Shown: positions 1 through 64,000 of the stretch, piece by piece
Numbering within the stretch: position 1 is the first letter of the stretch
How the letters are laid out: each line of letters begins with the position of its first letter
Virus record (IMG/VR): IMGVR_UViG_3300033148_003679
Coordinates: 1 to 64,000 of that record
Origin: a virus
Length of the DNA stretch: 64,000 nucleotides
Direction: 5' to 3' (one strand)
Made by a program: the position numbers and the translations under genes
Notes under the pieces: generated by a model
Seen by the model: only the letters and a program-made list of their open reading frames with translations
Told to the model about the DNA's origin: nothing
Databases searched by the model: none

Positions 1-1335
1 ACCTGCTATCCATGGCGTTAGAATAAGCAAACTTTTTGACAGTAACACGCCAAATTTTAGTATAACTACACCCAGTTTCGTCATGGATAAAAGTGCGAGC
101 TGTGAACCAACCAATAAAAGAGGGCCAACAACAGAGGCAATAAAAGTAAAGGCTGCTGAAAGACGACCAATTCCTTTTGTCAATGCCGGACATGCTTCAG
201 TGATTTTTGTAATATAATCCAGAACTTCACTTAACATTGTATTCAGTTTCTTAACGTCTGGAATCAGTTCATCTGCAAACACTCTTTTCAGATCTTCCCA
301 TCTCTGTTTCGTTCGTCCCAACTGTTCGTTCAGACTCAACATCTGTCTGGCTACAAGTTTTTCCAACTTACTTCTATCGTTAAGACTGGCAATATAGTCG
401 TGCAACTCTTTTGTAGTCATTTTTACAATAGCAGCGTTACCTGTCAACGCTCTGACACCAAAGACATTTGACAGTGCAGCGTTGATCTGCTGTTCGGTCT
501 GCCCTTTAAGAGCGTCATTAAGTTCACCGATTATTGTTATCAGATCTTTGGCTTTACCTTCATAGTCAAAAGCACTTATATTAAGTTCCCGCAACTGTTT
601 CGACGCTTTATTACCTTCCATAGCCATATTGGCCAATGCTCGACGCATAGCTACACCAGCACGAGACCCACGTACACCTACATCGGCCATAATCGAGATA
701 GCTGCGACAGTTCTTTCCAGAGAATTGTTCATAAGATGAGCCTGGCCAGCGACAAAAGCCATCGCTTCAACAAGGTCATTCATAGTCTGGACAGATGTCG
801 AGAATCCAGCAGCTAATACACTTGCAACTCGGTTAGTCTCAGTAAACGGAATATCGAACGCTTTCATAACACGAATAACGCCTTTAGCCGTCTCTTCAAC
901 TTCTACCATACCACCTTTTATAAGTTTTGCTATATCAGGAAACGCTGCTAACGCTTCTTGTGCATTTAGACCGGCAAACCCTAACTGTTTATAGATTTCT
1001 GTAAGTTCAGACGCTTCAACATTAAGATCTTTTGACGTTTTGACTACAGAATTTTTCATCCGCATAAACTCTTTAGCAGTTGTATCTGTAGCCGCCGTTG
1101 CCCGACGCATAGCTTTGTCTAAACCGCCCCACGCCTTAGTGATTTTGACTAGAGCATATCCAGTCGTAGCACCCATAGCGGTTAATGCCATACTAAATTG
1201 ACGGACTTCCTGTGCAGTCTGTCTAATAGCTACGCGATTCTTTTTGAATTCTTTTTCTATTTTGTTAAGAGTTGCAGAGGCTTGGTTTTTAATAATAAAG
1301 TTAGTGACAATACCTCTAATGGTTAACATGTCCAT
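1..1335 (-). CDS. Tail tape measure protein (TP901-type), runs off the window edge
   Basis: Hand translation from ATG at 1335: MDMLTIRGIV...MAFVAGQAHLMNNSLERTVAAISIMADVGVRGSRAGVAMRRAL...VFGVRA, typical tape-measure motifs. Follows the tail chaperones. Confidence 0.9.
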   Translation of the reverse strand, partial: MDMLTIRGIVTNFIIKNQASATLNKIEKEFKKNRVAIRQTAQEVRQFSMALTAMGATTGYALVKITKAWGGLDKAMRRATAATDTTAKEFMRMKNSVVKTSKDLNVEASELTEIYKQLGFAGLNAQEALAAFPDIAKLIKGGMVEVEETAKGVIRVMKAFDIPFTETNRVASVLAAGFSTSVQTMNDLVEAMAFVAGQAHLMNNSLERTVAAISIMADVGVRGSRAGVAMRRALANMAMEGNKASKQLRELNISAFDYEGKAKDLITIIGELNDALKGQTEQQINAALSNVFGVRALTGNAAIVKMTTKELHDYIASLNDRSKLEKLVARQMLSLNEQLGRTKQRWEDLKRVFADELIPDVKKLNTMLSEVLDYITKITEACPALTKGIGRLSAAFTFIASVVGPLLLVGSQLALLSMTKLGVVILKFGVLLSKSLLILTPWIAG

Positions 1336-1343
1336 TTTGGTTT

Positions 1344-1709
1344 CTACTCTTTATTTTCTCGCACCATTTGACTTGCCTCGTTTTTATCACTTTTGCCAAT
1401 TGCTTTTAACATTGCCCAGTTTTCGTCAATTTCCTGTTGTCGAGTTTTACCAGTACGAAGGTTTACAAGTGTTCGTTCCATCTGCTGTAAAGCGTCTTTG
1501 TACACTTTGGGATTGTATGGTACAACCATAGCTAATGCCATACTATGTGTAAACTCGATTCGCTCTTCAAGTTTCACAATGTTCGCCTCTTTTAACAACA
1601 TTGCAAAAATGCGAGCGTCCATGTCCCACAACTGCTCTTCTGTAAATGTACCGGGGAAAGCCCGACAGATAAGACCTATTGATCTATATCGGGCTGAGAT
1701 TCGTTTCCC
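1344..1709 (-). CDS. Tail assembly chaperone, -1 frameshift extension (GT-like)
   Basis: The frame of ORF 1344-1631 stays open back to the slippery heptamer at 1703-1709 (GKRISARYRSIGLICRAFPGTFTEEQLWDMD...). Confidence 0.75.
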   Translation of the reverse strand, partial: GKRISARYRSIGLICRAFPGTFTEEQLWDMDARIFAMLLKEANIVKLEERIEFTHSMALAMVVPYNPKVYKDALQQMERTLVNLRTGKTRQQEIDENWAMLKAIGKSDKNEASQMVRENKE

Positions 1710-2020
1710 TCAGCACTCTGGTCAGTACCTGACAAATTGATACTTCTGAGAATATATAAAGCAACGTCCTGTTTCATCCGCCAATCTACGGATTTGAACG
1801 TTTCTGCATCTTTCCCGAAAACGATGCCAAGAAATTTGTTGATCATTTCGGGTTTCATATCGGTCTCAGTATCAGTTATTTCTTTACTGAATGCTAATAT
1901 CTGGGTGGCCATTTCATCCGAAACTATTTCGATCTTCCAGTCCTGTCCGGCAAACCCTTCAATTTCAATTGGCTCATACCTTGACTTATATGTTTTGTCA
2001 TTCAGATTTAACTTTGCCAT
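1676..2020 (-). CDS. Tail assembly chaperone (G-like)
   Basis: 114-aa acidic ORF between the tail tube and tape measure genes, with G GGA AAC near its 3' end. Confidence 0.75.
   Translation of the reverse strand: MAKLNLNDKTYKSRYEPIEIEGFAGQDWKIEIVSDEMATQILAFSKEITDTETDMKPEMINKFLGIVFGKDAETFKSVDWRMKQDVALYILRSINLSGTDQSAEGNESQPDIDQ
1703..1709 (-). other. Programmed -1 ribosomal frameshift site GGGAAAC
   Basis: XXXYYYZ heptamer in the correct frame. The -1 frame joins the downstream ORF. Confidence 0.8.
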
Positions 2021-2082
2021 TTTCCTGCTTTTCCTTGTCTTTCAGTTGTGGATACATGGACACCCACTTTCTACACCGCTAC

Positions 2083-2670
2083 TTATGATGTTTGTCCATA
2101 ACCGACAGCCCACAGAGCGTCGGCGGCATAGGTTTCACTGTTAGGAGTGTTAGTGTCAGTTGTAACTTCACTCGCAAGTACAGGGAACCCTACAAACACC
2201 ATTTCGTAGATTCTTTGTCCTTCCGCATTAAACGTCAGCGAAAGGTTTCTGCGTGGCGCGGCTTTGAACACGGTTAACCACTCTTTCTCGTCGGCAGAAG
2301 CTGTAGTTCCGGTCTGTTTCTTGAGAATAAGTGCACCTGCATAGTCGCGCATTGATGTACCTACAACAGTATTGACCATCAACTCGTCGCCAGTAACAAC
2401 TATGCTACTGTTAATAGAACACGATTCGAGTTGAGCCAGCGTCGTAACTGTTAGTTGTACGGTGGCCGTACAGCTGGTACCGGTATATATCTCATCGTAA
2501 TTACCTGTACCATGCTGTGCTGTCTTTACAGGTGCCGTGTCGTCAGAAGACTCGAAAGTAACTTCCATATTGTACCCAAGGCTATCATCAGATGTAATAT
2601 CACCAGCAAGGGTACTGGCTTTCCACAACACCTCGCAAGGACCTAGTGGCCCCATTGGAAAATTCGACAT
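2083..2670 (-). CDS. Major tail (tube) protein
   Basis: About 195 aa, Thr/Ser-rich and beta-type (LGPCEV, LSLTFNAEGQRIYEMVF). Lies upstream of the chaperones. Confidence 0.75.
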   Translation of the reverse strand: MSNFPMGPLGPCEVLWKASTLAGDITSDDSLGYNMEVTFESSDDTAPVKTAQHGTGNYDEIYTGTSCTATVQLTVTTLAQLESCSINSSIVVTGDELMVNTVVGTSMRDYAGALILKKQTGTTASADEKEWLTVFKAAPRRNLSLTFNAEGQRIYEMVFVGFPVLASEVTTDTNTPNSETYAADALWAVGYGQTS

Positions 2671-2704
2671 AATGTTCAATCTCCAGATGGTTGTCTAGTT
2701 TCAT

Positions 2705-3124
2705 TTATTGCAGTTCAAGATAGAGCGTAAGATTTACAGAAAATGTATACCGACTTTCTGCATCGCGGCCCAAGCTGAACGGTTCAGAACCTGTCGTCGA
2801 AATTGCGACATAACTATCTTCCCCTGTTGTTACTGCTGGCAAGCTAACATTCGTATTGTATTTTCCATAAAACAGATCATAGATCTCCCAAGCGGTATCC
2901 CGCGCAGACTGATAAGCGGTATCCCGCACAATAACTTGTATCGGTTTTACGGACAATGTGGGAACATAATAATTTTCGATGCCAGGCACTGACTCTAATA
3001 TAAAAACACAAATGTCAGGTCTATTTGTGTCGTCACCCTCTCCGGCAAAGAGATTAGTCCCGACAGTAAGACTGGCAATTTGTGTTTCAATATACTGTGT
3101 AATAGGTTTTATCACGTTACCCAT
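2705..3124 (-). CDS. Tail terminator / tail completion protein
   Basis: IQVIVRDTAYQSARDTAWEIYDLF and SLGRDAESRYTFSVN resemble tail-terminator ('minor capsid') proteins. Synteny agrees. Confidence 0.7.
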   Translation of the reverse strand: MGNVIKPITQYIETQIASLTVGTNLFAGEGDDTNRPDICVFILESVPGIENYYVPTLSVKPIQVIVRDTAYQSARDTAWEIYDLFYGKYNTNVSLPAVTTGEDSYVAISTTGSEPFSLGRDAESRYTFSVNLTLYLELQ

Positions 3125-3173
3125 TATCTAAACTCGTTTCTTTGTCATTCATATTCGTCTATTAACATATTTA

Positions 3174-3671
3174 TCATCTGCCAAACCGTCTTCGCAGTTC
3201 ATCTACGAAAACTTTTGCAGCGTTTGCCACATATTCTCTAACATATATTGTAATCTTACTTTCAAGATATTTGCTACCGGCTTCTCGCCATGTAAACCCG
3301 TGTTTAGGTTCTCTTTCATGCCATAACGCTGCATAAGGTTTGTTAAAAGTTATTGAAGCTACAGTTTCGTCCGGGGCAAGAGACGCGCCCGGCGACCGCG
3401 ACCTAGCTGCAATAGACTCCGCGTCAACATTACCCCATTTCGAGAAGTCATAAAAGTTGTTGTCTACATATACAATGCCAGACCCGCGTAACAGATGATC
3501 CCATACAGGTACCTGTGGCGTCTTATGAATAGCATCGTATAGTATCATCATGCCAGTGTCGCCACTAGCTTTTTCGGACGCAGGTTTTATACTCGTTTTA
3601 AGTTTGTTCATATCAATCAGAAAATCTTCGCAATCCAGTTCTACATTCGATTCACTACTTTGTGCTGGCAT
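3174..3671 (-). CDS. Neck / tail completion protein (HK97 gp10-like)
   Basis: VPVWDHLLRGSG, FNKPYAALWHE and AGSKYLE motifs; synteny. Confidence 0.65.
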   Translation of the reverse strand: MPAQSSESNVELDCEDFLIDMNKLKTSIKPASEKASGDTGMMILYDAIHKTPQVPVWDHLLRGSGIVYVDNNFYDFSKWGNVDAESIAARSRSPGASLAPDETVASITFNKPYAALWHEREPKHGFTWREAGSKYLESKITIYVREYVANAAKVFVDELRRRFGR

Positions 3672-3676
3672 TCTGT

Positions 3677-3988
3677 TTACCTCACATAAACCCGTAAATA
3701 TGCAAACCCTGCATCACGTACCTTATGCCATGATATGATCGAATGCGTTGTACTGTCAAAAGTTAGTTTGTCGTCCATGTCAAGAGTTCTGTCCTCGATC
3801 TCTACCACAGCGTTACTTATAGCTTCGTTCCCTTTGTTATCGATTACTCGCCGATACTTATATTCAATTCGTCCTTTTAACGATACATCTGTGCCAGCAT
3901 CAGTTACAGTACCCCATTTATCTCGTGTAGGTTCTGGAGTAAGTATCACAGTATCCCTGAAATATGAACTGCGTGGACTGCTAGCCAT
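3677..3988 (-). CDS. Head closure protein
   Basis: 103 aa with RDKWG and RVIDNKGNEAISNAVV; synteny. Confidence 0.6.
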   Translation of the reverse strand: MASSPRSSYFRDTVILTPEPTRDKWGTVTDAGTDVSLKGRIEYKYRRVIDNKGNEAISNAVVEIEDRTLDMDDKLTFDSTTHSIISWHKVRDAGFAYLRVYVR

Positions 3989-4700
3989 TAAAATCCAATC
4001 CCCATGTAAACCCCATCATTGCTCTATGCTTTGCAAATTCTAAATCTTTTTTCACAATCGGTTTTCGTCTTTCATATTCCGCATCTTGCATACCAACATG
4101 TATCTCAGGACTATAATAGTCTACTATAGCATTTTTGTCTAGGGTAAACTTCGTCGGTGAAAAACTTTGGGCAAACCGTAAAAACTCGTTATGGAAATAG
4201 TTGTACTTATATGTAGGGCAAATAAGCTCTCTATCCTTATATCTGTCAAGAAACTTGTTGCCGATAAGAATAACTCTGGCCGGGTGGAATGTCGGGACAC
4301 AGAACTGTCGGATACCTACAATTCCGTCATAATCGGGATATTGAGAAAGTAGAGTTCTGTACGCGTGAGAAATGGCTGCATATTTAAATTCTACCAGCTC
4401 AGACGATAAAAGAAGATGTTCTCCAGCTTTTCTAGCATTTTTCGCAGCTAGATTATATGCGCCAACAATGCCCCAGTGTAAGTATGTACAGTCCAGAGAG
4501 AATTTGGGGTCGTTTGCATACAGCTTTTCAGCCCATTTCACTGCACGGTTACCAGATTTACCACCCACGCTTATAATGTTGACAAGAAAGCTGAAATCGA
4601 CCGGAACCGTCCATGGCAACGAATAAATTGCTCTCTGTAACATATCGTTTCTGTTACGAGTAGGAATTGCTATCCGAATTCGTCTCTCGATCTGTGCCAT
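3981..4700 (-). CDS. Glycosyltransferase, GT-A (GT2-like), possibly degenerate
   Basis: IAIPTRNRNDMLQRAIYSL and GIVGAYNLAA. The usual DxD position reads SSE. Confidence 0.6.
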   Translation of the reverse strand: MAQIERRIRIAIPTRNRNDMLQRAIYSLPWTVPVDFSFLVNIISVGGKSGNRAVKWAEKLYANDPKFSLDCTYLHWGIVGAYNLAAKNARKAGEHLLLSSELVEFKYAAISHAYRTLLSQYPDYDGIVGIRQFCVPTFHPARVILIGNKFLDRYKDRELICPTYKYNYFHNEFLRFAQSFSPTKFTLDKNAIVDYYSPEIHVGMQDAEYERRKPIVKKDLEFAKHRAMMGFTWGLDFNG

Positions 4701-4701
4701 T

Positions 4702-5352
4702 TTATTCCATTACGTTACCTGTCATCCAATATCTGGGTTTTCTGGTTTTTGCAAAAGATTTGTCTGGTGGCGGTGAAATTTTTAGTAAATCCCATACCGG
4801 TGCCAGTGTTTCGACAGGAGATTCCACCATTCTATCGTAACTTATAAACACTCCTCGGCCCGGGTTGTCAGAACAGAATTGGTTCCATTTTGCATTGTTA
4901 TGTATCCAGAACCATTCGTAAGGTTCAAACGGAACAACGCTACGCTGATAATCTTTGTCTTCGTTCCAATAACTGGCATGGTTATCCCACACGTTTCGGC
5001 CAATAAACACAAACTGTGCTTTCGGAAACACGTTGTTCAGACATATCCATTCCATACCTTTCACACCGGGATTGATAGCGAACTTTGCACCAAACCGTCC
5101 TTTATACAGACGTACCATTTCGCTAAACGTTTCTATAGGCCCGGTTACATGAGGAGTGTTAGCCAGACGTTGAAGCTGTGTTACAATCACCGCATGGTAT
5201 AATACATGAGGTTCAAACAATATATCATGTATGTCCGACGAGTCCATTATAAGTCTGCGCAAAAAGGATGTACCGGCTCTACGCATACCCACTATAAATA
5301 TAGGACTAATATCTTCTATTGGTTTCAGAAATGTTCCGCCCATGGGTTTCAT
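4702..5352 (-). CDS. Sulfotransferase
   Basis: PAPS-binding loop PIFIVGMRRAGTSFL, plus FPKAQFVFIGRN and ISYDRMVESP. Confidence 0.85.
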   Translation of the reverse strand: MKPMGGTFLKPIEDISPIFIVGMRRAGTSFLRRLIMDSSDIHDILFEPHVLYHAVIVTQLQRLANTPHVTGPIETFSEMVRLYKGRFGAKFAINPGVKGMEWICLNNVFPKAQFVFIGRNVWDNHASYWNEDKDYQRSVVPFEPYEWFWIHNNAKWNQFCSDNPGRGVFISYDRMVESPVETLAPVWDLLKISPPPDKSFAKTRKPRYWMTGNVME

Positions 5353-5364
5353 AACATTTTTCTC

Positions 5365-6132
5365 CTATCTAATTTCATGTTCGTCTTTCGGGAACCGCCA
5401 TAATCCACGACATATAAAATTGTCACGAACGAATTGGTTGCGAACCTGATTAAACCCTTTCTGGTTATGTAGCGCATACGAATCACCTTCTTCGTCCGAA
5501 TTATGCCATTTAGTTGCGGGTACAACATACATTTTACAGTCAGTATTAAACCGTGAAAGTTGGCGAACCCACCACAAATCGTCTAACAACCTGTTACATC
5601 CCGACATATCCGTGATAAAGTTTCTGCGAGCACCGAAATATAAACGACCTATAAAGTCTACTCGACCTATATGGGTGACTTTTGTAGCTGGCCCGTTCTT
5701 AAACTTTTTTCGAGCAGTGTAAAAAGTCTGGACGAGTTCCTGCATCTCGGCATCTTTGTCCTGGCGAATCTGATAATCTTTACCGAAAATCGAGACTATT
5801 TTCTCGTTTACAGGATAAGGAATACTGTTCCAATAAAATAGCAACTCGTCTACAAACCCTTCTTCCGGCACTATATCGTCATCTGCTATAAGTACAAGCT
5901 CGTTTTTGAGTAATATAGGTGCCATAAACTTGATCTGACCGCCATAGTTTTTGTTACCGGCAACTATCGTAATCTTATTGTTGGCAAACAGAGACAGATC
6001 GGGTTCCCATTCGCCAATAGAATTGTCCCATATCAGAAGTTCGTCTATTTGTGGCAACCATGCGTCGATAATCGCAGGAAGCGAATCAAAACGTTTATAC
6101 ACAGGAATTAAAAGAGAGATGTTGTTATCCAT
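5365..6132 (-). CDS. Glycosyltransferase, GT-A
   Basis: ISLLIPVYKR, LIWDNS, IADDD (DxD) and DDLW. Confidence 0.8.
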   Translation of the reverse strand: MDNNISLLIPVYKRFDSLPAIIDAWLPQIDELLIWDNSIGEWEPDLSLFANNKITIVAGNKNYGGQIKFMAPILLKNELVLIADDDIVPEEGFVDELLFYWNSIPYPVNEKIVSIFGKDYQIRQDKDAEMQELVQTFYTARKKFKNGPATKVTHIGRVDFIGRLYFGARRNFITDMSGCNRLLDDLWWVRQLSRFNTDCKMYVVPATKWHNSDEEGDSYALHNQKGFNQVRNQFVRDNFICRGLWRFPKDEHEIR

Positions 6133-7213
6133 GATCTGTTTTGCTTTTTACCTCATTTAAGTTACATGTATCCGCGATAATTTTAGTTACTTCAACTGCT
6201 GTTGCAAGATTTGACGTACAGCAGGTAGAAAATCCCAGTTTTGCGTTTGTAACAATTCCACGAAAATAATTGACTGTATTAACCAGGTTATCGGCCTCGT
6301 TATAATAAAACGTCTCTTTCTCTTTAACCAGAAGAGGATCATTATTATTTCTTATTTGTCTGACAAAACGTGTTACGTTAAGAGACTCGTCTTTTTCCAT
6401 ACAATATTCCATGTTACCCGCCGTACCGAAAATCTTAACACCCATATATTTTGCGGGATATTCTATGGAAGCACAAAGCTGGCCGATAACACCACTGGAC
6501 AACAGAGAACGGAATCGAATAATACCTGTGTCAGATATAGAGTTGGTGTCAGTAGATACAGGCGAAAAAACAGGTTGGAAATCAATAGCTTTTATGTCTA
6601 CAAACATGTTAAGAACAGAGACAAGATGAGCGAATTTAGATGAGAGTAACTGGTTGACCGAAAAGCCTATACGTCGTGACGGGGTTACACGTCTCATTAA
6701 ACTCATCTCTATATAATTTAGTGTACCGATTTTGTTGCGTTTGTATAATGTGGCAGCTTTCTGTAAACCGGGCGAAAAGGTGTATGTAAAGTCTACTACC
6801 AGTTGTAACTCGTTCTGTACGGCTATGTCTCTTAACCGTTCGGCTTCTGACGGGACTAGAGCTAGCGGTTTTTCACATAGTACGTGTTTTCCGGCATGTA
6901 AAGCGTCCAGAACAACATTATAATGAGCGTCTATAGGCGTCGCTACAACTACAGCTTCTACATCTTTATCGTCCCATATGGTGGACAAATTGTTTATAAA
7001 ACGTCCTTCTGGTACTAACGACCGGCCAAACACATATTTGACGTCAAATCGTTCGTCCAGATACGGAAGAATTCGTGTACCCCAATATCCGTAACCAATA
7101 AGAGCTATTCGAGGAGTTGAATTGATTATGTTAGACAGAGGTCTTTGCGTCTGGCCCATACCGATCTCTCCATGCGTTATTGATCTCGACTGCACATCTG
7201 TTACACCGTCCAT
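6125..7213 (-). CDS. Gfo/Idh/MocA family oxidoreductase
   Basis: IALIGYGYWG Rossmann motif, VVVATPIDAH and GKHVLCEKPLA. The true start may be further downstream. Confidence 0.9.
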   Translation of the reverse strand: MDGVTDVQSRSITHGEIGMGQTQRPLSNIINSTPRIALIGYGYWGTRILPYLDERFDVKYVFGRSLVPEGRFINNLSTIWDDKDVEAVVVATPIDAHYNVVLDALHAGKHVLCEKPLALVPSEAERLRDIAVQNELQLVVDFTYTFSPGLQKAATLYKRNKIGTLNYIEMSLMRRVTPSRRIGFSVNQLLSSKFAHLVSVLNMFVDIKAIDFQPVFSPVSTDTNSISDTGIIRFRSLLSSGVIGQLCASIEYPAKYMGVKIFGTAGNMEYCMEKDESLNVTRFVRQIRNNNDPLLVKEKETFYYNEADNLVNTVNYFRGIVTNAKLGFSTCCTSNLATAVEVTKIIADTCNLNEVKSKTDHG

Positions 7214-8315
7214 TGTTCAGAAAACATATATCCGGGTTCCAGTTAGGTGACTGGTTGAGTTTGACCTGGTGCATAAACTTATCCATATCATCAGTAACTT
7301 TACCCAGTCTGTTAAATGCCATAGACGGAGACGCACAACTCGAACATCTATATACATATCCATCTGCCCCTAAAGTTATCTGGAAATAGCCGAACAGACA
7401 TTGTTTGTAGTTCATCTGGTCAATATCCTGCGCTTCTGGTGCGATCCAGAATATGAAAGGTTTGTCAGTAGCGTTTTCTGACAGGTACGGTTTAACCAGA
7501 TTGTAGTATGGAACCCGCATAGGTATTTCAACCTTCTTCTTATATTCGCGTACTTTATCAAAATCTCTGTTATAATTGTCATAAGGAATCGAGAACCGTA
7601 AAGAGTCTACACCGATTTCTTTTGCAAGTCTTACAATATTCTCAACCTCTTCCCTCGAACTGTTCCATTCGTTGAACAGGTATACAATACGCAGTTTCGG
7701 GAACGGTTTATCGCCCCGAATATCCGTAAACATTCTTAACCCGTCAATAATAGTATGAAAATGGTCGTGGTCTAACTGTTTACTAATCATATGGCTTTTC
7801 GCAAACCCAGCGTCAAGAGAACAGCTAAAATAATCTTGTGGCGAATCCGACAGTTCAACGTATTCTGTCATCAACCCTTGTTTTTGTTCCAGCTCAACCA
7901 GTTTCGACCCGTTAGAATGGCATCCGAAACAAGAACCGGTTTCTTTTGTTAACCGCATCAACGGCATAAGATCAGGGCTAAGAGTCGGTTCCGTATATTG
8001 GCCGCCTACAACAATAAACGGGATTCTACCGTCTAGCTGTCTGACTAACGAAAACATTTGGGGTATCCATGCAGTGTCTAATGTCTGTTGAAAATATCTG
8101 CCCTGACAATGCCGACAATGAAAGTTGCACCCCCGTCTACCGTCGCCCGGCAAATGAACGTCAAATTGACGCGGATAAATAACTTCGTCTTTAAACACGC
8201 GGTCGAAGTTACCGCCTAGATATTCTTTTAACAGTTCAAAATAATAGTAGCCTGACAATCCGTCATTGTCCGGTCGTTTAGTATCTATACTCATTACAAA
8301 ATCTTCTACTTTCAT
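7131..8315 (-). CDS. Radical SAM protein with SPASM/twitch domain
   Basis: CNFHCRHC (CxxxCxxC) and C-terminal C...GADGYVYRC...C...CNRC. Confidence 0.85.
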   Translation of the reverse strand: MKVEDFVMSIDTKRPDNDGLSGYYYFELLKEYLGGNFDRVFKDEVIYPRQFDVHLPGDGRRGCNFHCRHCQGRYFQQTLDTAWIPQMFSLVRQLDGRIPFIVVGGQYTEPTLSPDLMPLMRLTKETGSCFGCHSNGSKLVELEQKQGLMTEYVELSDSPQDYFSCSLDAGFAKSHMISKQLDHDHFHTIIDGLRMFTDIRGDKPFPKLRIVYLFNEWNSSREEVENIVRLAKEIGVDSLRFSIPYDNYNRDFDKVREYKKKVEIPMRVPYYNLVKPYLSENATDKPFIFWIAPEAQDIDQMNYKQCLFGYFQITLGADGYVYRCSSCASPSMAFNRLGKVTDDMDKFMHQVKLNQSPNWNPDICFLNNGRCNRCAVEINNAWRDRYGPDAKTSV

Positions 8316-9160
8316 TTCTCTGTTTCCTTACATAGAGCTGCACGTTGTTCTCGTTTCTGTGCCCATAACTTATTATCGCCAACCAGACGTTTGTTTTTCA
8401 CGTCTTTAGACATCTCGTTTATTGTCGCGCCATGTTTATGATAGACAAAAGAGTTAAAACATACCGCCGTTAGATAACCTGCTGCATGGACTTTATCGTT
8501 CATGTCGCCGTCACCTCGCCGGAACAAAAACCGTTTATCGTATCCGCCCAACTCGTCCCATACTATACTTTTGCGCATAAGAGAACAGAATCCGGGTACA
8601 ACCAAACGGTTAGTTTTCAAGGCACTGTCAATTGTATACACTTTGGTCGGTAGACTATGAAAAAAACGTTCAGGATCTTGTTTGCCATCATATCCCACAT
8701 ATTTCCCGGCTGCTCGATGTCCGCAAATGCCACTCATTGTATCGGCTACAGACGAGATAATCGCAATCTTGTCATTGGTATTTATGCCGGTTATAAGTCT
8801 GGTAAGCCAGTCGGGAGTAACCATAACATCATTATTCATTAACACAAAAAGGTCAGACCGAACTTTTGACATTCCAAAATGAACGGTAGGTCCAAACCCC
8901 CTATTTTTAGGGAACATATAAAATTCATGTATAGAAGGGCGGAAAGAGTTTAGAAGAGACCGCACTTTTTCTATACCATTTTTGTCAGGAGTACCATCGT
9001 CTATAAGTATAATACGGAAATCCCGTGTATATTTAACAATACTTTTCAGGCATTTAACGCTACAATCTATTGTCAGATATTGTGGAATCAAAATGTCAAT
9101 GGTCATCGATTTCTGCCCGTTTACATAAGATTGAAACATGTCGTTCCGTACCAACCGCAT
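8312..9160 (-). CDS. Glycosyltransferase family 2
   Basis: IILIDDGT, NRGFG, LMNNDV, WLTRL, GGYD and FVYH. Confidence 0.9.
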   Translation of the reverse strand: MRLVRNDMFQSYVNGQKSMTIDILIPQYLTIDCSVKCLKSIVKYTRDFRIILIDDGTPDKNGIEKVRSLLNSFRPSIHEFYMFPKNRGFGPTVHFGMSKVRSDLFVLMNNDVMVTPDWLTRLITGINTNDKIAIISSVADTMSGICGHRAAGKYVGYDGKQDPERFFHSLPTKVYTIDSALKTNRLVVPGFCSLMRKSIVWDELGGYDKRFLFRRGDGDMNDKVHAAGYLTAVCFNSFVYHKHGATINEMSKDVKNKRLVGDNKLWAQKREQRAALCKETEK

Positions 9161-9842
9161 TCTTTTCTATTAACCAGTCATTTGTTTTTGGTTGCATATC
9201 ATGTATATAACTGATAGTAAATCCCGAATCCCTTATAAACTGCAACATCTCTACAGGATCGTCTTCTGCGAGAACGATTAGAGACGGAAAAAACTCCATT
9301 ATCATAAATTCGATGTTGTTAATTTGTTCATCTAACCCTTTTAACGCTTTGAACTCATATCCTTCAATATCAAGTTTCAACAGCTTTATACTTGTATTCT
9401 GTGGTATGACTTCGCTACTTTTCTTTATCTCGACATCTGCCGATGCCATCCGTGGATCCCGTTTTGACAGACAATGAGCACCTTTGTTCCGCAGATCAAT
9501 GTAAAGAGTACCAGACTTGTTTGTATCCGAAACAGCACATCTAATTATCTTTACGTTCTGATACGGCAACATCGCAACGTTCGCTGTCAGAACTTTACAA
9601 TTTTCGGTTTCCGGTTCAACAGCATATACCATTCCTGTTTCTCCGACAGCGCGTGCCATTTCACATGTATGGACACCTATATTTGCACCGAAATCTATAC
9701 AGACGTCACCTTGTACTAGTATACTGTGCATAACCGCGTTTTCTTCTATTTCATACCCTCCTTTGTTTTTAACCTGTACAGAGACTATAGTATCTTTATC
9801 GTGTATCCAAAAATCGTTACCAAAAGATTTAACTTTTTCCAT
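9096..9842 (-). CDS. FkbM family methyltransferase
   Basis: IDFGANIGVHT, VYAVEP and LLKLDIEGYEFKALKG. Confidence 0.9.
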   Translation of the reverse strand: MEKVKSFGNDFWIHDKDTIVSVQVKNKGGYEIEENAVMHSILVQGDVCIDFGANIGVHTCEMARAVGETGMVYAVEPETENCKVLTANVAMLPYQNVKIIRCAVSDTNKSGTLYIDLRNKGAHCLSKRDPRMASADVEIKKSSEVIPQNTSIKLLKLDIEGYEFKALKGLDEQINNIEFMIMEFFPSLIVLAEDDPVEMLQFIRDSGFTISYIHDMQPKTNDWLIEKNAVGTERHVSILCKRAEIDDH

Positions 9843-10531
9843 TATCGCTTTGCTTTTCTCTGTTTATACGTCTCATTCCAAACTTTTTCGTATAACGTAT
9901 ACCTTTCTACTCGCGACCCTCGATAGATAGCACTTTTCCCTTTTGCACAAGGTAAATGCCGCCACGCAGAAGACGGAACAACATATTTCGGAACGTCAGG
10001 CCAACATATATTACCTAACCATATATCATCTCCGGTTCGTACCATTCCACGGGTATCAAGATTCTTTAATACCCATCGTGGACACATGAACGTTATACCA
10101 ACCATGTCAACTTCTACAGGCTCTTTAACCCTACTCGATCTAAATCCTTTTGTGTTACCATCATATCGCGGCCCTTCAAACTGACGACCCATTACCGATA
10201 CAAATACATTATCGCCTAGATCATGGTAATGTTTATACATATCTTTTACCAAACCCGGTAGCGGTTCCATATCATCGTCAGCAAAAATCAGAAGGTCACC
10301 GTCTGTAGCGTATGCCATTGCATAATCGCCACGAGTATGTATACTTTTAGGTACTCGTATATGTTCTACACGAGGGTCAGACGTATCGAACTTTGCGCCG
10401 TTTCCGCCGTCAACAACCCATATTTGATCTACAGGCTGATCTCTCCATCCTTTAACTGCACGGTCAAGAGTCTCGTACCGTTCAAGATGATATGTATTAA
10501 AAAGTACACTAATAGTTTTACCGTCAATCAT
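9842..10531 (-). CDS. Glycosyltransferase, GT-A (paralog of 5365-6132)
   Basis: IWVVDG, FADDD and GDDIW. Confidence 0.75.
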   Translation of the reverse strand: MIDGKTISVLFNTYHLERYETLDRAVKGWRDQPVDQIWVVDGGNGAKFDTSDPRVEHIRVPKSIHTRGDYAMAYATDGDLLIFADDDMEPLPGLVKDMYKHYHDLGDNVFVSVMGRQFEGPRYDGNTKGFRSSRVKEPVEVDMVGITFMCPRWVLKNLDTRGMVRTGDDIWLGNICWPDVPKYVVPSSAWRHLPCAKGKSAIYRGSRVERYTLYEKVWNETYKQRKAKR

Positions 10532-11472
10532 TGTCCTAGAGCCTCCAGAATCTTTTTACATCGATGTGTATACGTATAGTTGTTGAGCACATGTTTTCGG
10601 ATAGACTGTCGTAACTGCTTTCTTAACACAAGATTGTTGCGCAATTCATTAACCTTATCCGCTGTCTCTTCTCTATTATACGAGAACAATACATGTTCAC
10701 CATCTACAAACTCGTTTTCAATACCATCTACATATTCGACCACACATGCACCACCAGCAGCACCCATAAGATAGATTCTGTTACTCCAATAGTTCTGGAC
10801 GCCATATTCAGGTTTTGGCACATAAACTGCCGATGATTGAGCACATATCCGGGTTAACTGGTTACCGAATACACGGCCATGGAATGTTGCCAAGGGTGCC
10901 ATTGCACGACATTTCGTAACTCCACAATATAATGCGTTAAATCGGGTTGATAGGTATTGGAACGTTTCTGTCCTGTTATAACCAGTTCTGAGCATACCTC
11001 CAAACATCACATCGTATTGTGGTTCCATATCGTAATCGGGAGTTATAGAGAAATCTGTTTCGTCTACACCTTGCATTAAATGCAAATATCGTTTAACATA
11101 TTTTTCCCATGGTATAGAATGGTCTGTTGTAGCCACCAGATCCCAATACTGTGCCATTTTCATGAGACCATTATATAATTCTTCTTTTTGCCATCCGTAT
11201 TTAGGATTAAGACAGTCAAAAGTCCATAACACCAGTTTTGCGTCATCTCTCTTTTTCCGTACTATTTCTGCAACCTTATCCGCGTTCCGTGGTTTCAAGA
11301 TACTATGCGCACTAAAAATAATGTCAAATTGACGTATATCGCTAACAGGCTTTTCTACATCACAACAAAAGACTTCATGACCGAGATTTCTAAAAGCATC
11401 GGCTACCCGATATTCGTTTAGTCGTCTAATCCCACCACTTTTTCTCTCTTCTGCACTAATTAGTATTCGCAT
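10528..11472 (-). CDS. Glycosyltransferase, GT-B (CgeB / Glyco_trans_1_2-like)
   Basis: YWSNRIY, FVDGEHVL and HVLNNYTYTHRCKKIL. Confidence 0.8.
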   Translation of the reverse strand: MRILISAEERKSGGIRRLNEYRVADAFRNLGHEVFCCDVEKPVSDIRQFDIIFSAHSILKPRNADKVAEIVRKKRDDAKLVLWTFDCLNPKYGWQKEELYNGLMKMAQYWDLVATTDHSIPWEKYVKRYLHLMQGVDETDFSITPDYDMEPQYDVMFGGMLRTGYNRTETFQYLSTRFNALYCGVTKCRAMAPLATFHGRVFGNQLTRICAQSSAVYVPKPEYGVQNYWSNRIYLMGAAGGACVVEYVDGIENEFVDGEHVLFSYNREETADKVNELRNNLVLRKQLRQSIRKHVLNNYTYTHRCKKILEALGQ

Positions 11473-11508
11473 TTTAGTGTAACCGTATTTTCTTTTCCTG
11501 TTTGCCTG

Positions 11509-12312
11509 TCATGTAGCATTTCTATGTCGAAACCGATTATCTCTAAACTCCCAATCCGGTTTTAGTAAAGTATCTTGTCGTAATACCCCATATTCATGAA
11601 GTATCTGTGCAATTCTGTCTGGATCAGTAATGTCAGCTTCAGAAGTTAGTTGCCGGGGCGAATAACTCGTAGGATTTTTACTCTGCTTTAACTCTCTGGT
11701 ATTCGTACCGTGTTTAACAACACACACCTTGTTTTTGTCCGGTAACATTTCAGTACCAAGTAGTCTGCGCATAGGAGCGGCATGTGCTACAAATGCCGCC
11801 TGTTTAAACTTATCCCAGTCTTTGTACATATCTTTAGAAAAAATACGAGTTGTAAACGGTGTTGGCAACTTACGTATATGTTTACCAATAAACCCGTAGT
11901 TTCTATCCCATAAAAGGTTCTGACCGAAACTAAACGACGCGACTTTATCAACACGTTTTTTACGTTCAGAAAGGTCTCGTATAGTCTGGAGTGTAGACAA
12001 ATGGTATAGATCGTCGGAATCCAGACGTGAAATTGTAAGCCAATCATCGTCTATTTCATAAGTACGTTGTTCACCTCTATCGAATATCAGTTCTACTTTC
12101 CTGTGCCAAGGTAGCTGTGCAACATAGTCTCTGTTATTTTTGTCGCATACAACCCATAAATCGAAATCGTCATGGTACTGGTTTAGAATCGAACGTAACG
12201 TGAATTTCTGGAACAAATCGAATCGAATATCTATCCATTGATGACTTTTTATTATAGGGCCGCCGTGTATATATCGGTCAATCGCAAACAAGATCATTAT
12301 TACATGTCGCAT
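11509..12312 (-). CDS. Putative glycosyltransferase (rhamnosyltransferase-like)
   Basis: WIDIRFDLFQKFTLRSILNQ and ISRLDSDD. Confidence 0.7.
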   Translation of the reverse strand: MRHVIMILFAIDRYIHGGPIIKSHQWIDIRFDLFQKFTLRSILNQYHDDFDLWVVCDKNNRDYVAQLPWHRKVELIFDRGEQRTYEIDDDWLTISRLDSDDLYHLSTLQTIRDLSERKKRVDKVASFSFGQNLLWDRNYGFIGKHIRKLPTPFTTRIFSKDMYKDWDKFKQAAFVAHAAPMRRLLGTEMLPDKNKVCVVKHGTNTRELKQSKNPTSYSPRQLTSEADITDPDRIAQILHEYGVLRQDTLLKPDWEFRDNRFRHRNAT

Positions 12313-12319
12313 TTTATTT

Positions 12320-13606
12320 CTATCTACTCCTTTTTAACCGTCTACTAGCTTGAAAGTGTTTAACAACAGGATTCGACACCAGACTATCCATAATTTTGTC
12401 AATAGCAAGGTATTCTGGCGGTAACCCTACAGTATTTACTCTGTTTCTGCTCTCTAAAACGTCTCGTAACGCAAGCTGGTTGCCGATATTGGGATATTCT
12501 TTATCTTTTTCGACCCATTGTTTAACAATTTCGATAGATTCTGCTTGTCTGTTACCAAAAAATACCGTACCGGTTCCAGGTTCGTCTGGCTTCTGTTTTC
12601 TATGGGGAATGTCACTAGCATTTAACCAATAAACAGCTACAGATGGTCTGGAAAGGCACAATCTATCGAACATCTCTGGATATTGGACAATTTCAGCGTC
12701 AGAATCCAGCCATACAACCGGTTTATCATGGAATTTGTATAACATTTCGAGTATAAACCGAGTTTTCTCCTTTATATTAGCAGACCACGAACCTTTACTA
12801 GGCCGACCTTCGATATAATGTTCCAGTCCAAACAGGTGTAACGATTTATGTAACCGTCCGATCTCGTTCTCATATCCATTATCAATAGTATAATACGATA
12901 TTACCATAGGTCGCTCGATCCTGTCAATTCTTTCCTGTTCCCATGTCGAACGCCGGAACGATTCCAGTGCACTGTCAGGATTGAGATTGACAATTTCCGC
13001 CCGTTTGTTTATATCTTCTTCTACAACTTTAAACGCTTGTCTAAATTTACAATACACTTTGTCTTTTTGTGGCCATTTATATCCAGAATGGAAATTAGCT
13101 TGTGCCCCGTCTTTACCAACCATATCGAATCCCAACAAATAGATAGGGGACGCGCCCAGACATAGAGCGAGGTTGATCGCGCCAAACCCCGTATTTTCTC
13201 CGTTTCCGAGACCGTCTTTTAACGAACGCGGCATACACCTATTTTTCTGGTGCCGTTTTATAGTATAACAGTATGGAGTCGGTGCAGGAGTTTTTCCGCT
13301 CTGGAGGTATAGACAATATCCGCCAAAAGCTCTTATTTTGTTACGAGCAGCAACAGATCCTTCTATATCTTTAGGGTCGATTGCGCCTTTATCAGTCTCA
13401 ATAAAAACACGATCATCCTGTGCAATTATAATAGACGGGTCACAGTATTCATGAGCACGGTTAATAGCAATAACAAGTTCACCGTTTAGTTTCGACCAGT
13501 CAAAAGTTTTAAGAGACAGACCGCCACCTACTACAAAACAACGGTGCCCAGTCCATATACCGTCTTTTACATAGTCGATAAACTGAACGCTTTTTCCCTT
13601 ATCCAT
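12320..13606 (-). CDS. Two-domain protein: Maf/DUF115-like N-terminus plus nucleotide-sugar transferase
   Basis: N-terminal CFVVGGGLSL, IAINRA and NTGFGAINLALCLGASPIYLLGFD. C-terminal VVWLDSDA and VKHFQASR. Confidence 0.75.
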   Translation of the reverse strand: MDKGKSVQFIDYVKDGIWTGHRCFVVGGGLSLKTFDWSKLNGELVIAINRAHEYCDPSIIIAQDDRVFIETDKGAIDPKDIEGSVAARNKIRAFGGYCLYLQSGKTPAPTPYCYTIKRHQKNRCMPRSLKDGLGNGENTGFGAINLALCLGASPIYLLGFDMVGKDGAQANFHSGYKWPQKDKVYCKFRQAFKVVEEDINKRAEIVNLNPDSALESFRRSTWEQERIDRIERPMVISYYTIDNGYENEIGRLHKSLHLFGLEHYIEGRPSKGSWSANIKEKTRFILEMLYKFHDKPVVWLDSDAEIVQYPEMFDRLCLSRPSVAVYWLNASDIPHRKQKPDEPGTGTVFFGNRQAESIEIVKQWVEKDKEYPNIGNQLALRDVLESRNRVNTVGLPPEYLAIDKIMDSLVSNPVVKHFQASRRLKRSR

Positions 13607-13630
13607 TCCATACTGTTCCGCAAACTTGCT

Positions 13631-14335
13631 TTACGGTATATACCCCGGCATATATCCCCATACACCGTTTACGGCAAACCCGCCTGCACGTAACAGTTGA
13701 AGTGCACGAGGAGCTATAAAAACTTTCTCGACATCTTTATATGTTTCACCATAGACTTGTGATTTTGTAACACCTTGCGATACCAACTGTTCTCTAGCTT
13801 CTGCACCGGTATCTATAAGATGGAACAATACCTGTTCACAGATAGCTGCTTCAACAGCGTCGGGAAACAAAGTCGCATCGTCGGCAGCGTTTGGCATAGG
13901 ATGTGGCAATACGAACAGATGAGACATATACAATTCCAGTTGAGCTGTACGCAGTTTATCGTCTTTGTCAACACCGGTTACCCAATAATCGGTTGCATCC
14001 CGACGAGTACTAAAATATGTGTCGGCAGCAACAGACGTTACCCATTGGTTGGAAAAGGTGATTGTACCTGCCGTATATGTGGTTGTACCACTGTTCACAG
14101 CTTCAATGGAATAGGTATAGCTTATACCATATTCAACACCCGTAAACGTATGTTTGTATATCCCGCTATCCTCGATAACCTGTGTCATGCCAGTTGCGTC
14201 AGGTACAACAACTTCATAATTGTCAGAACGGCGGACACCATAAACTTCGTTTTCGTCCGAAAGGGTCATAGAAGACGGTTCGACCAAATCCCCGTCAACT
14301 CGGTTCTCTGCCCAAATCGTAAATGTTATTGGCAT
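13631..14335 (-). CDS. Head-tail adaptor with N-terminal beta domain
   Basis: C-terminal AADTYFSTR, AVEAAICEQ and IAPRALQLL; synteny. Confidence 0.6.
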   Translation of the reverse strand: MPITFTIWAENRVDGDLVEPSSMTLSDENEVYGVRRSDNYEVVVPDATGMTQVIEDSGIYKHTFTGVEYGISYTYSIEAVNSGTTTYTAGTITFSNQWVTSVAADTYFSTRRDATDYWVTGVDKDDKLRTAQLELYMSHLFVLPHPMPNAADDATLFPDAVEAAICEQVLFHLIDTGAEAREQLVSQGVTKSQVYGETYKDVEKVFIAPRALQLLRAGGFAVNGVWGYMPGYIP

Positions 14336-14366
14336 AACAACCCCCCTGTATTCAACCTCTAATTGT

Positions 14367-15062
14367 TTATTTACGGAAAAACACGTCAATATACCCTATA
14401 CTAGTTGCACCAGCGTTTGAAACTGCAAGGTCTAACGGGCCAATCCAACATGGAAAAACGTCAGGTGCATATGTTAGACATATACTACCGGCATCAACGG
14501 TACCGTCCGGACTCAAATATATACCATTTGTATAACTGGCATTTAATTCCAAAGTAGTAGGCGAAAAGTATACTGAATCGTCACATATGTATAATTCTGC
14601 AATTATCGTATCGCCGGTCGAACCTGTTAGACTATCGTATACGGTTACAATTCCGGCGGTTGTAGCAGGTTTTGTAATACATACTGTATTAAGTTTACCT
14701 TTTCCACGCCGGATCAATGTACCGCCGTCTAATACATCCCATCGTGTATACATATTACAAACAGCAGGTACACGGAAATGTTTACTAACACTGTTTGACA
14801 AATCCGTACCCGCTCCGCCCAACACATCGAATCCTAACGAATCTGTTAGAGTTATATCGTAACCGTCGGTAGGTTGAGTACCGGAATCTGTATTAGGTCG
14901 AAATGATACCAGTTCAACTGTACCGGCAATACCACCGATATTTGCCAACGTACAGTTACCGTCACCGTCTGACAACCATGTAATAGTCCGACACGCCAAA
15001 TTACCTAACCGCGGATTTCCGCTACTTCGACTTGTAATTGTTACTGTACCAGTATCGGCCAT
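14367..15062 (-). CDS. Putative virion structural protein
   Basis: Gly/Thr-rich beta-type protein in the head module. Confidence 0.5.
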   Translation of the reverse strand: MADTGTVTITSRSSGNPRLGNLACRTITWLSDGDGNCTLANIGGIAGTVELVSFRPNTDSGTQPTDGYDITLTDSLGFDVLGGAGTDLSNSVSKHFRVPAVCNMYTRWDVLDGGTLIRRGKGKLNTVCITKPATTAGIVTVYDSLTGSTGDTIIAELYICDDSVYFSPTTLELNASYTNGIYLSPDGTVDAGSICLTYAPDVFPCWIGPLDLAVSNAGATSIGYIDVFFRK

Positions 15063-15097
15063 AACTTTAACCCTCCTGGGTCACTCATAAATGACCG

Positions 15098-15736
15098 TTA
15101 ATCAGCCTTTGAACTGCGGATAACCATGTCCAATGTTTTAGAAGCGTCCGGGGTACCGGCAATAACATATGTATTATACGTTGCACTGATTGTACCGGCA
15201 TCGGTCGCATTGTTAAAGTTATGGACGAGAACGTCAGCGGATTTGCCAATTTTACATCCAAGACCATAAGTTTTTGCAAACCCGAAAGTATATGCATCGT
15301 TAGTATCACAGTCTTCGCCATCACCCGTCACAACAGTAAACGATAGAGTTGTAAGAGACGAATATGCGTGTAGACACGTTGCGGTCCATGTATCTACCCC
15401 ACCTGTAAACGATAATGTTGCGGCTATATCCGTATCGTTTTCAGTCCGGCCAAACTGATCTGTACCAACTACGGTCATTGTAACAGACGTCCACGAATCG
15501 TCGCCACTAGCTTTATCGTTCGTAACATATAATACGGGACATACCGGATGGTTAGGCGCAACAGATTTTGTCATACTTGCAGCAGCTAGTGTAAACGTGG
15601 TTGTTGCCGACAGAGCTGTAGACGTTTTGAACCAGTCTACATCAGCTGCCAACGGCGCAAAATGAAATTCTGTGTTTACCTGATCGCGCCATATTTTTCT
15701 GAATCGCGGATCCCAGATTCTTGGTCCTGTAGGCAT
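15098..15736 (-). CDS. Putative head decoration / virion protein
   Basis: Thr/Ala-rich, 212 aa, directly after the capsid gene. Confidence 0.5.
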   Translation of the reverse strand: MPTGPRIWDPRFRKIWRDQVNTEFHFAPLAADVDWFKTSTALSATTTFTLAAASMTKSVAPNHPVCPVLYVTNDKASGDDSWTSVTMTVVGTDQFGRTENDTDIAATLSFTGGVDTWTATCLHAYSSLTTLSFTVVTGDGEDCDTNDAYTFGFAKTYGLGCKIGKSADVLVHNFNNATDAGTISATYNTYVIAGTPDASKTLDMVIRSSKAD

Positions 15737-15888
15737 TGTACTTTTCCTTTTCCATGTAGGGGGCAGATTTGTACGTTTATTTCAACAATACTATCTACCC
15801 CCGTTCGTTCCATGAACTTGTTTCTCTATTTTATGTTCCTGTTTTCGTTTCCGTTTAACTTCTGTTTATTTTTTACTGTTAACACCCA

Positions 15889-16842
15889 TTAACTGGTTGA
15901 AAGACTTTCGATTAGCCCGTGATACTTGTACGTGAAATAATCGATTCCAAATATACAGAACAACATTTCGCGGTCACCTGCACCGAGTTTTGCTAACGGT
16001 TGCGTAAAGATAGGCGGTAACCCGTCAACAATACCAAATCCAGGCCGGAAATATTCCAGGTCAACGAACAAGATATCGTCAGAAGCCAGAACCGGATCGT
16101 ATACTACACCACATTCGCCTGCAACTGGCAGAACGATTCGTTCAAGATTCACGCCGCCAACGTTACGAGATTGCGGCTGGAACCCATATAGATCCGAAAT
16201 AGCCTGATACTGATGTGCTCCACATGCAAGAACCATATCATTGAATTCCGCACCAAGACCTGCCATCCGTTCAATTTCGGTGTTAATATGTTCGGTTGTA
16301 AGATCTGATCCGCCAGCATCGGTCGATGCAACAGCGTTGATAGCAGTTACAAGTCCCTGCGTCTGACCGGCAGTTGCAGCGTTCGTCCACGCTTGTCCAG
16401 TACCACGTAACGCTGAATATTCGAGGTCTCCGACCAACTGTTTCATATGAGCTTTGCGCTGTATAGGCATACCAGCGATTTGTGCAAACACATCGTTAAT
16501 GTTCGCTACTCCGCCAATTACTTTGTTAAGAGCACGAGCTGCATAAGAGACTATATACTGTAACTCGTGGATTTCAGCGTAATTGGTTTCCTGTGAAGCT
16601 GTATAGCTCGTAGCAGTAATAGTAGTAATCGAAGCGTCTTCAGTAACAGTATTCTGTGCAGCCGCATTAGGTGTAATCGCATTCGACATAGAATATTGGC
16701 TACCGGTTAGAATACGATAACCTCGTGTCAACCCTGCCATCGAAAGCAATGGAGATAGACCAAACGCTGCACCAATATAAAGCACTTCACCAGTGTAATT
16801 TGTTACATCGGTAGTTGTGATTGGTTCTGATTGAGATGCCAT
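15889..16842 (-). CDS. Major capsid protein (SU10 / DUF5309-like)
   Basis: SPLLSMAG, ETNYAEI, DLEYSALRG, QPLAKLG and HGLI; 317 aa, directly after the scaffold. Confidence 0.8.
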   Translation of the reverse strand: MASQSEPITTTDVTNYTGEVLYIGAAFGLSPLLSMAGLTRGYRILTGSQYSMSNAITPNAAAQNTVTEDASITTITATSYTASQETNYAEIHELQYIVSYAARALNKVIGGVANINDVFAQIAGMPIQRKAHMKQLVGDLEYSALRGTGQAWTNAATAGQTQGLVTAINAVASTDAGGSDLTTEHINTEIERMAGLGAEFNDMVLACGAHQYQAISDLYGFQPQSRNVGGVNLERIVLPVAGECGVVYDPVLASDDILFVDLEYFRPGFGIVDGLPPIFTQPLAKLGAGDREMLFCIFGIDYFTYKYHGLIESLSTS

Positions 16843-16882
16843 TAGTTTTTACCTTTTTATACCGACAGTACCACTCGCCCGA

Positions 16883-17656
16883 TTATATAAATTGTTGTTT
16901 CACGCCTTTAGCTTCATTTTCTCTCAGTGTTTTGAGCCTTAGACTCTCACCGAAATCTCCTTCAGCCACGGCTTTAGCAATTTGCGCATCCAGACTAAGA
17001 GATTCTGTAGGCTGTTTAGTTTTACCGCCCTTCTGACCAGGTGCAGGACCAGTATCCATCAACTCGGCTTTAAACCGTTCAACTTCCGCTTTTACACGTT
17101 CGTCCATTACTTTGGTAAACCCGTCAATAAAATCGGCAAGTTCTTCAAGAGAATCGTCTTCCACTTTTACAAGATGATAGAAATCATGAAACTCAACGGG
17201 GATTTCTTTCCGTGTTAACAACTTGTCAACATTTTCACGCTTTCTTATAGCATCAAGTTCTGCCTGTTTTTCTGCAAGTTGCCTTGTTCGTTCTTCTAAC
17301 AGTTCACCTTGTTTGTTTTCAGCTAACAACAAATCTTCACGAGCTTTTTGTTCAGCCCTTTGCGTAGCCTTCAACTCAGCTTCTTGCCGTTCTCGCTCGA
17401 ACTTTTTCCGCGCCTGATTCACGCGGCGGTCAGTTTCAGATTTTTCATGGGCTATGATAGCAGCAGTCTTCTCTTCAGTAGACGCATTCTCAAATCCCAT
17501 TATATCAGCAACACTAACATTTGGATTAGACTCTATCATTTCCGATAAAGTCATGGACGGAGTTTCAGTGCTCTGTTCCTGCGCCCCTTCGTTCAGGGTT
17601 TCAGAACCAGAGTCCTGTGTACCTACACTTACGTTATTTCCGAGTTCCGACGTCAT
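16883..17656 (-). CDS. Capsid scaffolding protein
   Basis: Acidic coiled coil (SETDRRVNQARKKFERE) upstream of the capsid gene. Confidence 0.75.
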   Translation of the reverse strand: MTSELGNNVSVGTQDSGSETLNEGAQEQSTETPSMTLSEMIESNPNVSVADIMGFENASTEEKTAAIIAHEKSETDRRVNQARKKFERERQEAELKATQRAEQKAREDLLLAENKQGELLEERTRQLAEKQAELDAIRKRENVDKLLTRKEIPVEFHDFYHLVKVEDDSLEELADFIDGFTKVMDERVKAEVERFKAELMDTGPAPGQKGGKTKQPTESLSLDAQIAKAVAEGDFGESLRLKTLRENEAKGVKQQFI

Positions 17657-17860
17657 TTTACCGTACCTCTTCAATTAACCTGTATTCTGTGTTGTACGTT
17701 CTGTCTTTTGCCAGCTACTACAAATCTTACAACACCGCAGAAAGGTAATAACGGTTTAACCCTTGTCTGTCACTATCTACACTGGATTCACCCACTATAT
17801 CTACCTATCTGCACCTTGCTCTACCACAAGACCGTCACATAATCTTGTGTTTTATAAATC

Positions 17861-19336
17861 TTAAACTGCTGACCCAGGTGTATTATCACCCTCTTTCATG
17901 TCTTTGTCAAATATTACCTGCTCAGACTGTACTGGTTTTCGGGAATCCAACATCTCTTTACGTTTAGCTTTCGCGGCTTCAGCCGAATCCCGCACCTTAG
18001 GTATAAGCCTGATCCTGTCTTCCAATGACAACGTTTTTTCCAGACTTGGCATGGCACCATAAAGCTCGATTTCGTTAACAGGTATATTGGGGAAAAATGT
18101 AATGTCAAAATCTGTCAACAGAGGTTCTCCGTTTAGCATCCATATAGCGTTAAACAGATCAATTTCTTCCCGAATACCTACACTAAAGTTCTCTTTAAAC
18201 GTGCCAGTCTGTTCGATTTGCGGTTGTAACTTGAGTTTAAGAGCAATTCCTGACGCCTGTCCTGTTGCACCGAGAATAGCGTCTATATCACATATTTTCA
18301 ACATACGGTGTAACGCGCCACGAGTGAGTTCGAGGTCAAAAGCAACTTTTTTCTCGTCGTTACCTTTTGTAAGAAACTCTGCATGGCCGCCCGGTAAAAG
18401 CGGTAGAAGTTTCAGATCTTTTATCATTTTTGCAAACGTTTCGCCAGCTTCGTTCTCTTCTAACAGAGCGTCTACACTCGGCATTCCTATAATAGCCAGC
18501 ACAGCGTCTACATTATACTTTACATCGTCGGCGTTATACGACCGGACTTCGTTATAGATGTCCTGTTGTCCCATAATTGCCGGGGTAATAAACGAAGCAT
18601 ACGATGAAAGTACCGGATATACAGCTATTGGCACCCGACCATACATATGTTCTGTCCGGCTTGATGTAACACGAGCGTCAGTAGACACGTTTTCTTTACC
18701 CGACCCACTCTCGACCTTATACGTGTATATATACCGAGAATCGTATGCTGTATAGAATGTTGCACCGGTTTTACTAACCTTTTCACCGTCCCACGTTCCT
18801 TCCGGTATTTCCCATCGGTATATGGCGACCACAATCTGACCGTCTATATCGTACATGAACCCCCAGTTTATTGGTGTATAGACCGTAGTGGATATACCGT
18901 TATCTTCCGACCATGAATGCAGGCTGATTGACATGCCATAGAGAATAGCGTTTTCCAGATGTTCCCGCCGTTGCCGATCAAGGTTAAGTGCATTTGAAAG
19001 TTCGTCATAGTTTTTAAGAGCCGTTTCAACTTCCACCTGTTTCTCTGTACCTCTTATATAAGGTGCAGGAGTTAGTTCAGGCGGTTCGTACAGGATAAAC
19101 CCTACATGTTTAGAAATACCATATTCAATGAAGTTTGTAACAACTTTAGACCTTGCACGACCGTCTATCCGGTCGTCTGCAACGTCGAGAATAGCCTGTT
19201 GACCGGAATAATAGTTTGCACGTTTTATATATCCGTTACGTATATCGGCGTCATTATCCCAAATATCTTTTATCTCGGCAAACGATAGAGTTGGTAGAAT
19301 AGACGGTGTTTGTAAAGCTGGCCGTCGTTTAGCCAT
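17861..19336 (-). CDS. Portal protein (SPP1 gp6-like)
   Basis: NYYSGQQAIL, KVVTNF, HMYGRVPI, ASGIALKLKL and ITFFPNIPVN. Confidence 0.9.
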   Translation of the reverse strand: MAKRRPALQTPSILPTLSFAEIKDIWDNDADIRNGYIKRANYYSGQQAILDVADDRIDGRARSKVVTNFIEYGISKHVGFILYEPPELTPAPYIRGTEKQVEVETALKNYDELSNALNLDRQRREHLENAILYGMSISLHSWSEDNGISTTVYTPINWGFMYDIDGQIVVAIYRWEIPEGTWDGEKVSKTGATFYTAYDSRYIYTYKVESGSGKENVSTDARVTSSRTEHMYGRVPIAVYPVLSSYASFITPAIMGQQDIYNEVRSYNADDVKYNVDAVLAIIGMPSVDALLEENEAGETFAKMIKDLKLLPLLPGGHAEFLTKGNDEKKVAFDLELTRGALHRMLKICDIDAILGATGQASGIALKLKLQPQIEQTGTFKENFSVGIREEIDLFNAIWMLNGEPLLTDFDITFFPNIPVNEIELYGAMPSLEKTLSLEDRIRLIPKVRDSAEAAKAKRKEMLDSRKPVQSEQVIFDKDMKEGDNTPGSAV

Positions 19337-19459
19337 TTGTTGTTTACCAGTCACAGTCTTTAGTTTTAGAGGTTGCAACCATTTCATAGTCATGTTCATA
19401 GATTCCTATAACTTTCGTTTAAAACATTTATACCGTTCAAAACACTTATACTTATATTT

Positions 19460-21049
19460 CTAAACACCTATTTTGTTTCGTGGAAACGGAAAACAAATTT
19501 GCCCTTCTTTTAGAAACATGTATGCACCTACAACAGCGTCAACCAGATCGTCATGCGAACCTTTTGGAAACTCTTTTACCTGTTGCAACCATAAATCCGT
19601 CCATTTGTTGTTGACTATTACATGTACGTTACCGGCTTCAAAAATAGGTTCGACGTTTTCTGCCCGTACAACTTTGTCTCCTTTTCCTATAGGCGTCCAT
19701 TCTCTTACACATATTATACCTGCAAGCACATCTGCAAGACGTGTAGACGCGTCTTTATACCCGCCAACAGATTCTTGTACTTGGTATACGGACGCTCCGT
19801 CGTTTAAAGCTGTAGCTTGAATAATACGGTCTCGTTTAGGAGCGGCCCATTGACCTGCTACAATATCTTTAATCCATAGATGGGGTATACGAAGGTCGCC
19901 CACAGTTTTAAATGTTACACATACAAGTGCACCAGCCGTATAATCGGGATCGGTTTTGCCAACCTGTTTTTCTGTAGATGCTAAATCCCAGAACCGAACG
20001 TATCGCGAGTTTGTAGGAAAAGATTTATCGTTTTTATGATATTTTATCCGGTCAATATCAAAAAGGTTACCTTTTAGAACCGTAGGCGAACAGTCGAGCA
20101 ACCCGGCAGACGCATAACGACCAAGTGCAGCATATTGACCTTCATACCAATTGTCTGAAATTCGTTCTGAAAATAAAAACCTGCTCTTATACTTTATTTT
20201 TTTACCACACGCATATGCAGGCCCTTTAGCAGAAAACTTCATAAATTCAAACATAGGAAAATCGGGATCTTCTTTTATCTGCTTTTTAATTCGACCGAAC
20301 GGATCGTCCATATGCCATGGAGTAGCAGATATAATGGTTATCGATACCGGTGCCCGACGAGTCAAAAATTCGTTTACAATTGCATCCCAAACCCTTTCAC
20401 GGTACACTATGGACTCGGCTTCTTTACGATTCTTAAAAAAATCGTCTACAACTCCGATTACATAACCGGAACCTGTTAGACCACCTGTTAGACCTGTAGA
20501 CACTATATCGCCGGTAGATTCCTGCCATTCTTTTTTCACTTGATCATAATAGTCCGTTCGCCAAAGAGCATCGGTTCGTTTTTTCACACTTAACCGCACG
20601 TTCGGAAACAGTTTATGATATTGCGGCGACTGAACAATGTTGCGAGCTTTACGAGAAAACTTATGTACGAGATTAGCACCATATCCTGTAAACATCATGT
20701 CAGGTTGCATAAACGCTAGTCTACCTGCCATATACGGTGGCAAAGCACAAGAAACCATATCCGATTTTCCTGCCCTAAAATGAGTTTTAATAGCCAGAAA
20801 TGTATCATATCCGTCTAACAGATCTTCAACGGCCTGGTCAATACGTGCGGCAATAATCCTTGTATGTAACCCTTCACAAAACGGTTGCGGCATCCACCAT
20901 ACATATTTCATGAAATCAAGGAAATGGGTACGGGCACGGGCACGACGACGCAACTCTCGTGCAGCGTCTAACAACTTTCGATCTTCATGCGCGCTCATCT
21001 GCCGTTTCGCCGCAGTTTCAACGCTGCTGACAGGGATACTATTGGCCAT
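19460..21049 (-). CDS. terL: Terminase large subunit
   Basis: RAGKS Walker A, VVDD Walker B, ATPWHMDD, and nuclease motifs RFWDLAS, DYTAG and HDDLVDA. Confidence 0.95.
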   Translation of the reverse strand: MANSIPVSSVETAAKRQMSAHEDRKLLDAARELRRRARARTHFLDFMKYVWWMPQPFCEGLHTRIIAARIDQAVEDLLDGYDTFLAIKTHFRAGKSDMVSCALPPYMAGRLAFMQPDMMFTGYGANLVHKFSRKARNIVQSPQYHKLFPNVRLSVKKRTDALWRTDYYDQVKKEWQESTGDIVSTGLTGGLTGSGYVIGVVDDFFKNRKEAESIVYRERVWDAIVNEFLTRRAPVSITIISATPWHMDDPFGRIKKQIKEDPDFPMFEFMKFSAKGPAYACGKKIKYKSRFLFSERISDNWYEGQYAALGRYASAGLLDCSPTVLKGNLFDIDRIKYHKNDKSFPTNSRYVRFWDLASTEKQVGKTDPDYTAGALVCVTFKTVGDLRIPHLWIKDIVAGQWAAPKRDRIIQATALNDGASVYQVQESVGGYKDASTRLADVLAGIICVREWTPIGKGDKVVRAENVEPIFEAGNVHVIVNNKWTDLWLQQVKEFPKGSHDDLVDAVVGAYMFLKEGQICFPFPRNKIGV

Positions 21050-22010
21050 CTCGCATCTTTCTTATCCGTCGTCCTACATCTTTAATCAGGTTGGGTCGAG
21101 GATCAACGTCGGGACTCTTTTTCTGTTGCGGTTCTGGTATATCCATATCCGAATCGCCAACATTCCAATCATCGTCTTCTTCTATTATATCTTCTGTATA
21201 CAAAGACTCTTCTTCACCATACATAATTTCATCGCCAACGTTTTCAACCTCGAACCCGTCATCCAAATCTGCAAAAACGTTTTCCATTATATCGCTAAAC
21301 TCTTGATCTTCTTTTGGGGTCAAAGTGGTTTTAGTTGGCAAAGTTTCGGGCGGTGGAATCTCTATGTTTAACCCCTGTTTCTTCGCAATTGACGTTATAA
21401 GATTGTGTAAAAAAGCGTCACTCTGGCTAGACGTTTCGAGACTACCGTCAGTCCGCGATATACCTATACCAAGATGTTTTGCAAGCGTTTTTAGAGCTTC
21501 TGGTTTAGAATACAGCTTTACTGTAGTAGTAGTTTTACCGGATTTGTCAATCACCTGTTTGATTTCGCTGATTGCAGCAGCAACGTCTTCTGGCAGATCA
21601 GCTGAAGGAATAAGTCGAATCCATTCACTGACTGTCCCGGTTTTCTTTTCATCGTCCTGCGAACTCTCTGTACGTCCCCACTGTATAACATCAGTAATCT
21701 TTACAAATGCCAGTCGAGCAAGTTCTTCTACAACTTTATCAGCTGATACAAACGTTCTTCGCATACGTTCAGCTTTAGCGTCCGCAATAGCGTCAAGAAT
21801 CTTCTGCTGTTTGATTAACGCCAGTCCTGTCCGACGTGCAGTTTTAGGAGAATATCCGGCACGAAGAGCAGCTTTCGGTGCACTCATATCTATTAGATAT
21901 TCGTATACAAATCTCTGTTGTAAACCTGATATGCCAGTTTGCTCTTGATCTATTTCAGGTTTAGACCGCGACTTGGGTCTGTTAGATTTGTTATTAGACT
22001 TGTTTGCCAT
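21039..22010 (-). CDS. terS: Terminase small subunit with acidic C-terminal extension
   Basis: QQRFVYEYLIDMSAPKAALRAGYSPKTA, VVEELARLAF and KPEALKTLAKHLG. Confidence 0.9.
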   Translation of the reverse strand: MANKSNNKSNRPKSRSKPEIDQEQTGISGLQQRFVYEYLIDMSAPKAALRAGYSPKTARRTGLALIKQQKILDAIADAKAERMRRTFVSADKVVEELARLAFVKITDVIQWGRTESSQDDEKKTGTVSEWIRLIPSADLPEDVAAAISEIKQVIDKSGKTTTTVKLYSKPEALKTLAKHLGIGISRTDGSLETSSQSDAFLHNLITSIAKKQGLNIEIPPPETLPTKTTLTPKEDQEFSDIMENVFADLDDGFEVENVGDEIMYGEEESLYTEDIIEEDDDWNVGDSDMDIPEPQQKKSPDVDPRPNLIKDVGRRIRKMRDGQ

Positions 22011-22189
22011 TATTCTGGTGTTTCTCCTCGTCGTTCCTGATCTTTCTGAATAGCATAGCCTTGAATACGCGCCCGTCGTTCAGCCTCTTTTCGAGCAGCT
22101 TCGTTTCCGAGCGTATATGTATAACACTTTCCTGTTTTACCCCATCGGAATCCAGGTTTGCCATCTTTTCTACATGGTTGGACAGGCAT
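22010..22189 (-). CDS. Small basic phage protein (59 aa, not in the ORF track)
   Basis: MPVQPCRKDGKPGFRWGKTGKCY...; its TAA overlaps the terS ATG, and GGAGG lies upstream. Confidence 0.65.
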   Translation of the reverse strand: MPVQPCRKDGKPGFRWGKTGKCYTYTLGNEAARKEAERRARIQGYAIQKDQERRGETPE

Positions 22190-22214
22190 ATTTTAGTACC
22201 TCCATTTCGATGCT

Positions 22215-22832
22215 CTATTCTTCTATTTTGGTGTTAAGCAACGGCAAAGCTAACGGTGAACGGGTTTCAACACGTTGTAAAAAACTTTTTGGAGCGTCGT
22301 ATATGAGTGTCGGTGCTGTAACAGTTATCCTGTCAACTTCATCGTTAATATCTTCGAGAGATGTTTCTGCGCCATCGTCTTTATTTGTGCTGTCGTCTTT
22401 GTTCTTGTCATCCATCTTATTATCGTCACTGCCATGAATATCGCCAGACTTTACTGCCATCTGTTTTGTTGGCAACATAATTGTAGACACACTAGACGAT
22501 ATATCGGCATCGTCGTAACCTACCAGAGTGTTGCGCGACACGGCATGGTCACCTGTCGGGCCTATAGTTAGAGCCGAGCCAATACCTACTCCAAGAGCGT
22601 TGAGTGCCGAACCTATCCCGACAGATACCGGGTTAAGAGTTGAAGCTGAAATTTCCAGAAACTTTTCAACAGGTCTTACAGCAGATTCAACTACTTTTAC
22701 TATAACACTATCTGTTTCCGGTGCTCTATACACGTGCGTAGTCTGGACAGCTTTCCTGTCTGTACGAAACGTAGCACAGCTAATAGACAATAGAAGAGTA
22801 ACACATAACATAACATAAACTTGTAACTTCAT
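22215..22832 (-). CDS. Predicted lipoprotein
   Basis: Hydrophobic signal ending LSIS-C. Confidence 0.55.
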   Translation of the reverse strand: MKLQVYVMLCVTLLLSISCATFRTDRKAVQTTHVYRAPETDSVIVKVVESAVRPVEKFLEISASTLNPVSVGIGSALNALGVGIGSALTIGPTGDHAVSRNTLVGYDDADISSSVSTIMLPTKQMAVKSGDIHGSDDNKMDDKNKDDSTNKDDGAETSLEDINDEVDRITVTAPTLIYDAPKSFLQRVETRSPLALPLLNTKIEE

Positions 22833-22837
22833 TTGGT

Positions 22838-23401
22838 TTAACCTCTCTTCTTTCTTTTTCGTAAAGCCGCCTGTACCCTCTTGTTCTGTGTAAGTCGGGA
22901 CAATGCTCTAAGAGGATGCGAATAACCAGCCGCTTTAACAGCTTTAAGAGGGTCTAACCCTTCGCGACGATATATCACATAGAGAGCCTGTTTTTCGGTC
23001 AAATCTTTGTATTGAGACAGTTCCGTTATCTTGACCTCTGGTTTATCAGTATAATCGGATTCCTGAAACTTATTCACATCCAGTTTACCGGCTAACGTTT
23101 CGGCGACAACCCGCATCCGCTGATTGACTTTTATCTGTTTTTCGAGCGGTATATCAACTTTGCTGTTCTTGAGTTTATGTGACATGTCTCGTAGAAGTTT
23201 GGACACAACCTCTTCGTACCGGAAATTTATCTCGTCACCTTCAATTTCTTTCGCTATCTTTTTAAACGATTCCTGGGCTAACCGTCTGACAAACAATCTA
23301 TACCGTATTGGACATTTTTTGATAAGTATTACGAGATAACTTACAAGAAAAGTACTGACAATCCCGATAGGAAACAAATGTTCTACAATCCATTCTATCA
23401 T
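22838..23401 (-). CDS. Membrane-anchored protein with C-terminal TerS-like HTH
   Basis: N-terminal TM segment; LTEKQALYV...AVKAAGYS...NKRVQAAL. Confidence 0.5.
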   Translation of the reverse strand: MIEWIVEHLFPIGIVSTFLVSYLVILIKKCPIRYRLFVRRLAQESFKKIAKEIEGDEINFRYEEVVSKLLRDMSHKLKNSKVDIPLEKQIKVNQRMRVVAETLAGKLDVNKFQESDYTDKPEVKITELSQYKDLTEKQALYVIYRREGLDPLKAVKAAGYSHPLRALSRLTQNKRVQAALRKRKKRG

Positions 23402-23435
23402 TTTTTATATTCTCCTGCTACTATATACATGTTTA

Positions 23436-23600
23436 TCAACGACGCCGGTTACGCGGTCTACCACGACGAACCGTTCCGCGACGACTTGTTCCACGACGCG
23501 AAACATTTAAGCTCCGTCTAGTACCGGTCCTACACGGGCCTAACCCGCGTCCAGTACGAGGACCTGCACCGTTCGGGCCTGTCCCATCTCTATTGGGCAT
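23436..23600 (-). CDS. DUF5320-like small Arg/Gly-rich protein (54 aa, not in the ORF track)
   Basis: MPNRDGTGPNGAGPRTGRGLGPC...RRR with a GGAGGTG RBS. Confidence 0.7.
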   Translation of the reverse strand: MPNRDGTGPNGAGPRTGRGLGPCRTGTRRSLNVSRRGTSRRGTVRRGRPRNRRR

Positions 23601-23720
23601 ACTTTTTCACCTCCTTGTTATTGTTGTCCGACTCTAACTCCTGTGTACTACCTACATACAACGTCTTTTTTCAGTTCATTGTTCATTATTCCTGTATATT
23701 ACCTATGTACCGTCACTTTA

Positions 23721-23749
23721 CATATATCACAAAAAACAGGTTTTGTCAA
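23721..23749 (-). promoter_or_regulatory. Putative promoter for the packaging/structural operon
   Basis: TTGACA-17 nt-TATATG on the minus strand. Confidence 0.5.
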
Positions 23750-23928
23750 ATGTATATTCGTGATTTAACTTTTTGATCTTATTTATGATATAATAGATTA
23801 GAAGTTGAATGCAGGGGAATGTTAGATAAAGAAAGAGAAGAGATATGGCAAGGTTAATACAGAGATATAGGGGTGAATTGTTGGTTTGTTAGTCTGCTGG
23901 TTTATTGGCCTGAAAGATTAGACTTGGT

Positions 23929-26151
23929 TTACGAACATTTACTCCAACCACATTCCAGACATACACGACAACCGCCTTCAGAAACCAATTGGCTATCGCA
24001 TAGAGGACATGTATCGGGAACTTGCTGTAAAGTGTCGTACGATATATCTGACGTATTATCTGTGCAATTGTTAGAACTGTTATTATTGTTCCAGAAATGT
24101 TCTAACGCCCGGCCAATAGCGTCTGGACATGACAATACTTTTAATTGTTTACCTTTACAAGACAGACATCGGATACCGCGCAGTTGTTCGATCACGTCCG
24201 TAACATTTACACCTGCACGTAAAGCTAACGATACGATTCTGCTAATAGCCTCGCTTTGCGCCGGACACCCGCCGGCTTTACCAAGGATAGTAAACACTTC
24301 ACAGATTCCGTCGTTGTCTTTGTTGACGGTAACGTATAGCGTACCACAAGCGACTCTAAACTTTGTAGTTGTACCTTCTGTAACCTGGTCACGGACACGT
24401 GGACTGATAGACGTTAGACTAGTACTACTGGAAATGTTTTGAGATTGAGACGATGAAGTAAGTATCTGTGTTTCTTTACATCCGTCCCGGAACACTGTAA
24501 CACCTTTACACCCCATTTTATATGCCATTATATACGTATTTCTCACATCTGCTACAGTAGCATTATGCGTAAGATTGACAGTTTTTGAAATTGAATTGTC
24601 CACATATTTCTGGAACGCCGCTTGCATAAGCACATGAGATGAAGGGTCTATATCATGTGCAGTTTTGAACACTTCTTTTGTTCTGTCAGGGACACCGTCC
24701 ATATTCTGTATACTACCACCAGCTTCCGATAACTTGTCAAAGAAGTTTTCAATCCCCCAATACTGGTTCTTCTTTGCATATCGTTCAAATACGGGGTTGA
24801 CCATCTGGACATATTCGTCGTCGATTTTCCGGTTGTATATAAGTGCATAGTTAGGTTCGATACCAGACGAACAGTTTGCAAGAAGAGAAAGGGTGCCAGT
24901 AGGTGCAACTGTAGTACATGCAGCGTTCCGCATATTTGCAAATTCACGGTACCATTCGCTCCCTTCAAACCCGTCGAAACTGCTACGACTCGCACCCAGA
25001 GATGCAGACGCTGTATGTGCCAGATTAGAAATAATTCTCATAATTTCCGAACCTAATTCCCGAGCTTCTACAGAATCGTATGGGATTTCCAGCATATACA
25101 AAACGTCTGCAAACCCCATAACGCCTAACCCGATCTTTCTATTACGTAGTGTAGCCGTCCTGATCTCGTTTGTAGGGTATACGTTTACAGATATTGTATC
25201 ATCGAGAAATCGTACACATGTGGAGACAGTTTTGGACGCAAGTAGTTTCGAGAAGTCAAATGAACGGGTAGATTCATTTACAAATTTCGTGAGGTTTATA
25301 GAACCCAGACAACAGCTTTCGTTTGCTAACAAAAACTGTTCGCCACACGGGTTACACGCTTCGATTCTACCGAGATTTGGTGTAGGATTAGTCGCGTTTA
25401 CTTTGTCAATAAACAGTATACCGGGATCGCCGCAAGCGTGGGCTGTAGAACATATCAGGTTCCATAATTCGACGGTTTTTACAGATTTGTATACTTTACT
25501 GCCAAATTTCAGGTTGAATGTCTCTTTACCGGACAATAGATGATCCATAAACTCGTCTGTAACCGATACAGAAATGTTAAACGCTTCAAGACCGCCATTC
25601 CTTTTACACTGGACAAACTCTTCGATGTCAGGATGGTCGATACGTAGAATACCGATGTTGGCACCTCGACGCATACCACCCTGTTTTACCCGCTGGCAAA
25701 AAGAATGGATAGCTTGCATGAAACTTATCGGGCCGGAAGCTACTCCGTTAGTGGTTTTGACCCGTGCACCGCGTGGCCGTAACTGTGAAAAGTCGAACCC
25801 TACACCACCGCCAAGTTTCTGGATTATAACCGCTATAGAGTTAGCATCGAGGATACCTTGCATAGTATCCGGCACGTTTACAACAAAACATGCCGATAAC
25901 ATGGATGGTGAACCTTCCCGACCAGCGTTGAATAGTGTAGGTGAATTGGGCAGAAATGTACCGGATTCCATTAGAGAATAGAACTTGTTCTCCCATTTTG
26001 TTTGATATGGTTCCAGTTCAGCTTCTGCAATATATCTGGCTACCCGCCGCCATAACATGTCTGGAGATGTTTCAACAAGTATATAGTTTTCGTCTCGAAC
26101 CAAATATCGTTTTTCGAGTAAAGATTTTGCAAGTTTTGTTAATTCTGCCAT
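23929..26151 (-). CDS. nrdJ: Class II (B12-dependent) ribonucleotide reductase
   Basis: FLPNSPTLFNAG, SACFV, NPCGEQ, VAPTGTLS, a TSCPD-like domain (SCPDAIG) and a C-terminal Zn ribbon. No small subunit seen. Confidence 0.93.
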   Translation of the reverse strand: MAELTKLAKSLLEKRYLVRDENYILVETSPDMLWRRVARYIAEAELEPYQTKWENKFYSLMESGTFLPNSPTLFNAGREGSPSMLSACFVVNVPDTMQGILDANSIAVIIQKLGGGVGFDFSQLRPRGARVKTTNGVASGPISFMQAIHSFCQRVKQGGMRRGANIGILRIDHPDIEEFVQCKRNGGLEAFNISVSVTDEFMDHLLSGKETFNLKFGSKVYKSVKTVELWNLICSTAHACGDPGILFIDKVNATNPTPNLGRIEACNPCGEQFLLANESCCLGSINLTKFVNESTRSFDFSKLLASKTVSTCVRFLDDTISVNVYPTNEIRTATLRNRKIGLGVMGFADVLYMLEIPYDSVEARELGSEIMRIISNLAHTASASLGASRSSFDGFEGSEWYREFANMRNAACTTVAPTGTLSLLANCSSGIEPNYALIYNRKIDDEYVQMVNPVFERYAKKNQYWGIENFFDKLSEAGGSIQNMDGVPDRTKEVFKTAHDIDPSSHVLMQAAFQKYVDNSISKTVNLTHNATVADVRNTYIMAYKMGCKGVTVFRDGCKETQILTSSSQSQNISSSTSLTSISPRVRDQVTEGTTTKFRVACGTLYVTVNKDNDGICEVFTILGKAGGCPAQSEAISRIVSLALRAGVNVTDVIEQLRGIRCLSCKGKQLKVLSCPDAIGRALEHFWNNNNSSNNCTDNTSDISYDTLQQVPDTCPLCDSQLVSEGGCRVCLECGWSKCS

Positions 26152-26238
26152 AAGGCTGGGTTCTCCTTTAGCCGAGTCTCGTTCGTAATTCGTTCAACCA
26201 CTTGCGAAACGTCTGATCTGCTATAGTAGTAGGTTTAG

Positions 26239-27594
26239 TCATAGATCGAGTACCCCTTGCCGGGACCAATGTTCAATCCGCTGCCGCGCGATCTCACAAT
26301 ACTGTTCGTCCTTCTCGATCCCAATAAACGAACGGTTCTCCAGATAAGCGGCAATACCAGTTGTACCGCTACCCATGAAAGGATCGAGTACCGTGCCGCC
26401 TGTTGGCATACGGGTCAATCGGCACAGATATCGCATAAGAGGGACATTTTTCACTGTGGGATGCCCGTTACGATGGCATCTTACTTTTTGACCTTTATCA
26501 TTTAGATGGTGCGTTGAATCCAGTTGGCCACATTTCAAACATGGCAGATGACCTATAAGTCCTTGTTCTCGTTCAGACCGAGACGCTTTACTAGTATAGC
26601 ATATTCGTTTAAAGTAGCGGGACACACCACCAATGCCCGGATACCGTGTAGTTACTACTCCTCCACCGATATTGATCGCGCTACCCTTGTTCTTCCCACC
26701 ACCGGTTTTATAATTACCTTCAGTTGTAATTTCACTCTGCTCGTCCACCATCTCGGCAGCCGTCTCGTCCAAGATTAGATTCGCAGGCCAGCGACCTTGT
26801 ACTGTCTTTTCTGCTGCCTCCATCCCAATTTTATTCCATCCATCATCATTTAAGTTTCTATTCTTAGTCAATCCTGGCTGGTATGTATGCTCTTCCTTCC
26901 CTATCCGCGCCCCGTCAATCCATAACCCGGCAACTCCCCACTTTTCGGCATTCTGCGCGAACGTACCGTCCAGCGGTTTCATCGCTAACACAATTGGCTC
27001 GTATGCAGGTTTGAGTGCCGTCCCATACCCGTCCCACTGCTTAGCGAGATCAGTTGCAGGAGCGGTGATGTCAACACCATGACCAAAAGATTCTGATGTA
27101 CCATAACCACTGTTTTGACTATGTATTGTATAATTTGTGTCACGGCCTTGTTCTCGAAATTGGATTGACTGTGTTTTGCCAATTACTTCCCTCTCAACCC
27201 CTGCTGCCTTATCAATCGCCTTGCTAATATCATGCGATTTCGGAAAGCCTGACCCGTACACCCAAAGTAACGGCCCGTACAGAAATCCCATACAATCCCG
27301 TATCTCCCACCCTGCATCTTCGATAGCGCACGTCAACCGATGATATGTACGGGTACCGCCAAACGCTATAAGCATCGCACCTGGTTTGGCTACGCGGAGA
27401 GCTTCGTGCCATAGTTCAACATTTGCGGCAGGATTGTCCTTTGGTTTATCAAACTCTTTTGCCATGAACCCTATCATATACGGCGGATCGCAGATTATCG
27501 TGTCTACACTATTCTCCGGCATCTCGCGCATAACGGTCAAACAGTCATCGTGATACAGGATCGTCTTCCCATACTCATAATACGGTTCAGCCAT
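26239..27594 (-). CDS. DNA methyltransferase, N4/N6 beta class
   Basis: DPPY near the N-terminus; HPTVKN and VLDPFMGSGTTG near the C-terminus. Confidence 0.92.
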   Translation of the reverse strand: MAEPYYEYGKTILYHDDCLTVMREMPENSVDTIICDPPYMIGFMAKEFDKPKDNPAANVELWHEALRVAKPGAMLIAFGGTRTYHRLTCAIEDAGWEIRDCMGFLYGPLLWVYGSGFPKSHDISKAIDKAAGVEREVIGKTQSIQFREQGRDTNYTIHSQNSGYGTSESFGHGVDITAPATDLAKQWDGYGTALKPAYEPIVLAMKPLDGTFAQNAEKWGVAGLWIDGARIGKEEHTYQPGLTKNRNLNDDGWNKIGMEAAEKTVQGRWPANLILDETAAEMVDEQSEITTEGNYKTGGGKNKGSAINIGGGVVTTRYPGIGGVSRYFKRICYTSKASRSEREQGLIGHLPCLKCGQLDSTHHLNDKGQKVRCHRNGHPTVKNVPLMRYLCRLTRMPTGGTVLDPFMGSGTTGIAAYLENRSFIGIEKDEQYCEIARQRIEHWSRQGVLDL

Positions 27595-27785
27595 AATTCA
27601 AATATTACCTTCTATCATATAGCTAGCTAGCACTCAACTATCAACACAATCATTATATATGTCGAACCAGTTTACGCATCGTTGTTGCTATATCCTCCTA
27701 ACAAGAACTAACAAGAATTACCCCGCTCAGAGCTTTTTATGGCAAGCCGGACCTTTTTACTATAAATCGAGCGGGGTAACAGACT

Positions 27786-28094
27786 CTATTTTTTCTTTTT
27801 CTCTGACGGTTTCCGTTTCGCTTTTGCTTTTTTCTTTGATTTAACACATTTTAACTCACATCTACTCAAAATCGCTACTTTAGGTATCTTTACCAACCCG
27901 TCTACTATACCACTATTCGGTTCCTGTGTCAGTACAACCATTACATAAACATTGTCTTCTGCATAAACCTGACCTACCGTAACCATCTCGAAAGGATCAC
28001 CCTCAAAAAACTTTTCGGCTTCCTCTTTTGTAAACCATCTCATGTTGTCCGGCGAATTCGCGTCTATCCATTCAATTCTTTCTACTGGTAACAT
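27786..28094 (-). CDS. Hypothetical phage protein
   Basis: IEWIDA...TVG...IPKVAI pattern, common in small phage proteins. Confidence 0.55.
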   Translation of the reverse strand: MLPVERIEWIDANSPDNMRWFTKEEAEKFFEGDPFEMVTVGQVYAEDNVYVMVVLTQEPNSGIVDGLVKIPKVAILSRCELKCVKSKKKAKAKRKPSEKKKK

Positions 28095-28267
28095 GGTCTA
28101 TGCCTTATCTGTTTCTTTTCTATTGTTATACTGTCTATGGCCAACAGAATACTTTGTCACATGCAAATTTCGTTTCCATGCAGGCCAACTCTTTATCGTC
28201 GCTCGGGCTACACTGGCCAGTTTCCAGAAATCCATATTCTCAACATTAATACGTTTGGTTATTGCCA

Positions 28268-28474
28268 TTACTTTTTCCCGTCACTTGCATATAACCCGTC
28301 TCTATCTTCCCACTTAAAACTAGACTCCTGCTGAAACTGTCGTTTAAGACAGAGCCGACAATGCCGGTGTTCTCGTCCACGCTGAGTCCACGATTTACCA
28401 TCATATTTCCACCAATGTCCGTATATAGCACAGATTTCGCCATTAAGAGCCATTTCCTGTACAGATGTCGCCAT
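28268..28474 (-). CDS. Hypothetical Zn-binding protein
   Basis: C..GH.W and CRLC motifs, with a GAGGAG RBS. Confidence 0.5.
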   Translation of the reverse strand: MATSVQEMALNGEICAIYGHWWKYDGKSWTQRGREHRHCRLCLKRQFQQESSFKWEDRDGLYASDGKK

Positions 28475-28519
28475 TTTTGTATTCTCCTCTACACGAAGTC
28501 TGTAGGTTTTGCAGTAAGT

Positions 28520-28807
28520 CTATAGGTCTTGTAACAAATCGTTTACCCGGTTATGTATTATTACTAACGGTGGTTCGGGCGGATCATGTAAGGGTTCGAT
28601 AAGCCCGCCCCCGCCACACGTCTGGCAAAACGGGTTATGTCCGTCACAGTCGGGACACAACTCTAACACAAACGGGTTACACCAACAAGGGGTGTCAACA
28701 TAGTTGGTATGTTCCTTTATATCTGTCCTTGGCGACGGCATTATATGTACAATATCGTCTCGTTCTTTATTAGCCCATTCCCATCCAGAACAGAATCTTG
28801 TGCACAT
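28520..28807 (-). CDS. Hypothetical Cys-rich protein
   Basis: CWCNP, CPDCDG, CQTCGG and IIHN. Confidence 0.55.
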   Translation of the reverse strand: MCTRFCSGWEWANKERDDIVHIMPSPRTDIKEHTNYVDTPCWCNPFVLELCPDCDGHNPFCQTCGGGGLIEPLHDPPEPPLVIIHNRVNDLLQDL

Positions 28808-29196
28808 GTTCCTGCTATTCCTTTAAGTAGTAAGGTGGCTATACTTATGCTTCAGCAACCACTCTTGCGAGTCGTCGATCCAAGCGTATGTCACGAATTC
28901 GCCGCTGTGATCCATAAAGGATAAAGTGTCATTATCCCCTTTGGCTGTAGTTATTAGCCGAATTGAGAAGTCGCAGGATTGATACGCCTGAATGATTATC
29001 TTCTCTGCCTTATTGTGGGTCATTTTTGTTGGTAATTCGTGAATATCCATTTTCTGATTATTCCTCTCAAATATCGTCTTGTTTCTCTGCTCTTTTAACA
29101 AGAAAAATAGTAGCAAGGCGATGCTCGATGCCGTACACAGAAAGGAGGAGGAAAGAGTAGAGGGACATCACATAACCTTGCTACTATAATTATTTC

Positions 29197-29250
29197 CTAT
29201 GTACTACCTACGCATGATCTATTATACCATAAACAAGAGCAAAAAGTCAA
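29197..29250 (-). promoter_or_regulatory. Promoter plus conserved leader element
   Basis: TTGACT-18-TATAAT-AGATCATGCGTAGGTAGTACA; related copies at 30047, 31248 and 46024. Confidence 0.7.
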
Positions 29251-29418
29251 ATTACAACTATACCCGCACCCGCCACTATTACCGCTCTTTCCTGCGCACT
29301 CCTTGATAACTTCTTGCCATTGTTATCATTTGCCGCTGGGGCGAACAATCCTGTAGAAAATTTTTGGCCTATACAAAAAGCTGACAGAACAGTGAAAAAA
29401 GAGGTGGGGGTGAGTGAT

Positions 29419-30022
29419 ATACTAACCTTATACTAATTTCATACTAATTCATACTAATTTAGTATATCCAAGTACTGCTGGCAAAACTGTCAACCATTAA
29501 TATTGTCCTCTTCGGGGTGTGACAAAAGAATAAGCAAAAGGATAACTATTCGCTCCGGAACTCCAGTGTTACAATCAGTTTGCCGTATGCTCTCTCGATA
29601 TTGTCGAGCCACCACTCATCTTCAAACTGTTCCATGCACTCATTGGTCTGTAAGGGATCCATGTCAGATAGAATTGAAACGACAAGCTGTGCAAATCCGC
29701 CGGACTCGGGATCTGTGATGATATAGAGAAAGGCTTCCGATATTGAAATGTATTTGCCAGCATTCCGAAAGATGTCACCTAGTAAGACTAACAGGAACCG
29801 ATTTTTTTCAATAAACGAGACTACAGCGTCGCGTTCGCGGAATATGAAACATGTTTCAAGTGAGTCTATCGTGGATGCAGTAGCTTTTTGTCGAAGGAAA
29901 TGAGGAATTGCAACATTCTTAAAGTGATAATGCCGGTTGAAAAGGAGCATCGAGTTTACCGCCTTTTGTTGTATTCTCTTTATACTAACCTTACACTAAT
30001 TCATACTAATTTAATATATCCA
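29419..30022. repeat. Direct repeats of ATACTAA units (29419-29471 and 29982-30022) flanking one gene
   Basis: ATACTAACCTTA(T/C)ACTAAT...CATACTAATTTA(G/A)TATATCCAA occurs twice. Confidence 0.75.
29546..29950 (-). CDS. Hypothetical protein
   Basis: 134-aa ORF ending QFEDEWWLDN...LEF. Confidence 0.55.
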   Translation of the reverse strand: MLLFNRHYHFKNVAIPHFLRQKATASTIDSLETCFIFRERDAVVSFIEKNRFLLVLLGDIFRNAGKYISISEAFLYIITDPESGGFAQLVVSILSDMDPLQTNECMEQFEDEWWLDNIERAYGKLIVTLEFRSE

Positions 30023-30107
30023 AACTTATTTAAACTCCTTTGTGGTCTGACTTTTTAATTTTGTTTATGGTATAATAGATCATACGTAGATAGTACACAG
30101 GCAAATT

Positions 30108-31196
30108 TCAGGATCCCTTTTCAAGTAAAAACAGGAACTCTTTATTAGGTTTCTGTACATCTCGTAACCATTGATTAGTCCATTTCATGCCTGCCATCAC
30201 ATTCTTCTTGTAGTCGAGTTCCACGACTTCCAGAACCTTGCCGTTACTTTGCAGAATATCGTTGAGTTCATTAGCTGTTGCTCGACCACCAGAACTGTAG
30301 GACAGGATGATCCACCGGGCTTGAGTTGTTTTAATCAATCTCTCGATTGCCTCGACTGCAATGAAACGCCCGCTGACGCTACGTCGAAAGTTCTCAAATA
30401 CAGATACAGCCACCTTGTCCGACGTGTCCTTGCGACGATTCGCCTTGCCGAACAAAACAGGCTTGTCGAAGAGGCAGATGCTCGTCCAGACGTGGTAGTA
30501 GGATGCATACCGGACTCGCGAAGGTGGCATCTTCTCGTTGTTCGATCCGTAGGGCGGGTCGAAGTAGGCAAGGTCTACGGACACACGTGGGACGAGATCA
30601 AAGATGTCACTTCGGAACACTTGGTGTTCTCGTGATGCCTTAAAGACATCCGGCACCTTGAGCATCAGTTCCTTGTATGAACGAGCAGACCAGTCCTTGA
30701 GATACGAAACGAAATGGCCAAGGGTATTATCCACCCGATCCAGTGCCAATATGAGACTGGTAAGAGCCACGGCCCGATCAACACCATCAAGATCGAGTGA
30801 GTCTATCTCCTGCCGGATAGCATCCAGTTTTCGCGTATTGTGTACTTGCCAAGGTTTCTTGAGACCGTCCTGCTGGACTGCACAGCCCCCGTTGGGTTTT
30901 CCACCGTAGTGCTCTGTGAACCAACCATCAACGGGGGATACGGCATTAAGATGAGCGATTAACTCCTGATACTGCCAGGGTTGTTTCTGATTGAGAAGAT
31001 AGCAGGTGCCAAAGACTTCCGACCAAACCGCAAGATCGTTGCACAGAACCCTATATCCAGACTTTGCTAAAGCCTGTGATACACGCGTAGTCCCAGAGAA
31101 TCCATCCAGTATCGTGCGCGCATTAACACGCTTAACAAGTTGAAGTATCTGCGGAATTAGCTTCGCTTTTGAACCTATATACTTAATACTTTCCAT
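30108..31196 (-). CDS. DNA adenine methyltransferase (D12 / FokI-like)
   Basis: KYIGSK, DGFSGT and YFDPPY in alpha-class order. Confidence 0.9.
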   Translation of the reverse strand: MESIKYIGSKAKLIPQILQLVKRVNARTILDGFSGTTRVSQALAKSGYRVLCNDLAVWSEVFGTCYLLNQKQPWQYQELIAHLNAVSPVDGWFTEHYGGKPNGGCAVQQDGLKKPWQVHNTRKLDAIRQEIDSLDLDGVDRAVALTSLILALDRVDNTLGHFVSYLKDWSARSYKELMLKVPDVFKASREHQVFRSDIFDLVPRVSVDLAYFDPPYGSNNEKMPPSRVRYASYYHVWTSICLFDKPVLFGKANRRKDTSDKVAVSVFENFRRSVSGRFIAVEAIERLIKTTQARWIILSYSSGGRATANELNDILQSNGKVLEVVELDYKKNVMAGMKWTNQWLRDVQKPNKEFLFLLEKGS

Positions 31197-31248
31197 GTGT
31201 ACTACCTGCGCATGATCTATTATACCATAAACAGAATCAAAAAGTCAA
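31197..31248 (-). promoter_or_regulatory. Promoter/leader for the D12 methyltransferase
   Basis: TTGACT-18-TATAAT-AGATCATGCGCAGGTAGTACAC-ATG. Confidence 0.7.
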
Positions 31249-31434
31249 AAACGCACTACAAATAAAACACTGCATATAAGACACTGCATACTGTAAATAA
31301 AGCACTTTATAAACAAGGTACTACCTGCAAATAAAGCACTATAACGCAATACGAAAAAGAATGCGGAGCGTCAAGTGGCTGGGGTTTGGGATTTGAGATG
31401 AGAATATGGGAGAGGGTGAATGGTCACCCCCCCC

Positions 31435-31852
31435 TGTCAAGAGAAAACAGGTTGACGCACCTTTTGTCAACAGATAACAGGAAACAGGTTGCACTGGTAG
31501 TTGTCAAGAGAAGGGTTTGCACTTGTTTACTAGTTTCTGGTGTATGTCAAGGGAGTGGTTTGCGCTGGGAGGGTACGAGGTTGTCAACTGTTTACATTAT
31601 TCTGTTCTGGTTGTAGGTGTCAAGGAAGGAGTTGCGGTGTCTATTGCTGGTGTTTGTCAAGAGAAGAGTTTGCGTTTGTTTTAGCAGTTCTAGTAAGAGA
31701 GAGGGTTGAGCGCGGAAAGTATGAAAATGTATGTACTTGTCAAGAGAAAAGGTTGTACTGGTTGTAGTGGTGGTAGTAGTGGTTGTCAAGTATAGAGGTT
31801 GCATGCGGGTGGAACGCGGTATGGTGAGGTAGTGTCAAGAAATGAGCGTGCA
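31435..31852. repeat. Array of 10 TGTCAA motifs at the strand switch
   Basis: TGTCAA at 31435, 31465, 31502, 31545, 31582, 31618, 31655, 31738, 31784 and 31833. Confidence 0.75.
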
Positions 31853-32152
31853 ATGGCTGGTTTAGAGTGGAGCAAGTATCGTGCCGTGGCGTGAGGGACG
31901 CGAGGTTGGCGCGTAGCAGGCGAACTCGAAAACGCTATATGATCTATCGCTGAAATCTGGTAAACTTGGGTATGATACTTGCTAGCGGCAGCAAGAAACA
32001 TACCAGTCGAATCCGACCAGGGCAAGAGCACTTGAGCCGGCATAAACCGTTGATATTACTGTACTTATGGCAGAAACGCTCAAAAGGGCACGATATGCGG
32101 TATGTTTGATAGCTATGTAACTTGTTGAGTGGTAAGGACTTACAGATTCGGC

Positions 32153-32181
32153 TTGACAACGCATACAGGGCGTGGTATAAT
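32153..32181 (+). promoter_or_regulatory. Consensus sigma70 promoter
   Basis: TTGACA-17-TATAAT with extended -10 TG. Confidence 0.8.
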
Positions 32182-32213
32182 TAGGTATGATGAAGATGAT
32201 GAAATGAAAGGAG

Positions 32214-32480
32214 GTGAGATTGATGGAGAACCAAAGCGCAAAGGTAGCAAAAAGGAGAAAGATTATGATAACCACTGAGTATATTGAAGGAGTTAGTGAA
32301 AGAGTCAAGGCGTCTTATCGCACCGCATGGAACTACTTCAGAGATATAAGAGATGACGCGACACGCGCAGAATTGAAAGCGGTGGGAACGCGGATTGACC
32401 GATACAGGGATCAGCTTGCAACGCTTGAGCATATGCGCCAAGTGAAGTTGTTGAATATGGGATCAGACAAAAGGAGGTGA
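32214..32480 (+). CDS. Hypothetical protein
   Basis: First ORF after the promoter; AAGGAG-type RBS. Start uncertain. Confidence 0.5.
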   Translation: MRLMENQSAKVAKRRKIMITTEYIEGVSERVKASYRTAWNYFRDIRDDATRAELKAVGTRIDRYRDQLATLEHMRQVKLLNMGSDKRR

Positions 32481-32737
32481 ACGAAATGAAAGACGTGAAA
32501 GAGATTAAGGTAGCGGTATGGGCAGAGCAAACGGGTTTTCGTGCAGGCACGCGATGCCTCGACACGGATCTCTATGACGACGACAACGATGATGTGAACG
32601 TCTACCGAGGCACCGCGAAAGAGCTACTTGATGTTGCAGCCGCCTACCGTCGGAACGCGGCACAGGACGCTGCTCATACCCACACGTACGAACTGCGAGT
32701 TGCACGAATTCTAGAGGAAGAAGTAGCAAATACTTGA
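32477..32737 (+). CDS. Hypothetical protein
   Basis: AGGAGG RBS; overlaps the previous stop. Confidence 0.55.
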   Translation: MNEMKDVKEIKVAVWAEQTGFRAGTRCLDTDLYDDDNDDVNVYRGTAKELLDVAAAYRRNAAQDAAHTHTYELRVARILEEEVANT

Positions 32738-32781
32738 AAACTCGACACTGGATCACTGGATTAGCTGGACCAGAAAGTTTA

Positions 32782-32965
32782 GATTACATTTGTAATCCAA
32801 TAAGACAGTGACTATAGTTATAGTTTACAACTATGGTCATAGTTCACGACTATGATTATAGTTCATACTTGGAGAATGAAGTAAAGAGAGGACACGAAAA
32901 CGTAATTTGGTTGCAGAAACGTAATTCGATTACGAGAATGTAATCTGGTTACGAGAATGTAATCT
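32782..32965. promoter_or_regulatory. Palindromic operator-like cluster
   Basis: GATTACATTTGTAATC, three ACTAT-N4-ATAGT at a 19-nt period, and GTAAT...TTAC repeats. Confidence 0.6.
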
Positions 32966-33014
32966 GCGCCTTGTGTGCCTTGTGCGTGTGCCTTGTGCTG
33001 CACGTAAACTCAAT

Positions 33015-33043
33015 TTGACAAACAGTACTGAATGTGGTATAAT
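33015..33043 (+). promoter_or_regulatory. Consensus sigma70 promoter
   Basis: TTGACA-17-TATAAT. Confidence 0.8.
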
Positions 33044-33111
33044 ATATGTAAGGAAGAAGAAAAACAACCAGACGAATTAGAATGCCAAGGACAAGGAGGT
33101 GAAATAGAGAA

Positions 33112-33438
33112 ATGGATGAACAGAAAGAGAAACAAGTGTTTATGGCAGAGCCAAACACAACACCCGACCAAATTGTAAAACTGAGATACTGTGACATACC
33201 GAGTGAAGCTACTGCCGGTATACTGTTGATCGACGACAATCAAGAACTCAGTGTCAAAGACAAGGCATTACGCACATTGAAGATTGAACGACGTGACGGT
33301 GACTCGCACCTAAAAGCGTGGATTCGCGCAATGTGTATAGAGAACGGATTCGAGTATACCGAACCTGCGCCACGTGAAATTACAGACTCGATTCTTAATA
33401 ATGCTGCTGCTAGTCGGTTTATGTTCGTCATTGCATAA
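33112..33438 (+). CDS. Hypothetical protein
   Basis: AAGGAGGTG RBS. Confidence 0.6.
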   Translation: MDEQKEKQVFMAEPNTTPDQIVKLRYCDIPSEATAGILLIDDNQELSVKDKALRTLKIERRDGDSHLKAWIRAMCIENGFEYTEPAPREITDSILNNAAASRFMFVIA

Positions 33439-34133
33439 ACAAGGAATTTAGAAGTACAAGGAGGTGAATAGAGAAATGAACAAAAATCAGCAACAGACAA
33501 TTCAAGAAATGATAGGTCGTCGTGTTCGTGTAAACGATTATGGTGATATATATCATGGCAAAGTTTATGCAATTGTGCAAGGACCAAGCGATGAGCCTGT
33601 GGTACGTCTTCGATTGGATGACTCAAACATGAGGTTTGAAGCATTATTGAGCGAATGTGCTAGAGTAAGTTGACTTGTATATGTCAGATATAGACGTAAA
33701 CCGTTTTACCCGTATAAGGTGACACAAAAAATGAATAGCAACAAGCAGGATACGACAATCGAAGAGTGTATGCCACAGGACTGGGCAGAGTGTCAGTATT
33801 GCGGTACTTTGTTTCTGACAATCGACAAGGCAGACATGTTCTGCTCGGAAGATTGCGAAATCCGGCACGATTGTCTGGATGAGGACTATAGCTAACGAGG
33901 ACTATAGCTAACAGAGAGGAGCACCAGAAAATGGACCAGAAACAACTCCAGAAATGCGCCTATTGCAAACGATTATTTGAGCTCGACGACTGGTCGGACG
34001 TTTACTGCTCACCCGAATGCGAAGAACAGGCAGCTTTGAGCGCAACATGCGACGCAGAACTGGTTTACAATCTGATGGAGTCAATCGGTTTGAGCTATTC
34101 AGACGCAGTTTCGATCACGATATCGTAGCAACT

Positions 34134-34189
34134 ATTACACTTGTAATACAACAACGACTATGGTCATAGTTCACGACTATAATTATAGT
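34134..34189. promoter_or_regulatory. Second copy of the operator-like module
   Basis: ATTACACTTGTAAT plus two ACTAT-N4-ATAGT. Confidence 0.6.
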
Positions 34190-34418
34190 TCAACCACGAA
34201 ATTGTGGTTAGGGCATGTAAATGGTTGGACGTGTGTGCCTTGTATGTGGCGCACATACGTTTGTGTGTATATTTTACATGTGTATACTTTGTGTGTGCCT
34301 TGTATACAGTTCACATGTATACAGAATTGAGGTTGGAATGAACCGTGCATTCTTGACAGGTATAGTTGTGTGCGTTGTGTTGTGTGAGCGAACATGAAAT
34401 TGAGAGGAGTAGCCATAA

Positions 34419-34748
34419 ATGAAGCACAAACAATACTTGAAAGTTGGCAAGATGGCAAGTGGTGAAGAAGCATGTGTTACTGTTTCACTTGTTACGTCAG
34501 CCTTGGGGGATTATTGGACAGCGCGGAGGTTGAAACGAGATCTCGACCCTGACAGTCTGTTTGGTGAAACAATTGACAAAACAGTGGACTATATTGAGTA
34601 TACTCCATCTGACAGTCCGTTGCGACATCCGAAAGTTCAAGAGTTACTTGCTAGTATTGTGGATGTGGTAAGTGAAGGTTGGCAGGAGCCAAGAGCACCA
34701 GCATGGATCGCGTTTGATCTTGGCTGGACACCGAACACAGAAAGCTAA
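34419..34748 (+). CDS. Hypothetical protein
   Basis: AGGAG RBS; 109 aa. Confidence 0.55.
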   Translation: MKHKQYLKVGKMASGEEACVTVSLVTSALGDYWTARRLKRDLDPDSLFGETIDKTVDYIEYTPSDSPLRHPKVQELLASIVDVVSEGWQEPRAPAWIAFDLGWTPNTES

Positions 34749-34768
34749 CAGAGAAGGAGATTAAGGAA

Positions 34769-35413
34769 ATGAAGGTCGTACTAACAAAAAGTCAGTTACA
34801 CATTATTGGCGGTGCACTTACGGAAGGAGAACTTGTACTTAGAAACGTACACATTACTCCACAGTTTTTAGAGGTCATAAACGGAAATACATGGTCGAGA
34901 GTATACATTGACGAAGGTATGGCCCGAGCCGAAGCTGTACCTGGTGATAATGAGCCGGAAAGCATTCTTCTTTGCGTTGACGATTTGCGAGACGCGCAGA
35001 AGTTAGCAAAACAGACTGGTAAAGTTCAACGGGTTGTAGTGATCACGGCAACAGAACATGACAAACCTGTTGAGATCTCGATTGTCGAGATTAGTAGTGG
35101 AGTTGTTTTATCTCTTGAAACGGTCGAAGAGTTTGGCAAAGTAAAGTCTCGGTCAATAGTTGATGTACCGGTTGGATCGTACCCCGATATTGTCAAAAGT
35201 TATCCACTTGACTATGACGATAGAGATTTTGCAATTGCACGTCTTGACGCTGGTTTGTTGATCAATTTACTTTGCTCAACGCAAGCTAAGCATATAGATT
35301 TTATGATCCGGGCTAATCCTGTTGAGAGAAATAGTGTTATACGGATTCGCAATCGCAATGTCAATACTAATGACCCGAGATTTGAAGCTATACTTATGCC
35401 GGTCAGGACTTGA
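34769..35413 (+). CDS. Sliding (beta) clamp-like protein, truncated
   Basis: VINGN, GSYPDI, LDAGLL and terminal AILMPVR resemble DnaN domains II-III. Confidence 0.55.
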   Translation: MKVVLTKSQLHIIGGALTEGELVLRNVHITPQFLEVINGNTWSRVYIDEGMARAEAVPGDNEPESILLCVDDLRDAQKLAKQTGKVQRVVVITATEHDKPVEISIVEISSGVVLSLETVEEFGKVKSRSIVDVPVGSYPDIVKSYPLDYDDRDFAIARLDAGLLINLLCSTQAKHIDFMIRANPVERNSVIRIRNRNVNTNDPRFEAILMPVRT

Positions 35414-35707
35414 TTAAAGCGCGAAAAGTGAAAGGAGAATTTGAGATAATGGCAACAGAGAAGATTGAGCGCAAGTCTACAGAACTAGTCCAGAGCGGAG
35501 AAACTTATATAAGGAAACATATAGCACATAAACTGCTAGTGTTGTGTGCTTTTTGCCATGAACCGTTGGAATGGACACAAGGTGATTTTTGGTATTTGTC
35601 GCCGGACGATAGCGTGAGGTGTCCTGTGTGTGGAAACAGGATCCCTGTTCGCGAGTTGCAGTGGTAGAACGTTAGCAGGCAGATTGCTGACAAAAGGAGA
35701 CAGGACA

Positions 35708-36166
35708 ATGGAAGCATTTAGAAAGGTGGTACGTATTGGAACGAGTGAAACATATGGCGGTAGACGGTACTCTGTATATTGTAAGATCGAATATGATGAG
35801 AACGGTAGATTTACAATATCCGGGGTTGAGGGTCCGCTTGCAAACGGAAGATGGCTGGGTGGTTGTGGTCAGATTAACGCGCACGATTGGAATATAGTCA
35901 AATATGCTCCGGGCTGGAATGAATCGAAAGAAATGGAGTTCCGTAAAATATGGGAAAGATGGCATCTCAACGATTTGACACTCATGTGTGAACATCAACG
36001 CGCACGCGGTGAGACTTACCCAACGCATCCGAATGCCATATGCCCTGAATGCGGGTATGCACCCGGTACCCAATCGTTGTTTGAAGATGTACCTGACAAT
36101 GTGCTGCGGTGGTTGCAGGATTTGCCAGACGCTGATCGTGTCCCTGCCTGGGTGTCATTGACATGA
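35708..36166 (+). CDS. Conserved phage hypothetical protein
   Basis: GGCGQI, WERWHLND and CPECGY; AGGAG RBS. Confidence 0.6.
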   Translation: MEAFRKVVRIGTSETYGGRRYSVYCKIEYDENGRFTISGVEGPLANGRWLGGCGQINAHDWNIVKYAPGWNESKEMEFRKIWERWHLNDLTLMCEHQRARGETYPTHPNAICPECGYAPGTQSLFEDVPDNVLRWLQDLPDADRVPAWVSLT

Positions 36167-36347
36167 ATTGCCGTTAGGATAAGGCAAGATATTTCTATGT
36201 AAAAGAGAAGTGTAGACGACCGACTGCAAAGAACATGGCAAGGGACTATGCCGAAACGTGTGTGCCTATGTGTGCATAACTGTGTGTGTACTTGTGTGTG
36301 TACTGGACATGTGCTATGCGTATGCAACTATATATATCTCGAATGAT

Positions 36348-36376
36348 TTGACTTTTTGCCGCGAATGTGGTATAAT
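36348..36376 (+). promoter_or_regulatory. Sigma70 promoter
   Basis: TTGACT-17-TATAAT. Confidence 0.7.
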
Positions 36377-36538
36377 AAGATATAAGAGTAGGTATAGGGG
36401 TGTGTAAATATGTGCGTATATACATAAGACCATGTGTGCTCTTATCTATAGAATGTAACAATGTAACAATGACATTCTATGGCAAAGAGAACCGAACTGT
36501 TTTTATTGCGTTGTGTGGTTACAAAAGAGGGTTGAACG

Positions 36539-36856
36539 ATGGACTTTCTGACGGATAATGAAAATCGGATATTGGCAGGAGGTTGCGGTCAGTTGGCTGT
36601 TATTGACACTGTTCCTCCAGACTGGCAGCAGTTACCAGATCATAGCTACGAGTATAGAGTATTAGACAGAAACGTACTCGCTGTTGTTTCAATAAACAGT
36701 GCTGTCGGAGATTGTGCAGTTTACATTGGTGCTGTGCCGGGCCATGACCATGACAATGAATGGCAAGCTGTCGCTGCGGTTGGTAGCAAGGTGAGCGAGA
36801 CAATTGCTCTGGCGATATTCCCGTGGCTGAAAGAGTATGAGTACAGAGATTTCTAA
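36539..36856 (+). CDS. Hypothetical protein
   Basis: ORF with RBS; AVYIGAVPG...GSKV. Confidence 0.55.
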   Translation: MDFLTDNENRILAGGCGQLAVIDTVPPDWQQLPDHSYEYRVLDRNVLAVVSINSAVGDCAVYIGAVPGHDHDNEWQAVAAVGSKVSETIALAIFPWLKEYEYRDF

Positions 36857-36896
36857 AAGATGAGAAAATGGTGGGCGTGAAAGGTTTTGCCGCGAC

Positions 36897-36926
36897 TTGA
36901 CAAATGGTACTCGAATGTGGTATAAT
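36897..36926 (+). promoter_or_regulatory. Sigma70 promoter
   Basis: TTGACA-18-TATAAT. Confidence 0.75.
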
Positions 36927-37340
36927 AGTAGTGCGGTGGTGGAAGATAATGTTACGAAGCTAGTGGAGAAGGGGATGTAACCATGGCAAAACATATAAAC
37001 AACTGGTACGAGATTTAGTAAAAAGGCAGAACAGATAAGGAGTACAGGGAAATGAAAATTTACTGTGAAGATTGTATATGGGTCAAACCAGCAGAAAATG
37101 TGCAACCAGGAAAAGAAATGCTCTTTGCCAAATGTGGTTGCCCGGAAGCTGGAGTAGGGCCATATGTTACGAGAAAAGAGAGTAAAGAATACTGTTCTGT
37201 TGTAAACCATTTTGGCCGATGCCGACACTATGAGTCTGAGTTTAGACCGCGGTTATCGGTATGGCATAGGTTGTTCTCGTTTCTGCACCGCGACAAACAG
37301 ATAGAACTCGGGAGTGTTACTATACGGAAAGGTGGTAACG

Positions 37341-37562
37341 ATGTTGTTGAATAGAAAGGCTGTAAAGGAGTATGCAAAAACGGTACGGCCAGGGATAAGG
37401 GTTAGTACAGACTATATCGAGGCGTTAAACAATAACGTTGCCGAGATAATAGCTGCCGATATACGTATTAACGGAGGTCGTAAGACATTAACGGGTGAGG
37501 TGATTCGGTATTGTAAGAAGTTCAATGCGTTAGCCACACCAAGACGGAGGAACAGACGATGA
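37341..37562 (+). CDS. Prokaryotic histone-fold protein
   Basis: MLLNRKAVKEYAK...IRVSTDYIEALNNNVAEII...NGGRKTL matches the histone-fold pattern (RVS loop, RKT motif). Confidence 0.6.
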   Translation: MLLNRKAVKEYAKTVRPGIRVSTDYIEALNNNVAEIIAADIRINGGRKTLTGEVIRYCKKFNALATPRRRNRR

Positions 37563-37984
37563 AAACCTGTACGGATTCTGTACCGAATTTTAGTATGAGC
37601 AATCTGGAATATGCAGACGAGTATAACGAACCGGCACTAACATTCGAGCAAGAGGATGAGGTTGCCGAAATGATGGAACAACAGAAAACGGCAGAATGTG
37701 AAATGTGTTTTGGACTCGAAGAGCATGGCAACATGATAACTCGACATTTCTATATTGGAGATACCCGCAGCTATCCCTACGAGATTCAACTATGTCCGAG
37801 ATGTTGTGACCGTTGGGACAACACTCCTACCGGCAACTATAACCGATGTATAGTCTGCCATGAAGGATGTTCTGTACCGGGCGAAGATTGTGTAGAAGTG
37901 GTCGCACATGAGATACCAGCGAACCAGCAACATGTATTTGTACGAGGTGTATTGTGTGCGGAATGTTGTGACAGAATGTTATGA
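37559..37984 (+). CDS. Cys-rich hypothetical protein
   Basis: Four CxxC pairs. Confidence 0.5.
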   Translation: MKTCTDSVPNFSMSNLEYADEYNEPALTFEQEDEVAEMMEQQKTAECEMCFGLEEHGNMITRHFYIGDTRSYPYEIQLCPRCCDRWDNTPTGNYNRCIVCHEGCSVPGEDCVEVVAHEIPANQQHVFVRGVLCAECCDRML

Positions 37985-38636
37985 CGTTTGGGAAAATGTG
38001 GTATAAGTAACGAGTAAAGGTAGGTGGGCATATGAAGTTTGTAAAGAAAGATTCAACACTGTCTCGGGTAGAAGTGACGCGAACATTTCTGGAACTGTCC
38101 GTGTCCGAACAGGTCAAGCTGTGGAGCGCACTTGAACTGCTCCAAAGGATAAAAGAACGGTTAGAAGCTGCTGGTTATGGTACAAGTTGTTGGATGTTTG
38201 ATGCGGGAGAAGTTGAGTGGCTTCGAGAACGATATGGTATAAATGGATTTGAGGTTGACTTTAGGCAAAAAGGAATAGAAGATGCAGAAGTTGCTGCTAT
38301 AGTGAAAAAGGTTATAGAAAATGACATGGATCGGACTGGGACGACGAGGAAAAAGGTAGGAGGTGATTCAGTGGCAAAATAACTACACGGCAAGTCTGTA
38401 TGTCTATAGCAAGCAAGAAACACGTACAAATAAGGAGTATATGTCATGTCTCTTTCAGAAGCGCGATATCTTTTACAGCTATCCCCACACGCTACATTAC
38501 GGCAGAGCGCATGTGCCGGTGAAGAGTCTCGGTGGTGTATTAGGTTAGTACCAGACGGTCCTGAAATATGGGGGTTTGACATGGGGTTGAAACGAATAAG
38601 AGAGACGCAAGAAACTCGGGATGTTCTTGTACCAGC

Positions 38637-38666
38637 TTGACAAACTGGTATGGTTTGTGGTATAAT
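38637..38666 (+). promoter_or_regulatory. Sigma70 promoter
   Basis: TTGACA-18-TATAAT. Confidence 0.75.
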
Positions 38667-39613
38667 AGGTGTGTAAGGTGGAAGCAGAAAGGAAATAAGT
38701 TCATGATTGATCGGAAACGATCTGCTTTCCTGATTCAAGATTGGCGGTCAACAGTACGGTTACGGCGTTTAGATTCGCAGTTACACCGAGAAATACGGGC
38801 GAACGCTGAACAGATAACTGAACTTCGTAAACAGCTGGAATCTCTTCGTGTACAACATCTTGCATTGTTAAAGTATATAGATGCAAGAGAGGAATAGGAC
38901 AATGGATAAACAAGAGTGGCGTACGTGGCCGAAAAATAAAGGCCCTAAAGATATATGGCTGTTAGAACGAAAGATACGTTTGCTACAACAAGGAATACAG
39001 GAAGCGAGTAAAGTAATAGAAAAGTTGGGAGAGATTTGCAAGTTAATGAACGAGAGGACGGAATCTCTTCGTGAAAAAAACCGTTCATTGTTAGAACAAT
39101 GGGATGATGCCCGGTCTCGGTATGTGGAAGAGACGTTAGCGTTGAGTAAAGAGAATGATCGATTAGCCAGAAAAGTAGAAGAACAGCGGGCAGTTATAGG
39201 TTTCTATGCAAGCGAATATCATTGTAGACGGCAAAGCGAAGGTGTGCAACAAGACGATTCCGAGAGACTTTTGTGTTGGTGTAATGATGAACTTGGTCGA
39301 GAAGATTTCGTCGGAATCAAGAGGACACGGAACAATGATACAGGTTAAAGTCGATATAGAAGGTGTACAAGTTGCAATTGTAAATATCGTGGATATTGGG
39401 TGGAAATTAGGATGTAACGGTTTTGGCTATTATGGGATAAAAGGGTACGAATTTCGGAATGAGTTCGGTTCCCAGTTCGGTTCTCTTAGAGAATACACTG
39501 CTGAAGGGCGGTTACTTTATGCTCGTGACGACGAACCTATACCGATACTTGAATTTGTACTGGCAGTATTAAAAGAGTTAACCAAAATACCAAAAAAGGA
39601 ATAGTTAAATAAA

Positions 39614-39976
39614 ATGGATGAAAAGCTTCAGAACAAGTTGTTTAAGATTATATTGACAACATTACTTTTATCTTGGATTTGTACAAGTTCCCTATTTCTT
39701 GCTTGTATACGTCTTGATAAAAAAGTTACAGAACTCAGTGCCACATATTACGAGACGCAAGCGGAATATGAAACTACACGTCTGGCGGATCTGTCTGCGT
39801 ATCATGCTGAGATTAAAGCCGTTCAAGACGCACAAAACGAGTTTAGCCAAGAGGTGCAAAAAAGGTTTGATGCGCTCATAGTGACAGAAAACGAACATAT
39901 TGCTATAACAGAAAAGCTCACAGAACTTGTAAAGAAGATTGCAAAAGAGAACGACGAAATGGAAAAATGGAGGTAG
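39614..39976 (+). CDS. TM-anchored coiled-coil protein
   Basis: N-terminal hydrophobic helix followed by heptad-like sequence. Confidence 0.5.
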   Translation: MDEKLQNKLFKIILTTLLLSWICTSSLFLACIRLDKKVTELSATYYETQAEYETTRLADLSAYHAEIKAVQDAQNEFSQEVQKRFDALIVTENEHIAITEKLTELVKKIAKENDEMEKWR

Positions 39977-41035
39977 AAACGATGGCTGGCATGAATATCG
40001 CGTTCACACAACAGGAAGCCTTGTACGAAGCTGACGATATAATCTTTCGACTTAACCAGGCATTATCTATACACGATGCCAGACTCGTTTATGAAGCTCG
40101 GAAAAGTTTACAACAGTTGGTTAACGATCTGTTCGAGTCCGGTCTCTACAGTGGCAGTCTACGCGATGTCCTGACAAAAATCGATTATAACTTGTGGGTT
40201 GAACATATGAATTTTGTTTGACAGGATTGGTGCTAACGACAAATCTATAGTAGTAATCGAAGATGGTGAAGTTCTTGAAGTGCGTCAACTCGTTATAACA
40301 GGAGATAGCTAGAGATGACAGAGTTTTTTGGACAACCAATAAAGACATGGGGTGGATTGAAGTTTTGGAAGGGTAAATCCAAAGGGTTTAAGAATATGAA
40401 CGACGTACTGGTAGAACGAATAGAGAAGTTGGAGACAAGGATAAGGTCTCTTGAAAAGTCTGCTCCATGTGTTTGTGACCATTGTGGAAAACCGGCTATT
40501 GTGAGATATGACGCTGTAAGCTGGGAAATTCCTCTTCAGCTAACACTATTACTGTCTGGAAAATGGCAGAGTAAAGCTAGAGTTGTCTTACATTATGACT
40601 GTGTTGGAAGGTCAAAACAAAACAGGCGAAAGAAAGACAGACGTGCAAAAAGTACCTACAGTCCAAACGATAGACGTGTTGCTAACAGACGACGACGGCA
40701 GAAGAAAGTTACACGTAAACCGAAACCGAAATAGTCTAACAAGGCAAGACAAAAAGAGGATATAGATATGAGTTTCTTTTATGCTACTCGATCTCCGCGA
40801 CATCGTGCTCATGAAGTGTATAGGTTCAGATCGAGAGAGTCTCGTTCTGAATGGGTTCGGAAATTAAAAGGTAAATCTGTCCGGCCACAGAACCCGATTG
40901 TGCGGTACGCCGTAAAAGAGAATGATTGGACTTGGCGTGGATCTGCTGGCAACAAGTACCAGATTGCTTATGTTGGTAAATATGTAGTAGAACAATAGTT
41001 GAACGTTGTATGTAAATAAGTATACAGGAAAGTAG

Positions 41036-41506
41036 GTGGTATATAGAATGGATGATATGCAGGCAATTGTTCGTAAAATGGTTGTGTCTGTTGTAGACGA
41101 CCGAATGCAAGGTATAAATGTTCAGCTCAAAACATTGTGCCGGAAAATTTCGGTTATTTGTAACGAGTTGCAGTCTGTTCATGAAAAGAAACTTGAACGT
41201 ATTCGGGAAATAGCAACGAGCGACAAAGAGGGTGTACGAGCTACAGATATAAGCGAATCTGTCCGAGACGTGTTTGCAGACTTTTTTGACAGTAAAGACG
41301 ATCCTTTGGCAGACGTTGTTTCTAAACGGTCTGACAAAAAAGAGGATGACGGCAAGAAAGTTAAACCTGGTGTACTTGATATAGCGGAAACGAGTATAAA
41401 AAGTAAACCGACAAAACAGAATGTTGTACCTGCAAGCAGTTCGAGTTTAGCGTCTCAGTTTGGAAAGTTTGACGGTGGTAACGGCGAGATTCAGCAGATA
41501 GTGTGA
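41036..41506 (+). CDS. Hypothetical protein immediately upstream of the pentamer tracts
   Basis: 156-aa ORF ending 30 nt before tract 1. Confidence 0.5.
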   Translation: MVYRMDDMQAIVRKMVVSVVDDRMQGINVQLKTLCRKISVICNELQSVHEKKLERIREIATSDKEGVRATDISESVRDVFADFFDSKDDPLADVVSKRSDKKEDDGKKVKPGVLDIAETSIKSKPTKQNVVPASSSSLASQFGKFDGGNGEIQQIV

Positions 41507-41535
41507 GACGAGTGTAGAGTGTTATGTGATACATT

Positions 41536-41635
41536 GCAGTAGGGTGTGGTGAGGTCGGATAGGGTCGTGTCGGGTGAGGTAAGGTATGGTGCAATGGGGT
41601 AAGGTCAGGTGAGGTAAGGTGCGGTAGGGATTGGT
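41536..41635 (+). repeat. NN-GGY pentamer tract 1 (candidate guide RNA)
   Basis: About 20 in-phase units: gcagt agggt gtggt gaggt...gcggt aggga ttggt. Confidence 0.85.
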
Positions 41636-41690
41636 CTTTCTTCAATAAAGGAATGGTATTAGATAAAAGGAACGAAGTAAGCATTAGAAT

Positions 41691-41845
41691 TTGATAGAGT
41701 AATGTCAAGTAGAGTCGGGTCTGGTCAGGTGCGGTGATGCAAGGTGAGGTGCGGTCGGGTTAAGTACGGTGCGGTGTGGTCATGTCGGGTACGGTCTGGT
41801 GCGGTGCGGTCGGATCTGGTGCGGTAAGATAAGGTGAGGTAAGGT
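41691..41845 (+). repeat. NN-GGY pentamer tract 2
   Basis: About 31 in-phase units with a degenerate 5' end. Confidence 0.85.
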
Positions 41846-41910
41846 TACTTTTTTTCTAGTAAAGGAATGATAGGCAGTAAAGGAGTGCAAATTAGAGTGT
41901 AACATTCAAT

Positions 41911-42025
41911 ATGGTGAGGTATGATAGGGTGGAGCGGGGTCTGGTCGGGTCCGGTCAGGTATGGTGTGGTATGGCGAGGTCCGGTATGGTCAGGTGAGGT
42001 ATGGTACGGTGCGGTGGGGTAGGGT
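41911..42025 (+). repeat. NN-GGY pentamer tract 3
   Basis: 23 in-phase units. Confidence 0.85.
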
Positions 42026-42164
42026 TTGGAACACAAACTCACAATGACCATGATAAAATGCGATGGCAAGTACAAAGAAAGGAGAACGCTTATAAGACAA
42101 CGAATGTGGTGTGGTTGGTTTTGGGAATAGAAGAACGAAAAATAAGTAGAAAGGTAGGTAGCCA

Positions 42165-42770
42165 ATGTATCAATCTGTGAATGTAAAAATAAAGGGTGTG
42201 GCTCCAGTTATGTTTCACAACCCGCAACTTGCAAATCCTCTTAACTCGTTTACACAGGGAATCAAGAAAATCTCTGCAAAACGAAACAAGACAGAAGAAG
42301 ATTTTAAAGAGATGTCCAGACTGGAATTTTTGGGCGGTCTCTATGTAGACGACAAAGGTAAGGTAATCGTTCCGGCAGAAATGCTGGAAGCGTCTCTACT
42401 GTCTGGTGCCAAGAAGAAGAGACGTGGTGCTAAGTTTAAGGCGGCGGTTTTGGTGCCGGAATCAGCTCGTTTGATTTATGACGGGCCGAAAAATATCGAG
42501 AAGTTGGGACGGGACTCTCAGTTTGTCGATATTCGGAACGTTACAATTCAGCGTAATACAATTATGAGAACTCGACCTGTTTTTAAGACATGGCAAGCTG
42601 AGTTTATGATAATGTTTGATTCTACCCTAGTTAATAAGAACGAGGTGGAAGAAGCATTGAACGATGCTGGGCAGCAGTGCGGGATTGGAGATTATCGGCC
42701 AAGATACGGACGGTTTATGGTAGAAAGTTTCGATGTACTTGGCCCTGCAAACGAAGCTGTTACGGTATAG
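42165..42770 (+). CDS. Stand-alone Cas7/RAMP-like RNA-binding protein
   Basis: VKIKGVAPVMFHN (RAMP first strand), VIVPAEMLEASL (cf. IPGSSLKGAL) and the C-terminal Gly-rich loop GIGDYRPRYGRF. Confidence 0.75.
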   Translation: MYQSVNVKIKGVAPVMFHNPQLANPLNSFTQGIKKISAKRNKTEEDFKEMSRLEFLGGLYVDDKGKVIVPAEMLEASLLSGAKKKRRGAKFKAAVLVPESARLIYDGPKNIEKLGRDSQFVDIRNVTIQRNTIMRTRPVFKTWQAEFMIMFDSTLVNKNEVEEALNDAGQQCGIGDYRPRYGRFMVESFDVLGPANEAVTV

Positions 42771-42779
42771 TTAAACAAG

Positions 42780-42837
42780 TTTGCCTCTGCTCTATTGCGT
42801 GAAAGTTTATAGACAAGCGTAATAGGGCAGAGACAAA
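42780..42837 (+). other. 20-bp RNA hairpin between the Cas7-like gene and its partner
   Basis: TTTGCCTCTGCTCTATTGCG pairs with CGTAATAGGGCAGAGACAAA, with two G-U pairs and one mismatch. Confidence 0.7.
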
Positions 42838-42863
42838 TAAATATAATCACGAGGTAAATACAA

Positions 42864-43340
42864 ATGAGTAAGACGAAAGCTATAGTACAGAGTACTTATG
42901 AAGGTCTCGATTTTACAGAGTTACGAAAAGGTGACATTATTTCGGTAGCTGAACTGGAACGTCTGTTTGGCTTTTCCCGTTCTATGAACGCATATTCTCT
43001 TGCAACCATGCAACTCTGTAATGATATTTCGAGATATTTCAGAAGTATCGGTGAAATTGTAACTGTGTGTACAAGAGATTATGCGATTCATATTCTACGC
43101 GATTCTGAAGCTGCCGAGTATAATGCACTGAAGTTTAAACACGGAATTGACACGGCTGACAGAGCACATGAACGCGCTTTAGCCGTTGATATTGGCAACC
43201 TGAAACAGGAAGAGGTTTTAAGACATGACCGTAAGTTGTATATTCAAGGTCGTATATTACAGAGTATACGGGTAGCAAGAAAGAAAGCATGTCGTGTTGT
43301 AGCACATCATAAGGGTGAAGGGATGTTGGTGTTGGAATAG
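42864..43340 (+). CDS. Uncharacterised partner gene inside the pentamer locus
   Basis: 158 aa with a GAGGT RBS, enclosed by tracts. Confidence 0.7.
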   Translation: MSKTKAIVQSTYEGLDFTELRKGDIISVAELERLFGFSRSMNAYSLATMQLCNDISRYFRSIGEIVTVCTRDYAIHILRDSEAAEYNALKFKHGIDTADRAHERALAVDIGNLKQEEVLRHDRKLYIQGRILQSIRVARKKACRVVAHHKGEGMLVLE

Positions 43341-43354
43341 ACGTGGGTTTTGTT

Positions 43355-43539
43355 GAAGTCTAGTAATGCAGGATAAGGTAGGGTGGGGTGCGGTACGGTG
43401 TGGTGCGGTCCGGTCTGGTCTGGTGAGGTAAGGTCGAGTTGGGTCGGGTAGGGTATGGTGCGGTACGGTTTGGTATGGTGATGTTAGGTAGGGTCTGGTT
43501 AGATCGGGCCTGGTGATGTAAGGCAAGGTTGGGTAGGGA
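43355..43539 (+). repeat. NN-GGY pentamer tract 4
   Basis: About 37 in-phase units. Confidence 0.85.
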
Positions 43540-43608
43540 TAGTCTTTCTTTAAGTAAAGGAGTGCAAAATAAAGTGCAAACAAAAAGTGTTGTCGACTGT
43601 TGTGATAT

Positions 43609-43723
43609 AAGGTCAGATCAGGTGAGATCGGATGAGGTCGGGTGATGTCGGGTGATGTCGGGTTGAGTGAGGTCGGGTATGGTCTGGTTCGGTGCGGTCA
43701 GATCTGGTGAGGTATGGTAGGGT
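43609..43723 (+). repeat. NN-GGY pentamer tract 5
   Basis: 23 in-phase units. Confidence 0.85.
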
Positions 43724-43791
43724 TACTCTTTTTCTAGTAAAGGAGTGCAAGTGAAAAGAGTGTAAAAAACATAATTGCAATGAGATTCAAT

Positions 43792-43926
43792 ATGGTGAGG
43801 TGAGGTTTGGTATGGTGAGGTGAGGTCTGGTGAGGTCGGGTGAGGTATGGCTTGGTGGAGTCGGGTCTGGTCGGGTGTGGTGGGGTGGGGTTAGGTAGGG
43901 TATGGTGCGGTTAGGTTCGGTAGGGT
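43792..43926 (+). repeat. NN-GGY pentamer tract 6
   Basis: 27 in-phase units. Confidence 0.85.
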
Positions 43927-43989
43927 TTTTTCCATAAAGGAGTGTAGAATAAAATGCAAACAAAAAGTGTTGTCGATTGTTATTGATAT

Positions 43990-44069
43990 GAGGTCGGATG
44001 GGATTGGGCGCGGTGCGGTCGGGTCGGGTAGGGTTTGGTGGGGTGGGGTGAGGTTTGGTCGGGTAGGGT
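43990..44069 (+). repeat. NN-GGY pentamer tract 7
   Basis: 16 in-phase units. Confidence 0.85.
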
Positions 44070-44128
44070 TTCTCTCTCACATAAACGAATACAAACAAAG
44101 GAGCGAGCAAGTAAGGGAACACAACGTC

Positions 44129-44653
44129 ATGGACAATCACTCGGAAATCAAAGAAGGGTACAAAGTGTGCAGAGTTGTCGATGGCAACAAACTGGTCTCG
44201 GCCACATTTTGTGCTGCGGGTGGACAAGTCAGTTACCATGTTGATACATGGACGTATCCGTTAGTTGGTTGTGGGCCATTAACTGTATTTGATTCATGGG
44301 ACAATGCCAAGAACTTTCAGGAACGAGTACCGAAAAATATCGAACGGATTTATAATGTGTCGATGGTGGTGAAAGGATTTTCGTTTCTTGTTATTAGAAG
44401 ATGTTCATATATACTGTCGCTCGAAAATAAAATATGGATTCAGAGTATGTTGTTTCATTATGATCAGTTATATAATAGAGATATATATACACGGGAAGTT
44501 CTTGTAAACGACTTGCCGCCTAGCACTGTACTTGACAATCAGTTATATAATAGAGATATATATATACGGGAAGTTCTTGCAAATGATTTACCGCATGGTA
44601 CTATACTTGCTGACAGAGTTAAGTTGCACAGATTAGATAAAAGGGAAGTGTGA
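44129..44653 (+). CDS. Hypothetical protein, paralog A
   Basis: EGYKVC...CGPLTVFD...NDLPHGTILA. Start moved past tract 7. Confidence 0.6.
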   Translation: MDNHSEIKEGYKVCRVVDGNKLVSATFCAAGGQVSYHVDTWTYPLVGCGPLTVFDSWDNAKNFQERVPKNIERIYNVSMVVKGFSFLVIRRCSYILSLENKIWIQSMLFHYDQLYNRDIYTREVLVNDLPPSTVLDNQLYNRDIYIREVLANDLPHGTILADRVKLHRLDKREV

Positions 44654-45159
44654 TGGACAGTAGCATAAGAGATAAAGAAATTAAAAAATGTTGTGAAGGG
44701 TTTAAAGTATGTACAATTACAACGGATAATCTTCTGATTTCAGTTGCACCTTATAGCTTGTACGCTCTTTCACCTCGTTTGGAAGAAGTTACATATCCGC
44801 TTGGTGCATGGGCATATCCACCACCTAATTGCGGCCCTCTAACCGTATTTGACACGTTTAATAATGCTGAAAGTTTCCAGACAGAAATACAGAAAGTTAT
44901 AGAAGAACTCAAGGAACTTTTGAGTGACCGTAATTATTCAGGTACGGTTATTGGCCGTTGTTTTTATATGCCATCACAAGAATCTTGTATATGGTTTCCG
45001 TGTATACCAGGTTTCCGTCCAGTTCGGGGTGGAGGTGTTCGTCTTGGCAAACCGGGCAATTATATAACTGCAAAAAATGATTTACCTCAAGGAACTATTC
45101 TTGCCAGTTCTGTTAAAGTGTACAGCTTAATAGGTTCTGATTATGACGAAAAAAAATAA
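44650..45159 (+). CDS. Hypothetical protein, paralog B
   Basis: EGFKVC...CGPLTVFD...NDLPQGTILA. Confidence 0.6.
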   Translation: MMDSSIRDKEIKKCCEGFKVCTITTDNLLISVAPYSLYALSPRLEEVTYPLGAWAYPPPNCGPLTVFDTFNNAESFQTEIQKVIEELKELLSDRNYSGTVIGRCFYMPSQESCIWFPCIPGFRPVRGGGVRLGKPGNYITAKNDLPQGTILASSVKVYSLIGSDYDEKK

Positions 45160-45171
45160 ACCGCGCTCAAC

Positions 45172-45201
45172 TTGACAAACCGTTCTTGTTTATGGTATAA
45201 T
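45172..45201 (+). promoter_or_regulatory. Sigma70 promoter
   Basis: TTGACA-18-TATAAT. Confidence 0.75.
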
Positions 45202-45442
45202 AGATGTAGTGTTAAGGAAGCAACTGAGTGCCATGTACTTGGCTAAAACAAGTACGGAACGGAAGGGTATGCGGCAAGTGTGTTGATGGACACTGGTAAA
45301 AAGATTTCGAGAAGAGAGAATGTTAGCTCAGTGATAAGAACCGGTATACGTACAATTAAGATATAATCTGGTATGAGCTATAGATTATTTATGCCGCATA
45401 CCCTTCTATACGTATAGGTGGCACACAGGTAGGGGTAATATA

Positions 45443-46027
45443 ATGAAAAGAAGCCGTCGAGATAAACGGAAACCGGCTGATAGAAAACCTGCACAGAAAA
45501 GGCGGGCTCAAAATCGTAAACGTGCAAAAACCGATCCGTATGGTGTAACCCGTCGTCTAATATATCTCGATCATATAAGTTGGGTACAGGCTGAACGGAT
45601 GGCATATGCAGCGCAACAGTACCTTACGTCACAGTATAGTACAAGTGTTCGGAACATTAGTGCAAGTGCTGTTGTACGTATGGCGTTAGACTTTCTCTTG
45701 GTTACGTATAATGGTGCAACTGATGTAGAGAAAGCCAAGATGTTGAACAAGTTGGGTGAACGAAGGCGAAATTCTAAATCTGTAGATGGAGAAAAAAGCA
45801 GGATGGGTAAAGAACGTTCGACCGAGATAAAGACAGAGAAAATAGATGTGCCAAGAAAAGACGATATAGACCGTGCGATTGAAATAAGCAGAAAAAGGGG
45901 GTTTATGCAAGAAGCTAAAAAAGAGATTAGACGTGACGGAGTAAGGATTAGTCGGCCTATTTCGCCGAATGAAAGCCATAAACGGAAATTTCCGGATTCG
46001 TTTATAAGACAGAAAGATGCAGATTGA
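45443..46027 (+). CDS. Basic protein, possibly a ribbon-helix-helix regulator
   Basis: ISASAVVRMALDFLL; very basic. Confidence 0.4.
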   Translation: MKRSRRDKRKPADRKPAQKRRAQNRKRAKTDPYGVTRRLIYLDHISWVQAERMAYAAQQYLTSQYSTSVRNISASAVVRMALDFLLVTYNGATDVEKAKMLNKLGERRRNSKSVDGEKSRMGKERSTEIKTEKIDVPRKDDIDRAIEISRKRGFMQEAKKEIRRDGVRISRPISPNESHKRKFPDSFIRQKDAD

Positions 46028-46076
46028 CAAACGATACTCTAATATGTTATAATAGATCGTGCGTAGGTAGTACACA
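46024..46076 (+). promoter_or_regulatory. Promoter plus conserved leader element
   Basis: TTGACA-18-TATAAT-AGATCGTGCGTAGGTAGTACAC. Confidence 0.7.
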
Positions 46077-46280
46077 GAAGATGTAAATGGTATACAGGAA
46101 CAGAGAATCGTCGCAAACTATTTCTTCTCATCTTCTAATACAAGTCGTCTCGATGCGGGTTAGCGGTTTTGCTCCTTTCCCGCTTGGGAAATGTTTTGTC
46201 CTCCCTTCATTTCCCATATAGCTGCATTTTGACGGCAAGGCGATTCTCTGTTCTGCTACACTATCATAAAAGAGAGGTAA

Positions 46281-47285
46281 ATGTTCGACATGGAATGTCC
46301 GTATAAAATACCTAGTACAACGAGTTTTTGTCATCATCATATACCAGACGACTCATTTCGGGACGCGCCCGGATTCTGTGCTGCCGGCCATCATTTTTTG
46401 TGTGAAGAAAGAGTTGCGAGTTGTACGTTGGTAATGAGCCAGTCACAAGTTAAAACGTATTATGAATGTAAAATGAAGTATTGGCTTCGGTACATATACG
46501 GGATCAGACGTAAAAAGAGTACACTTTCACCTGCTATAAAGATGGGCGCAATTTGGGACAAGTTTGTAGCGAGCAAATATAATGATATTGAGCTGAACCT
46601 TGAATCGTTATTGAAAGAGTATGCAGTAAAAGATGTTGATAGAGCTAAACTATGTGCGTTAATGGACGCATGGGATTCGTTGGAAATCAAGTTGAAACTT
46701 AACGGGTTCCTGTCATGTCAGGCAGAAGTAGCGCAACGGTTTGACCAGACAGATGGCCGACAGTTAATTGTACGCGGATATGTGGACAGACTTTATGATA
46801 CATGGTTTGCAGAAACTAAACTTACAAAAGATCCGAACAGATATGATAATATATGGGATTTACACAGTCAGATCGGTACATACTTTTTGTTAATGCCGAA
46901 CATTAACGAATGTGTTATGGAGATTACACGGACTCCGCAATTAAAACAAGGTAAACGGGAGACTATAGACGATTATTATAGAAGGATATTCGGAGATATT
47001 ATTGCACGTCCTGGCTTTTATTTTATAGGGTGGGACGCTAACACCCGACAGTTTGGCCGACCGCCATATTATCGGAACGAGATGCGGTTGGAAACGGTTA
47101 AAAACAGGTATAGATGGATAACGCAGGAGATTGCTGAAAGAACAGAACGGGGTACATGGTATTGTGAACAGGGCTATATATGTTCCCCTTATTATAGAGA
47201 TTGTGACTATAAACCTGTATGCGTAATCGGCGGTGTAGGCCATGGAGTAAACGAAGTGTTGTACGAGAGACAGAAAAGGAGATGA
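46281..47285 (+). CDS. PD-(D/E)XK exonuclease (RecB/Cas4-like)
   Basis: MSQSQVKTYYECKMKYWLRY, RGYVDRL...AETKLT, and C-terminal C...CDYKPVC. Confidence 0.8.
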   Translation: MFDMECPYKIPSTTSFCHHHIPDDSFRDAPGFCAAGHHFLCEERVASCTLVMSQSQVKTYYECKMKYWLRYIYGIRRKKSTLSPAIKMGAIWDKFVASKYNDIELNLESLLKEYAVKDVDRAKLCALMDAWDSLEIKLKLNGFLSCQAEVAQRFDQTDGRQLIVRGYVDRLYDTWFAETKLTKDPNRYDNIWDLHSQIGTYFLLMPNINECVMEITRTPQLKQGKRETIDDYYRRIFGDIIARPGFYFIGWDANTRQFGRPPYYRNEMRLETVKNRYRWITQEIAERTERGTWYCEQGYICSPYYRDCDYKPVCVIGGVGHGVNEVLYERQKRR

Positions 47286-47488
47286 TAAGAGTGTTTGGAA
47301 TTGGCGTGACAGAACTGTTAATTATTCTTGGTATAATGATTCTAATTTTTGGAGGCAAAAAAATTGCAGGGCTAGGTAAAGGTGTCGGTGAATGTATAAA
47401 AGAGTTTCGGCACGCATTTAAAGATGCAGATGAAGTTACAGTAGAAATTGCAAAGGAAGTTGAACAATGCAGAAAGAAAAAGAGGTAA
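47282..47488 (+). CDS. tatA: TatA/E family twin-arginine translocase subunit
   Basis: FGIGVTELLIILGIMILIFGGKKIAGLGKGVGECIKEFR. Confidence 0.85.
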   Translation: MIRVFGIGVTELLIILGIMILIFGGKKIAGLGKGVGECIKEFRHAFKDADEVTVEIAKEVEQCRKKKR

Positions 47489-47883
47489 GTAGGCGTGGAT
47501 TTTTAGGTGTTGCTGGTAAACTAGCTGGTGCTACGGTTGCTATTAGTACAATTACTAGACCAACCGAAGCTCACGTGAAAGAGTTGGCCGAACACGGATC
47601 GTTAAAAAGTAAAGTTCCGTTAATTGGTACAACGGCAGAAATTGATTTTGTTTCAGAAGATTCGATGATATTAAAACCAACAGATTTTAATGTTGACAGC
47701 TCTGTCCCTATGTGGGATTTATCAAAAGAATCAGTTGTTTTGTTGTTGCCAGATGGCACTACTTTTGATGCCAAACTTCTATGGCATAAATACGTACTCC
47801 CTATAGAAACAAATAAAAGGTTCAACATTTTTAATTTAAGCCTAACATTAAGCGTGTCTGACAAAAGGTATCGAAAAGGTTAG
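47467..47883 (+). CDS. Protein with a twin-arginine signal peptide
   Basis: VSRRGFLGVAGKLAGATVA...TEA. Confidence 0.65.
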   Translation: MQKEKEVSRRGFLGVAGKLAGATVAISTITRPTEAHVKELAEHGSLKSKVPLIGTTAEIDFVSEDSMILKPTDFNVDSSVPMWDLSKESVVLLLPDGTTFDAKLLWHKYVLPIETNKRFNIFNLSLTLSVSDKRYRKG

Positions 47884-48202
47884 AAATAAACGAAGTGTTG
47901 TACGAGAGAAGTGGGACAAAAAAACATGATTGATGAAACAACTCCTGAAATTTATTCTCCGTTTCTGATTAGGTTCTCTAAAGGAGAATCGATAAAGTAT
48001 CCGCGTTCTAACGTTAAAGGGCACAGGTACTTCGCAACTATTGTTACGACCGTAACTGGTGAAGTGTTGTTAAAAGTAAGTATAGAAACCTTTTTGTATC
48101 TGCCAATAGCTTTGTACCGAAACTGGACAAGTATAGAGATGAGCGAGGAAGAAGTTCAGAAACTGTAAAAAGTGTACATAAATCACAAGGAGATATAAAC
48201 CA

Positions 48203-49021
48203 ATGGAATTCATTTCTGGCGTAGACATACAAGAGTCAACTGGTTTGTTCGCGTTCATATACGGTGGTACAGGGGTTGGTAAATCCACTTCATTGATCCA
48301 ATCGTTACCAGACCCGATCCTCTATATCATGACCGAACCACGTGACCCGGCAGCGTTCCAGGCGGCAGCTAACAGACCGGGCGTAGAGATATATTATGGC
48401 CAATACGAAAACTGGTACGATTTAATAAATCTTACTGCAAACCCATCGAATTTTGACGGGTATAATTCCGTTGTAGTAGATTCTATTACGTATCTAATGA
48501 AAGTGCGGCTTACAGGCGAGATAACTAACGAGAGTTATGAAGCGTTGCCGGCAGACAAAAAGTCGCGCCGTTCTCTTGTAACACAGACTCGTATGGCTCT
48601 TGACGATTGGGGCGGTATGGCAAATCAGATGTTCCGGTTGTTTGAAGACTTGGGCACTCTGTCAACTACAGGTAAATGCGTTGTAGTTACGGCTTTACTT
48701 ACATCACATCCTAAATGGTCGCCACAACACGAATATGCACCTGCTCTTGCCGGAAACCAGTTTAGTGAAGGTATGCCGAGTGGTGTAGACCTGATCGGTT
48801 GGGTTCGGGACTCTAATGTGGTTGACCGGAATACAGGACAGAATACAGGTGAAATTACATGGCCGCCTATAGTAGATTTCAGGTCTAACGCAACTCATAT
48901 CGGTAAATGGACTGGTATACGGCCACAAACCGGTGTGATATTTTACTTGAACATGAAAGATATTATAGAGGCTAAAGGGTGCGAGTTTAAAAGTGCAACA
49001 GAAATAGGCCGACCGTTATAG
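48203..49021 (+). CDS. AAA_24 / Sak4-like ATPase (recombinase)
   Basis: IYGGTGVGKST, VVVDSIT and VDLIG. Confidence 0.8.
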   Translation: MEFISGVDIQESTGLFAFIYGGTGVGKSTSLIQSLPDPILYIMTEPRDPAAFQAAANRPGVEIYYGQYENWYDLINLTANPSNFDGYNSVVVDSITYLMKVRLTGEITNESYEALPADKKSRRSLVTQTRMALDDWGGMANQMFRLFEDLGTLSTTGKCVVVTALLTSHPKWSPQHEYAPALAGNQFSEGMPSGVDLIGWVRDSNVVDRNTGQNTGEITWPPIVDFRSNATHIGKWTGIRPQTGVIFYLNMKDIIEAKGCEFKSATEIGRPL

Positions 49022-49653
49022 TGGTGGCTTTCAGGAATTTTACGCTAATGATGTTTAGAAAGGAATGAATCTACATGAGACTTGAAGATGTATACATGCC
49101 GTTTGGAGATGAAACCGTATGGGGTGGGGCGTGGCAGTATTATATAGTACAAGTATGCGACGAAGAGGGATGCTGTTTCTTAACGCCAGAAGGAAAGAGA
49201 CAACGAGATCCATGTCTTATGGGAAAGAAAGTGGCAGAAGATTGCGAAGTTATATATAGAGATGAGATGGATAATCATGGACTTCATCTTAAAGTGCTGC
49301 CAGCCATTATTAGGGTTGGATATACTGTTGCAGAGAGACAGCGAGATCACTTTCAACTGGAATCCTATAATAAGCTAATACGTATATTGAAAGAGGCATT
49401 GGAGATACCAAGAGATAAATAAATTTCTCCATCTTAAAGACAACGATATGTGACGGTATAGTAATAGTAGCAGGCAACCGAGTACGAGTACGAGTACGAG
49501 TACGAGAAAGGATGGTGATTAAAATGCGGTGAAACTAAACACCTTCGTATGCTACTGTCTGGTATACGAAGTCAGGTTCTGGAACCTGAAACAACTTCGC
49601 GAAGGGTGAAAGTAACAGAAACATTTTATACAAGAAGAAAGGTAGATCTACAA

Positions 49654-50247
49654 ATGGGTATAGCAGATTTTGCAAACACCGAGTATACTGCACCGCCATT
49701 GCCAGACGGCGAATATATATGGCAGTTTGAAGCACCTATAGAATTGCAGAGCGGTGAAAGTGACGATGGACGACAATATCAGTATGTTGTTCTGAACGGT
49801 AGAATTATTGGTGGTGAACATGATGGCCGTCAGTTTACTCACAAGATCTTTACGACCAGTGATTATCCTAGCAGGAACCCGGCAGCAGATTTCTTCGGAT
49901 TTCTGGTATCAGCTGGTATGGCTCCGCAACTAGATATAGCCGGGGTAACACTTGAAACGGCGTTTCATCCCAACACAATGCTTATTGTATCGTCACAGTT
50001 GCCGGGACGAACCGTAAAAATCTCTGTGGCTCAGAAGACCAGTTCTCGTGGTACATTTCCGCGAATTATTAAAGTTGCACCGAATGTAGCTGGCGCGGCT
50101 ACGGCACCACTAGCAGGTCAACCGGTACCGCAAGTACCAGGTGCTGCTTCTGTACCGCCGTCTCCGGCTGGTAATGTACCGCCTCCTGTACCAAACGTGT
50201 CGTCAACACCGAATATACCACGTGTACCACCGGCACCAGTAGGTTGA
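49654..50247 (+). CDS. DUF669-like ssDNA-binding protein
   Basis: PLPDGEY, GEHDGR and a Pro-rich tail. Follows the Sak4-like and exonuclease genes. Confidence 0.6.
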   Translation: MGIADFANTEYTAPPLPDGEYIWQFEAPIELQSGESDDGRQYQYVVLNGRIIGGEHDGRQFTHKIFTTSDYPSRNPAADFFGFLVSAGMAPQLDIAGVTLETAFHPNTMLIVSSQLPGRTVKISVAQKTSSRGTFPRIIKVAPNVAGAATAPLAGQPVPQVPGAASVPPSPAGNVPPPVPNVSSTPNIPRVPPAPVG

Positions 50248-50446
50248 TAACGTAGATGGTACACAGGGGGTAGAAGTTAGAAGATAGTATAACAGGTTAA
50301 AAGGTTATGGGCGGTATAGAAATTCCAGCAAACAAATTAGGTAGTATATAGAAACCACGAATACAGAACATGCTAAACCCCAACTCGTTATAACAGTAAC
50401 CGGAATAGTATATGCCGCCCATACAAAAAAACTGGGCAATCATAAT

Positions 50447-50998
50447 ATGAAAATAATTGATCTTACAGGAAAACGGTTTGGTAAACTTGTCGTGTTAGGC
50501 ATGTTGCCGAAATCCGGAAAAGGTATACCGATAAAATGGGAATGTCAATGCGATTGTGGTAACATTACGTCTGCGTTGGGTGGTAATCTACGTGGCGGTA
50601 GACGTGTATCGTGCGGGTTATGTAAACTCGAAAGAAAACGTGGGCCGGATTCGCCACTTTTTATAGACCGTGTAGGTGAACGGCACGGAAAACTTACTGT
50701 AAAGAAGTATGAAGGGGTTGTTACGACTAAAAGTAATAGACGTATACACCAATGGTTATGTCAATGCGATTGCGGTCAATATCGTATAGTTGGAAGTCCG
50801 TCACTCCGTAAGGTATCGTCTTGTAAGGCGTGTACACATAAACTTAAACCGCATGAAGTTAAGTTTATTAGAGAGAAGTACCAGAAAGGTGATAGAGAGT
50901 ATGGCGGAGCGGGGTTGGCGAAGACTTTTGGTATAAGCGAAAGTTATGTTAGTAGGATTATGAAAGGCACTAGATTGAACGGAGCGATGTATGAATAA
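50447..50998 (+). CDS. Homing-endonuclease-associated Cys repeat protein with C-terminal HTH
   Basis: Two DLTGKRFGKL...W.CQCDCG repeats; LAKTFGISESYVSRI. Confidence 0.7.
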   Translation: MKIIDLTGKRFGKLVVLGMLPKSGKGIPIKWECQCDCGNITSALGGNLRGGRRVSCGLCKLERKRGPDSPLFIDRVGERHGKLTVKKYEGVVTTKSNRRIHQWLCQCDCGQYRIVGSPSLRKVSSCKACTHKLKPHEVKFIREKYQKGDREYGGAGLAKTFGISESYVSRIMKGTRLNGAMYE

Positions 50999-51193
50999 GA
51001 GTTTAATCTCAGCATTTTTGTTAATAGTTCTGTTCTTATACCTGGTTATGTACGTTACGAAAATGTTTATGAAATGAGGGGTTGGGTATAAAAGAAAAGT
51101 ACTGGTATTAGAAGTCGGTATTAGACCGAGGCGCGAAAATCGTTGAATGTTATATGTAAGTAGTATACAGGTTATAGAGATGTTTACGAGATA

Positions 51194-51919
51194 ATGGCAA
51201 CCAAAAAGTCTGTCAAAAAGTCTAAACGCAAGTCTGTGAAACGTAAACGAGGTACAAAGTCTCGGCCAAAAGGCGTTGCGTCTTATGCAAGAACTTCATG
51301 GACTCAAAACATGTTTGAATCTCCTGTTTCTATACCAAAAGGATTTATACTTGCAATTGACACCGCTGAACAGAAACCTTTGTTTATACCAAAACGAATT
51401 GCAGACGGTGAACAGATTGTTTTACCGTCCGGGTTAACATGTCAAGGTAGAGTTCTGCCAGACGGCGATTATAGTGTAATAGGATTGGAACGGGTAGTAG
51501 CCGTTGAACTTAAACGAATGAGTGACATGTTGTTGTATATAGGGAAAGAACGAATAGCTAAAACTATCCCGAAACTCAGACGGTTACAGAACTATTGGTG
51601 GGCGGCTGTAGTTGTCCAAGAGTCAGAACGTGACATTATATCTGTTAATACAATATACGAGACGCAGATGACACCTAATAAGGTACGCGGTTTTTTTCGG
51701 TCACTTCATGTTCATTACGGTATTCATAGCTATTTTAATCGAGAAGCAGAACGATGCGAATACTGGATACTAGAACACTTGACTTATGCCTTTACAAAAC
51801 TGTTAAAACAAGAATGCCAAGATTTGTGGCGTCGAAAACGAGATGGTATAATTGCTGCTACAGATTATGTTCCGCTTCCTGAACCGTCTGTACGCGGTAA
51901 GAATGTTGGTTGGAAATGA
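51194..51919 (+). CDS. ERCC4-domain nuclease (resolvase-like)
   Basis: IDTAEQKP, LPDGDYS and VELKRMSD. Confidence 0.8.
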   Translation: MATKKSVKKSKRKSVKRKRGTKSRPKGVASYARTSWTQNMFESPVSIPKGFILAIDTAEQKPLFIPKRIADGEQIVLPSGLTCQGRVLPDGDYSVIGLERVVAVELKRMSDMLLYIGKERIAKTIPKLRRLQNYWWAAVVVQESERDIISVNTIYETQMTPNKVRGFFRSLHVHYGIHSYFNREAERCEYWILEHLTYAFTKLLKQECQDLWRRKRDGIIAATDYVPLPEPSVRGKNVGWK

Positions 51920-52488
51920 TTGGAACGTAGACGGATGAAACGGAATGGTATAAATATGAGCAAAAATGATAAAGATAAGGGAATGAAGTTTGTTGTACAT
52001 ACCAATGATGGCAGGAAAAAGATACGAGATTGTTGTACTTATGCGTCCATATCCGAAACCTTTTTATTAACATTAGCTGGAACGGAAGTTAACGTAATAC
52101 CTGTCAAAAACATTGTACTCTTACAAGCATTTAGATGTACTGTAACACATAAGTATAGTGCTGACCAGATTATATTCGAGCCCGTGCAACTAAATTCAAA
52201 TTCTTAGCATAGAGTATATGGGAAAGGAACTTAGCTGATGGGTATAAGGGACGTAGCGCGTACAGATTTCATGTCAAAACAAACTGTGCCAGAACTTAAC
52301 GCAAAAGAAATGGCAGCGGCTAACGAATGTGCCGAAGTTCTTCGTACAGTAGCAGACAATAAACGCGGATTATATATATGGGAGATTTGTAACGAGTATG
52401 ATGTAGACCATCATAAAATTGCCAGACATCTTGCACAGAGAGCTAACAGTAGACGTGCTAAGAATAAATTATAAGGATAGAAAATGCC

Positions 52489-53067
52489 ATGGCCAAAAGA
52501 AAATCAATTGCAGATAATGCTAACATGGAATTTATAACCGATTCCGGTTGGGATAAAGGGACACAACGGCGGGAACATTTGAGAGGTAAAGTAATAAACG
52601 CTTTTAGAAAAGGAGTTGTAGCTTCTGATAAAAGAGGCCATTTTCAGCAGATAGGATTCAAAATCCAACCTATTTTTATAGATCTTCTACATAAAGTGGC
52701 TGGTATAATGCCGGACGCTTTCTGGTATCGGAAAGGTCGAAAATCTCAGTCTGCTATTTATAGAACCATTTTTGTTATAGGTATCGAGACGGCGTTGAAT
52801 TATGTGGAAGAAGAAGGGTTGTTAGACGATCCTGCTCTTAAAGAGATACATGACCAGCTCGAAACTGCCGAAACGTTGTCTGCTATTGTAAATATAGCGG
52901 AACAACGGCAGGAAGTCGAAGCGTTACAAAAACGGTTACTTTCCAGCGCGAACATAAATGAGATAAGTCAACATGGCCCTAGATTGGCTCGTAGTATTAA
53001 GACCTTGAATGAGATTGAAGATGGGTTGGTCGAGATGCTGGGTACTAAAGGTAACGCACGGAAATAG
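52489..53067 (+). CDS. Hypothetical protein
   Basis: 192-aa ORF in the operon. Confidence 0.55.
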   Translation: MAKRKSIADNANMEFITDSGWDKGTQRREHLRGKVINAFRKGVVASDKRGHFQQIGFKIQPIFIDLLHKVAGIMPDAFWYRKGRKSQSAIYRTIFVIGIETALNYVEEEGLLDDPALKEIHDQLETAETLSAIVNIAEQRQEVEALQKRLLSSANINEISQHGPRLARSIKTLNEIEDGLVEMLGTKGNARK

Positions 53068-53078
53068 GTAAACCAAGC

Positions 53079-53462
53079 ATGAATTTTCGTAGTCCTCTCA
53101 GTGTAATCCGCCATTTCTGTCTTTCATGTACTGGTGGCGGTATAAAAGATATACGAGAATGTACTGGTAACAGACCGTTTGGCAGCAGACATGCTCCTTG
53201 TATTTTGTACCCGTACCGTATGGGACACAGGCCGGGACGATGGGATACAACACTTTTTGGCAAACGGTATAGTGCTAGACGAGCTATACAACTAGAATGT
53301 AAACGGTGTCAGAATACACGAGAGCGCGACGTTGTACTTGATTGTACGAGCCAAGACTGTCCGTTATGGAAATGGCGGTTAGGCACTCCACCCGAGTATA
53401 AGAAACGTATTGATAAAGAGCGGTTACAAAAACATGCTCGGTCAATCCGCCAGAAGAAGTGA
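53079..53462 (+). CDS. Protein with a duplicated Zn-finger-like motif
   Basis: IRHFCLSC...C...CILYPYRMG and IQLECKRC...C...CPLWKWRLG. Confidence 0.6.
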   Translation: MNFRSPLSVIRHFCLSCTGGGIKDIRECTGNRPFGSRHAPCILYPYRMGHRPGRWDTTLFGKRYSARRAIQLECKRCQNTRERDVVLDCTSQDCPLWKWRLGTPPEYKKRIDKERLQKHARSIRQKK

Positions 53463-54440
53463 AAAGTCTGTTACTTTCATGTCAAAAAACGCCACTGTTA
53501 CAAGAGATATTGGCGTAGAATCCATTTTTATTGAGAAAAGGTAGTAGGACACTACGGAAAGGCGCGTCTCGGAAATTAGGGCAAATTAGGGTAAGGCAAA
53601 GAGTGGTTGGATACAGAAAAAAGGAACGGTATGGAAAGGTGGCGTTTCGGAAATTGATATAGAGCGTTCATGAATACTATGTAAATCGAACTATATAGAT
53701 ATGAAGAATAAAAAAAGATAATGAAACGCATTAAACAAGTAAAGCCGAAAAAGCGACAAATGAAGTCTAATAAGCCTGCACGGGACTCGGAAATAGTGAT
53801 TTCCAGAAACGGTACAGAGTATCAAGTTGCTCCGTCTGGTTCATGGCATAGAATCACTCGTAAACTCAGCAAAAGACAGGTTAGAGAACGAGAGGCAAGA
53901 CGGTTGACACAACTGCAAGAATCAAAGCACAGGTTAGGCCTTGACAAAGACAATAATAGTGATGGTCATAAAGATAAAGAAGATAAAGGAGTAGAATAAG
54001 GTTACCGAGCATGAAAAAGCAAAATGATAACTTCATGAGCAAGTATACAACATCTAATACCATACCTACGTTATAAATTAAATGATAACTTATAACCTGA
54101 TTTTTCAGGTTACCAGTCTTTAGACCCACTGATATAGGACGAAAAGTCGTGGATAACTTGGAACAGAAGTTTTCAAGTACATTTTTTAGCATTACGGTCA
54201 ACAGTAAACAAGAGTTTTTGTAAACTATCGCGTTTAGTTTTCTGAACATAGGAAGGATTTGGTAACTACTATGCTGGGTTTTCCTTACTTTTGTCTACAG
54301 AGAATAGTAGTTGTAAACTTAAGCGAGAAGTTAGATAACTTGGCCGATACATGTTATATAACAACGGCGAAATGTTTACCTGTCTGTAACCAAGAAAAAG
54401 GGTGGATGTCTGTCAATAGTAAACCAGGAGAAATAGCAGG

Positions 54441-56108
54441 GTGATAGAACAGATAGAACAAAAAGGTCTCGACATTTCCGCCGATATAATTGAAGAGACG
54501 CGTAAATCTTTCTCGAATTTTCGGGACAAGGAGTATAGACCTTATCAGCGTGAAGCGATAGAGTTTATAATGAATAGCAACAAAAAGGTTACCGTAATAG
54601 AAGTTCCTACCGGTTCGGGCAAGTCGCTTTCTGGTATGGTAGCTGGCAAAATGTGGGGTGATATGATATATCTGTGTTCCAGTATTCCACTCCAACACCA
54701 GCTCCAGCATGATTTCCCGGAAGCCGAGATGTTGAAAGGTCGGTCAAATTATCCATGCTTGCGGTTGCCGGTAAAAGGTATGAGCGCGGCAGATTGTAAT
54801 CATAGCAAATCTAATCCTTGCGTGTTCAAGGGTAGTACATGTCCATATCATAGACAGAAAGAAATTGTATTAGCACATCCATTACGAATACTCAACTATT
54901 ACTATTGGCTGAACGAGTGTTTTCATGTCGGCAGGTTTAAGGACAAAAATAAAAAGCGAATAATTATTGCTGATGAAGCCGACACTTTTGAAGATATAAT
55001 GTTGGATTTCGTGAGTTTAACATTTTCATCTTATGTTCTTTCCAGATACAACATTCCGATACCAGAACGGTTAACAGCTACAGATGGTCGGGTATCGTAT
55101 TGGGTTGATTGGGCCGAGACTGTGAAGAATAAAATGGACGATTATTTTGCCGGTCTTGCTCTTAGAATCGAAGTGTTGGAAGAAGATGGAGAAATAGAAT
55201 CGCCGGAAGCTGTTGACGTGTTAAAGGAATATAAACAAGTTGAATCGATATTAACGCAACTGTCAATGTTTCTAAGTTATGTGGATGATACATGGATATT
55301 TGACCGGCAAAAACGAAAACATGGCGAGTATTGGACGTTTAAGCCAACATGGATTTCGTCTAAAATAGCTGAAAAGTTTTTTCTCGATAATGGTTCAAAA
55401 TTCGTTTTAATGAGCGCACATCTACCGCCACTTAAAGTTCTATCCCAGATGCTCGGTATAAAGCTGGTAGATATGGATTATTTTTCTGCACCGTCCCTGT
55501 TTGTTCCTGAACGACGTAGAATATTTTTGCAGCCTGTTGCCAGTTTAACCAATAGAACATGGGATACATCGTTACCATCTATTCTCAAATATATAGAGAT
55601 GTTAGCTGAACGATATATGAATTACAAAGGACTTATCCATACAGTAAGCTATAAACTGCGTGACGCCATTATGGCTCTCAACAATCCACGGTTTATAACC
55701 CACGAAGGGGCAAAAGATCGCGTTGAAATGTTGAAAAAGTTTGAGCAGTCGCCCGATCCTTTAGTCATGGTCTCGCCGTCAATGGAACGTGGAATAAGTC
55801 TTGAACACGAAAAGTGTCGATGGATCGTGTGGCCGAAAGCACCTTGGCTGAATAAAGGTGATAAACAGGTAAAAGCGCGGTTGTATACGGGTGGTAAAAA
55901 CGGTATAGGCCAAGAATGGTATAATGCCATGATGGCCGCAAGTGTCGTCCAAGGATGTGGCCGTGGCACTCGGTTCGATACAGATTGGTGTGATAGTTGG
56001 TTGTTAGACCAACAGATATATAACTTGGTGACAGGAAAATATAGTTGCGAATATTTCCCGCCATGGTTTAGAAACGCGTTGGTGTACCCTTCGACAAAAA
56101 ACAAGTAA
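54441..56108 (+). CDS. DinG/XPD-family helicase with Fe-S cluster
   Basis: YRPYQ, PTGSGKS, KGRSNYPC...C...C...CPY, DEAD, MSA and QGCGRGTR. Confidence 0.88.
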   Translation: MIEQIEQKGLDISADIIEETRKSFSNFRDKEYRPYQREAIEFIMNSNKKVTVIEVPTGSGKSLSGMVAGKMWGDMIYLCSSIPLQHQLQHDFPEAEMLKGRSNYPCLRLPVKGMSAADCNHSKSNPCVFKGSTCPYHRQKEIVLAHPLRILNYYYWLNECFHVGRFKDKNKKRIIIADEADTFEDIMLDFVSLTFSSYVLSRYNIPIPERLTATDGRVSYWVDWAETVKNKMDDYFAGLALRIEVLEEDGEIESPEAVDVLKEYKQVESILTQLSMFLSYVDDTWIFDRQKRKHGEYWTFKPTWISSKIAEKFFLDNGSKFVLMSAHLPPLKVLSQMLGIKLVDMDYFSAPSLFVPERRRIFLQPVASLTNRTWDTSLPSILKYIEMLAERYMNYKGLIHTVSYKLRDAIMALNNPRFITHEGAKDRVEMLKKFEQSPDPLVMVSPSMERGISLEHEKCRWIVWPKAPWLNKGDKQVKARLYTGGKNGIGQEWYNAMMAASVVQGCGRGTRFDTDWCDSWLLDQQIYNLVTGKYSCEYFPPWFRNALVYPSTKNK

Positions 56109-56345
56109 AAAGTGTTGAGAAGGAGGTTAAAATGAATTGTGGTCTACTACGCTTCATGACAAGTACCTTATACTTGGTAGTCTTAGTTGTTTTGGTTGTG
56201 GCAATCCTGTTTTTACTTACTCCTATAATAGCGGTTGGCTTAATCTTTGGCGTTCCTATACTAATTGTCTGTGCACTTATTGTAGGATGGTCACAGCTAA
56301 TATCATGGGCACTTGAACTAAACGAAAAAAAGTCTTGAAAGGGGG

Positions 56346-56375
56346 TTGACAAACCGCTCTTATTTATGGTATAAT
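56346..56375 (+). promoter_or_regulatory. Sigma70 promoter
   Basis: TTGACA-18-TATAAT. Confidence 0.75.
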
Positions 56376-56929
56376 AGAATGTTGAAAGTTAATGAGGGAA
56401 GAAAAAAGTTGTGAGTAATCAGAAAGGAAATCTTTGATGAGTAACAACGGACAAGATATGTCTCTTGCAAATCTTCAACGGCAATCCACTATGGACGTCG
56501 AATCACATTATAGACTACAGGCAGTTAAATGTCGAGATGACGAGGTTCTTCTGGCAATTATCGTGGCGCAAACTGGTGACCAAATGAAAATGGCTACCAA
56601 AATGATTAAAATTGACAAGAAGTTTGCGAAACTGGCACAAGACGATGGTATGATGTTCCAAATCGCTATTCTTCCATATGGTGTTCTTTGTCTATGGGGG
56701 TCGTTGTACGGAACACTTTTAGAAGAATGGCAGGTTGCGCTCATAAACGGGGTAAAAGGCGATACAATAAAATCTGTTATAGAAAATGTGGTGTCCGCCT
56801 TGCATATTGCTAAGCTCAACAAAAAGGTCGGACAAGGTGACGGGAATGAAGATGGTGATAAAACAGATGAAGACGATCAAACGGATAACGAGAAGTTTCC
56901 ACATCTTATTGTATGAAAGGTGAAACGAG

Positions 56930-57283
56930 ATGAAGTTCCCGAAAGTTCTTAAAGAATTGGGTGCATGTTTTGAAGGACAAGACTGGGTCGGCTACCATGG
57001 CATGAAATGGGCTTGGGAAAACTGCGAATATCCTGGATGGATGCTATGGTTTCTATATAGAGTTTGTGAAATAATCGCGGACGAATTTTCTTCATGGCCA
57101 GAATTATCACAGATTGAAGATTTGGAGGTCAAGATTGAGCTTAAGTATTCGATGCCACGTTCAACACCTTTTCGTCCATGGTATCTCGATTGCAGCGGTC
57201 CTGAAAACGAATATGCGTGTAACTATATTCGTAAACATGTAAAGTTGGGCAAACTATCGGAAGTGGTTAGAGCGATAAAATAA
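56930..57283 (+). CDS. Conserved phage hypothetical protein
   Basis: LGAC.EG..W and AWENC....WMLW. Confidence 0.55.
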   Translation: MKFPKVLKELGACFEGQDWVGYHGMKWAWENCEYPGWMLWFLYRVCEIIADEFSSWPELSQIEDLEVKIELKYSMPRSTPFRPWYLDCSGPENEYACNYIRKHVKLGKLSEVVRAIK

Positions 57284-57294
57284 GGGTATGGGGC

Positions 57295-57639
57295 ATGACA
57301 AATAAACGACTTCTAGTATATGTTGCAGGGCCATACTCTGCTCGATGGTGGTGGCAGAAACTATGGAACGTCTGGCAGGCATGGCGGGTTGCAAGAGATG
57401 TATGGCAACATGGACATATGGCACATTGTACTTATATCGAGACTGTGTTTCTGGACAATGTTATGTCGCATGACGAATGGTTGACACGAGATTTGGTTAT
57501 CCTTACTCGATGTGACGCTATGATAATGTGTCCAAGATGGAGAACGAGTAAAGGTGCTGTAAAAGAACATAACTTTGCTGTTGAACGAAACATGCCAATC
57601 TTTTATAATGCCGATAGATCGCCGAAAGTAGATGGATAA
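57295..57639 (+). CDS. DUF4406/DUF1937-like (nucleoside deoxyribosyltransferase fold)
   Basis: VYVAGPYS, LTRCDA and WRTSKGAVKEHNFA. Confidence 0.8.
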   Translation: MTNKRLLVYVAGPYSARWWWQKLWNVWQAWRVARDVWQHGHMAHCTYIETVFLDNVMSHDEWLTRDLVILTRCDAMIMCPRWRTSKGAVKEHNFAVERNMPIFYNADRSPKVDG

Positions 57640-58602
57640 TGAAAAAGATTACAATCAATAGACTAATAGCAGATAACCGAGTAGAATCGTCAACCATAAA
57701 GTTGCCTGACAGTATTGATCCCGTTACTTTTATCGAGTTTATACATTTTATGGCAGACGGGTTACGGCATGGAGAAGAAACGTATGGGGCTATGTCGTAT
57801 ATGAACAAAAATTTGCAGGATGAAATAGGAGAAGAATGGCGGGATACTGCAACTTGGGCGTTTCTCGGATGGGACAGAATGAGACGAATACAAGATAGTA
57901 GAGAAGAGTAAAGGAATAATACATTGTCTAGTATATTAGAAATGAATAGAGAAGATTTTGAGAATGTACCGTGTTGTGAGGAAAAATATAAGACAACATC
58001 GCCCAGGATGATTTGCGATAGTCTTGTTATTCTGCCAATAGAATATCGACCTAAAAACTCTAGCGGATTTGGATATGTAGATGTTATAGCTGTGCGAGGT
58101 GAAGAAGCTGTTTGTCGGTATAAAGGCGGAGTTGATATGTTGAATATGGTGAACAAAAGTCCGTCCCAAAACATGAAAATTGTATGTGGTTCTTTCCAAG
58201 CATACAAAGCGTATAGCCCGGCAGATTGGGCCATAGACTTTTTGCCTATAAGTGGTTTAGTACGGATACACCCTCTTGTTCATCGTATACTCTGTGTTCC
58301 AACATTAACCACGCTTATGTTATATCCAGTAGAATGGGAGGAAGGATACGACGATGGCAATTTGTGTTAGATGTAGTCAATGTGACAGGATATTAGTAGT
58401 AGAGCAGTGTGAGATCAATGACAATGGCGACATTAGTCTGGCTGTTGAACCTTGTCCCGGCTATTTTCTTGAAGGGTATAAAGCTGGATGTAAGATTTGT
58501 GAGTTTGGCAAGATATATGAAGTTGATAAGATTACTAAAGATTTAACAATGGCGTTAGGCAGGTGGAGCGAAGGAAAACCTGGGAAAGTGGAGAATAGTT
58601 AA

Positions 58603-59343
58603 ATGAACTCAAAACCACTTACAAGACAAGAAGTTCTTGCTGTCGTATGGTCTAAAAAATATGGAACACGGAGCGATTTTCGAGGGAGAAATCTGCGGGG
58701 AATTGACTTATCTTATGGAAATTTGAGTTATATTGATTTACAACAGGCAGACTTATGCAATGCAAATTTACGAAACGTTAACTTGTATAAAGCAAATTTG
58801 CGCAACGCAAACTTACAGTATGCTAATTTACGATACGCCACATTACAGCATAGTCATTTGTTTAATGCCGATTTATTTAATGCAAATTTACAAAATGCAA
58901 ACTTGCAATGTGTCAACTTGCAAGATGCTATATTGCAGTACGCCAATTTATCCGGTGCCAATTTGAGTGGTGCTAAAGGGTTACTAGATTCAAGTACATT
59001 TTTGACAAAACATTTTGCTTCGGACGATTTTGGTATAATTGTATACAAAATCTTTGGCAGAATGTTTTATTCTAAACCAGATTATTGGCAAGAAAAAATC
59101 GGGGCTGTAATAGAAGAGGTCGTAGATTCGTGCCGTACTATAGATTGTGGATGCGGGATAAACTGTGCAACATGGGAATGGTGCCAGATTCTTAAAGCGT
59201 GGAGGGATACAAGGATGATAGATACAAGGATATGGAAATGCAGGATTCGATGGATAGATTTGGCTGATGTTGTTGTGCCGTATAATACAGATGGAAAGAT
59301 ACGGTGCGGTAGATTAGAGTTGATTGAAAGAGTTGGGATGTGA
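58603..59343 (+). CDS. Pentapeptide repeat protein
   Basis: Tandem A(N/D)L repeats; C-terminal CGCGIN...VPYNTDGKIRC. Confidence 0.9.
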   Translation: MNSKPLTRQEVLAVVWSKKYGTRSDFRGRNLRGIDLSYGNLSYIDLQQADLCNANLRNVNLYKANLRNANLQYANLRYATLQHSHLFNADLFNANLQNANLQCVNLQDAILQYANLSGANLSGAKGLLDSSTFLTKHFASDDFGIIVYKIFGRMFYSKPDYWQEKIGAVIEEVVDSCRTIDCGCGINCATWEWCQILKAWRDTRMIDTRIWKCRIRWIDLADVVVPYNTDGKIRCGRLELIERVGM

Positions 59344-60094
59344 ATGGAACAGTGGGAATGGTCGGGAAAGAAATAGATATGGCGGTATTGAAATTGAAGC
59401 AAAGAGCATGAATGGAATAACAGAAAATGTTTACAACAATAGAATGCGTTAAATGCGGTGGTGACGTGAAAGTTGAAAGTTGTCAGATAGATGCTCATGG
59501 AGACATTACGGTTTTATTGTCTCCGTGCAAACAGTGTGTCAAAGAAGCAAAGCAAGAGGGGTATGGCAAAGGGTTCTTACATGGATCGTGTCCTCCTCTT
59601 CCCCCTAGGACGCGACAAAGAGAACGCGATAAGGACAGCAAGTCCGAGCCTGTCGCGGCATATTATGGTGTACGTGATAAAGAAGGGAGATGGTGGAATA
59701 GAGATACTTTGCTGGCAAAGAACCCTTACTTACTCGATCATGCTACTGCCGCGCAGGAGATAATTAACCAGCAGACATATGGATTTGTTACCTGTATGAA
59801 GCCCAAGATTATCGCTTTTGACAAGGACAGGCAGGAGATTGTCGGAGCTGATGAAACCGTATGGCGCGGGTGAAGGAGAGAACGAATGAGCAAACCGAAA
59901 CCAGAAGAGACGTTGAGCGACGGGACGGTCGTGGTGCTTGAGGGTTACACATGGCGTAGAGCTTTGTACGATGATGGTTATGGTGCGCTACGAATCGACG
60001 AACAGGCTGCGGAATCGGCATGTGATGCAGACGAACAAGTTGTAGAAGTCTGGGTAGCAAAGGCAGAGGCGAATGAAGAGAAGGAGGCAGAGAC

Positions 60095-60469
60095 ATGAAG
60101 ATTAAAGAGGGATTAGACGCGGATTGGCAACAATACGTTGAAGTTAATAGCGATCTTTATGGATCTGCTACTGTACAGTATGCTCAACGGTGGGCAGAAC
60201 TGATGGAAGAACGAATGAGTGCCGGTGAATCCATCGCAGAGGGAATGGCTAAAGAAACTTCGCATGCGGCAGATACGGATGGGATTACAGTTTTTATGTA
60301 TGGTGCCGCTGTAAGTATCTTGTCCCATTTCTGGGAGTACGGAGAAGAGTTGCGGCAATGGCATAACCTTTCCACTCAAATTGGTGATGAGGGCGAGAAA
60401 GCGAATGAAGATGGAGAGGTTTTGAATCCAGCGTTGTTAAGTTTTGGAAAGGCAAACGCGAGCAAGTAA
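60095..60469 (+). CDS. Conserved phage hypothetical protein
   Basis: DGITVFMYGAAVSIL...WEYGEELRQWHN...VLNPA. Confidence 0.6.
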   Translation: MKIKEGLDADWQQYVEVNSDLYGSATVQYAQRWAELMEERMSAGESIAEGMAKETSHAADTDGITVFMYGAAVSILSHFWEYGEELRQWHNLSTQIGDEGEKANEDGEVLNPALLSFGKANASK

Positions 60470-60481
60470 GGAGATCGAGAA

Positions 60482-61039
60482 ATGAAGAAGTCGAAAGTTG
60501 TAGTGATAGGTGTTGCAGTTCTGGTTGGAGCGGTGCTTGGATTTGGCTGGGCGTGGCTGCCGGGCGGGTTGGAGTATCGGGCTGCCCAGGCGCAAGCCGA
60601 ACCAGAGTTGCCGGCCAACACGAAACTGACAAGTCAGGCGGTCGATATTGTCGTTCGGGTCGCTGCCGATCTGTCAGCCCGATATGACGTCGATAAAGTC
60701 AACATCTATGTTCAGCCGCTCGGCGGCGACTGGGAACTGATATACACGGAAGAAAACGTGTTGCCAGGCGATGAGGTGCCGTTTACCGTCAATATGGCTG
60801 AAGGTACAGTCTGGTTGGTTGGCGCGACGTTGGTTGACCCCGCAGGCAAAGAAAGTGTGATGAAAGGTACATTGCGTTATCCCGGACAAGACGAGCCTCT
60901 GTACCTAGAATGGGACACGACTCCGCCGCCAGCACCTGATGTACTGTTACTTGGCTCGGCAGACGTGAACGGCGACAAGTTTGTGAACGCTATTGACATC
61001 CAGCTTGTAATCAACGCGGTATTGGGATACGTTGCGTAA
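60482..61039 (+). CDS. Exported protein with C-terminal dockerin-like / EF-hand repeat
   Basis: N-terminal signal or TM segment; ADVNGDKFVNAIDIQLVINAVLG. Confidence 0.7.
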   Translation: MKKSKVVVIGVAVLVGAVLGFGWAWLPGGLEYRAAQAQAEPELPANTKLTSQAVDIVVRVAADLSARYDVDKVNIYVQPLGGDWELIYTEENVLPGDEVPFTVNMAEGTVWLVGATLVDPAGKESVMKGTLRYPGQDEPLYLEWDTTPPPAPDVLLLGSADVNGDKFVNAIDIQLVINAVLGYVA

Positions 61040-61073
61040 AAGAATTTAAGAGAAGTGCGCGAAAGGAATAAAA

Positions 61074-61244
61074 ATGAAACCATATCTGTTGGACGATGAA
61101 CCTGTAACATCAAATGAGCTTATTGACGCTGCAAGGCGAATTGATCCCGTCTTCGGTCAAGATGGATTTCTAACAACTTCTGGTGCCGCACGCATACTTA
61201 GAAGTGCTGGCTATGAAGTAGAAGAAAACGAGAGGCACACATGA
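61074..61244 (+). CDS. Small hypothetical protein (56 aa, not in the ORF track)
   Basis: AAGGA RBS; MKPYLLDDEP...ERHT. Confidence 0.55.
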   Translation: MKPYLLDDEPVTSNELIDAARRIDPVFGQDGFLTTSGAARILRSAGYEVEENERHT

Positions 61245-61388
61245 ACGGAATAGACACCGATAAACATAGCGGCGGTTGACATCCAACTCGTAATCAACGC
61301 TGCACTGGGGTACGCGTAAATAATGATTCTGTTTTACGAACAATGGTGACCGGCTTCGCCAACTGACGTTCACATTAGACTGAACCCG

Positions 61389-61895
61389 TTGTTCGCGCAT
61401 AAAAAGGAGAGACTCATGATGCGGTATATCATAACGCAAGCGCATCTTGACGCTGCTCGAAACGCACATGCATGCGAGTCCAGGCTGAACCTATACCATG
61501 CTGGCGACAACCTGTTTGACAAACTGACGTACGACGATGCGGTTTGGATTGAAGATAATTTGCCGGGCAATGCAAAATCGATATTGAATGCTTTCGGCGT
61601 ACCGCTTTACGCTATGGCGCGCGACGGCTGCGGCTACGGCCACGGTTACGGCTACGGCGACGGCAATGGCTATGGCTATGGTTACAGCTCCGGCGACGGT
61701 TACGGCTACGGCTATGGCTATGGCTACGGCGACGGCTCCGGCTCCGGCTCCGGCGACGGTTACGGCTACGGCTATGGCGACGGCTACAGCTCCGGTTCCG
61801 GCTTCGGTTCCGGCTTCGGCCACGGCTCCGGCTCCGGCTACGGCTATGGCGACGGCTATGGCGACGGCTACGGCTATAGCTACTGCGACAATTAA
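61389..61895 (+). CDS. Gly/Tyr-rich repeat protein, paralog 1
   Basis: GYGYGDG repeats. Likely start is MMRYIITQ. Confidence 0.75.
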   Translation: MFAHKKERLMMRYIITQAHLDAARNAHACESRLNLYHAGDNLFDKLTYDDAVWIEDNLPGNAKSILNAFGVPLYAMARDGCGYGHGYGYGDGNGYGYGYSSGDGYGYGYGYGYGDGSGSGSGDGYGYGYGDGYSSGSGFGSGFGHGSGSGYGYGDGYGDGYGYSYCDN

Positions 61896-61925
61896 CATCG
61901 GGTTTGTGATCAACGCGGTGCCGGG

Positions 61926-62291
61926 ATGGGTATAGGCGACACGTTGGATGATAATGTTGTTGGACGAAACAAAACGAACATGAGGAGACAAACGATGACT
62001 AACAAAAAGAGACATGTAATTGTGACCACAGACTCTAGCCGACGAGGGGTATTTTTCGGAACGCTCAAATCGGGTGATGTCGGTAGCCCGGTAGAGTTGA
62101 CAGATGCTCGGATGATCGTCTATTGGTCTGCCGCCACACATGGGGTACTTGGCTTGGCGGCGACAGGCCCGGCAGATGGGTCGAGAGTGGGGCCCAGTGT
62201 ACCACAAATCCGGCTCGATGGTGTAACGGCGATCATCGAGTGTACACCAGAAGCTGTTGCACGATTTGCAAGCGGTGAACTCTGGAGTTGA
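61926..62291 (+). CDS. DUF6948-like protein
   Basis: VIVTTDSSRRGVFFG...LTDARMIVYW...LAATGP. Likely start is MTNKKRH. Confidence 0.7.
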   Translation: MGIGDTLDDNVVGRNKTNMRRQTMTNKKRHVIVTTDSSRRGVFFGTLKSGDVGSPVELTDARMIVYWSAATHGVLGLAATGPADGSRVGPSVPQIRLDGVTAIIECTPEAVARFASGELWS

Positions 62292-62662
62292 AAACGATGA
62301 TGCGATACATCATAACGCAGGCGGATATTGACGCTGCCAGAACAGCACGTGCATGTGAAAATAGACTGAACCTATACCATGTTGGCGACGATCTGTTTGA
62401 CAAGCTGACGTATACAGATGCAGTCTGGATCGAAGATAAATTGCCGGACAGTGCAAAAACGATATTGAATGCTTTTAGCGTACCGCTTTACGCTATGGCG
62501 CGCGACGGCTGCGGCGACGGCTTCGGCTACGGCGACGGCTCCGGCTTCGGCTTCGGCTATGGCTACAGCTCCGGTTCCGGCTTCGGCTCCGGCTTCGGCT
62601 ACGGCTACAGCGACGGTTCTGGCGACGGCTTCGGCCACGGCTACGGCAGCGGCGACAATTAA
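62288..62662 (+). CDS. Gly-rich repeat protein, paralog 2
   Basis: N-terminal domain nearly identical to paralog 1. Confidence 0.75.
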   Translation: MKTMMRYIITQADIDAARTARACENRLNLYHVGDDLFDKLTYTDAVWIEDKLPDSAKTILNAFSVPLYAMARDGCGDGFGYGDGSGFGFGYGYSSGSGFGSGFGYGYSDGSGDGFGHGYGSGDN

Positions 62663-62716
62663 CATCGGGTTTGTGATCAACGCGGTGCCGAGATGGGCAT
62701 AGCATGAAAGGATGAA

Positions 62717-62971
62717 ATGATGGATTGGGAATATATAAATACTTGGGTACGGGCGATGTCTCAAGAGTTCGGCGGCATTGTGTATGATAAAGAAGACGGA
62801 AACAGACGCCTTGATTGGGGGCAAGCATTATGTCGCCAAGTGTTCGGGATTGATTGGATGAACAATCCTGCATGGCGAGATGCTGACAATTCGCCGACAG
62901 TTCCCCTTGAGGTATGGAAAGCTGCGAAAAAATGGCGTCATGGCGATTGGCCTGAATGGGCAGAGGTATAA
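62717..62971 (+). CDS. Hypothetical Trp-rich protein
   Basis: AAGGA RBS; 84 aa. Confidence 0.5.
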   Translation: MMDWEYINTWVRAMSQEFGGIVYDKEDGNRRLDWGQALCRQVFGIDWMNNPAWRDADNSPTVPLEVWKAAKKWRHGDWPEWAEV

Positions 62972-63150
62972 ACCAATGAAATAACTTTTGCAGCCAGCGG
63001 CGGCGCGATGGCGCGTCGGTAAGGGTATGCGCTCTTGCTATCAGGATTAGTGGTGCGACGACAGCCCATGTAAAGGTCGGAAAAGGCGTATACGTGAAGG
63101 GAAGTACGGTGGGGTAACCGTACCTGCTGGCCGCGCATGAAAGGAAACGG

Positions 63151-63324
63151 ATGATGATACAGACATTGAACGGAGTTTTAATTCCCGAAACCATAGCTGA
63201 GGCAGAGTTTCTATATGATGGGACAAACGATATTTCCGATCTCGACAATCCCGACAAGACATCTGCCGAGGCCGTAGCAAGACACCTTGCAGAACAAAAG
63301 GCAAAATACGGAATAAGAGACTGA
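63151..63324 (+). CDS. Small hypothetical protein (57 aa)
   Basis: Follows the repeated CCTGCTGGCCGCGCATGAAAGGA leader. Confidence 0.5.
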   Translation: MMIQTLNGVLIPETIAEAEFLYDGTNDISDLDNPDKTSAEAVARHLAEQKAKYGIRD

Positions 63325-63411
63325 CCATGCGGCCAGCGGCGATCTGGCATGTAGCACAATTCTAGATCGATGCTTGGCCAGATTCCTGCTGGCCGCGCAT
63401 GAAAGGATGAG

Positions 63412-63636
63412 ATGATGAGAAGAGATTTGATATTCAAAGTGCATGAGACTTGCCGAGATAAAAAATATCCAGGCGTAGCTGATCTTTTCGCTTTCAACGA
63501 AACTATTGATGCTGGGATTGGCAGTGCTTATACTTCAGTAACAATGGATCTTCTTGAAGATCTTGATACTGAACTTGCCACAAGAGTTATGGCTGGAGAG
63601 ACAATAAGATGTCGATTGGAAATTGTAACTGACTAA
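63412..63636 (+). CDS. Hypothetical protein
   Basis: Follows the same repeated leader. Confidence 0.5.
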   Translation: MMRRDLIFKVHETCRDKKYPGVADLFAFNETIDAGIGSAYTSVTMDLLEDLDTELATRVMAGETIRCRLEIVTD

Positions 63637-64000
63637 CTTTTGCAGCCAGTGGCAACGTATAAACTCAACGCGGCAAAAGAGGGGTGTACAGAATGAGAAT
63701 AGCAACACTACCTAATTGCAGTGAATGTGGGCGATTTTGTATCCCACAAGATAGCGGCACAATGTATGGTAGTTATAATGATTATGAGCCGCCCGAAGAT
63801 GTTCTGTTGTGCCCACGTTGTGCCGATAGAAAGATGGCAGAAGCGATAAGGGCCCCCGCAACAATCATAGTCGGGTGTTGGTGGAGGAAACCGGATTATG
63901 TATCTGTAGCAAAAAGTATTTTACGCCACAGAAGGAAACATGGCAATGTTCAAGACCCTAAGTGATACGAAGTATATTGGTGTTGACCCGGGATTGTAAC

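Follow-up and report, generated by a model that had tools for sequence, protein, structure and literature searches.

A probable VIPR locus with seven long guide tracts in an uncultured phage genome

A complete phage genome of 84,323 bases (IMG/VR record IMGVR_UViG_3300033148_003679, of which the first 64,000 nucleotides form the window analysed here) very probably carries a Viral Interference Programmable Repeat (VIPR) locus, comprising a vipr gene, an accessory gene (vap) and seven vrRNA genes that would supply gapped guides in which the wobble base is skipped. VIPR was reported in 2026 as a CRISPR-like DNA silencer whose variable dinucleotides (NN) base-pair with DNA according to a 1-nt skip rule; the preprint supports this rule with DNA binding, GFP repression and natural targets, in which the skipped bases are mostly wobble positions (10.64898/2026.04.26.720920). 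Gapped pairing is reported from cryo-EM (10.64898/2026.04.26.720927), and a natural target with codon periodicity has also been described (10.64898/2026.10.15.759431). The first-pass annotation of the window had proposed guides in which two paired bases are followed by a skipped third, with the gap at the wobble position. This idea is the published VIPR mechanism and is supported here through Vipr homology and NN statistics; it was right, but already published (2026).

Architecture of the locus

Scanning the whole genome for GGY with a period of five bases returned seven runs, all on the plus strand and all within 41,538-44,071, while the minus strand gave none. Each of the seven (GGTNN)n tracts holds a single phase from end to end, and by our own boundaries the tracts total 172 units (Table 1). 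Three tracts lie upstream and four downstream of the vipr and accessory gene pair, on the same strand as the genes. The NN strings given earlier for tracts 2, 3 and 5 match our re-derived strings unit for unit.

Table 1. Features of the locus, in window coordinates
Feature	Position	Strand	Description
vrRNA tract 1	41538..41637	+	20 GGTNN units; conserved tail to ~41670, from tail alignment
vrRNA tract 2	41713..41847	+	27 units and tail
vrRNA tract 3	41908..42027	+	24 units; tail unlike the others, with hairpin just upstream of vipr
vipr	42165..42770	+	201-aa RAMP protein, SUSP1 Vipr homologue
Hairpin between vipr and vap	42779..42838	+	-30 kcal/mol, z -5.9; no T-run behind it
vap candidate	42864..43340	+	158-aa accessory protein, no named family
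vrRNA tract 4	43372..43536	+	33 units and tail
vrRNA tract 5	43606..43725	+	24 units including (GA CG)x4; tail with weak 9-bp hairpin
vrRNA tract 6	43789..43928	+	28 units; NNx reading of units 15-23 gives the ParE/RelE motif RLRVGGYR
vrRNA tract 7	43992..44071	+	16 units; divergent tail; next gene ATG at 44129

A tail consensus, GGTAGGG..Y-rich..TAAAGGA(A/G)TG, is common to six of the seven tails, and the tails of tracts 3 and 7 diverge. RNAalifold predicted no pairs in the tails, and single-sequence folds were no better than shuffles except for the tract 3 tail, which forms a hairpin of -13 kcal/mol (z -2.5). A promoter and terminator scan found no excess. Rfam searches at the gathering threshold and at E <= 1 found no CRISPR repeat and no other family, and no cas domains occurred among the 10 neighbouring ORFs scanned. 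A CRISPR array was considered and rejected on the 5-base repeat units, the lack of a repeat-spacer array and the empty Rfam result. The phage is uncultured and has no close cultured relative. A blastn search of the locus against phages gave no match, and terminase and capsid searches matched only unrelated phages, at 25-30%.

Vipr and the accessory protein

The 201-aa protein is homologous to SUSP1 Vipr, whose structure has been solved, and has a Cas7/Csm3-like RAMP fold. A phmmer search matched residues 5-188 to PDB chain 36pp_D, 'SUSP1 Vipr protein', at E 4.9e-36 and about 36% identity, a 45-sequence profile of the protein reached the same chain at E 2e-56, and phrog_4652 was matched at E 2.4e-54. 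The AF2 model is confident (pLDDT 95.1) and its best fold matches are Csm3/Cas7 backbone subunits (9ash_F, E 5.4e-7; 99 chains at E <= 0.001). Residues reported to contact GGY or the skip base in SUSP1 Vipr are H17, K33, E71, M72, R138, C173, D177, W178 and R179 (10.64898/2026.04.26.720927). Their equivalents here, hand-counted on the printed phmmer alignment and checked against the window protein, are H18, K34, E72, M73, R137, C172, D176, Y177 and R178, so that eight of nine are identical and one changes from W to Y. Within the 45-member alignment, H18 is conserved in 44 sequences, R137 in all 45, and D176 and R178 in 43 each.

By homology to SUSP1, each tract would be transcribed from the plus strand, and one Vipr protomer would bind per GGT, with the GGT flipped out and the NN presented in a helical filament. 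The NN would then pair with double-stranded DNA, skipping every third target base, and the bound DNA would be silenced at transcription. In a coding target the skipped base would coincide with the wobble position, so that the target would not escape through synonymous changes. This arrangement resembles class 1 CRISPR-Cas, in which a Cas7/Csm3 filament forms on crRNA, in its RAMP fold and, as the structural preprint describes, in having one protomer per repeat unit and thumb-driven periodic base flipping (10.64898/2026.04.26.720927). The VIPR guide differs in being non-contiguous, with 2 bases in 5 compared to 5 in 6.

The 158-aa protein encoded by the vap candidate has 822 representative relatives at E <= 0.001, and its homologues adjoin vipr in 18 of 80 IMG/VR loci. 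Searches of Pfam, PHROG and the PDB sequences returned nothing for it. Foldseek on its AF2 model (pLDDT 87.4) returned nothing at E < 0.28; weak winged-helix rows above that value give only a hint of DNA binding, and VIA-align matched a helical hairpin alone.

Comparison with other VIPR loci

The closest described system is the type II VIPR of SUSP1 and Felixounavirus (10.64898/2026.04.26.720920; PDB 36pp), which is likewise phage-borne and shares a homologous Vipr and the GGY/NN pentamer. In both, vrRNA genes flank a vipr-accessory pair, each tract has a conserved 3' tail, and there is no self-target. The present locus differs in having seven vrRNAs rather than four, and tracts of 16-33 units compared to the 9-16 described for vrRNAs. 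Its tails differ in sequence and have no predicted pseudoknot, whereas SUSP1 tails form one, and its accessory protein shows no sequence relationship to the product of the gene that follows vipr in phage wV8 (E 5.3). The longest tract, at 33 units, would correspond to about 99 bp of target.

Vipr homologues were compared across 80 IMG/VR loci (Vipr identity 35-46%, with the vap family shared by 18). In 74 of these, the strand that encodes Vipr carries one or more GGYNN tracts, and 217 of 219 tracts lie within 1.5 kb of the Vipr gene. Only four opposite-strand tracts occur in these loci. Tracts and gene are arranged likewise in phages wV8 and Trine. Long tracts occur in the family too, where 18 of 219 have at least 20 units and the longest has 48, but six of the seven tracts here reach 20 units against a family median of 13.

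Variable dinucleotides and codon phase

Of the possible codon phases, only sense positions 1-2 clearly fit the NN composition of the seven tracts. Among the 172 units, GA (25), CG (23), GC (16), AT (15), AG (14) and CT (13) are frequent, and TA (7) and TG (4) are scarce, in agreement with the first-pass annotation, which had pointed to the dominance of GA, CG, GC, AT and CT and the scarcity of TA and TG. The counts depart from the genome dinucleotide background (chi-square 80.4, p 6e-11). Together TA and TG make up 11 units; the background predicts 24.1 (binomial p 0.0013), and codon positions 1-2 predict 12.9.

With a codon model from the phage's own genome, sense codon positions 1-2 gained about +14.2 to +14.3 bits over background, close to the 13.8 +- 6.3 expected for NN drawn from that model and reached by none of 20,000 background draws, while the other five phases gave -13.5 to -26.4 bits. 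A pooled codon model separated the phases poorly on the window alone, with +16.8 bits for codon positions 1-2 compared to +12.9 for antisense 2-3. In 2096 units from other loci, sense codon positions 1-2 gained +68.3 bits and the other phases -34 to -375, with an EM weight of 0.72. The codon model does not fully describe the NN of the window either (chi-square 63.6, p 6e-8), mainly because CG accounts for 13.4% of units compared to 4.3% expected, a share that no codon model predicts. With the final two units of every tract set aside, CG makes up 14.6% of NN here and 4.6% in the IMG/VR loci.

Target searches

The first-pass annotation had seen no self-target in the window, and the same holds for the entire genome: at gaps of 0-3 and with 30 shuffles per tract, the best runs were 4-6 units, the same as in shuffles. 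The spaced-dinucleotide search that it had proposed yielded nothing above shuffles in either the phage's own genome or 1.1 Mb of related loci, since 183 unique tracts searched against these Vipr loci and the genome at gaps of 0-3 gave best runs equal to those of shuffled strings. A degenerate-peptide BLOSUM scan of the loci and the genome (4.9 million six-frame residues) returned seed-driven matches only.

Public collections were covered by ten scans with exact seeds of 8-10 units at gap 1 only, in which each of the seven tracts was used at least once (Table 2). They returned 157 matches and no natural target; when extended, the best match of a scan reached 10-14 matching units and never more than 69% of its tract. 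The best target-like match, 11 of 16 units (69%) for tract 7, lies below the 80% threshold of the preprint. By longest open frame, 55 of 145 chance seed matches were in sense phase 1, a number driven by tract 1 (39 of 62) and tract 4 (10 of 14), while for tract 7 only 3 of 36 fell in that phase. We treated the phase of chance seed matches as a restatement of composition and not as target evidence. As a positive control, a wV8 tail was compared by blastn with E. coli genomes; there was no match, so the published SUSP1 targets were not reproduced. Because no target was found at any gap searched, the guide code at this locus rests on homology and statistics.

Table 2. Gap-1 scans of public collections with exact seeds
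Tract	Seed (units)	Collection	Matches	Best extension
T1	8	viral	62	11/20
T2	9	viral	1	10/27
T3	8	viral	12	11/24
T3	10	metagenome	0	
T4	8	viral	14	12/33
T5	8	viral	7	10/24
T6	9	genome_contigs	8	14/28
T6	9	metagenome	17	14/28
T6	10	viral	0	
T7	8	viral	36	11/16

A ParE-like reading of tract 6

Tract 6 gave a family-level match to ParE toxins that is in frame and clearest in the sense 1-2 reading. Its NNx reading was scored against 18 PF05016 ParE genes from five genomes, with the seed-carrying gene removed, a comparison that replaced an earlier, circular one using genes related to the seeded ParE (12 of 26). The mean best score was 30.9, compared to 24.0 +- 1.4 for shuffles, and was reached by 1 of 1000 shuffles and by none of 500 strings drawn at random from the other tracts, although the ParE idea came from tract 6's own NN string and the p-value is therefore post hoc. 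The antisense 2-3 decoding of tract 6 gave z 2.6 against ParE, reached by 1 of 60 shuffles. The other six tracts showed no excess against the ParE genes.

We consider it possible, though rather unlikely, that tract 6 is aimed at a RelE/ParE toxin gene, with VIPR silencing a toxin-antitoxin or abortive-infection module of the host or of a rival; under the same tentative proposal, the long tracts could also represent a long-guide or multi-footprint variant of vrRNA.

Alternative explanations

The locus could belong to a divergent VIPR-type clade that reads its guides by another rule, such as a different skip size, targeting of RNA or recognition of short non-coding footprints, with the codon-like NN being incidental. 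A Vipr only 36% identical to the SUSP1-like protein, longer tracts, a different tail with no predicted pseudoknot and the lack of a gap-1 target in any search are all consistent with such a divergence, as are the chance matches of tracts 5, 6 and 7, which show no phase bias, and the CG excess of the NN and the (GA CG)x4 run of tract 5, which are odd for coding targets. However, the contacts to GGY and the skip base are kept, with the single W to Y change, and the unit is still five bases. The NN fit codon positions 1-2 both here and across the family, tract 6 fits ParE most clearly in that phase, and gaps of 0, 2 and 3 performed no better than gap 1 in the local searches. We judge a different reading rule to be improbable.

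A guide-free function, in which the tracts are protein-binding or structural repeats of RNA or DNA (a TRAP-like array or a G2-tract quadruplex) and the NN are constrained by structure or composition, is more improbable still. A GGT every five bases resembles periodic protein-binding arrays and might give rise to two-tetrad G-quadruplexes, and this spacing, together with the lack of a target, counts in favour of such a function. Against it, the neighbouring protein is homologous to a solved guide-RNA-binding protein and the NN composition is codon-like. In two loci with 94.6% identical vipr DNA, the tails are kept and the NN strings of the upstream tracts are wholly different; wholesale exchange of the NN despite near-identical vipr genes is in keeping with strings that act as specificity cassettes and not as a structural spacer. 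That the tracts instead code for repetitive proteins on the minus strand, where open frames of 115, 106, 108, 55 and 150 aa run over them, is scarcely credible, since a period of five rather than three places the invariant GGT on all codon positions in turn, neighbouring genes and GC skew are all plus-strand from 30 kb onward, ACCNN repeats are stop-poor through composition alone, and related loci carry the same tracts with unrelated NN.

Discussion

The locus adds little in principle for the field, but provides a well-defined example in a complete genome. It carries seven guides and an accessory gene whose family numbers hundreds of members, and it is unusual in its long tracts (16-33 units) and in the sequence of its tail. 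Working from the raw sequence alone, the first-pass annotation had arrived at the core of a finding published in 2026, a guide code that is non-contiguous and disregards wobble bases, which shows that systems of this sort can be brought to light by such reading. If the ParE reading of tract 6 is true, toxin-antitoxin or defence genes would be indicated as VIPR targets, and a toxin target would point to an RNA-guided anti-defence role, which goes further than the silencing of satellites and prophages reported to date.

The VIPR locus and its Vipr protein

The locus at 41,538-44,071 is a VIPR system. As published, these systems comprise a RAMP protein (Vipr, roughly 20 kDa), an accessory gene (vap) and vrRNAs of 9-16 YNNGG repeats with a 3' tail, whose NN dinucleotides pair with dsDNA by a "1-nt skip rule" in which the skipped base mostly falls at the codon wobble position (10.64898/2026.04.26.720920); cryo-EM structures (10.64898/2026.04.26.720927) and VIPR biology with a phage satellite (10.64898/2026.10.15.759431) have also been described. 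The first-pass annotation had proposed that the tracts are guides that pair two bases and skip the third, so that synonymous mutation gives no escape. This idea agrees with the published, experimentally tested mechanism, and the locus carries both a Vipr homologue and GGTNN tracts.

The 201-aa protein matched the SUSP1 Vipr protein (PDB 36pp_D) with an E value of 4.9e-36 as a single sequence and 2e-56 when a profile built from 45 relatives was used, and the folds most similar to its AF2 model (pLDDT 95.1) were Csm3/Cas7 subunits. Eight of the nine residues contacting G1, G2, Y3 and the skipped base, as named in 10.64898/2026.04.26.720927, are identical, the exception being W178, which is Y177 here; positions were counted by hand on the printed alignment and the residues checked afterward. 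Genes ~36% identical occur in 131 phage records of Felixounavirus, Gordonia and Mycobacterium phages (tblastn), and GGYNN tracts adjoin the vipr homologue in both records inspected. Same-strand tracts were likewise present at 74 of 80 IMG/VR loci having a Vipr homologue (219 tracts; median 13 units, maximum 48), with 217 lying no more than 1.5 kb from it. Between two loci whose vipr DNA is 94.6% identical, the tails are kept and the upstream NN strings are unrelated, the behavior expected of exchangeable guides. In Gordonia phage Trine, GGCNN tracts lie within an annotated "hypothetical protein" CDS just 3' of the Vipr homologue, each followed by a tail with a tRNA T-arm-like GGTTCGACTCC, and the vrRNA tail regions of phage wV8 are labeled in GenBank only as "repeat_region DR_4".

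Organization of the locus

A whole-genome scan found seven GGY runs of period 5, three upstream and four downstream of the vipr and 158-aa ORF pair, and writing out each tract unit by unit showed a single phase kept end to end. At the 3' end of six of the seven, GGTAGGG is followed by a pyrimidine run and then TAAAGGA(A/G)TG; no fold was detectable in this tail. The linkers preceding tracts 5 and 7 are near-identical, and each begins with AAAGGAG, which resembles a Shine-Dalgarno site, and a start codon that would open a putative short frame continuing into the tract. The hairpin in the gap between these two ORFs folds at -30 kcal/mol (z -5.9), which none of 200 shuffles attained; no T-run comes after it, and it may mark a site of processing or attenuation.

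Homologues of the 158-aa ORF, the vap candidate, number 822 cluster representatives overall, and 18 of the 80 IMG/VR loci have one next to vipr. The protein of this ORF is dissimilar to the one that phage wV8 encodes downstream of its vipr gene. In the predicted model, a long helical hairpin comes after a helix-helix-beta-hairpin unit. Fold searches with this model yielded nothing significant, and most of the weak rows were winged-helix regulators.

The source genome is complete (84,323 bases, direct terminal repeats; the window is its first 64 kb), and beyond about 30 kb its genes are on the + strand. A search for a close cultured relative found none.

Positions of features in the window and in two other phages
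Feature	Position	Strand	Details
GGTNN tracts 1-7	41538-44071	+	20, 27, 24, 33, 24, 28, 16 units
vipr	42165-42770		201 aa
Hairpin	42779-42838		21 pairs
vap candidate	42864-43340		158 aa
Linker before tract 5	43576-43610
Linker before tract 7	43955-43990
Tandem duplication	44463-44609		75 bases, 2 copies, 87% match; in ORF downstream of locus
Gene region	6125-31196	-	class II-like ribonucleotide reductase with TSCPD domain, two DNA methyltransferases, radical SAM protein, oxidoreductase, glycosyltransferase, SU10-type capsid protein, SPP1-type portal
G+C shift	60001-64000		0.50-0.51 vs about 0.41 elsewhere
Trine GGCNN tracts	L002:3628-3850
wV8 vrRNA tail regions	L001:2750-2807, 4143-4200

Dinucleotide composition

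Unit-by-unit listing bore out the NN strings first read for tracts 2, 3 and 5, and NN counts bore out the dominance of GA, CG, GC, AT and CT and the scarcity of TA and TG. When 87 long ORFs from the phage's own genome supplied the codon statistics, the 172 NN scored +14.3 bits over background as sense codon positions 1-2, in agreement with the 13.8 ± 6.3 bits that this model predicts; none of 20,000 background draws scored as high. The other five codon phases scored -13.5 to -26.4 bits. Across 2096 units from other loci, the sense 1-2 model led the next by about 100 bits, and a pooled codon model applied to the window alone separated them less clearly (+16.8 vs +12.9 bits). CG makes up 13.4% of the 172 NN, far above every model (codon models expect 4-7%), and when the last two units per tract are left out it is 14.6% here vs 4.6% in 74 other VIPR loci. 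Tract 5 contains (GA CG)x4.

Target searches and the resemblance of tract 6 to ParE toxins

Gapped matching, proposed as a check on the pairing idea, gave no target at gaps of 0-3, either in the phage's own genome or across 1.1 Mb of related loci. Ten gap-1 exact-seed scans of public collections returned 157 matches, none extending past 69% of units. The power of these scans was low because 8-10 perfect units were required, the host is not known, and natural footprints down to six units are reported in 10.64898/2026.10.15.759431.

Three of eight genome matches to a 9-unit seed from tract 6 were in-frame "RLRVGGYRII" genes, two of them Pfam ParE_toxin. Against a seed-independent set (every PF05016 match of five genomes, 19 in total, less the one carrying the seed), NNx sense decoding of tract 6 gave a mean of 30.9 vs 24.0 ± 1.4 for unit shuffles, a score attained by 1 of 1000 shuffles and by none of 500 random draws from the other tracts. 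Alternative decodings gave z 0.5 (antisense 1-2), -0.5 (sense 2-3) and 2.6 (antisense 2-3); the other six tracts gave no signal against this set, and the phage's own genome has no ParE gene. Since the family was chosen after the string had been seen, the resemblance is suggestive of a toxin-gene target and no proof of one.

One conserved sequence accounted for 11 of 25 tract 6 seed matches in genomes and metagenomes (L087, L089-L091, L097, L098, L101, L104, L105, L107 and L108) and was judged a chance match. All four of its matches with an organism title are proteobacterial; it has a stop codon within the seed frame, agrees with tract 6 at 12-14 of 28 units, sits some 10 bases 5' of an ATG in L105, and yielded no tRNA by ARAGORN.

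We infer the 1-nt skip rule for this clade, as we do every target. The peculiarities of this locus are its seven guides, long tracts, tail without a detectable fold, strong vipr-vap hairpin, CG-rich NN and possible toxin-gene target.
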